A stretch of DNA of 59,545 nucleotides, counting the filler, from Dugesia japonica (taxonomy: Eukaryota): the NCBI GenBank assembly GCA_001938525.1. It is 5 parts of 5 records of this genome, joined end to end, with 100 filler letters (N's around TTAATTAATTAA, not from the genome) between each part and the next. Parts side by side here need not be neighbours in the genome. Positions count along the whole stretch, not along the records: positions 1 to 9,334 come from MQRL01615999.1; 4 more parts are not named here. One strand, written 5' to 3'. The first letter of the stretch is position 1, and every line of letters begins with the position of its first letter. Below the pieces are notes generated by a model. The model searched no databases. It saw only the letters and a list, made by a program, of their open reading frames with translations, and had not been told where the DNA came from. Shown here one piece after another: positions 1 to 59,545 of the stretch. Both the position numbers and the translations under genes were made by a program.

Positions 1-689
1 TACGCTACTAAACCCATTCAAATTTAATCGTCTACTCCCGAATAAATACATTGCAACGTATTTTATTACTTTCAACAATCATGTTTGGACACGGAAAATT
101 TGATAAATGTAAACTAAATCTACAGTTGTAATTTAAAGAACTCAATATTTATTTANAATAGTGTTACAAAAACATACATTTTACGAAAATATTTGTAAAT
201 TTATTTCTGTAATTAAAAGCAGCAAAGGAATTTTGTTGAGGTTTTTCATCAATATTAATTTTGAGATTGAATAGTAAAAGTTATTATAAACAAATCCAAC
301 ATGTGCATCGAATGTCTGTGGTAATTTATTTTCTAATCTGATAATCCTATTAAAGTCTAATACAAGTTTTATATATCGATTTTTAAAAATTATTATTATA
401 ATCAATATTTGTAATCAATATTATAATCTTAAAAATTATAATAATAGATTAAAAAAATTTTTATTGAAAGTAAATTACAAATATTTTTATTAACCAAACT
501 AATATGTTTATAGAGAAAATTCTACAATGATTACTATCTTCTAGCTATTAGTATTTCTTTTAAGGATATCAAATTACACGAGTATGTGTTTATTACAAAA
601 GCACTTGAACACATACTAATACTACATCACAATGTAAGAATAAAGTGTGGTTTTAGTGATCAAAATTTATCGTTTTTATTCCAAAGTAA

Positions 690-1160
690 AAAATTTACCT
701 GTGAGCACATTACTATCGCATCTTTAAATGAATTCAATAGAAACTGTGGATTATTAACAGTCTGATCCCCTAGATTTTTAAATTTAACCAAGTATTGAAA
801 ATTTACATTACATGTTCCATGATCACCACTTTGATGAAATAGATTTTGTGTAACATCATAATGTCTTGATATTTTTGTGAATAAATTATTTAAATCCTTA
901 TGCTTATTTGCTTCCTGTTAAAGATCATCAAAAACAATCACATCACCAGATTTCAATCGTTTGCTCCAATTTTCACCAATTCAATTAATAATAACCAGTT
1001 TTATATCACAAAATACCAATGGTGTTAATCAATGTTCCTCGTCTGTAAATCTTTATGCCAACATTTTTTATTAAATTTTGATTAGAATAAATTCAATTTA
1101 AAAAATTTACACACAAATAAAATTTTTCCACTACCAACAATTTGATATACATCATCATTT
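690..1160 (-). pseudogene. Polinton/Maverick A32-like packaging ATPase remnant
   Basis: Minus-strand translation gives Walker A-like GSGK (1124-1135), Walker B GDVIVFDDL (~921-947), then LFTKISRHY..QNLFHQ..NVNFQYLVKFKN. This matches the Polinton ATPase signature LFTKGSHH..QNLF..SLNAHYLVLFKNPRD. Stops and indels are present. Confidence 0.85.
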
Positions 1161-1236
1161 CTTAATTCCATTATAATTAATGCTTGTTTAAACGTATAAT
1201 TAAAATTAATATTGTTTTACAGATATAAATACCAAT

Positions 1237-1635
1237 TTGAAAACTAANAAATCAAAAATAATGATTTCAAATATTAAATATAGAGGGAAATTTGATCAAG
1301 AAATGAACAAAAAAATGAGATTTCCAATTGGTAAACTTACATATGTTATAGAGAAGACCCATAAGTATACTTTTATTATCTTCAAAACACAAATCTATAG
1401 AATCATGAGATGCTATAAAACCAGAGGATTTAAATTATAATATCAATAATCACTTACAGTTGTCCACAATTAGAAGATTTAGATTTATTCATATGAATTA
1501 TCCAAAGTAATCTATCAGGTTTGACGATTTTAGGTGCCGATATTCTTGATCAGCGTAAAATTCTCCATTGTATAACTTATGTTTCGATGTATATTCCAAA
1601 CTAAAAAGCTTGGAATAGTTAATCCATTTATGTAA
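1237..1635 (+). pseudogene. Degenerate TBP (TATA-binding-protein)-fold-like ORF next to the Polinton ATPase
   Basis: One frame read through stops gives ISNIKYRG..YTFIIFKTQIYRIMRC.. then *SLTVVHN*KI*IYSYELSK..RF*VPIF..LMFRCIFQTKKLGIV. This resembles the two TBP repeats (QNIVSTVNL..TALIFSSGKMVCTG and QNMVGSCDV..YEPELF..LLIFVSGKVVLTG). Alignment by eye only. Confidence 0.4.
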
Positions 1636-2289
1636 TACTAAGAGGGGGGTGATTCAGTGTGCTACTATCTAATGTTTGTTGGTTATTTTGGATTTCATCA
1701 GACCCAAAATAATGATTCTATAGATACGGTAAATAATTATATTTTAGCAATAAAAATCATTTATTTTCATATTTGTATATTGAAGAAAAGAAAAGATTTC
1801 TTTTTTTGTTTATTGTATTTAAATTGGACTAATTTCAGAATGAAATCAAATTCAATTTTATCAATTGAATTTTCTCTGGAAAACTTTGTATAATTCTATT
1901 AATTGATTTCATTAAAAATTCCTTAACAATTTATTTTTTTCGTAATCCAATTCACAATTATGTGATAAAGACGAAAGTCTCTAAAATTTATTGGCACATA
2001 AAATAACTATCATTGATAGAGAATTGGTAATAAATTCGGTTGAATGAATCTAAAAAATAGTTGAATGAAAGACAAGGTATAATTTATTCATTACCGCATA
2101 TAATTAAAGAGCGAAATTTTTTGAAGAGCTGACATAGGAAAAATTGAATAATAATAATGGTAATTACAATAATAATAATAATAATTAATAAACAATTAAA
2201 GGAAATAATTAAATGACTTCATTTTTAAATATTTTTTTTAAAATAAAAATCGGATTTATTTTAGACTTAAAGCTATTAAATGAACAATA

Positions 2290-3600
2290 AACTTTATTAG
2301 GGGTTGGGCCAACAAACCCTACATTAAGAAGATCTTGATTTTCTGAAAGCATTTATAACTAAATCAAAACTAGACTTCCTACAATAATATAAAATTATAC
2401 AAATTATATTCTATAAAAATTAATAGAAAATAATTTAAAATAAAAATTGACAAAATACAATTAATTAAAAACTTATTAAAAATCATTACAAAGACTTTAC
2501 TTTTTTTAAATATCTTACACATTCTTTTTCTCTAACTATATTATTTAAACACAGAATTTATTACAGGGCAAAATAAAAATCAATTATCTACATTTATATT
2601 GCAGTAGGTAGATTTGAGCGCAGAAATTGGGCAACTGATCTGAAAATCTGTGCTATAGGTTATCGTGGATTTATTGATTTAAGATTTTTGATCCGAGCAA
2701 ATTTGAAAAATTTTTTTTGGTGTTTTTTGTGGGAAACTTAAATTTTGTTTTGATTTTTTTGAATTTTTTTTCAAATTTTGACGGAGAATATTTTTTTGAG
2801 GGTATTGGAGATATTGGGGGTGTATATTTGGATGAATGTTGTTTGGGAAAGTTGTGTGTGTGTAAGTGTGTGTTAAAAAACGAAAAAATGTTCAAAAGGT
2901 GTGTGTAGGTGTATGTGTGTGTTTGATGATGATTTGTCTTGGCTCTCGAAAAATTTTTTATGTTGCCACAGTTAACTAAAGAAGAATGGAACGATGAGAT
3001 TTTGTTGGATTTGGATAGAAGTTGGATTGTTGGGAAGAGAGGGAGTGGGGATAGGTGATGTGGTTTTGTGGGTATTGATGTTTTGGATTATTGATTGATT
3101 TTTTAGAGGGTTAGGGGTTAAGGGTTAGTATGTAGTGTGGAAGGGGTCAAAATATGTTTTATGTGGGGTTTATTATTTTTTTAGTGTAGAGGTGAAAAGG
3201 GGGAGTTGGATAATGTATGGGTTGAATTTTCGAGTGTGTGGGTATGTGTATATAAATTTTTGAAAATCATAGTTTTTTTAAAGGTGGAAGAGATTTTTTA
3301 AGAATATTGTTTGTGCGGTCTATATGCTTTTTGTTTAAGCAGTCTAGAGATTTTTGTTCCGGCAGTCTTGAGTTTGAAAGTTATGACACTCTAAGTTCTC
3401 AGGGGGTATGTGTTGTCGTGGTACAGTTTTCGTGTTGCAAAAGAGAGTTATAAGTATATTTTAGTGGTTTGAGCTGTCTAAATTGCTCAGGGTAGTCTAA
3501 ATATATATGCCTAGGGCAGTCAAAGGTATTTAAGTTATAGAAATTTCGGAGAGGAGAGTCTATGGAATAAGACATTAATTGATTAATTCTTTATAAGTTA
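2290..3600 (-). mobile_element. Degenerate retroelement-like fragment (possibly Penelope/LINE), strongly G/T-skewed on the + strand
   Basis: Strong strand skew, low-complexity P/T/H/K-rich minus-strand frames, and a stem-loop plus AATAAA at ~2290-2325 on the minus strand. No diagnostic catalytic motif found. Confidence 0.3.
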
Positions 3601-3654
3601 ATTAGTTTAAATAAATAGATTATTGATAATTATAAATGATTTTTTGCATTGTTT

Positions 3655-3992
3655 CAGTAACAGTCTTGTTTTCCTTCCATACCGTTACATTGCTTCCTCC
3701 GAAAATGTACAGTGGAGCAGTTATTCCGATCGTTCACATCCGGTCTCAAGTTGTAAACCGCTATATCCGTTAGCATCCATCCGAAATAGTTCATAATTGA
3801 ACTTATCAAACAGCTTGCATAGTTTTAACTACATAAAATTCGATTCAACATGTGCATTTTCGGTAGCAGTTATTCTAGACGTTCACAAATCAAACACCAG
3901 TACAATTTTTTAAAAACAATAAGTCATCATAGTCAATAATTGACTATACACGGATCCGCAAAATGACAAGGAACTGTTATGATAACATAACT
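3655..3992. mobile_element. Small MITE-like element
   Basis: Imperfect terminal inverted repeats (taacagtcttgtt / gacaaggaactgtta) and an internal direct repeat gcagttattc..cgttcaca at ~3717 and ~3866. No clear TSD. Confidence 0.3.
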
Positions 3993-5129
3993 GTTACTTA
4001 TTCAATGCATGTCATTTTTTATATTATTTAGCATATATTAGACTTTTTGTCACATTTTAATAAACTTTGACCATATTAATGGAACCTTTAAACCACATTG
4101 ACCATATATATTAATGAATCCTTTAAATAACTTTGACCATATAGTAATGGAAACTTTTAATAGATTTACCTAAATTTCAATTCATTTATATATTAAGTTT
4201 AAATTAAATTAACTTTAAAATATATTATTAAAAAATTTAACATATTAAAAAATAAATGAACTCACCATTTTTAATTTCAAACACAGTTATAGTAATATGA
4301 AATTAAAAAATCAATATATTTATTGAATTATTACAAATTCTTAGAAATTACAAATTACAAATTTTAATTTCATATTATGATAATTATGGAAATTATGGTC
4401 ATTAATATAATAGAATATAATAGATAATAATATAATTTAATAGAATATAATAGAATATAAGATAAATTTTAAAAAGAATTGTGTATTATTTACATAGTAA
4501 CAGTGTAATAATTACATAGTTACAGTGTATTGTTTTTATTATTTACATTGTAACAAGGTACTAATTGTATTATTTATATAGTTACCTGGTATTATTTACA
4601 TAGTTACCGTATATTGTTTCTAAAAGGGTAGTCTTTGTATTAAGAGGTGAGTCAATATATAATTACATGCTAAAATAATCAAAGTTGAACTTTTCTTTAA
4701 AAATAATAAAACTGTAGAATTTTTCTTTAAAAATATATCTATTTAAAAAAATATTCAAAGATTGGAGTCTTTGTATTGATTTATTATATGCATTAGTTTA
4801 TCATTCATGGAATTTGACAGGTTTATTAGATTATATAAACCCATAAAACTTTATATGACCTAAAATTACTCTATAAATACCTTATATGATTAAATAAATT
4901 TCCATAGAAACCATATGAAACCAATAAAATATCTTATAATCCTTATAAAAACTTATGAATAAACAGACATCCATAGAAACTGTATGATATCTAATAAACC
5001 ATGTATTAAAGTCTTTAAAAAAAACTCAAAATAGTTTTTAACAAGTAAATTTCTATTTAATGAAAACAACTTTTATTATTAAAATTTTTATAAGTCCAAA
5101 TTTTTTATAAGTAAAAAAAAATCTTAAAC

Positions 5130-5330
5130 GTATAGGTTCATTTAGTAAGATAACAGCTCAGGATGTACTAGCTAATGATGGAAAAATATTACCAACATTA
5201 AAATATAATGCATTAGCTGAGCTTAGAAATGTTGTGTCATCGTTACCTAGTGAAGTAACCAATATGATCTCAAAAGTAGCAGCATATTACCGCAAAGTAT
5301 TACAAATAAAATGCCATCTAAAATAACTAA
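5130..5330 (+). pseudogene. Possible Polinton small core-like protein remnant upstream of the capsid gene
   Basis: Translates as ITAQDVLANDGKILPTLKYNALAELRNVVSS, resembling the A.DVL.G...K motif of the small ORF that usually precedes the Polinton MCP. Position fits. Confidence 0.4.
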
Positions 5331-5483
5331 TATGCTATGAAATCAGTCCAAAACATAAACAACTAATAAAAGAGAAGNNNNNNNNNNNNNNNNNNNNNNN
5401 NNNNNNNNNNNNNNNNNNNNNNNNNNNNNNNNNNNNNNNNNNNNNNNNNNNNNNNNNNNNNNNNNNNNNNNNNNNNNNNNNNN

Positions 5484-6486
5484 NTCTACAAATCGTAATT
5501 GAAAGTGGTACTTTCGAAGATGTCTTTCCTATGAATTCAATTTCTGAATTACAAAGTGATGTAACATTTTTATAAAAATGGTCGCAATAATAATATTTAG
5601 ATTTGAATGATACTTTATCATATATTAAAGTAAAGGTAGTTGATAAGACAAAAAAAGATTTGACTGACACTCATGATGCGATTCCTTGTAACTATATGTT
5701 GCTTACACATTTTAAGGGTTTATTTCTTTCATTTAATAATTTCAAATTTGAAGGTTGAAATTAATACTATCTTCACAAAGCATTAACAGGAACTTTAATA
5801 AATTATAATTGTGATAATGAGAATATCTGTCTTGTGGCAATGGGATATGGGATCGAAGCAGATAAAAAATGTCTAATAAAACATCAAAACAGTTGTCTCT
5901 ATGTGGTTCATTGCAACTTGATTTCATGGATCAACCGAAATACCTTATTCCATGTGTCAATGTTCATATTCGATTGAAAAGAGAATCTTCTAAGATTTGT
6001 TTGAAATCTGAAGCGTGTACGTGTTGAACCCTCAGTACTAGGTGCTCATCAACTGGGACTAGAAAAGCCAAATGCTATTTATCCAATAAGAACCAAGGAA
6101 GTCGTTGCATTAGTAAAGATAGTTCATTGTTTTTTTAAGAGTAAAATCTCTAGTGATCGTTGATTACATCATTTTATTCTAGTTGCAATTCAAAATGGAG
6201 ATCAATATAATAGTAGTTATAAAAGCTCGAGTTTAACATTTCAAAATTTAAATGCTGTTTCTGTTTCCTTGACGAAAAACACTGATTATCGAGAAAGGAC
6301 AATTATCCCTTCTTTATATTTGTTCTTGCTTCAGATTTTGATATAAATCAGTGTCAATTACCACAAGAAAATTTGAGATTAGATATCAAGTTTGCCAAAA
6401 CTTTAACATTATCGGCATATGTTATAATTTATGAAGTATTTGAAAAGGAAATTCAGAATAAAGATAACGGAACAGTATTAGTATAA
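5484..6486 (+). pseudogene. Polinton/Maverick major capsid protein (double jelly-roll) remnant
   Basis: Collinear MCP-like blocks: QIVIESGTFEDVFP..YLDLNDTLSYIKVKV; SKQLSLCGSLQLDFMDQPKYLIPCVNVHIRLKR; KRVRVEPSVLGAHQLGLEKPNAIYPIRTKEV; ENLRLDIKFAKTL..VIIYEVFEKEIQ. Multiple stops and frameshifts; the 5' end falls in a gap. Confidence 0.9.
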
Positions 6487-6734
6487 ACAATGCTATTGCA
6501 ATGAAGTAATTTTTACGTAAATCTTCAATCGGTAATTCATTTTCCAAATCACAAATTATATTTTTAGATATAATATATTTCACTACTACAACACATACTT
6601 AGTAAGATAATTATAATTGAAACAAAACTGATTACATTTTAAAAGGGAATTTGATCACTTTCTAATGACTAAAATTATTAAATAATAATTATTCCATTAT
6701 AGTAATAATTACTATATTATTTACAATTTAATTT

Positions 6735-7068
6735 ATTAGTTCTATTCAGATTGATCAGATTGCAACAAAGTGGTTTGGATTAGCGTGGCTAGGTGTTTAT
6801 GCATTAGATAAACTTCCAAATTATATTCCAGTAATAAATCCCTTAATAGTCAAATACATCAAATATTGGTGGAGAACATTGGATAGCTGTTTACAATAAA
6901 CCTGCTCAAATAATGCTATTTGATCTATTAGCATTTTATTATCCATCAATGTTGGTGTCACATTTATCGAAACCAATTATGTACAATAAAAATCGATATC
7001 AAGATCCATTTACAATAACCTGTGGACAACACTGTTTATTATGGTTAAACAAACAAAATAACAGATGA
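6735..7068 (+). pseudogene. Polinton adenain-like (adenovirus-type) cysteine protease
   Basis: GVYALDKLP..GGEHWIAVY..LFD..RYQDPFTITCGQHCLLWL* retains the H, D, Q and C catalytic pattern. One frameshift near 6850. Confidence 0.9.
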
Positions 7069-9434
7069 AATATTTAGTTGCGTGTATTTGTAGTATACAA
7101 AATATATGTTAAATTGACAAAAAAATCTTGTTCATTTTTTTAATAAAACTCAGCAAAAACACAATACAAATTAATAACAATATTTCAAATAATCTGATGA
7201 TATAAAAATTAATGTCTGGTAATTATTGTATAGAAATTACTGTCTAGAAATTTAATATATAAATCAATATAATTTAAATTTAATTGATATTGATTAATTA
7301 CTATTATATTAATTATTATATTATATTAATTACTATGTAATTTTAAATGTCCAAAACCTAGGCTTTTTGATAAATTTTTAAATAATTATACAAAGAAAAT
7401 GATGACTATAAAAATTTATTCTTGTAGAACTTTTAAAACCACAAGATTTGAACACTTATGATAATAAAATCCCAGACTCACATATACTCATGAACCCATA
7501 CGCTCATACAACCATTAATGTGATTAATTCTAATAAAATAAGCATAATTTGTTTTAACGAATCAATTACATTAATTCTATCAAAACCCTAATGTTCCTCA
7601 TTAATGATAACTAATATTAGATTCACAGCTTAAGTGTTGCAAGAAAACGAGCTTTCGAATATGTAAACAATGCCCATTCAAGGTTAAAAGTGACAAGTAT
7701 ACGATTACTATACAATTTTGAATGTCCAAAATCTAGGATGTTTGTTTATTATTNNNNNNNNNNNNNNNNNNNNNNNNNNNNNNNNNNNNNNNNNNNNNNN
7801 NNNNNNNNNNNNNNNNNNNNNNNNNNNNNNNNNNNNNNNNNNNNNNACTTTTATTATATTAAATGAAGTGAGATATTTAATTTATTATCCGCTTTTCTAA
7901 GATAGATAAAAATTTGGAGATCTATGGTTAAGTTCAATAATATTTTACGAATAATTCTAATGATACGATTTAATAATATCAAAGTATTTTGAAACCATTC
8001 TATAAAATATATAAATTATAATTTCTTTATAAAATTTATTTAATGAATTCCTTCATTTTTTTACATTGTAATTTTTGAGTTTTAATTTGTGGCTACTCAA
8101 TTTTTTTTATTAATAATGTGTCTAGGGAAACAAGTTAATTACTTTATCACTCGTGGGAAATTAAAAGAGATACAAAAAGCATTTAATTTAAAACGTAAAA
8201 AATATAACTTTCATTTTTTCTAATTAATTTTTTCGTGATGATATTAATAATTTATACAATTAAAAATTATAATTAATATTTAAAATAATGGAATAAAGAA
8301 TATTAGTTTGAATAAATGACATTATATCAATTGGAAAAATAAAAAAAAATTAATAGAAAACCGTTTACGTTATAACAAAATATAAAGATATGTGATTAAT
8401 TAGTCTCTTGAGACAAAATTTAAGTCAATTCCTTCATAAAAAAATTGTAAATAAAACTTCGAAAATGTCTTGTTTTTATGTACGTTGATATTAGATGCAA
8501 AAAATAGATTAGTAAACAACATAGCCAACAATAAATAATTCGTTGCCTGGAAACAATAAAAGTGCAAATCTAGGCATGACTGTGGCATACAATAGAATTA
8601 AATAAATTTTCGTAGACAATATATGAATGAAACTCACGCATTAATTTAGATTTAACTTTGTGATGATTTTTTATGACTCATTTTGTTATGCAAATATAAA
8701 TGATTATTAAAATTTTTTTGAGTAGGCTGTCTTCAAATAATCAATAAAATTTTTTTCTATAACAATGACAAATTTTTAATGAATTATTTTTTAAAGCTTT
8801 CTCGTTTATCGATTGAAATAATCGAATTTATTGTTAATCGATAATTCGATTTTGCAAAATATCGACCATATAAACANNNNNNNNNNNNNNNNNNNNNNNN
8901 NNNNNNNNNNNNNNNNNNNNNNNNNNNNNNNNNNNNNNNNNNNNNNNNNNNNNNNNNNNNNNNNNNNNNNNNNNNNNNNNNNNNNNNNNNNNNNNNNNNN
9001 NNNNNNNNNNNNNNNNNNNNNNNNNNNNNNNNNNNNNNNNNNNNNNNNNNNNNNNNNNNNNNNNNNNNNNNNNNNNNNNNNNNNNNNNNNNNNNNNNNNN
9101 NNNNNNNNNNNNNNNNNNNNNNNNNNNNNNNNNNACATCAAATTCTTTTACACGGTAGTTGCATATGTTGGATATTTAAACTCAACAAAAGATTTATGGT
9201 TCATATTTGATACTATTTTATCTTTGTGTGTATGTAGGTACTGTATTATATAAACGATATCTTTATTAAAAAATTTATAAATATAGTAATATAGTGTAAC
9301 TGTGACCTTATATAAATAAATAATAACAACCTTTNNNNNNNNNNNNNNNNNNNNNNNNNNNNNNNNNNNNNNNNNNNNTTAATTAATTAANNNNNNNNNN
9401 NNNNNNNNNNNNNNNNNNNNNNNNNNNNNNNNNN

Positions 9435-9502
<68 letters not shown>
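9435..9502. repeat. (AAT)n microsatellite
   Basis: Perfect AAT run; similar runs at 12468-12523 and (TTA)n at 51736-51800. Confidence 0.95.
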
Positions 9503-9504
<2 letters not shown>

Positions 9505-9869
9505 CTCTAAAATATTTCACAGATATTTGCGTAGGAAAATCTTATTAAATATAAATGGTGTTTTAAATATTAAATATAATATTTTAGTGATGTATTTTTC
9601 AAATATTTACTTTGATTATTAGCTGGTTAGAATGGATTCCGAACAAGTATTATTTGTGTTTTCACAATTATTTTAATTGCCTAGTTTATCACATTGTGTT
9701 TTTAAATTTCACTCTATTTTTTGAAAATTGTTAACTCTGTAATCAGACATTACAAACATTTATGTGTAGAAATAATCATAATTTTAATAATAGTTATTCA
9801 TTGAAGATTGAAATAAAAATTATAAGATTAGTTTTGTTTTCTCTGCACCATATTGGGGAAGGTTTAATC

Positions 9870-10106
9870 CAGTAGTGGCCAACCTGCAATATTCAAGATG
9901 CTTTAAATATTTATGTTTCATTTATTCATTTCCTTCGTTTCTAGTGTTGTAATGAATATTGTCACAAAGACATGTCAATAATAATGTTTGATGATTTAGA
10001 ATGTTCTAAATCTTCGATCTAAAATTATGAATATACGTGCGATCTGCGGGATTGTAATGCATTTTCAAAGTTGGTCCGCAAGATCGTTTGGGTTTGGCCA
10101 GGCCTG
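9870..10106 (-). mobile_element. Non-autonomous hAT (Charlie-like) MITE, older copy
   Basis: Ends cagtagtggccaac / tttggccaggcctg. The right end is the reverse complement of the left end of the 10316 copy. Flanks gtttaatc / gcttgagc match at 5/8. Confidence 0.6.
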
Positions 10107-10315
10107 GCTTGAGCAGTGAAATCTGTTAGATTGTACTCACTTTGTCAAGAAAAACTCGTTCAAATGTTTTTGCTAGTGTTGTTATTAAAAAAAATCGCTG
10201 TATAAAAATGTATTCGATTGTAAAAAGTGTTGAGTGTAACAGATTTCACTGTGTACTGTATTTCCAAACTATAAAAATTGGTTCCAAAAATAGCAATAGG
10301 TTTGTAACACTAGAT

Positions 10316-10655
10316 AGTATGTGGCCAATCCAAATGATCTTAAGGGCCACTTTGGAAATGCGTCATAACTCCACCGGCCGCATATAAAATTATAAACTAA
10401 ATCTATAGACATTTTTTATAACATAATGTGTTATTATTATTGTGTTTTGCATTATTCTTACATGTGAACATAGATAATATAATAATAATGATATTAAACG
10501 TACATTGTAAAATAATATATATAACACTAAATATAAAATATAAAAAATATACAAATATAAATGAAATTAAAATATATATATTTGAAAATATATATCGAAA
10601 TATATATTTTGTAAGACTGTGATGAATCTCGCGTGCTTCGTGTTGGCCACCCATG
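10316..10655 (+). mobile_element. Non-autonomous hAT (Charlie-like) MITE with intact 8-bp TSD
   Basis: TIR core gtggccaa at both ends; perfect TSD CACTAGAT at 10308-10315 and 10656-10663. Confidence 0.8.
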
Positions 10656-11339
10656 CACTAGATTACGTTGATATTTTCTAAAATATGAATGTAAATCCAA
10701 ATCATCTCTTGGGTGTTTCAAATAATTATTGAAAAGTGTAATATTACTATAAATTATTAAGCATCAACGAATTTAAAATGTTTGTATAAATTTAAAGATT
10801 ATTTAAACAAATGATATTAAATTTTTACGAACAAGAAAAAATCAATTTTCACATGGAATTACAAACCGATTTTATTTGTATTGTACTGGTATAAATAAAC
10901 CTAATTTTCATCTATGTAATTACCAGTAGTTTCTTTCCAGTTAATTTAACTGTAATTATATTGTTTTATGGTGGTTTTTATGAAGGCTTTTGTTTTAGTT
11001 TTTAGAAATATTAAGATTAATTATGAAAATTTGTGCATGGAAAGGAAATTTNNNNNNNNNNNNNNNNNNNNNNNNNNNNNNNNNNNNNNNNNNNNNNNNN
11101 NNNNNNNNNNNNNNNNNNNNNNNNNNNNNNNNNNNNNNNNNNNNNNNNNNNNNNNNNNNNNNNNNNNNNNNNNACAGATTTATTATTATATTGATTTTTA
11201 GTGTCTGCCATTAATGCTTACATGAATATTCTCATTTAGTCTGTAATATACTCATTATACAATTCATATTTTTGAAAATTAAATGTGATAATTTATAATA
11301 ATTATTATAAAATAATTATTTCATCATTATTATTATTAA

Positions 11340-11948
11340 TTCACTATTTTTCATCTGCGGTGATCACTTTGTTCAGCTAATCATAACGACGCTTTTTAGA
11401 CAATAGTATAATGCAGGTATTTACAAAGCAAAACGATCAAATTCATGTAGTCTGTGTGGAACAGATACTTCCAGTTAACTGACTTTCCCATTCTTTGTCA
11501 AATGACGCAAATAAAAAGTGTGAATAATGACAAATGTCTTAACCAGTTCTACTGATGAAACGTGTGGATTATCATCGACATTTTCGCATAAAAAGTTGTT
11601 ATCAATAAATGACTGCTTATCTCTTCTTACCTTATCCTGATGGTCGAAATCACCACTCTTGAATTTCAGAAATCAACTATATGCCGTAAATTGACCAATA
11701 GTGTCTTTTACAAAAGCTTTGTTAATACGGCGTTAAGATTGACGAGCATCTAGACCGGAATTGTAATCAAACAAATATAGAATGCATTGATCTTCCCTGC
11801 AAAAGGCTTGATTTATTGATCATATTATTCTTTAAATAAATATAAATATTAAATAAATATTCACATTTAGATGCTTTAATAAATACAAAACATTTAAATT
11901 TGTGCTGCAAATAAGCTCTGTAAGGTACTTTTGTTTGCAACCAAATAT
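11340..11948 (-). mobile_element. Truncated mariner transposon (5' TIR plus N-terminal transposase)
   Basis: TIR-like tatttggttgcaaacaaaagtacc. Translation gives RRINKAF..FLKFKSGDFD..VSVPHRL (WVPHEL motif) ..NKVITADEK (first catalytic Asp motif). Confidence 0.85.
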
Positions 11949-12465
11949 ATCCGATGCTAAAATTGTTAAATAAATAAATATTTATACAATCTCATCTGGG
12001 TAAATTCGGATTCGTACGGAACCACATCGTATCGTTTTCTGTAGTCTTTTCGAACGCTTTACTTTTAATAATTTTACATCTTTTATTAATATATTGAAAG
12101 ACAGAAAGTTAAAGAGAAATCATATTTTGAGATTTTTTCTCTTTATGTTCTCTTTTTCTCAATTTCATAACAAATATTTCTGCCAAATCAAAGCAATTTA
12201 TTCGGCATTCAAGACCAAACCACGAGGTATAACTTTTAAAAATAATTAATGAGTACATTAACATAATAATTTCTTCTGCACTTAATATTTTAGTAAGTTG
12301 ATGTTTTATATTGTTAGATTTTTAAAACATGTACTGATATTTGATTTAAAGTATTTTTATTAAAGAGAATCTGTATAATATTGTTATGAGCTTGATGTGC
12401 GAAGCATTTATATAAAGTTAATGAACCTGATAAGATTCTCAAACGACAAGATTACTCAATATGGT

Positions 12466-12525
<60 letters not shown>

Positions 12526-13169
12526 TTAATAATGTTAATAATGGTTATATAGTGTAATTTTCATTTCTTTTAACTTGTTTTTGAAGATCTCTTTCAGATC
12601 TTATTAGTTTTTATTATATCTAACCAAATATTTTCAAACAATAATAATGTATTTTATTAAATAGAAATAAATCATGTTTCTAATTGTAATCACATTATAG
12701 TCATTAACTTTATAAAGTCTTGTAAATTTCATTTGATTACCAATATTTTCTGTAATTATTTCTGTAAGAAAATACTTGATTGTACAACCGATTTTTTTGA
12801 AATTTCAGCTTTGAGCTTCTTAAAAATTATTAAAAATTTTAAATAATTTTAACTTTAAATACTAAATAAAAGTTCGATTTTTTTAAAATGAAAAATGTTT
12901 GAAATATATTAGTAAACGCTTTGCAAACAAAAATCTAATATCTTTAATAAAAAAATCAATATAATATAGTACAAAAATTCATTTTCGAGAAAATTTTCTG
13001 AAAATATTTTTAAAAATAATAATTAATAATTTATTTTATGTAATAAAAATTATCTTTGTTTCGTTTAAAATATCAACTTATATTATTTTGTAGCGCTATC
13101 TTAAAATATCACTCTTTGACTGACAATTTGTTTTTTGAATTGAACTAAAATTAAGAAATAAATTGAAAA

Positions 13170-13863
13170 ATGAACATAAAAAACTGGTTTAGTAGTTATA
13201 AGAATCAAGTTATTAAAATTATTGATCTTGAAGATGTAAAATCAAAATCAGATCCTTTTGAACAACCATATAAATCACAATATGGAGCTCGCGATTTATT
13301 ACAAAGTTGTATTTTTGATCTTGTTGGCTTGATGAATGCAGATGAATATGATTTAAATTATTTGTTGTATTTCATTTATATTAATTTATCTTATCGCTTG
13401 GCAAATAACTTTATTTCCACTGAAGAAAGATATTCAGGTCCCTTCTATTTTATGTTATTTTTTTAAAGAAAAATTTGATTTTAGGTGAAGAAGTTATATT
13501 TAGATTGTGCCAGAAAATTGGACCTTTAATTTAAATTCAACAAAATGAGATTGTAAATTATTTGCAAATTTTTTATTTTGATTTTAAAAATACATCAAAA
13601 TTTACTTTTGAATTCCTTTCATTGTATTTAAGTAATGCAAATTTAAAAAAACATGAAAGATTGAGTGATTTATCGAACAATTGTATTTTAGTACAGAATT
13701 TAGAAGCCATATAAAATTTTTCTTAACTTATTATTGATAAAGTTGGTTTTTATTATAAGCAAAATATTTTTAGCTTTGTTTTTTGTTAATTTATATAAAA
13801 ATTCTTTATTTAATGCATCACAATTGTTCTCAGATTCAGATTCCTTTATTTCTTACTTTATTA
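13170..13863 (+). pseudogene. KIFBP: KIF-binding protein (KBP) homolog, 5' part, apparently disrupted
   Basis: Exon 1 (13170-13437) has PYKSQYGARDLL and NFISTEERYSG. A GT-AG intron (13438-13484) joins it to GEE, matching KBP PYKSKYSARALL and NHIDTEELSAGEE. Exon 2 has in-frame TAAs and a frame change, and a MITE is inserted at 13864. Confidence 0.7.
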
Positions 13864-14296
13864 TGGATCATCTATTAAGGACGTCCCATAAGAAGAGGGG
13901 GGTCTCAAAATGGACATATAAGGACAAAATGGAGGGGCTAAGTGCTTAAGAGATGCACCTTCACTTACGATTTATTAAAATCCACTTTAAAATTTAGAAC
14001 ATCATTTACTTTGCCATATAGATGTGCAAGAAAATCTATTTTTCATAAATTCCTTTTTAATATTTCAGTAATATTTTATGTTAGATTAGATTTATGTAAT
14101 ACCTAAGATCCTTGTTATTTTAATACTATTTTATCAGTTCTCTTAGTATTATTTGAAAATTAATAAATTAGGTGTTTTAAATTTTTCTGAAAATAATGGA
14201 TGTCCCCAGAGGAAGGTGGGCAATTGAAAAGGGGTAAAGTGAAGGAGGGGTAACAAATTGCTTATTTTTTGCAAACGTACATTATTGGATACTCCA
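13864..14296. mobile_element. PIF/Harbinger-type MITE
   Basis: Imperfect TIRs tggatcatctattaaggacgt / acgtacattattggatactcca, TTA TSD on both sides, G-rich subterminal blocks. Confidence 0.7.
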
Positions 14297-14464
14297 TTAC
14301 TTGTCATATTTATTTCACCATGAATTGTTGAAGTCGAATTATCTTTTTCGAAACAATCTACTTTTTCATCGAGAAACGTCATTTAATGTTTTGCAATTAG
14401 GATAGAATTTCTTTAAAATATCTGTAGCATTATTTAAAACAGATTTCGATATATTTTAACACTT

Positions 14465-14798
14465 GGCACGTCAAAATCGCACACGATACAACTTCACGGA
14501 AATAACAGCGCAGAGCAATAACATATCGCGTAACATTAACAGTGCTTTACAATAAAAGCGCAATTACATTTATTTTACAATCAAAAAATGAAATCTAAAA
14601 CAATTTACAAACATTGAAATTAAACTAAATGTTTGTTAAGTTCGTTTAAAAAATTTAAATTTTACACAATGTTTATAAAACCCAAATTGTCACTCAATTT
14701 CATTAAAAGTCGAAAATGGAATGATTTACTAGTTTTCATCGTGTGCTTTTTTAACCGCGCGGTTTTCGCGTGCGACCATTTTTACACATAGCAAGAGG
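14465..14798 (+). mobile_element. MITE-like dispersed repeat (MULE-like); inverted second copy at ~21038-21330
   Basis: About 300 bp alignable in reverse complement with 21038-21330 (e.g. ggaaataacagcgcagagcaata and atgatttactagttttcatcg). Confidence 0.75.
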
Positions 14799-14859
14799 AT
14801 ATTTAATTATGGCTATTATAGTATGAGTTTTTATTTGATTTTACGTTTATTATTGAAAA

Positions 14860-16730
14860 ATGATGATAAAATAATGATAAATTAATAATATATTATAGAT
14901 ATATTAATGATAAGTTTATGATCAATTAATGATAAATAATTGGTAAATTAATGATAAATTAATGATAAATTAATGAAAAATAATGATAAATTAATGATAT
15001 ATTAATGATAAATTTATGACAAATTAATGGTAAATAATTAATAAATTAATGATTAATAATTGGTAAATTATTTATAAATTAATGATAAATCAATAAATTA
15101 ATTAATTAAATTAATTAATTAATTGATAAATTAATGAAAAAATTATTGATATAATAATAGTAAATTAATGGTAAATTAATTATAAATTATTGATAAATTA
15201 ATGATAAATTAAAGGTAAATAATTGATAAATTAATGGTAATTTAATGATAAATAAATGATAAATCAATTGTTAATTAATGATAAATTAATGATAAATTAA
15301 TAATAAATTATAGATATATTAATGATAAGTTTTTGATAAGTTAATGATAAATTAATGGTAAATTAATTATAAATAATTNNNNNNNNNNNNNNNNNNNNNN
15401 NNTAAATTAATGATAAATAAATGATAAAATAATGATAAATAATTGATAAATATTTGGTAAATAATTGATAAACTAATGGTAAATTAATAATAAATTAATG
15501 ATTAGTAATTGGTAAATTAATTAAAAATTAATAAAAAATTACTGATGAATTAATGATAATATAATGAAAAATAATGATAAATTAATGGTAAATCAATTGT
15601 AAATTAACTATAAATTAAAGAAAAATTAATGATATTATAATGATAAATTAATCATAATTTAATGATATATTAATTNNNNNNNNNNNNNNNNNNNNNNNNN
15701 NNNNNNNNNNNNNNNNNNNNNNNNNATTATAAATTATTGATAAATAAATGATAAATTAATGAAAAATTAATGATATAATAATGATAAATAATTCATAAAT
15801 TAATGATAATTTAATGATAAATAATTGTTAAATTTATGATAAATTAATGATAAATAAATGATAAATTAATTACAAATTAACGGTAATTACAATGTTAATT
15901 ATTGATAAATTAATGATAAATTAATGGTAATTTAATAATAAATTAATCATAAATTTATGATAAATTAATGTTTAAATAAATATAAATAATCGATTAATTA
16001 ATGATCAATTAATNNNNNNNNNNNNNNNNNNNNNNNNNNNNNNNNNNNNNNNNNNNNNNNNNNNNNNNNNNNNNNNNNNNNNNNNNNNNNNNNNNNNNNN
16101 NNNNNNNNNNNNNNNNNNNNNNNNNNNNNNNNNNNNNNNNNNNNNNNNNNNNNNNNNNNNNNNNNNNNNNNNNNNNNNNNNNNNNNNNNNNNNNNNNTGA
16201 TAAATTAATGATAAATTAATGATAAATTAATGATAAATTAATGATAAATTAATGATAAATTAATGATAAATAAATGATAAATTAATGATATAGTAAGGAT
16301 AATTTAATTATAAATAATTGGTAATATAATTATAAATTAATGATTAATATTTGGTAAATTATTATAAATTAATGATAAATTTATGATAAATTATTGATAA
16401 ATTAATGATATATTAATGATAAAAATTATGATATAGTAATGATAAATTAATGATAAATTAATGGTAAATTAATATTAAATTAATGATTAATAATTGGTAA
16501 ATTTTTTATAAATTAATTATAAATTAATGATAAATTATTGATAAATTAATGATAAATTATTGGTAAATTAATGATAAATTAATGATAAATTATTGATATA
16601 ATAATGGTTAATTAATGATAAATTAATGATAAAGTAAATATAAATTAATGATAAAGTAAATATAAATTAATTATAAAATAAATATAAATTAATTATAATT
16701 TAATGATAATTTAATGATAAATTAATGATA
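14860..16730. repeat. Minisatellite, 11-bp unit TGATAAATTAA
   Basis: Well over 100 imperfect tandem copies, with a perfect run at ~16198-16270; interrupted by N gaps. Confidence 0.95.
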
Positions 16731-18229
16731 NNNNNNNNNNNNNNNNNNNNNNNNNNNNNNNNNNNNNNNNNNNNNNNNNNNNNNNNNNNNNNNNNNNNNN
16801 NNNNNNNNNNNNNNNNNNNNNNNNNNNNNNNNNNNNNNNNNNNNNNNNNNNNNNNNNNNNNNNNNNNNNNNNNNNNNNNNNNNNNNNNNNNNNNNNNNNN
16901 NNNNNNNNNNNNNNNNNNNNNNNNNNNNNNNNNNNNNNNNNNNNTAATTTTATTCATTTTCATAATGCACAAAAAATAATAAATTGAAGAGAAAAATAAA
17001 TATCTATTTTCACATTATGGCCCCAGCTAAACACAAAATTTTATTTAAATAATAATTTCTCAAGAACGGGATTAGTAATGATTTCAATAAGAAAATCAAA
17101 AATCTAACAAATTCTTCTTTATGAATATTGAAAAACANAATTTTTAGAAATTTGATTGAAATTTCTCGATATATTGGTTGATCAAATAAATATATATAAA
17201 AAGTTAACGAACAAGCTTTCTGAAAGAAATTTTTTATAACTTAATAAATTATTTTTTTGAAATTAATCTCTTAAAAATCAATATCCAGATAAAATATGGC
17301 AAATAGATTGAGTAAAATTGAGTAAATTGAATTAATCATTTCATTAATACTACTAACAGATACCATAAAATAATACCACTGAATTAAATGGAACCACTCA
17401 TCAAATAGTACCACCCAATTTTTCTGGTAGCGGTGAAAATTTTGGAGATTGTATAAATTAAACAATTATGGAATTTTTCTGAAAAGATGTCGATCGCAAA
17501 ATTTGTGTGCACTATACGAAAGATTTGTGTGTTTATCGACGGTTTAATTTCAGATAACTCCAATAGTATTTAAATAAGGTCATCAGTGTAATGATATCAA
17601 TGAACTATTTAATTATAAATTGAACATTGTATTTCACAATGAATTATTATTTATAATCACACATTTATTGAATATATAGAAGGTGGAGTATTATTATCTA
17701 GAGTCAAACACATTTTGCTAGTTGAGATAAGCTGAAACATCATGATCAATCGATATTTCAAATTGTTATTATGAAATAAAAATAAGATTAAGAAACAGTT
17801 ATCATCAAAGAAGCAAACAATAGAAACTGAAAGACAGCATCCGGTTATATTGAAAGGATGCTATTAATTGAGATTCTTGATCTAAGAACTAATCAAATTA
17901 AAGTTATACAACGATTTATTTCAGATTATGATGCTAGTATTACAAATAAATTTATTACACTCTGAGGATAGATTACTTGGGAAGCAGTGTCAATTAAACC
18001 GTATGAAACGAACATTAACCATTTCTTTCAACATAAAATTAAAGTAAGATACCATGAAAAACATAAAATAACAGTCTAATTATAAAATGAAAAATATACA
18101 AGGTAATTCATTTTAGAGAAACAAAAATATAGGATCCGTAAAAATTTTAACAAAACATTTATTTACTGTCTATTAATCACCAACTACATTGTTTCTTACT
18201 GATTGTTATGATATCTCTTTTTGGTTCTA

Positions 18230-19205
18230 AAGTCGACAAATTGTGAGTAATATGAGATGGGTGAAACTAGATTATTAAATCCGTATTCATTCGAATTTTG
18301 GTTAAGTCATACTCATATCTAGTTAAGCATTTATTAATATGTAACTTGAACTGGAAGGTTTGTTCAAAATTCGGATCATTTTGTTAAAAAGATATCATAC
18401 AATTTTCTTCCTTATTCATGTCCAACACGCTTGACTTTTGGTAAGATCATAACGAGTTCAAACAGCTCTTTCTCAAGATCATTAACACAATAATTTGTTT
18501 CATCAATAATGTTAATTAAATTATATTCATATAATTATTAGTCAGCCATTAGTTTTACGAAATCAGCTAAATTCTCCAAAAATTCTTAATCCATTTCATT
18601 ATTATTAAAATACAAATCAAAAGACATAATAAACTAGATATTTATTGAAACTAAACTAAACTAAATTCCTAATAAAAAAAACCTTCTTAATTAAACTCCA
18701 TAAAGATTTGGTTTTCTTCAAGTAATTTAAGTATCTGATTAGATATATCCTTTTCGTCTTTAGCTATTTCAGTTGACACATTCAAGTTTGGCATCTCTAT
18801 GAGACAGTTTTTGACAGAATCTTTAATTGTCTTGGAAAAGAAGCTTTTATTGTCTGTTACTGCAGTTATGCCGACAGCCATTATGTTTGTCTTAAATAAT
18901 AAATACAAACATAATAAATTCAAAAAACATAATTAAATACTTACATATACCAATTTAAAATTAATAATTCTGAATACAAATTCAATAATTTCTTTCTTAT
19001 CGAGTTTCTTTGAGATTATTTTATAAACATATATAATGAAAGGTGTTTTGTTTAGTTCTTTTAGTGGCTTTTCTGGCAAATCGAAATTTACTTTACACTC
19101 TTTCCCCAATATATTGTGGACAGCTGGATTGTTGGTGTCTTGTGTAAAAGTATTCATGATGTATTTTTGGAGATTCAATTCGGAAATAATTTGAATTGGT
19201 ATCAT
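18230..19205 (-). pseudogene. Multi-exon gene remnant of unknown product
   Basis: ORF 19205-18945 splices in phase 0 through a 54-nt GT-AG intron (18944-18891) into ORF 18890-18687. Coding-like sequence continues downstream with several in-frame TAAs. Confidence 0.4.
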
Positions 19206-20451
19206 ATTTTTAAAAATGAATAATACAAAGATCTTTTAATTATATAAGGTTTGCAGTCAATGATTTCATTAAATTTCATTGGCTGCATGTGAAGAAAAAA
19301 TAATAATTGTTTCGTGTTGCATACAAATTTTCAATTTAAAATGAGCAATCCTCCATTTTGCATATTGAAGGATTGTTATTGCTACGAACACTGTAAATTA
19401 AAATGATTTGTTTAAATAATCAGTATGGATGCTCTTTGTAAAATTGTTTTAAGATAAATTCACATTTCTTACATTTTACTATTTCATTATCGACTGATTT
19501 AAATAATGTGACCATACTGAATTTGAATCTCCATATCTTTGTTTAAATATATGATGGTGCAGGATATTTTGACGGTATTTTATGAACATTATATATAGTG
19601 TCTGTAACGTCATTTTGAAAATGTATTATGTCATGCATAAAATATTATGCAATAATTTAAATTACACAAATTAGTCATCTACTTCATAATCGACCGGAAA
19701 TCTAATTTTCTTTAAATTAAGTGAAATTAATTCATTTTTTTTGTTTAAATCTAGTAAAATTAATGACTTTTGTTTAAATTTACTTGAATTAATGATTTTT
19801 AAAAGGAAATTCGGGGGGAAAGCTCATTTTGTTAAAATTTTTCAAAAGGTTAGTCAAATTTTTCAACAGTTTTTCTTACACGAATCGACTCAGAATGACC
19901 TCGTGATCGTTTTTAGCAATAAATTTTTTTTCGACAAAATAAAAACTATATCAAATTTGATCATCAACCAATCTATTCGATATTTATCTACCTCTCAAAT
20001 GAATATTGGTATCAAATATGATATTGTAGTGGAGATAATAATTGATGAAAATTAGTTTGTTATTTGAAGTAATATTTCTGTAATTAATCTAATTTGCTAA
20101 TAAATATACTGGTACAATAAAGAATCTTTTGTTTTTCAAAGTTAATTTATAAATTTTCAATATGACGCTACAAACAGTGTACATTAAAATGATTTGTTTG
20201 AAACCTCATGAATATTTTAGAACATTTATTATACTATAAAAGTAAAATCAATTTTAGAATTTTTTATTAAACTCCAGAAAATTCCGGGAATTACAGAATC
20301 AGAAATAGATCGGGATCTCGGAATTACATTTTCTACTCGTGACTGTCTAGTCAATAATCATTGAATTCTAGAGCATAATTATAATGTTTTCATGAAGCAC
20401 GGTTATTTATTTTATTTTATTCTTGTTTTCCCCAAATATTGTTAGTGACAA

Positions 20452-20761
20452 TTAAAACAATTGAAATATTGTAATGAAACTGGTAATTATTTGGCTATTT
20501 TCTGTTTTATCGTTGTTTTCCGATAAATCATTAAATTCTATTTGTGCAACCATTTTATCAATAGATTCTTCTAATATCGCTTCAGTAGTTTTGTTTTTTA
20601 TTTCCGATTCAATTGCTTGATGTTCATTTAACTTATAATTCTTATCTTCAGTTGAAATATTTTTTGACTTATTCTTTTCAGCTTCTCTTTTAACATTGTT
20701 CATTTGGTCTTCTGTTTCTTGTGGACCTGGAGTTGGTCGACAAACCGCTTCTTTAAGAACC
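20452..20761 (-). CDS. Orphan, probably terminal, exon of an unknown gene
   Basis: Acceptor ttttttcaag precedes a stop-free frame VLKEAVCRPTPGPQETEDQMNNVK...FQLF* of about 100 codons. Confidence 0.4.
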
Positions 20762-21619
20762 CTTGAAAAAAATAATTACTTTAAAAAGTGTTTATATTAG
20801 TTTTTATAAGCACCTAGTTACGAAAATGGTATTAACATAATAACACAGGTGTCAATTGTTCGTTCTACTACTGGAGTACGGAACTAACTTCACATAAAAA
20901 TCAGCCGAATTCAGATTGTTTGGAAAGAAAATCAAAGAAGTACTAATTAGAAATTTTACTTAACAAAAATGATTCCAGTCAATAATAAAGATAAAATCAA
21001 ATAAAAAATCATATTAAAATAGCCATAATTAAATATCCGCGTGCTATGTGTCAAAATGATCACAAGTGAAAACAGCGCGCTAAAAACAGCAAACGATGAA
21101 AACTAGTAAATCATTTCCTTTTCGACAATTTGGGTTTTATAAACATTGTGTAAAATTTAAATTTTTTAAATGAACATAACAAACATTATTTTCAATTTCA
21201 ATGTTTTTAAATTTTTTTAGATTTCATTTTTTTATTGTAATATCGCGATTATTACTTTGCGCTTTTATTGAAACGCACTGTTAATGTTACACGATATGAT
21301 ATTGCTCTGCGCTGTTATTTCCGCGAGGTTATATATTAGACAAATAATTATATTAATATACCTAAAACAACTTAAAATAAACTTAGCATAAAATTATGAC
21401 GTTCTCAGTAAAACAAAAAATAAAGAAAATAAAAAAATACTGCACAGAAATATTAAATAAAATGAAAAAGAATAATAGTAAATATGAAAAAAAAAGAATT
21501 AAAAAGATTATAAAACAAAAATAATGCTGCAAAACTATTTGAATATTTTTAATATTTCTCACGGTATTTTATGAACATTAAATATAGTGTTTGTAACGTC
21601 ATTTTGAAAATGTGTAAAT

Positions 21620-21847
21620 CAATTTTCAAAATTTAGACTCTAATTTTTCATTATTTTCCATTATTATTCTAACCAAAATTTCATCCATAATTTTAGGTTT
21701 TCAATATTTCTTAGATATTTAAAATTTTTTTTCTGAATTTATTTTCAATACTATTTGAATATTTTTAATAATTTATAAATTTGCATAATGATGTAGATGG
21801 AGTATCAGAAGCATTGACAATAGGTCTTCCTTTCATTGTTGTTTTAT
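21620..21847 (-). mobile_element. Penelope-like reverse transcriptase fragment
   Basis: KTTMKGRPIVNASDTPSTSLCKFI matches the Penelope RT motif PKIHK...RPIVS..SPTY.LAKYL. Truncated by the gap. Confidence 0.7.
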
Positions 21848-22762
21848 NNNNNNNNNNNNNNNNNNNNNNNNNNNNNNNNNNNNNNNNNNNNTTAATTAAT
21901 TAANNNNNNNNNNNNNNNNNNNNNNNNNNNNNNNNNNNNNNNNNNNNTAATTGATTGAGTTAATGATCAGAAAATAATATTTGATAGTCAGATTGATGGG
22001 ATTGTTATAATCGGATTGATGGGATTGTTGAAGATTGTTGGCTGATCTTCTAGGGATCTGCTCGAGGTTATGATGATCTGATTGAGGATGTTATGATGTT
22101 ATGCGTGTCATGTTTTATTGGTGGGCTCAATCCCAACAAAATTAAATATTTTTTAACAAGTAAATTTTAAGTAATTTTTATTTAAAAGTAACAAGTTTTA
22201 TTGAAATCTTTATACAAAACTTATAAGTAAATATTTTTATGACTGTATAGGGTTTATGAGTGTATTACTTGCATAATTACGGTATATTGTGTCAAAGAAG
22301 GGAGTCTTTGTATATTTTATTATAAAATAACCCATAGATATTTACATGATAAAATATATATAATTTCAAAATAACCAAAGAGGTAAGTCCATGGATATTA
22401 CATGATAAAATATTTATTCAAAATAACCAAAGAGGGAATTTCATGGATATTTACATGTTTTATTATAGAAAATAATCCAAATTAAGCAAAGAGTGATGTC
22501 TGTTGATATTTGCATGATATTTACATGATAAAATATATAGAGGAGAAAATTTTATATTGATTTATGATGTACATTAGTTTATCATATTTTTAAGTTTAAA
22601 ATGATTATTAGATTATATAAACCCTATATAAGATAAAATTACTGTATACCTACGTTATAAGATTAAATAAATCTCCATAGAAGCAGTATAAATATAATAA
22701 ACCCTAATCTAATAAATCTAATAATTTTTTAATATAATTTTTATTATTTTGAATAACTTTTA

Positions 22763-23940
22763 CCGGTAATTATAATAAGTCATTTGGTATAATTTTTAAT
22801 AATGAATTTCTTTGGTATAATTTCTAATAATGAATTTTTTGGTAAAATTTTTAATACTGAACTTTTTTGATATAATTTTAAATGAATTTTTCTGGTATAA
22901 TTTTTAATAAAATTTTTTTGGTATAATTTTCATTTGTGTCAGAGCTTGATCAGGAAGAAGTAGTGTTGATCTCAAAAGTGATTTGGATAATAATATTAAT
23001 TAATAAAAAATAATAAAATAATTACTAAAAATAGAAATAAATTAATTTCCTCCTGGAAATAATTTAGTGCTGCGTTGTTATTTTGAAATTTTGTCTGACA
23101 TTTGGTGATATTGATTAATTTGAGAAATTATTGAATTTTCTACAGAGGAAATTATTTATATTTAAATTTAAAAAACACATCCTCTCAAATCTAATTCGAC
23201 AATATAATGCTCGGGTAGCCTTCCCTCATACCCTAAATTAATCATTACTATTATTTCAACATAAAAAAGTAGGTAGATGTGAGTGCATGGCTACAGGACG
23301 AGTTATCGTGCACCCCCATCCCCAATCACAGATCTATTTATTTATTGTCGATTTGATTGATTTTTTATCTGATTGATTTTTCACTTTTTTATTTGGTTTA
23401 TCCTCACCTCTTCTCTCAACGACTGGTTTGTGCATTGGCTAGAGTAAGCCTGTGGCAAGCAATTTCTTTTTGGAGACTATCAAACAAATACCAAATACCG
23501 GAATGAATACAATGGAATAAAGAATTGAGCAATTTATGGAAGCCCTCAGAACATTTTGTAATCTTAGGAGATCCTTCCGCCGCTGTATCGTGATGATTCC
23601 GAACTCTGATTGAAAACGGAGGATCTCTGTCTGCTGCACCTTCAATCTATGTTGAGAAAACGTAGATCAGTACATCATTATAATAATTTTTATCAGGAAA
23701 TGTAATTGCCAACTGATCAAAAATGTTCCTAACATCATCGATTGGAACAAACGCTGAAGCTGCCAAGAACTTCAAATTCAATCTAATGTCGATGTTAATT
23801 TCAAAATCACTCTTGAGACCCATACTACTTCCTGATCAAGCTCTGACACAAATGAAAATCATACCAAAAAATTCATTATTAAAAATTATACCAAAAAATT
23901 TCATTAAAAATTATACCAAATGACTTATTATAATTATTGA
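22763..23940 (-). mobile_element. MULE (Mutator-like) deletion derivative(s) with inverted ends
   Basis: Minus strand ~23380-23860 encodes the MULE C-terminal part: FHLCQS..LKFLAASAFVPIDDV..GSPKITKCSEGFHKLLN..HSGIWYLFDSLQKE. 22763-22987 and 23803-23940 are inverted repeats with ~26-bp subterminal tandems. Confidence 0.85.
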
Positions 23941-24099
23941 TATTTACACTAGATAAAACAGTTACATCCTCTTTTTGCAAAATTGAAACTGTTTTGTCTA
24001 ATATAATGCTTATTGTACAAATTTTGAGCCTNNNNNNNNNNNNNNNNNNNNNNNNNNNNNNNNNNNNNNNNTACAGTGCTCTTTAGTTTTACGTTAGCT

Positions 24100-24860
24100 C
24101 AATTAATTCAGATATAAAAGGTATTTTAATTTTATCTACAGTTACAGTCTATTTTTGGTAAAATTTAGAAGTTCAAGTCAAATAAAGCAATATTTAGAAT
24201 CAAGAATTCAGAAAAACAACATAATCGAAATAGGAAAAGTTCAACAACCGATTAATTTTTATAACTGAAATGCCCGTCAAAGTCATCAAGCGTTTTCAGA
24301 GAAGCTTTGCGATGATCAATAAATTGTTCGCTATAATCGAAATTTTTTATCTCAAATTTTTGCCCATCCAGAAGATGGGAAAATAGAAAAAAGTGGAAAA
24401 TTTCCCAGATTTTAATATGTTATGGAGGGTGCCAACATCAAAAAACATTAAATTAGGAAATTTTCAAAGATTTCTCATCTGATAAAATTTAAAATGTTAA
24501 GATAGGAATGTAGCAAGAACATAATGACCGAAATGCATAGGAAAGAGATAATTAATAAAATTTCCTAAATTTAATGAAATTTTCCAAACAAAAAATGTTA
24601 AAGAACAAAATAATTTGAATCGGATGATTACTCGGACTACTTAAAAATAATGAAGGGGTGATACAGCCTCTTAAAAATACAAAATTTTTCGCAAAATACC
24701 GAATTCTATGAATCATTTACAATTAATCGAAGACTAATCAAAGATATTATAAGAAAAATAATAGAATNAAAAGTTTTAAGAATAACAAAAATTCATTTTT
24801 GCAAGAAAGAAAATACTTAGATATATGAAGAGAATATTGTATAGAAGAGACCAATTACGA
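24100..24860 (+). mobile_element. Highly degenerate Penelope-like RT-thumb/GIY-YIG remnant
   Basis: Weak resemblance to the IGMTTR.LK motif near 24619 and to the thumb region upstream; many frameshifts. Confidence 0.3.
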
Positions 24861-25252
24861 ACGATGTCTAAACCAAGCTCAAAAATAAGTGTAACAGACA
24901 GGCAGAACAATAAATACCCACGAACAAATAAATAAAATTAACAATTTGAAGTTATTGATAGTTACAATCATGCGTTGAACAAGAAGCAGACGATGTGAAG
25001 CAATGATATTGAGATGGAAATATCTCTATCAAGAGTGTAGATAAGAAAACCAGTAGCAAAGACGATAATTTGTTAAAACTATTAAGCCAACTAATGTAGT
25101 GGGTTAAAATAAAAGAAGTTAATAAATATAGTGATGGAAAGTCTACTATTTTGAGAAGATTCAGAATGGTTTCAGAACACTACAGGGTTGCATCCAAACA
25201 GAAGACCAGAATGTGACGACTTCTAAATTAGTGGTGGCATTTTATTACTTCT

Positions 25253-25657
25253 AATAGATTGATAGCTTTTTCTTGATTCTGTGGGTGGTGGTGCATGGTC
25301 GTTCTTAGTTGGTAGAGCGATTTGTCAGGTTAATTCCGATAACGAACGAGACTCTAACTTGCTAAATAGTGTAATTATTTTAACTCGTAAATAATCACTT
25401 CGTAGACGAATAAATAGTGTCTAGNNNNNNNNNNNNNNNNNNNNNNNNNNNNNNNNNNNNNNNNNNNNNNNNNNNNNNNNNNNNNNNNNNNNNNNACTAG
25501 AAATAGTTGGGCAATCTTGTGAAACACTGTCGTAAAAGGGATTGCGAATTATAATTATTTCACATGAACGAGGAATTTCTAGTAAACGCAAGTCACTAGC
25601 TTGCGCTGATTACATCCCTGTCTTTTGTACGCACTGCCCGCCGCTACTACCGATGAA
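25253..25657 (+). pseudogene. 18S rRNA gene fragment (3' half), degenerate
   Basis: Contains universal 18S blocks with substitutions: ttcttgattctgtgggtggtggtgcatgg, taattccgataacgaacgagac, gaacgaggaatt, and ttgtacgcactgcccgccgctactaccgat (consensus TTGTACACACCGCCCGTCGCTACTACCGAT). Both flanks are non-rDNA. Confidence 0.95.
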
Positions 25658-26799
25658 CAAAAGAAAGAGCAACATTATTTGAGAAACAAGAAGGAGAATA
25701 TAGAAGGCAAAATAAAATATTTTCAAAAGGAATGAAAACCAAACCGTGGAAGAATAATTGAACCGGTTTAAAAGATAATTTAATTAGAACAATCACGTCG
25801 TGAAGAAATAAATTATTATCATTATTATTGCTGTAATTCAAATTTGTACATGACTATCTTATGATATTATTCATGTGTATTTAAAACATTAATTTCAGAC
25901 GGACAATTTTCGTACCTTCTCTCTTATCTGAATGTCGAAGAGGAGAAAGTATCCGATCTCGAGACGCATGATAAACAAGGATTGCACTAATCACATTAAT
26001 AGCTGGAAATTATTTCATGAAGACTTAGTGTGACTTCGTCAGAATGTTTTTCTTTTGTATTTTTCTGTTATTAGATCTTACCTGAGTTCAACATCCAAGT
26101 TTAAATATTTCACTTGATTAAGTTGTCTATTCATTAATCACTAATCCATTATTTAAGTAATAAACATTGAAGATATATTTTTCCAAATTTTGTTGGAAAT
26201 CAACAAACGTTTTTACGGATCGAAANGTTTCAGTCCCGGCCAATACAAGAACCTTCTGGCAGGAATATCGGCAGTAACCAGAAATGCAGCAAGTGATCAA
26301 CCTAACTGAAGACGACATTTTTAATAATTTGAATAAAAGTATTTACGAATATGTTTTTAATTATTTGCAATAAACAAAAGTATGTAGATAAATGAGTTTG
26401 ACAGATTTATTACTGAGAAATAAAAACATCATTAGTGAGATTCATAAGTCAGGATACAGTGTAGTCCTACTGAATCCGGGAAAAGGGAAATCGATGTTTG
26501 CAAAAACATAGTAAATTCTCATGGCTCTGGGGTATCATCCGCTGTCAAAAATCAGAGATGAAGGAAACAAAGACAGAAAATCAAAAGAAGTCTAAAAAGC
26601 AGTGGAGCCCAGCAGTAATATTAATATTATTAGTACTACTAGTAATAAATAATACTCTAAATAAACTAGGATAAAAAGAGATGAATTAAATAAATGTACA
26701 AAGATAGCCAAGCTAAAAAATGAACAAATAATGAAACAATAAAGGAAACAACAAGCGAAATACCTTACATTACAGAATTTAACAAGCTAATAGAAAATC

Positions 26800-27600
26800 C
26801 ATATTTTCACCTAGTTTTCACAACTATCAAGCGACAGAAAGGTCCAGAATGGTGATTATAAACAAAAAATTAATACTAAAAAATATCTTGAGACTACTTT
26901 TCGAGAACTAAACAAATATTAAAATACCTATTTATGTTGAAGGATTAAATTATTTCCAGATTATGCCTAGAAATTAATTCAGTCCTGAATTAAATCTATA
27001 AATTAATTAAGGAAAACTTAATGAATTACTAAACTGAGCCAACATTGGGTTAATATATTAAGAATATAATTAGAAAGTATCCTTTTTTCTATCATAAGCT
27101 CAAATCAAGAAGTTTTATGAGTACTCCAGTGTTAATTTTCAATTATACCTTGCAACTTACTAACATTTAATAAAACAAATTTGCATGTTTTATTGAGTAA
27201 CTTTCTATTCCTTACCGTTCATTTTAAGAACTCCTCAACTATGTATTATTAAATGAAGTATTTAACTCAATTCTACAATGTATATATATAACAGCGCGAG
27301 AACTTTGTAAAGAAATTTGTTAAAATTACTTATTTAATTAAGATTAATAGAATATATTCTGAGAAAATGTGGCAGAACAATATGTGGAATTCAATCAAAA
27401 CTGGGGATCTAATTAATTAAACTGGACAACAAATCTATATCTATGTAAAGAAATTTTGTCTACATAAAATGTTCTATCCAAGATTATTTTCCAAAATAGT
27501 CATTTTGAAGATGTTTTATGCGAGTATTGGGAGATAATTTTACAAATGAATTACAACAAAAATCACAAAAAAATAACAATCAAATCACACTATTTGAACT
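26800..27600 (+). mobile_element. Very degenerate non-LTR (LINE) RT remnant
   Basis: Ordered weak motifs: KGP (PGPDG-like, ~26838), GKLNELLN* (GD..LSNWRPI-like, ~27011), IISSNQ (..Q.GF-like, ~27091). Confidence 0.4.
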
Positions 27601-27660
27601 TATAAAAGATCGGCTACTAAAATTTATAAAAATCACCAATGAAATATTGGATATTTGATA

Positions 27661-27924
27661 TTAACAGTCTTTTAGACAAGTGTTTTTAGAATTTTCTTTT
27701 GCTGCTACTTCACTGAATTTTGATAGTAGACTCCTTTTACTTTGGAAAAACGAGTCACCCAACGGAGTAGACATATTATCTGGGGAAGGCATTTTCGCTT
27801 CCTTACTTCCAGAAATGGCGTTTGATTGTTCATCCATTCGCATGATACTACTAATAAAAACCTGTCTATTTTCTTCATCTGCTGGACCCCATTCAGATTT
27901 TGGTTTTATCACTTCTCGTAAAAT
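27661..27924 (-). CDS. SLC6 (Na+/Cl- neurotransmitter/amino-acid symporter) terminal exon
   Basis: Acceptor atttag, then a phase-0, 88-codon frame ILREVIKPKSEWGPADEENRQ...KDC*. The P...WGP..EENR motif is typical of SLC6 C-tails, and it joins the 34422-34684 exon in frame. Confidence 0.85.
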   Translation of the reverse strand: MLREVIKPKSEWGPADEENRQVFISSIMRMDEQSNAISGSKEAKMPSPDNMSTPLGDSFFQSKRSLLSKFSEVAAKENSKNTCLKDC

Positions 27925-29607
27925 CTAAATAAAATATTTCAAAACCAATTTATTAATTGAATTTTATTACTTCATACTTTAGCGTATTTACATGGTTTAA
28001 ATTTGATTTTTCAAGAGTTGTTTATAAATTTTTAAGATGAATGCTAAATTTCATTTGAAAGNNNNNNNNNNNNNNNNNNNNNNNNNNNNNNNNNNNATTT
28101 ATGTTTAACTTCGTAAATATTTATTAAATTAATATTATAAAGTAAATTTCTCCTTTAAAATGAAATCATATTAATTTCAGTGCCAGCAGACCAGTTACCG
28201 CTTATCACGAGATTCCATCGATTGGAGCGCCGTTACTATAAGCAACGAGAACGTATGCTACTCCGGCATATCGAACGAAAAAAATAAAATTATTAAGCTA
28301 TTAGAAACCGTCTATAAAAAACAACTATCGATTGCCAAAGCTACTACAAACAGATTGTTCCGCTAGGTAGCGTACATGACACAGTATATTGCAGATCTGG
28401 TCGCTAGGTGTAGCACCCTGGCATTCGATCAGTGGAATGATCAGGATATCAAAGCCTCCTTAGACTTAAGTAATTAGCTTTCAGCCCTGTCATAAGTAAA
28501 ATCCTGATGTACAAATAAATGTTTTATAAATACCCTCTTTATTATGTTTTTATTATTGTTGGGCTGAAACAGTCCAGTTAATAAAATAAATATGAAACCC
28601 AAACAAATCAGTGAAAAGAATAGACAATAATGCTCAAGAATAAATGAAGTAATAAAGGAAAACAGGAAAAAGAAAAGCCATAATAAAGAATAAAATAAAA
28701 TAATGGTTTCAATAAATCGTTAAATTACAGATTTTGAAAATTAGAGAATTGAATGGAAAATCATAATTAGAATAAAAGAAACAGAGAAATATTGATCATC
28801 GAAATAAATTAAGTTTTATATTTAGTTTTATATGAATTTTTATTTAATGTTAAATTTAAAATTTTAGAATTGTTTTTAATATTCAGTTGGTAAAAAAGTG
28901 TTTTATAAAACGTATTTTTTATAGTCGAAATATTTTTATAAAATGTATTTGCAGTGAGATTTTTAAGAGTATAAGTTAGTATTATTAATATGCATTTCGA
29001 TAATCAATTTCTTAATTATTATTTCAGTTGCCAAACAAAAAATTTTAGTAATTATTTTAAAGTTATAATTATTAATTTTATTATCGATTATGAACGTAAT
29101 TGTATTAAATAATTTAGTAACAATTTTAAGTAAATCTGCGTAAAAATTAAAAATGGAGATTTATTCATAAATTTTACTCGATATAATTGTTAATCTTTTA
29201 GTTAATTAAAAATCTTATTGATTGTTACTTTATTGTTGTTAGTGTTATTTTATTATTAATATTCTGAAGACATTATTATTGATGAGGTGCGTATTCTTCA
29301 CAAAAATGAAAGTAATTTTTGAATCAATAAAAACTTTAAAAAATGCGTACAGCTTTAAATAATTTTAAATTTCAATATTGTTTAAATTAAACAGTTTATT
29401 AGAAATACTGCTTTTAATTGTTTTTAAATTTTACTTTAAAGAAATTATTTATATAGCAAATTGAAAAAATAGAATTGGAAAATAGTAAATTGCGGAAGCA
29501 TAAAGCAGTTTGGAAATTTTGGAAGCTATTGTCAAGGATCAAATTGTTGTGATGAAAATATTTCATTAACTAATAATAATTATTAATATTGATAAATGAA
29601 TAATTAA

Positions 29608-32091
29608 AGAGTAGATGTATAGTGCATCACTGGGCGACATCCACCGCTAATCACATACTATGGCTAAATAATTTCATACAGTTTGTTATGTATGGTTATG
29701 GTTACATAATGCTAGCTGATTACATCATCGTTATGATATATTTTCAGTATCACTCCAATATTATGAAAATATGGTTTTTTAAATCACAATTATTTAATCA
29801 CTTATGGATTACGTAATAAGTGTTATTACTCTATATATTCTGTAATTACTCGAAAATTTCATTTGTTTACGGAAAATCAAATTTTAGTTTAAATTAACTA
29901 TATTTTTAAAATTTTTCAGAAATATTTTCGTTTTCAAAACTTTTTATACAATTCTGCTGATAATTTCCTCGAGATCATTTATAGTAAAAAACTTTTCGAA
30001 AAAATCGTTCCCAAATTTTTTAATTATAGTATCTATTCAGTAGACAATTTTAAGCTGATCAAGAATATTATAGTTAAAAATCACCAAAAAGTATTTTGAT
30101 GAAATAAATTGAAAAAACAATAATTTTTAAAAACAAACAAGTACGCATAAGGTGTATACATAGTTAAAGTGCATNCACAGTTAAGGGACTAATGTGTGCA
30201 CTATTTAACTCATTACAAGCAATAACAATTAGTTCCTCTCCTTGATAACTTTAATACTAGAATCTCTCCCGGCAATATTAATATTAATGTCTCTCGAGCA
30301 ATATTAATATTAGACTAGCAACATTAAGAGTAAAAACTCCTTCTGGCAAATTTAATGTTAGAATTCTCTCAGAGAAACATGTATATTTTAATTTTTAAAG
30401 TGTAACCATTGAAAACTTATAACTTCCACAGTAAAATTATCAGTGAAATTTTCACAATAAAATATTTATTTTCCAAGAAAAAACTATTATTTACCAAGTA
30501 AAATATTTATTTTTCAAGAAAACCTATCCATAGAGATATATTAAAAATCTTTCGTCGGTTTATATCAATATTTAAATTCTTACTCAATTATTATTTAAAC
30601 TTTTGCTGTAAATAACAAATTAAATAAAACATTTTTTATACAATACATTTATTTAATACAATTTCAACTGTAATATTGACTTGTCAGCCATATTAGGCAA
30701 TGTTATCNACATTTTGTTGTAAACCATTGTTTATTTCGAATCCTGTTGTAAACAATAGGCTACTCATTTGCTCCTCTTTACCAAGAGTTTGTTGAATTTC
30801 GATTTGAATAAATTTGATTTCAATATTTTACACACAAACAGGATTTTTATCCGCTACTGCGTGGATAACAATTTAATTTACAGCATCATTTCTCAACTCC
30901 ATTTTATGATAATTGAAATAGTTAATTAGAAGACTGTTTGAAATATTTACTTCGAAATAATATTTTTTTACTTGGAAAATTATACGTTAGGTTTTAAAAA
31001 TTTAAATAAATTTTAAAAAAATTAAAATCTGAGAAAATTTTAACATTAATATTGTTTAGGAGCAACAAATAATAACATTAATATCTCTGGGTGGTTTCTA
31101 ATATTAATGTTCCCTGGGGGAGCAACTAATATTAATGTTCAATAGAAGCAACTAATATTGCCATTGTCCTAGAGATATTTATTGTTACTGTGAGTGGTTT
31201 TGAAGCGAGTTGAAATTTTTGTGCTTTGATTGGGAATTATTTTTTTTTAATCTCTTATTTAAAAATTGGAAGTCAAAAATTAATCAAGAAATTAAATTAA
31301 AGTTGTGGTACGAAAATTATTTGTAGTTAAAGATTGATTCAAATATTTTTTATACACAATTTTTATTGTCAAATTTGTAAAATTGGAAATTAAATATTTA
31401 TATAGCGAACGATGGTTTGTTTCAAAATTTTTAAAAATAAAAATTTTAGTAACAAATGATGCTTTCTTTTAAAATTTTGTGAAAATTTTTTAAACTAAAT
31501 TTCGATAACAGATAATTATTTTCTTAAATTTTCGAAGTAGTTTAAATAAAGTTTTGATTTAAATTTTAAAATTTATTAGAAAATAATTCCCAATTGAAGA
31601 AAGGGTTTTAATTTGATTGATTAAACAAATAATGATGTTATAGTTTTTTATTTGAAATAAATTTTATTGATCAGTGTAAAATTCCTTAGTGTAATAAATC
31701 ATCTTATGATAAAATTTGAGAAAACTTTTAGAACAAATAAAAATTTTACCAAAATCGATCTAAAAAGAAATTCTCAGTATAATAGTAAAAAATTTTCATG
31801 TTTTGAAAACAAAAGCTATTTTTGAAAAATTTTAAAAAATTATACTTCATCAGGTAAAATTTTGGTTGATTTAAACAAAAGAGGATTTTCCGCTGATATT
31901 ACGTGAAAAAATGAAATTTCCGAGTGATTACGGAATGCCTGACTTAATTGTGATGTAATCACGAAGTTCATTTACAATTATTACACAATGCTGACTTAAT
32001 CAGACGGTATGATGTAACTATACATTGATTACATGACAAAATATTTGAAAATACTAAGCCACTGATATGATTGCTGCACTATCCATCTATT
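29608..32091. mobile_element. Long-TIR non-autonomous DNA transposon (Kolobok-like, TTAA-flanked)
   Basis: Termini tagatgtatagtgca / tgcactatccatcta, both next to TTAA. Arms ~29610-30120 and ~31620-32090 are imperfect reverse complements. Confidence 0.6.
30211..31191. mobile_element. CACTA/EnSpm-like non-autonomous insertion nested in the long-TIR element
   Basis: Inverted subterminal arrays of aatattaatg/aacattaatatt at 30211-30375 and 31028-31191; right end ..gttactgtg. Confidence 0.5.
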
Positions 32092-32929
32092 TTAAAGCAA
32101 TATCATTTATAGAACTTCCAATTTAAGCATTATTCAGTGACACAATTTTATCGATCGATTTTGAATTATTTTTAGTATAATTATTATTATTAATATTATT
32201 TTATTATTATTATTATTATTATACTTTTTATTACAAGTACATGGCTTCAAATAACTCAGTAACCAATAGTGACAAAAACCCATACAACTGAAATAATGAT
32301 ATTATAATTCGTTATTGATTTTCACCAAGAAAAATAAAATTATTTCACCTTAGAAAAATAAAAATCTTAATTTAAAATGCGCACTAGTAAAGTCGATGTA
32401 AACACACACATTTTCAATGAAGTTGAAGATTTTTTCTCATTTACTTTTTCTATGAAAATTGGCAATATCTTAAAAATAAACGATGAAGTCGTTAATAAAA
32501 AAATTCTACTTAACCAATTATTTCAGTGTTCTCTTGATAAAATCGATTTTCATTCTACCCAAAATCTTTAATCGTTGTGTAATGATGAATCATTCATTGG
32601 GAAGTTAACAAATATTTTGTTTCTGTATCGAATTCGCTGATATATTATGCAGAGAAGAACATTTAGAATTGACTAACCCAATAACATACAAACTTAACAG
32701 TTTCATTCATATTATCAGTTTAGCACGTGATTCAACATTCGTTGAAAAATTACTTTAGGCAAAATTAAAAAATTCTTACAAAAATGAATGAATGTAGTAG
32801 ACTGTCTATATTTTCTCGCTTTTTAATACATCTATTTTTTAATGAGAACTTTTAATTTTAATAAATTATATAATATAAAAAGACACAATTATGAAGAATT
32901 TTAACCAATGGAAATGGATTAAAATAATT

Positions 32930-34359
32930 AATTAAATACAATTCTATTTATCATATTTATTTATATTACTTATCTTGTTATTAGTGAATAAAAATATGCC
33001 TGAAATTAATAATTCCGATTTGGAAAATAAATTATCTTTGGAGTATTTACCTAAAATTGTGTTAGCAGTAAATATCGACTCTATTACAGATAGGTTATTA
33101 CCAAATGTATTTGGTAAGGGAGATGAAATTTAAAAATTCATAATTCAGAACATTACTCAGAACAAACAACAAGAAAGATTAATTTTGAGTTTGTTAGGTA
33201 ACGATTTACGATTGAAAAAGGTTGAATGATATCGGGCTCGTTTACGTCTGTCATTTAAAAAAAACGATGAAATCAAAGATATTCAGAATTTGATTAACGA
33301 AAAGTGTGAAAATGAAGAGATTGAAGTTTATTTTAAAAATGTAAATGATTTAGTGAAAGGACTATTTACAAATAAAGATTTTACAAGGAATAATTTTTGC
33401 AAAGATTATGCAGATAATAAAAAGTAACAATAAGTAATAAAAGAAACAATGACGCTAGTAGATTTATTAGAAAAATAAGAGATCAAATTGTTAGAAATTA
33501 TACCAGAGTTACAAGTCGAAATGATCAGAAATCTGTAGACATGTGTATCAATTGTAAGAAAAATGAAATATCGAATTCCAGCTGTCATCAATCATACTAA
33601 AGCAAATTATCTAACAACAAAGTGTTTGAGTGTTGGACTTGCTATAAAAATTNACATAAAAGTCGGGAACAACTGAGAAATTAGTGAGTGCTGGAAGATC
33701 AGGAAACCAATATAATGGAATACATGCGATTGCATATGAAGAAGTCAATACAAACGATGGATATAAGAAAGTATATGAAAGTGATTTCGGAAGGTACTAC
33801 CCAAAAGACAAGATTCCACCAGTATAGAAGTTGTTTGGAGTCATCCATTTTTAAATAAAGTGATTGAGAGATAAACAAGGAATATAGATGGACCACACTC
33901 AATGTACCACGTAAAAATTGAAAACGATTGAAGGGAGATGTGGAAAATCTAGAAGGTTTATTAAGAAAGTGGATACAGTCGAACCTCTCTATAATGTCAG
34001 CTCGAAATAGCGTCACTTTCTGAGTAGTCTTCAAAAAAGCCATTGAATTTTTACAAAAATGTCTCTCTATAACGTCAGTTTTTTAAACACAAAATGAATT
34101 TTCCAAATAAAATTTATCTCTTTATAAAATTTTAATTGTTAAGTAAATTTATAAAACCCATCTTACAGGGTTTTCGNGGTAATATATAAAATTATATAAA
34201 AGAGGGCAAACTTGTTTTATTAATTCTATTAATTATTATTTAATTCTATTTACCATATATTTATTTAAATTACTTATCTTATTAATACTGAATAAAAATA
34301 TGTCTGAAATTAATAATTTTGATTTAGAAAATAAATTATCTTTGGAATATTTAGTTAAC
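32930..34359 (+). mobile_element. Internally deleted Ty3/Gypsy-like LTR retrotransposon
   Basis: Direct repeat 32938-33050 vs 34242-34352. Gag-like frame from ATG 32995 ending in a zinc-knuckle-like CWTCYKN.HKSRE (~33631-33670). PPT-like gaagggaga followed by TG at ~33939; the second repeat ends in CA. Confidence 0.7.
33975..34085 (+). mobile_element. pogo/Tigger-like MITE end inserted in the 3' LTR
   Basis: TA followed by cagtcgaacctctctataa, and the subterminal repeat ctctctataacgtcag. Confidence 0.55.
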
Positions 34360-34421
34360 AAATATATTATTAATATTATTTATATTAATATTTCAAAATA
34401 AAATACTCCAATAAAACTCAC

Positions 34422-34684
34422 AATCCATCCACCTTCTTTGCAATATCTATACAAAAAGACTGCTGGAACAAATATTAATGGGAAAAGAGCAATTATATGA
34501 GATAAAGTAATAAAAGGTTTTGGATATGAATATGAGCCATATTTAAGCGTGTCTCCCGTTATAAAATAAAATATTATCAAAAATGTAATCACAGCAGGTG
34601 ATATATACATCCACATTATTCTCCAATACCAATTTGGCCTTTTGGTGGTCATTAGAGCAATGTCTTTCCTGAATCTATTGATAC
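34422..34684 (-). CDS. SLC6 transporter penultimate exon (TM11-TM12)
   Basis: Acceptor cttcag and donor gtgagt. Encodes (G)INRFRKDIALMTTKRPNWYWRIMWMYISP..LKYGSYSYP..LIFVPAVFLYRYCKEGGWI, the classic SLC6 C-terminal TM region. Upstream exons were not found; a scaffold join lies at ~35700. Confidence 0.92.
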
Positions 34685-36869
34685 CTGAAGATGATAATAA
34701 TAATAATGATAATAATAATAATAATGTTGGGGTTTCATCTAGATGCGCTGATTTTTTAATAAATAAGTCTAGAGTGGTCGGTCTAGTAAAACCCCGCGAA
34801 AAATTTAATCTGGTGTCCCCAAAATTCCAGATTTTCGGAATGGAGCCGTTGACTCGGAATTCGAGTGCAGACTCGCATCCCTTTGATTCGGGTTCATATT
34901 TCAAGACACTCGCTAAGATTCCTCCGGCATNTATTCACATTATCTATTTTCTTATTAGCCCTTTATCGATTTCAACTTTGGGAAGTCGTTTAATAGTCTT
35001 TACTATATAAACTAGTTTAGTCTGAATTAATTATAAATTTTTTGGTTTGGTATTAAATTAACTATCCTAAAAACAGAGAAAAACAAAATTGTAATAGAGA
35101 AAATTATATTAAAATACTAACTTTACTGGTGGTACATTAACTGACAATTAAAACAATCGATAGAACTAATGTGGTCTGGATCCCGATCCGGAGCAAGCAC
35201 AATGTCATGATATTCATTTTCTCCATGGTTAATGGTGACCCGAGAGATCCTCCATAATGTTGAAATCAAGCTGGAAATCGTTACACCGGTAATCAAATAG
35301 TAAAAATAATCACCTTCTTTGATAACTGAAAAATTTTCCGTCTAACTTCAGGATTTTCTTGATAAAAAGATTGATCTTTTGGTGAAAATTACATCGGTAT
35401 TTATACCGGTTTTCAGATACACTCTCGTTATTTTTATTGGTCATTTGGAATCGTACGATTTTTCTAACGTTTCCATTGGCTTGAACGTCATATGAGTTCT
35501 TTTTATTGGTGGTTATTTTAGGATTCTAAAATTATTGGTCAATCTTCAAACCCTTATAACTTCTTTCTGGATCTTATTACGATTTTCTAACTGGCATTTT
35601 TGAATTCCTCAATTGTTTCTAGTCCATAATTTTCTTATCTGCTAATTTTAACTCCAACGGAAACCTTCATTTTTCTTATTTTTGACAAATAATTTANNNN
35701 NNNNNNNNNNNNNNNNNNNNNNNNNNNNNNNNNNNNNNNNTTAATTAATTAANNNNNNNNNNNNNNNNNNNNNNNNNNNNNNNNNNNNNNNNNNNNAATC
35801 ATTAAATTAAGTAAAAATTATTAAGTTAAAATTTAATAATATTATGTAAAGTTTAAATCATTACAATAAAAATTGTAATGATAGTTAACTTAACAATTTA
35901 AATAAAATGAAATGAAATTATAATCAAATTAAAATAAAATCANTAACATATAGTTATTAAAGAAAGTCATTAACCTAAAATTTAATCTTAATAAATCTAA
36001 CCTCTATTCATAAATTCCTTTGTCATTTTGTCAAAAAATTCCTTAGACACATTATTTATTTTTTTTCAGTCTAAAATATAAATCAATAACAATAGATTAA
36101 TTAATTAAACTTACCATGTTAAGGCTTTTCGTCATGTTTGTTGAAATATTTTTTTTTGAATTCATTTTGTTTATATCTAGAATAAAAAAATCATTAAAAT
36201 AAAATAACGAATAAATAGTCACTTACTTTGTAATTGAATTATGGAATAATGAGGAATTATGGATTTTTCAAAGTCATCTACCATTTTATTTATTTAGCTT
36301 AGTTAAACAAAAATAAATAAATAATTTCTATATAATAATAATTAATTTAATATACCTAAACCAAAATTAATTTATTGTTAATTTAAAATTTATTAATTAA
36401 AAACTTATTAATTAAAATCTTATGAACTTTAAAAACATTTTCACACCAATAAAATCTTATAAAACTCTATAAGAATATATAAAACTATTTAGATAACCTA
36501 TAGAATCCAATAATATTCTAAAGAAACCTTATTAAAACTTTGATTTATCGTGCATTTTCATTGTTTTCATTGCATTATTGTTGCACAAATATGACTCACG
36601 TTCTTTGTTTAATTGAATTCAATTGGCATTTTCCTTATTATAGTTGCAATTTCGTGTTGCTTTTCTTTAATATAGCTGTTATAGTTACATTTTTGTTAAA
36701 ATGTTTAATTTTTTTTGTTTTAATAAATGATTGATTTTTGTAGGAATTGTAAAATTTGTTTTACTTTTATGCTTTTTTTTAAATTTTGTTTAAAATTTTT
36801 TTTAATATATTTTTTTTATTGAATTTTTTTTTGGAAATTTTTTTTTCTGAATTTTTTTATTTGTTTTTG

Positions 36870-38230
36870 GGACTTCTATGCAACTTTTAAAATATTTTGT
36901 CGATTTCTATGTAATTTTTGAAAGTTGTAATAACTTCTATGTAATATATAAAATATTTCACCAACCTCTATTTAATTTATTAAAAATTGTAATGTAATAA
37001 ATTGTATGTAATTTTTGAAATATTTTAACGTTATCTATGTAATACATTTGAAATATCTATGTAAGATAACACATAAAAGACAATTATGTGAAAATTTTAT
37101 TTAAAACACGCTTGTTCTTTATTAGACACTTGAAAATTCAATCAATGTGTCTTCATCTGACATTTCTTTATCATTTTCTTCATCTGCATAAAGAGTGTGA
37201 ATCAATCATATCCTTATTTGTACTTGTATCAGGCATTACTTCATCAGAAATATCATCATTTGAAGGCATATCAATTATTTCATCATCAATAATGACATAA
37301 TTTGGTTGTGCATCAATCATTTTCTCGATAAGAATATCATCATTTGGTTGAGTATCGTTCATGTCTTCCTCTGTTGATGCATCTATTTCATCTATCTCTA
37401 CATCATTTTCTTGAAAATCATGTACTATTAAATAATTATTTAGATTAATATTTGTTATTATTATTACCTTGATCCGATGAATTTATATGTTCAATCATAT
37501 CGTCTATAATATTATACAAATGCATTACTAATCAGTTGTTAAGCTTCTATTAGTTTTTTGTTTATCTTACATTTTCGTTGATTAACATGTATTTATGATG
37601 CACACATGGATTAATATGTATAAAATTTTAATATTCACCCGGAACTTTTAATATTAATATTTTAAATAGATAAGTATATTTGCTGTATAATGTGTATTAT
37701 ATTTATTATATTTATTAAATGTATATGTGAATCTATGAAACTTTGTATGAACTTTGTTTATTTTATTAATGAAATGATATATAAATTGTATATGTTAGGC
37801 GTATTAATAGATATATGAATGTACTGAATACATTTGATGTATAGATCTTTTTGAATTATTTGCGTTTATATGATGTAATTATTGAATGTATACTGTTAAT
37901 TGTTTCATTGAGTGCATTGGCTTTATTGCATGATTTTCATAACTTNAGTAAGTTTTTCAGGAACAGAGTAAATATTTAGAAATAATTACCGGATCTCTGG
38001 TAACTTTTTGAAATATTTTAAGGACATCTAGTGTTTTTTTTTATTTATTTTCCTTATGTTTTACATGGGATTTTGAAAATGTTTGCAACATCTGGTAACT
38101 TTTTGAAAAGATTAGCAGATCACTAGTAACGCTTTTGAAATAGTTACATGATATGTGGTAACTTTTCGGAAATAATTACTGGATCTCTGGTAAATCTTTT
38201 GAAATAATTACATGAAATCTATGCAATTTT
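36870..38230. repeat. Imperfect ~30-35-bp tandem arrays flanking an acidic minus-strand exon-like segment
   Basis: Motif ttctatgtaatttttgaaa (36870-37060) and atctctggtaactttttgaaa (37980-38230). Between them is a D/E-rich frame at 37180-37425 preceded by a short GT-AG intron. Confidence 0.6.
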
Positions 38231-40399
38231 AAAACAATTACTCTAAAATACCTTATGATTACCTTGTTAAACATATAGTTACCATATGAAAAACTATAAA
38301 AGCATAATAAGAACATATAAAAACCTATAGTTACNNNAGGATAACCCTATAATTCCCATAAAAAGCATTTGTAATGATATATAAAACTATAAAAACCCAA
38401 TAGAAAACAAATAAAACTACATAATTACCGAGTAAAACCAGATATTAACCATATAAACTATAGAGTTATATAAACTTGAAATTGTCTGAAAAATTTATGA
38501 ACTCTTTTTTTAGAAATTTTTAATAATTTTACGAAATAAATTAATAATCACTATTAAATCCTTAATGATGATTATTTTCTTTAATTTGTATTAAATAATG
38601 TCTAATCCAAAAAATATTTATTATTAGAAAAATTATTTTTATACAAACAATATTTAATTAAATTTATTCTCTTTAATTAATTTTATTTATAATAAATAAT
38701 TAATAAATAATTTATAATAAATAAATTAAATAATTAATTAAATCATTAAAATTATGTAACTAAATTTCAAATTAAATTATATATTTATAAAGATTTTTTT
38801 TGTGTATGAAAAAAAATTATTATCGATTGCATTATAATCAATACAAATAATTTATTTCAATTAATGAAAGTTTTTATTGATTAGTTGCTTCTAGAATTCT
38901 CTATAAATAATCATCAAGACTGTTTTTTCTCGGTCTCCATTTTTTTCTTAATTTTATTTTAATTTTATATTTTTTAAAGAGATTTGAAAGAAGAAAGTGA
39001 AGTTTTCAAACACTTTGAACACAAACATAAAATTTCATCATAATAACAAGGAAAATACTAGGAACAGAATACATTTCCACACTTCACAGGAAAAAACATG
39101 AATAATTACTGATTAAAAAAGATAAAACTAAAATCATTTTCTACATCCATGATGAAACTATGCAAATTTCTTTGAATTTCCTGAAGAGAAAGACGTGTAT
39201 TATTTATACCTCAGATCTTTTTCTGCTTTTGCTTTCTCAAGTGCAGTATAGTTGGTTGAGTTACCATATTCCATCATAAAAATGAGACTTTGAACACTAG
39301 TTCTATGACAGAAGGCGCTTGGAAGGCAGCTTATATATTTGTTTTCAGTTTTTATTTTTCGCTCTATTTCTTTTCTTCTGGAACAATGATATCTGAAATT
39401 GTTTGCTAATCGTATTAAAACCTATTTTGAGAAATAAGATACATTACAAATAGATAAACCAAAATCATAAAATAATAATTATTAATCAAATAAATTAATT
39501 TAAAAACAAATAAATGAAATTAAAAATATTAAATATTAACACATTAAAACAATTTATTCAATAAAATTCTTTTTTGGAACGAAAAATAAATTAATTAAAT
39601 ACAATAATAATTATGTTTAGTAAGGGAAGAATTCATTCTGGACCACTTGTGAAATTTGGTTTATTACATAATTTATTACACACATAACAAGCGTGACATT
39701 TGACCGAACAATATGAATGTTCAATTTGGGTAATTTTTAGGTGATTGGGTTAAGAAAAATATTTTCCACGGGAATGGTCAATTTGGATCAGTTTTGTTCG
39801 GGAATTTACTCGGGGAGGTTGAATGAGGTCAATTTTTGGTTAGTTTTAAGTGGATTTGATCAAATATTTTCCTCGGAGATGTCGACTCAGGTTAAATTTT
39901 GGATGGCTCAGGTGATTTCGGTCAAATCTTTCCTCCTTAATTTCCTAGATGAGGTCGAATCAGTTCTATTTTTTGTATGGTTTTTGTACAGAATTTCCTC
40001 GTTGTCAATTTTCATTAGGTTTCAAGTTATTTGGGTGAGAATTTCTTCGGTGAGGTTGGATCGATTAGTTTTAGGTGGTTTTCATTAAGAATTTACTCGG
40101 AGATGTCTTATGAAGTCTATTTTTAGTCTATCTTTGCTTTGGTTTTGGCTAATTTTTCTCTCACCATTTGTAGGTCTTCGCTCATTTACTGGTCTTCTTT
40201 CTCAATCTTCTCTTATCAAAATCTCCACTTGTTTTATCACTGTTCACTGTTTTCACTCATCAGTCTTCAGCTCACTGTTCAATAGTTCTTGCTTTTTGCT
40301 GGTCTTTACTCTTACAGGTTTTCTCTCCTTTTTGGTCTTTACTCTTTATTAATGGTTTTCTCGCTCTTTGCTGGTCTTCACTCTTCCCTAGTGTTAAAT

Positions 40400-40745
40400 A
40401 CACTGTTTGTATAATGTTCTTAAAATTTGTAGTAAACTAAAACAGTACATAATATTGAGTGTAAATCAGTTAAAATTATTAATAAATTCAAAATTTTGTG
40501 GAAATTTTAAAGATTATTAGAAAAGAATAAAAATTTGGTGTTTAGATCATATGATCTAAAAATTAATGTTCAAACTGATGTTTCTAAATCTTTATTGAAT
40601 GTCTTTAATTAATTTGAATTCATTTAGGATTGTTAAATAATCGATTAAATAATTCGGAATTTTAGTATAAAACTCTATACATAGATTTAAGCAGTTTGCC
40701 TGAAGAAGACAGATATATTGTCAAAACTTGTTGAGATGAATAAAT
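40400..40745 (+). mobile_element. Penelope-like element 3' end (GIY-YIG C-terminus plus relic hammerhead)
   Basis: HNIECKSVKIINK..KINVQTDVSKSLLNVFN* resembles Penelope endonuclease C-termini. It is followed by a hammerhead-like core and AATAAA. Confidence 0.65.
40692..40735 (+). ncRNA. Degenerate minimal hammerhead ribozyme
   Basis: CTGAAGA(A) + stem II GACA-gatatat-TGTC + AAAAC where GAAAC is canonical. Stems I and III are poorly conserved. Confidence 0.5.
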
Positions 40746-42103
40746 ATTTAACTAAATGGCGTGTAAATTTATTTTAAAAAAAGAATTAATTGTTTAGATA
40801 ATTAATTTATTATAAATGGATTTAACGGTTAATGTATTAATATTTAAAACAATTGATTAATGAATTTTTATTGGTTCTTTTTAATTAGATTTAAAATTGA
40901 TTATTTCTCACGAAATGAATTCATAGGAATTTAAATTGTTATCAGTTTTTCTTTCTTTTTTTTAGTAATATTTATATTTATTTTTTAAATGAGACGAGAA
41001 ATATTGAAATTGATTAGCAATTCCGAGTGCAATCATGCAGATTTATTTATGTAATTTGATCGATCATTTATTTGCTAGCAGACTTCCGACAGTGAAAAAA
41101 TATGTAATGATGATGAGGTGGCCGTGTTTTTTATTTATTTATCATCAGAGATTTGAAGAAGGTGTAAACATAGTAGTGACCTGCACCCAATAAAGTGGTT
41201 CAAAAACAACATATGCCCATTAGTTAATGGATGAAAGAAATATTTTCAACCTACTGACATTTTATCAACAAATCCTGAAGATTATTTTTACTGATAACAA
41301 TATGTCAAAATACTTAATTATAAAATGTTAAAAACAAATTTTTTTTTATTTGGGGTTTTTTTTCAGAAAAACCAAAAAAAATTGATTATTTTTAATTATC
41401 ATTAACTATTTTTTATGTAAAAATTTTTTAAATAATAAAAACATTTAAACTCTATATTTTTAAGTTTAAAATATGTTTGAGAAAAAAAATTTAATTTACT
41501 TATTTTTATCATTTTATTTAATTATTTTGATCTTTTTTAAATAATTTAAATTTTATTATAAAAATAACTAAATTACATTTTTTGTTTAAATTAACTTGTA
41601 ATTGATGATATTTTTAACAAATAACTTTTTTTATTGTTATAAATTGAACTGAAAATAAAACTGAAAAAATATTGAATTTTATGAGAATGTATATATATAC
41701 ATAATTAATTTTGATAAGCTAATTAATTAATTAATTTAATAAAGTAATTAATTATCCATTAAAAATACAAAATAAGAATTATTCGAAAAAACTAATATCT
41801 TTGAGGATTTGAATATTTTGTGTGTTTTCAGTATTTTAGTATTATGTAAATTATTTTAAATATGTTTTTAAAATAAAAATCAACTTTTTTTGGATATTGT
41901 TTGTGTTGGTAGTTTTTGTAAATCGTGTAAAAAAGAAATGTTTAAAAATTATTCACATCTTAGTATTGGTAACTTTTAATTTGAAAATTGGTATTTGGAT
42001 TAATAAATTGCTCTATTTTGGTTTTAAGCTAAATTTAATTATTGTAATTATTTTGATAAATACTTGTAATTCTCATAATTTGAGGTTAATTAATTTTCTC
42101 TCT

Positions 42104-42888
42104 GAGGGGTTTCCAAACTTTTCAGACCGAGGGCTGCATTAACTATCAAACAATAATTTGGATGCTGACTTCATACTTTAGGTCCAAATAAAAAAGAATC
42201 GAAACAGAAATTGTTTTTTATTCTTTATTTAATATTAATTTATTCAGTTTAATATTTATTAACACATTAATACACTACATATGAACACCTGTATTAGTAT
42301 AAGTAAGAGTGATTCATAGATTATACATATATCTGGAAAAATTTTTAACTTGCTATATATTATATTATATTATATTAAATTTTACTTTTTGAAAGATTTG
42401 AATATTATTTCACATAATTTAGTAAAAGAAAAGTATATGTATTAGATATATTTAAAATAAGAAAAAATTTTAAATGCAAATTTATTTAAATAATTACTAT
42501 ATATTATTTAGGTAAAATTATAAATTTTTTACAATTACAATTATTGCTAGAATGAAATTATAAAGTTATAAAATTATTTTAAGAAATTATGTTGAAAAAT
42601 AATTAAAATAAATCTAAATTATATATATTATTTTAAAAATAAAATCGATATTTTTAAAATATTTTATTGAAATTATAATTAAATTTCTTGGAATTTTTAT
42701 TTAAATACTTTGGATTGTTTTTATTCTTTTTATACTTTAATGAAACACTTGTGATTATAAATAAACCTTATTGAAAATTGTGAAGTTTTAAATTTAATTA
42801 ATAGGGATTTTTCCTGTAGATAAAAAGACCAAATGAGAGGGCTTAACGAGCCGCATCTGGTCTGCGAGCCTTAGTTTGGAGACTACGG
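42104..42888 (+). mobile_element. hAT (Charlie/MER-like) MITE
   Basis: TIRs gaggggtttccaaact / agtttggagactacgg, subterminal gagccgcatctggtctgcgagcc, TSD ttctctct / ttctaact (6/8). Confidence 0.75.
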
Positions 42889-42949
42889 TTCTAACTGATC
42901 GTAATTTTTGTAATATTCAACTAATACTATTTTATTATAATAAATGTTA

Positions 42950-44100
42950 CCAGAAAATGATTTACTTTTAAATGATGGATATGTAGGCTCAACACCTAAC
43001 AATATTTATTTCTAAATATCGTTCATTTAAGTCACAAAGTAAAAAGATGTCAAAATTTTGATAATTAGCAAAATTGAAGAAAATTAAAAATATTGATTTG
43101 TTCTTTTTAGATTTATTGAGATTTTTTAAAGAATTTTTAAATAAAATTGTCACTTGTGTGTATTTAAGAATATTTTTTTGATAGTTATGATTTTGTAATA
43201 ATTTTCTGTTACTTTAAAACATAATTCTTATTTAAATATTGAAAATCATTTGGAAAGTGTTATAAAGAAAGAAATTTGTAAAAGTTTGAATAAATTTTGT
43301 TATTTGTGTAAAAAAATTTTATTTGTATATTTTCAACTTGCATATACATTGTTATTTTGATTAATTAGTAATATTGTAATTGAAATTCAAGCTTTTAAAG
43401 TTAGTAATTTTTATTATTATTTTATAATTAAATTTTGTAATTAAAGTTTTGCAGAATTTATTATTCATGTTTAAAAGTTTTTGCTAAGTTTGATATATTC
43501 ATTTATTGTAATTAAAAATGAATATATGTAAAACAATTAATTTTTGAATTAGTTGTTGTTTAAATATTGCGAATAAATAGTTCAGATTTTGATTATTAAT
43601 AAAACTTGGAATTGATCTGTATTCTTCTATAACATGACGTTTCAAGCGGAAAAATATTTACTTAAATTGTGCGAAGAAGAATTAAGAGTTTATCGCAAGG
43701 AGGATCAGAAAAATATTCCAATACATGAACATATTGGTAAGATAATGAAGTTTTTTTTAATTTTTTCGAATTACAGAAATTAAATGAAGAAGCTAAATGT
43801 GGAATTTTTATCAAATATTTTTCAAGTGATTTAGTTAAAGAAGTCAAGTCTCAGCCTGATTTTGATAACCAAAAAATACCAATTGACTATTTAAAAGCTT
43901 CTTTGTATTCTAAGTTAGGCAACTGAATCTTTCTTTGAACGGCACCAAAGCTTCATCCACATATATATTTTTTCTGGGAATAAAGTTTTATTTGAATTTG
44001 TAATCAAAATAATCTAGAAAATGTTTGACTTTCAAGAATCTTGTAATTGGGTTATTAACAGTTCACATTTTTATATAAGTTTAACATCAAAAAGCCCAAA
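42950..44100 (+). pseudogene. Possible KDZ (Kyakuja-Dileera-Zisupton) transposase remnant
   Basis: Ordered weak motifs LLNDGYVGSTP, CYLCK, GIDL..YNMT..AEKY, APKLHPH and NLENV*LS. These resemble the CxC and KDZ motifs G..P.TP, CPAC, HG....NM..GEKY, PKFH..H and G.GLTDGE. Confidence 0.35.
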
Positions 44101-44199
44101 GNAAGAATTAAAAAATATGAACCTACTTTGATTTCAACATCAAGAAACAAATGAGCAAGAAATAAAGTCATTGTTAAGTGTCAACTAAAAGAATAGAAA

Positions 44200-46520
44200 A
44201 TCCGAATAATATCCGATACTTGGACTGATCTCAACATAAAGCTGATCTCATAGTAAAGCAAAATCTTGATCTGCAAATTCAAATGTCGACAACTAGAGTG
44301 ATTTGTGAGAATGAAAACTCAATAAATTGTTTAGAAAAATAACTCTAAATTTAAACATTGGACCAATTGTAACAAGGACCGTGTTCGATATTATGCCTAA
44401 TGTATTTCCACACTTGTAAGTGTGAAGAAATATAATATTAATTTGTTACCTTCAAAAGATATCACAATGATTCAAGATTTACTTTTGCCATTTTTATCAA
44501 AAACAGTTGTTCTTTCATCTTTAAACTAATACCAACCATATTACATGGGTAGATCTAGTGCAGTGGCTCAAATAGAAATGATGATAAAGTGGTAGTAGTG
44601 TGTAATGTGAAAATAGATAATGTTGGAAAATATTTTATAAGAGGTAAGCTGGTTAATAATGATAACGTGTCGGATATATGGCCAGAGTGTGTATTTTATT
44701 GTGACAAAAGTAATATTGCTATCAGTTTAGATAAGAGTTATTCTGGATATTTTCCTATACGAATCTATTTACTCGAACATCTAAACCCTTGCATACAGGA
44801 ACAACTTCAAGGTGTGTGGAACGAGTGGAAGAAAATATAATCAATGTAGATGCATGCTGCAGAAATTTATCGATTAATGAACCAAAGTTTGATAATCCAG
44901 ATACTGTCAGAATTTTGAATAATATTGACTTTAAACTGAAAAATGAAAAAAAAAGAATCGGAAATTGTGGCACTAATGAGAATATTATGTGCTAATATAG
45001 TAAACATAAAATGGATATTAAGAGAACAAATGTCATCCAACATTTTTTATTTTTACTAAATATTTCAAGGAATCAAAAACTCTTTTTAAATTCAACGGTG
45101 AGCATCTTAGACTCATTTAATGATTATGACAGAAATTATTTATATTATGATAGATGTAGTAATAATACGTATTATTTACGTAAATTTAATAACAATAATA
45201 TTATTAATAAAAATGAGATAAAATTAATTTTTTCGATAATGAAAATTCGTTGATTAAAAATATTGATTAAAATGATTTAAGAAGTGCCATGTTTAAGAAT
45301 AAACTTTATGGTGAACGATTCAGATTGCAAACAGATCACTTTATGTTGGAAACAAGGAGACTGATTACTCTTTAATTCCAATTTTTGACAAAGTTTTGAG
45401 TAGATTAGATAAAGATATGCAGTATAAAAGAGAAGAACTCCGTGGTTATGCAGATATGTTGTCAAGGCTGGAATATGATAGCTGCACACAATGTCAGATA
45501 AATCACGAGTGAGTAAAAAAATTAAGACTTTGGCAAATTTTACACTGCTAGAGAAAGGAAAGCTTTATTAAGAGAAAGAGATTTATTGCCAAAATATTAC
45601 ATGAGGGTACATAAGATGTTATGTCATGTAGAGTGGAGAAATCGTCGGAGTAGATTAAAAGACGTTGGCCCGAAGTTAAATGCAGGTACACAAATAAACA
45701 ACTGATATAGAGCTGTAAAAATTGTCAAAGATCATAAGCGTAAACAAAGATGGGAATACAAAAGAATCAGTGGTGAAAACAGATTTAGACAGTTCAGCAA
45801 AAATATTGTGTGGGTTGATATCCGCGAACTGTGGAAAGAGACATCGAGAAGAAAGAAGTAAATTCTAAGAATGGTGGACCAATGCACCAAATATATAGTG
45901 TTGGTGATGTTAGCACGTCAGGGCAAAACAACAGTTTGGAGAGCAATTTGATTTATTGGATGTTTAAATTGGAATGTTTAAAAGTAATAAGAACAGATTG
46001 TGATCGAATATTTGAGTTTAAGACCATAAGAGATTTTACTAGGGATGAAGCTATTGCTTTTGAGGCAATATTATCATAATAAGAAAGGGTAAAATAAACA
46101 TCAGTTCCAGACGGTACGGGAATGAATAAATACAACGCTTCAAAAGAGGGATATAACAGACTGAAACAAGATTTTACCAGAGGTAGAATTCGCGATGAAC
46201 GCTACAAACCAGAAAGCAACTCAGAGAAGTTCAGCAGAAAGTATATTTTGAAGATGCATTAGCAAGGAGGTACGAGTTGTAATGTCAAACAAGATGAAAA
46301 AAAGAGATACATCAGCAATCCATTCGAGGAGAAAATTTTAAGTTAGAAAATGGGTGTTGGTGAAAAATTAAGGTGCAGACAAAAATAAAGACAAGTTTGT
46401 TTGACCGTGTCGAGTGGTAGAAAGACTTTAAGATATGAGTTATGTTTTTCAAAATGGTTAAGATTGAAGAATAAAGAACAACGTTGAGATATTGAGAAAA
46501 TTTCTTAAAAAAGAAAATTG
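44200..46520 (+). mobile_element. Ty3/Gypsy pol remnant (protease, RNase H, integrase)
   Basis: FKNKLYGERFRLQTDH, YADMLSR, HKMLCH..SCKNCQR (HHCC), VIRTDCDRIFE, LPEVEFAMNATNQKATQRSSAE and a GPY/F-like tail. The RT appears mostly deleted. A second integrase HHCC fragment lies at ~47150-47270. Confidence 0.9.
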
Positions 46521-47371
46521 CAAAGTAAATTGAATGAAATTTTTAATTGTGTATAATTAGAGTACAAAAGAATTCGAGTTGTTTGAATATTACAGTTTGT
46601 GTAAGACGGATTTTAAAAAATAATTTAATTGCAAATTTTTGTAGAATAAAGAAGTAGATATTGCATGAAATATTCTTAAGACTTTAGGAACTTAATGATT
46701 TTAACAATTGATTTAATTTATTTGTAGTGGATCAGCGATCTTCAAATGTTATTGATGGAATTGATTTANNNNNNNNNNNNNNNNNNNNNNNNNNNNNNNN
46801 NNNNNNNNNNNNNNNNNNNNNNNNNNNNNNNNNNNNNNNNNNNNNNNNNNNNNNNNNNNNNNNNNNNNNNNNNNNNNNNNNNNNNNNNNNNNNNNNNNNN
46901 NNNNNNNNNNNNNNNNNNNNNNNNNNNNNNNNNNNNNNNNNNNNNNNNNNNNNNNNNNNNNNNNNNNNNNNNNNNNNNNNNNNAGTAATGCTATTCAAAA
47001 TTGTTATTGAAAATAAAATTATCAGGAAATACAATTCACTGAGGAATACACAAATTGTGTGTAAGAAAAATAAAATAGATTTAAGATTGAGTTCTAATTT
47101 TTTTTAAAGATTCAATTAAAAAAAACAAGATGTTTGAATGACAAAATACAAGAAACAATAGAAGAAATACCCAAATTATCGTGTCATGTTGGCGTTGAAA
47201 AAGTGTACGCATACATGAGATACAAATACATAATATTGTTTGTAATTGTAAAATTTGTTATAAGATACAACTGCGACTAAGAAGAAGACAAAGAAGATAA
47301 ACAGGGAAATCCATGGTTGAGGTTNTATTCAGAAAGAGTATATTCGGAGAAAAGTGACAAAAGTAAAATTT

Positions 47372-48251
47372 TTAAAGACAACTAAAGAACACAGTAGATA
47401 GATATGAGCGCACTGGCATCAAACCCCCACCTCTCCCCCCCGCCTCCCCACCTTCGACTGTTTCGGTTGTTTTGATGATTTTTGATTTGTAGCTTCTTGA
47501 TTGGGGGTTCTGAATAAATGAAAAAAAATTTCGAATTCGGGTTGGAACGGTCGACTTTTTGCTCAGGAAGGTCGAAAATCCGAATTTTCGAAACCAAACG
47601 TATCGTGTAATTTCCAATTTAGTATTAATCCTCTTAGAATTGAAAGGTAAACATTTTCTATATAGGGTTTGCTATATGAATATGCTTGGTTCTCCGAGAA
47701 AAGTTATGAGCGCACTGGCACTGTAGACCTTGATTTATGAATTTCTCAACCGATACTTATTCTATAGGTGTTAAAATGATAGCATTCAATTCAAAATAAA
47801 ATTCTGAACAAGTTTTGTATAGGGTTTGTTGTAAAAATATTTTTAGTTCAAAAGATAGAAAATTCCCGGTTANCATGACCCNCCNAGGATGGAAAATTGA
47901 ACTTTAGAAATACTAATGATAATCAAATAAATTTGATATGCATCTTCTTAGAATTGAAAGTTGAACATTTTTTGTATAGGGTTTGCTACGTAAATATGCT
48001 TGGTTCTCCGAGAAAAGTTATGAGTGCACTGGCACTTTTGACCTTGTTTTATTAATTACTCAGTCAATACTTATTGTATTGCACTGAAAATGATAGCATT
48101 CAATTCAGAATAAAATTCCAAACAAGTTTTGTGTAGGGTTTGTTGTAAAAATAATTTTAGTTCAAAAGTCAGAAAATTCCCAGGTGCCACGTCTCACCGA
48201 GGATGAAAAATTATTTTTTCGAGAAATACTTATGATAAAATAACAAAATGG
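47372..48251 (+). repeat. Element with ~315-bp tandem units (two ~155-bp subunits each); Helentron/HINE-like
   Basis: 47630-47944 and 47945-48251 are collinear copies. tatgagcgcactggca recurs at ~47403, ~47705 and ~48019, and tagggtttg recurs at roughly 155-bp spacing. The class assignment is an inference. Confidence 0.6.
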
Positions 48252-48351
48252 NNNNNNNNNNNNNNNNNNNNNNNNNNNNNNNNNNNNNNNNNNNNTTAAT
48301 TAATTAANNNNNNNNNNNNNNNNNNNNNNNNNNNNNNNNNNNNNNNNNNNN

Positions 48352-50000
48352 TTATTAGAGAAATTAAATAAATTATTAATAATTGAAAATTTGATAACAC
48401 AATCAAATAAAATATTAATTTAAATTTTAATTAAAATAAAATTATTAATGATAAATATTACAACAAAAATAATTCTTATTCAATCGTTCAAAGATTAATG
48501 TTTTTTCCGAGAAATAATTGAAAACAAAAAATTTCTTTTTAATATTGTTTTGACAAATATNNNNNNNNNNNNNNNNNNNNNNNNNNNNNNNNNNNNNNNN
48601 NNNNNNNNNNNNNNTACGGATATTTTATTATTTGCTGATAACATATTCTACTGACTATTATCAGTAAATAATATTAGAATATTTATTTGTTTCTAAATTT
48701 ATGTTTTTAATAAAAAGCATTGTTTTTAATTTATTTCGTTAAATTAACCTTTTAAATTATATTAATTGATAAAATAATAATAAATAAAAGTAAGAAATAA
48801 ATGAAAAAAAAATTTAATAATAAATAAATAAATTGAAAATAAGTATAATTAATCATTATAATTCAATTTAAAACTTAAAAATTTAAATTAAATAAAAAAA
48901 TAAAATTAATTAATTTAATTAATTATTTAAAAATCGATTATGCACAAGATATTGAATATTCTGATTTATTCAATAAATTAATTGATCACTCTCTGATTGG
49001 TAGAGAACTCCATAAATTTTCATATTGATTTATGTTTAATTTTTTTAAATAAATTTACAGATAAAATAAAAGTAAATCTTCGATATTTTCACTTTGTTTA
49101 GAATATTTCTGAATTATTTTAAATATTATTTGAAAGTAAAGATGGTCAATAATTATTAAACAATTCAAACAATGTTATACAAGAAATAGAAAATATTAAT
49201 GTTTTGTTTAGTATTAATAATTTTTATATTGCTCTAATCTGGATATGACTAATTTTCTACTAGACAATTCTGTCTACAAGCATCTGACAAACTATTTGTT
49301 ACAGACAACTCGTGCAATATTCCATGATTATACCAAGTAAATAACAATGGCAAACAAAATTTAGAAAAAGGAATTAGTTAAGATTTTAAGACAAATAATT
49401 CGTCATATTTTATGAAATGTTGAATCATTTCATCTGTTTTTATTTCATATATTTATTAGAAGATTAAATTTTATTAACCAATTAATTCAATTATTAAATT
49501 TGAATTAAATTAATTTGATAATTAATTAATTTAGATAATTAATATTTATTGATAATTATCGATATTCATCTCATTTATGATCAATTTATTAGTTTTGTGA
49601 ATATTTTGTTGAAATTAATTGAACATTAATTAAACAAAATTATTCAAATATTTATTGATTTTTTGAAATATTGATTTGTTTCATTCTTTTGAAAAGTAAT
49701 TAACTTTTTAATAATAATTTTTTGAGATAAAATTTTTAAATATTTTCATTAAGTCGTAATTAATTAATTAATTAATCGTAATTAATAATTAACTTTATTT
49801 ATATTTTTCGGTAAATTATTTAATAAAATTTTTAAAATTATTGGAATATTTATTATTAATTGAATATTCAATGGCAATCAATAAATCCTCAAATTCACAA
49901 TATTGTCATTTTTTGATTTTCTGATATTCAGTAAAAATAATTAAATTCTACAAAAAGCATAATTTCTACTATTTCTAATTCCATATTTCATGAATATAAC
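48352..50000. repeat. Segmental repeat: block A (48352-49170) repeated directly at ~51930-53255; block B (49170-50000) inverted at ~55950-56590
   Basis: Shared strings include atcgattatgcacaagatattgaatattctg (A) and ctggatatgactaattttctactagacaattctgtctacaagcatctgacaaact (B, reverse-complemented at ~56450-56505). Confidence 0.9.
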
Positions 50001-51735
50001 CTTGCAATTTAATGTTCCTTGTTGATATAAATTATTTGTAAAATTAGAACAAATAAGTAAATAAAATATTGTTGTGAGAAAAAAATTAATTTAAATTATT
50101 TTATTTCTATAACAATGAGCAATACCTCTCTTCTCTGGTCTTCTTCCTAACTTATTGGCTTTCTCTCGCTAATCTCTGGTTTCCTTAATTAGTATCTTCT
50201 CAAACATACTGGTTTTCTCTAACTCCCCTCAAACCTTCTGTCTTATTTGTTTACTTTCACTACTCTCTCGGCTTTTCTATAATTCAATAGTTTTCTCTTA
50301 GTCTTCATTGTTCATCTCTTTTTTGATTTCTCCTCGTTATTAGGATTATTCAAAGTCACTTTGATATCATCAGTATGTTGGTATCATTCACCAACTATTA
50401 AATTAACGATAAAAATTCAAAAGTAATGTTAATATTCCTCTGGAGGATAATTTATTACGTAACATAGTAACTATGGATTGATTATTACACAATAGATTAA
50501 ATATCATGTAAGTGGTTGCATAATGAATTGTATGTGTGCAGTTGCTATGTAATATACCACGTGACCCTTGATTTATAATTAAAATACATGTAGCCTTTTC
50601 AATAAAACATATCATTCATCATGATTCAGTAGTGTAGCCAGGAATATATGAAGGGAGGTTTAAAATTTCTGTCAAAAATTCTGTATTTGTTTACAAATAT
50701 AAAACGANNNNNNNNNNNNNNNNNNNNNNNNNNNNNNNNNNNNNNNNNNNNNNNNNNNNNNNNNNTATACCCGATTCTGATTGGCAAAAATAATTCAAGG
50801 TCGAATTTAGTGATCTATTATAGTTCATTCTGTTTGGTGAAAACTTTTAAGGTTGAATGTTCAAGTTCAAAGTGGCTCATTATACTCAATTTTGATTGGT
50901 TGAAATAATTCAAGGTCGAATTTCAAAGTAAGATTAGTTTAGTATATTTTTAGTATATATTTCAAGGTTAAATGAAGGTAAGTCCCGATTAAATGAAAGT
51001 AGGTCAAGATAATTTCCATGGCAACTATCGTCCAGGCAGACTTCATATTTAAATTTCCCGTGCAGACTTAATATTTTTTGTTTAAATTAATTGATTTTTA
51101 TGTCTTGTTTAAATTTACTGATTTTTGAGAGTTTTATTTAAATTAAGTGACTTAATTATTTTTATGGATTTTTCATAGAAAATCGATGGTTTAAATTTTC
51201 ATATTTTGAAGTGAATTTTCCATGAGAAATATTTATATTAGATGCTTCTCAAACAACGTTAAAAATAATATATAAAAAACAAATGAAAAGCCTAATCAAA
51301 TCATAAAATTTATTATTGATAAAACATGGATATTCACAATCATTATGTACAGTGGTTTAAATCTGGATCTTAATTATAAATTAGATTTTAATAGTACAAA
51401 TTAATTAGTTTAAATAACAAAATAAATTACCTGTAAATGTACTTCTTTTCATCATAATTAAGTTAAATCATTAAATTAAATCATTAAGTTCAATTAAACT
51501 TTTTAAATTAAATAAAAATTATTAAGCNNNNNNNNNNNNNNNNNNNNNNNNNNNNNNNNNNNNNNNNNNNNNNNNNNNNNNNNNNNNNNNNNNNNNNNNN
51601 NNNNNNNNNNNNNNNNNNNNNNNNNNNNNNNNNNNNNNNNNNNNNNNNNNNNNNNNNNNNNNNNNNNNNNNNNNNNNNNNNNNNNNNNNNNNNNNNNNNN
51701 NNNNNNNNNNNNNNNNNNNNNNNNNNNNNNNNNNN

Positions 51736-51798
<63 letters not shown>

Positions 51799-53261
51799 TA
51801 ACAAGTTTATTATCTACATTTCATGCTTTTACAACACAATTATTTATTTATTAAATGATAATTTGTTTTAATACAATCTCCAAATATTAAATAAAATATT
51901 ATTTGGTATTATTGATTATTTGGTACACAAATTATTTGAGAAATTAAATAATTTATTAATTATTGAAAATTTGATCTCACAATCAAATAAATATAATAAT
52001 AATAATCACTATTTAAAATAAAATTAATTTGTTTTTTCCAAGAAACATTTGATTTGAAAATAAAAATGTGCTTCTTAATAATATTTTGAAAAATATTCAA
52101 ACCAAATATCTACATTTTATGTAAAAAATTAAAAATAAAATTAAATAATTTGAGGCTATTTTATTATTTGCTGATAACATATTCTACTGACTATTATCAG
52201 TAAATAATATTAAAATAATTTTATTCTTAATTACTTAATTTGTTTTATTATATAATTAAATGTGAATTTATATTTTAAATATAAACATTGCTTTTAATTT
52301 ATTTCGTCTTTTAAATAATTTAATTTACCTTTTAATTTATATTAATTTATAAAAAAATAATAAATGGGAGTAAGAAATAAATGAAAAAAGTAAATTAAAT
52401 AATAAATAAATAAAATTGAAAATAAAAGCATAATTAATTATTATAATTCAATTTAAAACTTAAAATTTAAATTAAATNNNNAAATTAAATTAAAATTTTA
52501 ATTAATTATTTAAATATCGATTATGCACAAGATATTGAATATTCTGATTTATTCTATAAATTAATTGATCTCTCTCTGATTGGTAGAGAACTGCATACAT
52601 TTTCATTTTGATTTATGTTTAATTTTTATAAATAAATTTACAGATAAAATGAAACGTAAATCTTCGATATTTTCAATTTCTNNNNNNNNNNNNNNNNNNN
52701 NNNNNNNNNNNNNNNNNNNNNNNNNNNNNNNNNNNNNNNNNNNNNNNNNNNNNNNNNNNAATTCAAACAAATTACTGAACAATTCACTCAGTGTGATACA
52801 ACCATCATGTTGTTTCCGATAAAAATACTGAGTTGCTGTATTTTGATATTAATAACTTATATGAGTTGACCTTAAGTAAAACGTGGCCCAACTAAGATTT
52901 TGAGTAGGTTCATTCGGATTTGGATAAAATATTAGAAGNNNNNNNNNNNNNNNNNNNNNNNNNNNNNNNNNNNNNNNNNNNNNNNNNNTTTAATTAATTA
53001 TTTAAATATCGATTATGCACAAGATATTGAATATTCTGATTTATTCTATAAATTAATTGATCTCTCTCTGATTGGTAGAGAACTGCATACATTTTCATTT
53101 TGATTTATGTTTAATTTTTATAAATAAATTTACAGATAAAATGAAACGTAAATCTTCGATATTTTCAATTTCTTTAGAATATTTCATATCTTTCTCAATT
53201 ATTTTAAATATTATTTCAAAGTAAATATGATCAATATTTATTAAACAATTCAAACAAATTA

Positions 53262-53640
53262 CTGAACAATTCACTCAGTGTGATACAACCATCATGTTGT
53301 TTCCGATAAAAATACTGAGTTGCTGTATTTTGATATTAATAACTTATATGAGTTGACCTTAAGTAAAACGTGGCCCAACTAAGATTTTGAGTAGGTTCAT
53401 TCGGATTTGGATAAAATATTAGAAGATTATTAGAGAATGACCTTGGATTCACTGTATGTGTGTATTAGAAGTGGATATTGTAATACCAAACGAACTTCAT
53501 TATTATTTAAACGATCTTCCGATAACAACTGAACATGAGAACTCTCGATGTAGTAAAGTGGATAATTTACTTTCAACATACCCATTTGAAAATATTTTAG
53601 TCCAATGGAGGCTGATGTAAATGAATATAAAGACTTGAAT
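53262..53640 (+). pseudogene. Polinton protein-primed DNA polymerase B fragment
   Basis: LLYFDINNLYELTLSKTWP..DFE matches motif A (YLDANNLYGWAMS..LP), and VLEVDIVIPNELHYYLNDLPITTE matches ILEVDLEYPKELHD.HNDYPLAPE. Confidence 0.88.
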
Positions 53641-53799
53641 TTTTTATAATTATTTATTTAAACAAAATCTATTTATTAATAATGAATTATTTAATAAAAA
53701 AATATTATTTTATATTAACAAATTTAAAACTTTAGATCATTTTATAAATGATATTTAACTACTCTCTCTCTCTCTCTTTCTAATTTTCATTTCCAATTT

Positions 53800-55600
53800 T
53801 CTTCAGTCATTCAAGTCTTATATGTTTAAATTGTCCTTCATAATCCATGAGCATCTGACGTGGACTCATACATTTACTACGAGCTGTTCCTTTTCGGGAT
53901 TTTAAATCGAAATCAAATTCTGGTACAGTTGTTATCCATGTTTGAAACTGAGAACTAATATGCTTATTATTCTTCATTATGAAAGTTCTTGCTCTAAATT
54001 GCTTGTCAAACAAAAAATGTTTGAAATACATCATAAACTCATGTAGAGCTGACAATTCTTTTTTTGTTATTGTTTAAAGTTCAAGAACCATATGATATGA
54101 CCGGTTCTAATCCATTATCCGTTATTTGACTCTAAAGCCCTCCAATTGCTCCAAAACTAGCATCAGTGTTCGATATCATTTTGTCCTTATTATTTAGGAA
54201 AGTCAAAATGGGATCACATCACAATTTTATCTTCAAAGATTGAAAACTATCCTCACATTCTTTAATTCATTCAATGTTCTTTTCTTGTCCTCTCATCGCT
54301 GCATAAAATGGTGCTGCAATTAAAGCCTATTTTTTTATGAAACGCCAATAATAATCTGTTATATTTGCGTGGAGAATTTTGGCGTTACGGCTTCTCGACT
54401 TTTTTTATAGTTTCAATATTTGTCTCTACACCTTTAGCACTAATTGTATGCCTAAACATTTCAGCTTATTGAAATTGAATACACATCTACTTATATTTAT
54501 TTTCAAACCCGAATCTTTAAATAGCTGAAAAACTTTACCAACTTGTTTTTCGTGCTCCTTACTAGTTTTACATTATTTACAACATTTCTTCAAATATTTT
54601 ATGCATCAAGATATGAAATGTTGCCAATGCAGTACATAATTCGAAAGGTATTCGATTAAAACAAAGTTGACCCATCTTTGTACTAAAATCCGTTTTTAGT
54701 TTTGATTCTTCGCTTATTTTAATTTGATAATATATTTGCCCTTAATCTAACGAAGAAAATAAAACTGATTCTTCAAGCGTATATAATAATAGTTGAATAT
54801 CTGCAACTGAAAACGAATAATTTTCTTTAATTGAATTCCATTTTCTACAATCAATACACATTATTATTGTCACATCTTTATTTGGTACAATTTCCAATGG
54901 GGAATTCTACAGACTTCTGTAACTTCTTATAATATTTAATTTTCTAAGATATTCTAACAATTCATCTATTTTATTTTCCAAGTGCATTGGTGGTCTTCTC
55001 GAGTTTGTTGGTCTGGTCGTTTCAATGTGATGTTGCATCAGTTTCCTATTTCCAAGATCAAAATTTGATGCCTTAAATATATCTCTGTGAGTTTATATAA
55101 TTTTTCTTACTTCTTGACTGATATTATTTGAAGTATTAAAGTCATTTTTCACTCTTTCTGAATTATCGGTAAATAGATTTCTATTATTTGAGGTTATAAA
55201 ATCAACTTCAGTGATTTTCATTTCAAATAGCTTCTCCATATTAATACCTTCGAGATATGTGGGGGAAATATATATGACATTTACTACTTTCTTATCTCTT
55301 AGCTTCAATTATATTATAATTTCAGTTTAGTTTTACCGATATATTTTATTTTAAAAAAACTCCAACTAGAACAATGTGAGACGACTATAAATCAGGTGAT
55401 ACGATTCTTCTCTAAGCATCCGCACTCATGACTGATATTGCTGCTCTTGAATATCACAACATATCAATGTCATATCCATTAGAATGCATTAAATTACATT
55501 CTCTTCCATAAGCACATATAAACTCAGTGAACCAAATTTGTAAGCTGGGATACATTGAATAAGTGGATACTGAAAATATACTAAAATGGTTATATTATTA
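53800..55600 (-). mobile_element. Ty3/Gypsy pol remnant (RT plus RNase H)
   Basis: DLGNRKLMQHHIET..NSPLEIVPNKD..MCIDCRKWN..FSSLD..YYQI..KTDFST..FNRIPFEL, then TDASFGAIG and ELSALHEFMMYFKHFL. Confidence 0.93.
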
Positions 55601-56759
55601 TAAATAAGAAGTATATCATACCAGCTTTCACTTACAATCACTCAGTCTCAATGTCTCCTTTTATCACTTTATATCACTCTTTAAAGATTAAAGAAGTATG
55701 ATCTCTAAAGAAACATATAAAAAATAGAGGAAAATATGAGGAAACATTAAAAATATGGAATAATATGAAAAATAATGTAATTTAATGTAAAATTTTTTAC
55801 ATATTTTCTATATCATATCATATTATCATATTTTCTATGATAAGTCCATTGTTTTCCATGTTGAAACTTATATATAAATATATATATTCTAACTTGACAA
55901 ATAATAAATATTCAATTGATAATATAAAAATTATTTAATAATCTAATAAAATATATAAATAAAATTATTGTTGATGAAATATATTTGACATAATTTATCT
56001 CATTTAATATAAAAGCTTTGATTAAAATTTGGGTTTTTTTTTGATTTCGAATTGTTATCCAATATCAATAAAAAAATCCAAAATTTTGATCAATTTATGT
56101 CCAACAATTATTCTCGCAATAATTGCAATTGTAAAAAATAATTAATCTCATTAAATAATTTAAAAGAACATTTTTCGACATTCAAAACAATGGAACTCAT
56201 CGATATTATAAAAAATCAATAAATATTTGGACAGTTTAACTTAATTTAATAATTGGATTAATTGGTTAATTAAATTTAATCTTCTAATAAATATAATAAA
56301 TAAAAACAGATGAAATGGTTCAGCATTTCATAAAATATGACGAATTGTTTGTCTGGAAAATGTTTACTAATTCTTTTTCTAAATTTTAATTTGCCATTGT
56401 TATTTACTTGGGATAATCATGGAATATTGCACGAGTTGTCTATAACAATGAGTTTGTCAGATGCTTGTAGACAGAATTGTCTAGTAGAAAATTAGTCATA
56501 TCCAGATTAGAGCAATATAAAAATTATTAATACTAAACAAAACATTAATATTTTCTAATTCTTATATCACAATATGTGAATTGTTTCAATTGTTTAAATC
56601 AACAACAACTAATTAAAGTTTATTTAGTAAAAACGAAAAATAATTGATTAAAAATAATTAGTTAATTGATAAAAAATATTGATAGAAATTATTTTTTTCT
56701 TTTATTTATAATTATTCAGATATTTTGAAGATAAATTAAATATAAGCTGGTCAAAACTT

Positions 56760-57965
56760 TTTGTCTCAGCATCATTGTTTTAAGAAATATCGCGAAATTG
56801 TAGCCTTGGTTTACGACCGAATATTATTTCATACGGTGAATGTTTGTTGTTTTATGAGTAGTGGTTCTCAAACCATACTAAACTTTGCTCCAATCCTTTA
56901 TATTCCGCTCTTCCAATACTGCGCTTATCATGTATTTAGCTGATCTGAATGACCTCACTATCAAACCGTCAGATTGCTGATAGCAAGGTGAAGTAAATGA
57001 TATTTTTTGTTCTTATGAGCGAGACTCGAATGAAATTGATTTATTATCTCTTCTCTTTTAGACGATTGAATAATCATGCGATGTCTATCTCCTTTAAACT
57101 AATAAAGAGTATATCCTTTATGTTGTAATTCTGATCTTAATTTCCATAATTTTAAACATTCAACATTATTGATTATTTCAGTGCGGTGTTCTTCCGCACT
57201 TCTGCCTTCCTTTATTAATTTAGTAATTAAATTGAACTCATCTTTTTTATATTCTTTTGAATTACCATAAATAACAATTTTTCAGAATAATCGGATAATG
57301 TCAATTCTGAGGTTTGTTTTTTTATATTTTTCAAATCGTCATTGTAAACGTTGATGTTGCATTTCCTTTTTAGATCAGAGTGTTTTAGTGCACATTGTTT
57401 ATAAGGGGCAATCGTGACAATGCATCCGCAGTGATGTGATCTTTCTAAAAGCCACTTGCTTGTCATATACTTCCAATTCTGTCGGCAAAACGCAATATTG
57501 AGATGCATTTGGATTATGCCAATTCAACAAACATTTTAAAGCTTCGTGATCTGTACGAACAGTAAATTTGAGTTCCATCAAATAGTGCTTAAACTTAACA
57601 CAAACGTGTAAACTGAGAATAGCTCTTTCCTGGTGATACAATATTGACATTGGAACTTGGTTAAAGATTTACTAGCATAAGCAATTACTGTTTCTTTATT
57701 GTTTTATATCTGGGATAAAACGGCTCCTATAGAGTTGTGGGAAGCATCTGCATCTAAGATATCCTCATCATTTTTCCGAGGTAGACATAACGTATGCGTT
57801 GAAATCAATTGGTGTTTTAATTTATAAATGGATCCTTTCCTTTCCTCTGACCATTCAAATTTCCTTTTTTGCAACATCGAAGATAGTCAGCAGACAATTC
57901 CACGTAATTTCTGATAAATTTCCTGTAATAATTTTAGAATCCCATGACTGTCTGTAGCTTCTTTT
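56760..57965 (-). mobile_element. Ty3/Gypsy RNase H to integrase remnant
   Basis: NYYRKFIRNY, ILDADASHNSIGAVLSQ, VIAYASKSLT..YCITRKEL and FKHYLMELKFTVRTDHEALK. Confidence 0.92.
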
Positions 57966-59219
57966 TACAAGACGGTAGTTTCATAAACCTTTCAGAAAAG
58001 CTTGAATCATTAATTTCTCTTTATTTTCATTTGATATTCATAGCTTCGATTCTGATTATTTTTCGCATAATTTATTAGACTTTCTCCTCGTTCTTGACGA
58101 ATATTGAAAATGCATAAGCTTGACTAACTGTAGATTTTTTAAATTCCAAGAGTTTAATGAATTCCGCCTTCAAATAGTAATTTGATATTTATTTTAAATT
58201 TGAAAGTTTATAATTTCAAAATATATTTTTAATAAATATAATAATTTTAAATAAGTTTATTATTATTTTAAAACATAAATTGCATAAGGTAATTTTTGAA
58301 GTTACGTTTAGAAAGGCAAGAAGAATTTCAAAGAAGAATTATTTGTGTTTTAATAAAGTATTGAATCGAAAGTCTTATTTGAATTGACTTAAATGAATCA
58401 AACAAACAAATAATGTCTAAAAGTTTCCAAAGTCATTCCAGCATTTTATTGTTTTGTATCTAAATCATTTAATGTTTTTTTTCAATAAATAAAATTTTTT
58501 TAAATAATAATAATTAATTGTGTCGGATATTAAATTTTTATTGAATCTCTCATATATTTAAATGTTATTGCATCTCGATCATTAGATGGTTCATCAAAAA
58601 TTTTAAAAGATGTAATTGAATCACCATATTCATTGCCCAAATTATTTATTGTTATTTATGTTGCCATTTCATTTGAATGATTCAACGCTTTCATCATTTN
58701 NNNNNNNNNNNNNNNNNNNNNNNNNNNNNNNNNNNNNNNNNNNNNNNNNNNNNNNNNNNNNNNNNNNNNNNNNNNTTGTTCCAAAAGATGGCATTTGTTT
58801 CTTATTATAATCAAAAATGGAAAATTTCTCGATTTAAAATTAATTTCAAGATATTTTAATGAGATTTTTTTTAAACTACTTTAAATGTTCATTTATTTAT
58901 CTATATTCTTTCTCATAATTATCGGGTTTTGATTTGACTAGAGAACAAAAACAGTCAATCTCTTAGAATATACTTTAATTTCTACTTAATCAAACAAAAC
59001 TATCAAAATATTTAATAAATAAATTAGACTAAATAATAAACCAATTGAAATTCAAACACGCTAATTAAATATAATACTTAGATTTGATTGGTTACTGATT
59101 TCAATATTTTTATTTGCGATTTTTAGCGAATTTTACTAATATTTTACAGATGGTTANNNNNNNNNNNNNNNNNNNNNNNNNNNCTAAAAGTATATTTCAT
59201 TATATTACTCCAATTTTAG

Positions 59220-59545
59220 TTATAGGAGATAAAAGTCTTAAAGAAACAGAAGGAAAACGCGTTTTTCAATTAATACTGAAAATTCGAGCTGGTCTATGCA
59301 AGGATAGTCTAGATCATGACGATCTTCGGTCACTACTTGGCCAAATGATAAAACTATATAAAGTTTTCGATTTTGATTTATCTCAAATTAAAGAAATCCA
59401 AAGCTTATTCAGTCCAGAATCTATGAAAATAATTGTAAATAATGAGCAAAATGCTGACATTAATATATGTAAAAGTGAAATTGAAAATAAAATATTTTAT
59501 ACGTATTTCAATAATTTAATAAATTTAATGCATGAACCTCAGAGT
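59220..59545 (+). CDS. Probable host exon of an unknown gene, open to the window end
   Basis: Acceptor caattttag followed by a stop-free frame of about 108 codons (IGDKSLKETEGKRVFQLILKIRAGLCKDSLDHDDLRSLLGQMIKLY...), unusual in such AT-rich DNA. Confidence 0.6.

Follow-up and report, generated by a model that had tools for sequence, protein, structure and literature searches.

Among the closest described systems are viral proteins that mimic TATA-binding protein (TBP). Those of beta- and gammaherpesviruses, KSHV ORF24, EBV BcRF1 and HCMV UL87, use a TATT late promoter, and in the accessible part of the source they are large and bind Pol II directly within a six-protein complex (PMC6541308). 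The known viral TBPs treated in the available text of PMC7221094 have diverged both at the two glutamates assigned to TFIIB binding and at the N-lobe basic patch (helix H2), which contacts TFIIA, TAF1, Brf and Mot1, and they are often accompanied by a TFIIB of their own. For Polinton-like elements the prior printed trace of a TBP-like gene is a figure label, as far as the openly accessible literature was searched. This label is the legend entry 'TBP' on the MELD-virus maps, on at least one adintovirus-like element, of Starrett et al. 2021 (PMC8502044; preprint 10.1101/697771), and the gene so labelled may or may not be of the family described here; the accessible text gives no residues, range or promoter. 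The term is absent from the accessible part of that paper's supplement, whose readable map lists none, and a term look-up of 'TBP' and 'TATA' in the available portions of 10.64898/2026.06.19.733378 and 10.1101/2023.10.06.561300 returned none.

The window, the whole stretch of Dugesia japonica DNA analysed here, is 59,545 nucleotides long, filler included. Judged by its sequence, it contains a defunct piece of a Polinton gene that encodes a shortened TBP, and this identity of the gene is practically certain. The coordinates are collected in Table 1. The plus frame runs for 125 codons from 1261 with seven internal stops, and comparison with another copy reveals the two short internal deletions. 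Positions 1255-1515 match the family profile with E 1.8e-11, and the remnant is 52% identical to a natural open copy (E 2e-18); in Pfam, the remnant and six neighboring frames gave no match (0/7). A preliminary description of this DNA had placed a divergent Polinton packaging ATPase remnant about 80 bp away, and this is borne out, with the ATPase on the minus strand and the two ATGs 89 nt apart. The ATPase remnant matches natural ATPases with E 2e-34 and 1.5e-28 (tblastn), and the ATPases of related copies show weak Pox_A32 matches in Pfam. Other genomic copies align with the window DNA over 690-1512, across both the ATPase remnant and the TBP-like fragment. In most copies of the window's subfamily the intergenic gap is about 90 nt, and in the window it may have served as a two-way promoter.

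Table 1. Features of the Polinton gene fragment and its surroundings in the window.
Feature	Position	Strand	Remarks
Polinton packaging ATPase remnant	690..1171	-	ATG at 1171, frameshifted, 3' end cut off
Divergent intergenic region, 89 nt	1172..1260		Between ATPase ATG 1171 and TBP-like ATG 1261
YATAAAC box position ahead of ATPase	1211..1220	-	Decayed here, exact motif absent
Canonical TATA box TATAAATA ahead of TBP-like gene	1224..1231	+	Intact in window sequence
TBP-like gene, 5' part: first lobe and beginning of second	1261..1512	+	Stops, two deletions, 3' end missing
Dispersed repeat, unrelated, in place of the gene's 3' part	1513..1670		Not TBP

The same description read a plus frame from 1237 to 1635 with two blocks resembling TBP repeats. 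The frame exists, but the gene starts at 1261 rather than 1237 and its homology ends near 1512. A DNA search of the same genome gave at least 40 non-self matches (40 of 662 candidates scored), and all those listed end near 1512; as a different repeat follows, the window carries only the 5' part of the gene. Both quoted blocks are found in the sequence. The second, RF*VPIF..CIFQTKKL at 1513-1635, is rejected as a TBP repeat, since its score against the profile of the family is -1.5 bits and its DNA matches the other repeat, so that its resemblance to TBP is due to chance. With this block outside the gene, the description was right partly by luck. The repeat itself has 39 other short DNA matches of 78-92% identity, and with no shared ORF across the nine loci examined it is apparently non-coding.

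Relatives of the fragment are numerous. The same genome has at least 150 copies: in a protein search, 150 of 7122 candidates yielded at least 151 matches with 53-88% identity to the query, and by hand count 47 of the 150 listed have no stop inside the match. All five natural open pieces exceed the curated Pfam cut-off for PF00352 (E 2.5e-12 to 6.7e-6), which is also matched in L088, L127, L136 and L208, and the best solved relatives of the family are TBPs (E 2e-11). The model of P0002, a relative 87% identical to the query copy, was built from a 105-row alignment with pLDDT 97.3 and superimposes on TBP with Z 13.7 and rmsd 2.6 over 147 aligned residues, so the predicted fold is a TBP saddle of two lobes that lacks the greater part of helix H2. 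Pfam and structure prediction with fold search had been proposed as checks at the outset; together with the Polinton linkage below, both speak for a short, intronless, divergent TBP-fold protein of this lineage. Its members are mostly 145-175 aa (about 150 aa). At E 1e-12 the family gathers 233 proteins out of 1841 candidates, and 58 of the 64 loci found in metagenomes belong to it. It belongs to the TBP fold superfamily, and is neither a canonical TBP nor a herpesvirus vTBP. A search of IMG/VR with a TBP alignment gave five loci, all outside the family by tree or profile, and scans of IMG/VR with capsid or ATPase queries gave no Polinton; a phage collection held no family match and Protein Atlas generic TBP clusters only. 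One family member, P0131, has an apparent third half-repeat.

Compared with cellular TBPs (eukaryotic TBP and TRF and archaeal TBP; PF00352), the family shares the predicted two-lobed saddle, the YEPELFP loop, in which both glutamates for TFIIB binding are kept, three of the four phenylalanines that wedge into DNA, and the equivalents of N69 and P191, but it is about 30 residues shorter, with a shortened H2 segment and the loss of F99. Counting over 105 family rows, with yeast numbering mapped by hand, the glutamates that we take to be E186 and E188 are conserved in 93/105 (with Asp in six more) and 103/105 rows. F116 and F190 are each kept in 104/105 rows and F207 in all 105; Lys, Pro or Arg stands in place of F99. 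On the surface that in TBP is known to face DNA, V122 is replaced by Arg in 103/105 rows, T124 by Met in 104/105 and L205 by Asn in 105/105. These three appear to be new, near-invariant DNA-face residues. More generally, polar or larger residues stand at V122, T124, L205 and I194, and Ser or Thr at the places of N159 and V161. No long helix H2 is present in the P0002 model. The segment bearing it has a median of 21 residues in the family against 32 in yeast; it has at most 25 residues in 77/105 rows and is near full length in a minority. The residue pattern suggests that the family retains the TFIIB-binding glutamates and drops the N-lobe regulatory surface. It shares with the TBP-like factors of the Nucleocytoviricota a viral TBP fold without the N-lobe regulatory signature, but keeps glutamates at the TFIIB-binding sites where those factors, in the available text, have diverged (PMC7221094).

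Linkage to Polinton genes, which the preliminary description had asked about, is often seen. At least one core Polinton gene adjoins the TBP-like gene in 17 of 20 own-genome contigs, 31/53 short own-genome loci and 28/58 metagenome loci, many of the latter only 1-2 kb and too short for neighbors, against 0/19 loci of non-family TBPs. In the long loci L088, L127 and L136, genes for pPolB, integrase and ATPase and genes of capsid type occur in differing orders, with pPolB (PF03175) and a retroviral-type integrase (PF00665) in L127 and L136, as in Polinton/Maverick elements of the adintovirus type. Among the 20 own contigs, three have pPolB and seven an integrase. The Polinton packaging, protease and capsid set near the gene is recognized in Pfam by Pox_A32/IVa2, Peptidase_C5 and weak Capsid_N matches; otherwise the capsid genes are presumed to be such from gene size, order and general likeness. 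A pair of terminal inverted repeats was not found in L088, L127, L136 or window positions 1-9334; the contigs are fragments. Picking own-genome loci by the ATPase instead (40 fetched, 28 usable), the TBP-like gene is nearby in 16/28.

Several further features were seen around these genes. Eight of the own-genome loci (L172, L175, L177, L180, L183, L193, L196 and L207) form a subfamily of their own, in which the ATPase lies behind tandem end-like repeats, no TBP-like gene adjoins and the YATAAAC box described below is mostly kept. Four unnamed families of 120-250 aa (L105:1479, L118:719, L136:8390 and L125:1828) occur near the TBP-like gene in differing layouts and by eye resemble single-strand DNA-binding proteins, and another family, marked by an exonuclease-like DFE motif, recurs there. 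In the window, 5123-7047 (plus strand) holds a second Polinton remnant with pieces of core-protein, major capsid (E 3e-51) and adenain genes and with YATAAAC at 5354 and 6482; it is probably a separate fragment, since its strand is opposite to that of the ATPase. A short pPolB-like remnant lies at 53290-53617 (E 2e-7).

In the tree, all 33 family rows fall on one side of a branch with support 98/85, and the own-genome copies are nested among the metagenome elements, apart from six host TBP rows. The family is about 23% identical to canonical TBP. For 12 of 13 pairs of family members dN/dS is 0.14-0.38, and the sequences thus compared place the family under purifying selection; the single pair within the window's decaying subfamily has 0.88, as expected from decay after insertion. 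A clade uniting the family with host TBP is not rejected by AU tests on 31 rows (p 0.14 and 0.27), for which the smaller tree excludes 30 of the 61 rows, including the long branches L167, L080 and L210. Besides a canonical TBP with introns, the host genome contains several diverged paralogues of it, some in long single exons (L156-L161, L167), as well as several TFIIB-like loci, the matches to which are exon pieces or Brf1-like. None of the three outcomes named beforehand as counting against the gene (no TBP-fold hit, copies unlinked to Polinton genes, nesting with host TBP) arose, with own copies grouping with metagenome elements; an ancient host donor is still compatible with the tree, given the AU tests.

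A repeated word, YATAAAC, lies about 35 nt before the ATG of Polinton genes, fixed in strand and position. Spotted by eye in the same upstream windows in which it was later counted, it occurs in 45/69 de-duplicated windows with the TBP-like gene excluded, compared with 163/8466 background windows (2%) and at most 6 in 1000 shuffles. By gene, the box precedes ATPase in 14/16, PLA2 in 7/8, minor capsid in 6/8, major capsid in 5/7, exonuclease-like in 7/11, integrase in 4/10, core in 1/4 and protease in 1/5 de-duplicated windows. Before the TBP-like gene it is found in 0/43, and a normal TATA is present there in 20/43. It does not occur on the reverse strand of the upstream windows, in which ATAAAC is the top 6-mer. 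Of 189 YATAAAC sites, 70 (37%) precede an ORF start by 28-60 nt; among nine control words the share is 1-9%, and C is favored at position 7, the T, A and G variants preceding a gene in only 1-9%. The stop codon of an upstream ORF is overlapped by 27/188 sites; the distance peak at 30-40 nt persists after their removal. A clear initiator 30 nt behind the box was not found.

The own genome gives a similar picture, in counts that are not independent as the copies are related. The exact box precedes the ATPase in 30/38 regions, in a head-to-head layout without an upstream stop codon, PW in 28/40, major capsid in 8/8 and core protein in 3/16; replication-type genes mostly have none (pPolB 1/3, SSB-like 1/8). 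Upstream of the TBP-like gene the box is present in 0/59 and TATAWAWR in 41/59. CCAAT or ATTGG words stand upstream of this TATA box in L089, L090, L093, L094, L096, L100, L116 and L119, and the spacing from TATA to TCA measures 30-32 nt in 13 of the 21 loci compared, both consistent with a host-type early promoter. Among ATPase-picked own loci, the box is present in 10/16 with the TBP-like gene nearby and in 9/12 without it; the latter, perhaps rearranged or dependent copies, could be supplied with the protein in trans. One ATPase-picked Polinton contig with the family (L208) has the box before its genes, and three partial contigs without the family (L209-L211) do not. Four RNA runs gave 38-1495 reads against L058, mostly less than 90% alike, on both strands and with no clear start site.

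We consider it rather probable that the TBP-like protein is the Polinton's own late-gene activator, acting through YATAAAC with host TFIIB and Pol II and escaped from H2-type control, 'late' being assigned from gene type. Host TBP and Pol II would express the protein early from its normal TATA promoter. It would then bind YATAAAC through its altered DNA face, and the kept glutamate pair would recruit host TFIIB, bringing Pol II to the virion genes, while loss of H2 would free the protein from control of the Mot1, TAF1 and TFIIA type. The initial guess at function, redirecting host transcription or binding the AT-rich element, is likely to narrow down to activation of the element's virion genes. 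The presumed logic is that of the herpesvirus mimics, a viral TBP-fold protein and an altered TATA about 30 nt before structural genes read by host Pol II; the box motif differs, and fold matches to those mimics are weak (E 1e-3 to 2e-2). In place of their six-protein complex (PMC6541308, accessible part) stands a lone domain of about 150 aa. No partner family common to all three Polinton gene layouts was found, and the three longest loci, L088, L127 and L136, which are possibly incomplete, showed neither a TFIIB nor an RNA polymerase gene. By analogy, the Polinton protein likely works like a herpesvirus vTBP with far fewer parts.

Alternatively, a factor of the host, be it TBP/TFIID, a host TBP paralogue or a Forkhead protein, could recognize the box as a weak variant of TATA, with the Polinton protein, for example, repressing early promoters. 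A host factor can bind such sites, as TBP was crystallized on a C(-25) TATA variant according to the title of entry 1qn3. The host has several TBP paralogues, and the box is retained in copies without an adjoining TBP-like gene. The preference for C at position 7 and the near-invariant new residues on the family's DNA face oppose this reading, which we judge unlikely. The Forkhead consensus site does resemble ATAAACA, but GTAAACA precedes genes in only 3/48 cases, the reverse orientation does so in 3/190, and a Forkhead site is rejected. The reading of YATAAAC as a signal for poly(A) addition or termination, or as a side effect of the stop codons of packed genes, has in its favor the overlap of sites with stop codons and the likeness to AATAAA; it is very improbable in view of the box in head-to-head layouts (30/38) and of AATAAA preceding starts in 18/592 only, and the surviving distance peak rejects a stop-codon artefact as the sole cause.

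Other readings concern the protein itself. As a decoy it would soak up host TFIIB or sit on host promoters and damp host transcription, which suits the retained glutamates and reduced regulatory helix but leaves the element's own box, and its absence from the promoter of the TBP-like gene, unexplained; we regard this as improbable. It is distinctly improbable that the protein bends DNA for replication, integration or packaging at the AT-rich ends. TBP-like folds do occur in replication initiators (Z 7.2), and the gene adjoins ATPase or SSB-like genes, but gene order varies among the three layouts and the glutamate pair has, in the available text, no known role outside TFIIB binding (PMC7221094). 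An ordinary host TBP retrocopy caught in the element would fit the intronless gene and the AU tests, yet the one-sided branch, the nesting of own copies among metagenome elements, the low identity to canonical TBP and the purifying selection reject a recent one, and the reading as a whole is extremely improbable.

For Polintons, which lack an RNA polymerase, the timing of virion genes bears on whether they have a true viral cycle in animals, and a candidate activator with a matching promoter opens the question to direct tests that need one small protein and a 7-nt box. An activator of this kind, if true, would be a case in which nature re-programmed the specificity of TBP but retained its TFIIB contact, and would parallel, by convergence, the TATT late transcription of herpesviruses. 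We give even chances to the wider claim that in a broad Polinton clade a single protein of 150 residues switches transcription from early to late, as the smallest viral TBP system, which would be orthogonal to the host in its DNA step at YATAAAC while using host TFIIB and Pol II, and that a second Polinton lineage has its own TBP-TFIIB pair for the same problem.

A different Polinton, on the ATPase-picked MAG contig L210, has at 4714-5831 an unrelated-looking TBP (PF00352, E 2e-18) in which the first glutamate is lost. Next comes a gene resembling TFIIB (PF00382, E 7e-7, with zinc ribbon), head-to-head with the capsid gene, and YATAAAC does not precede the genes of this element. Elsewhere in the window, 34380-34934 on the minus strand is an open frame of 184 codons, which we take to resemble a neurotransmitter-transporter exon.
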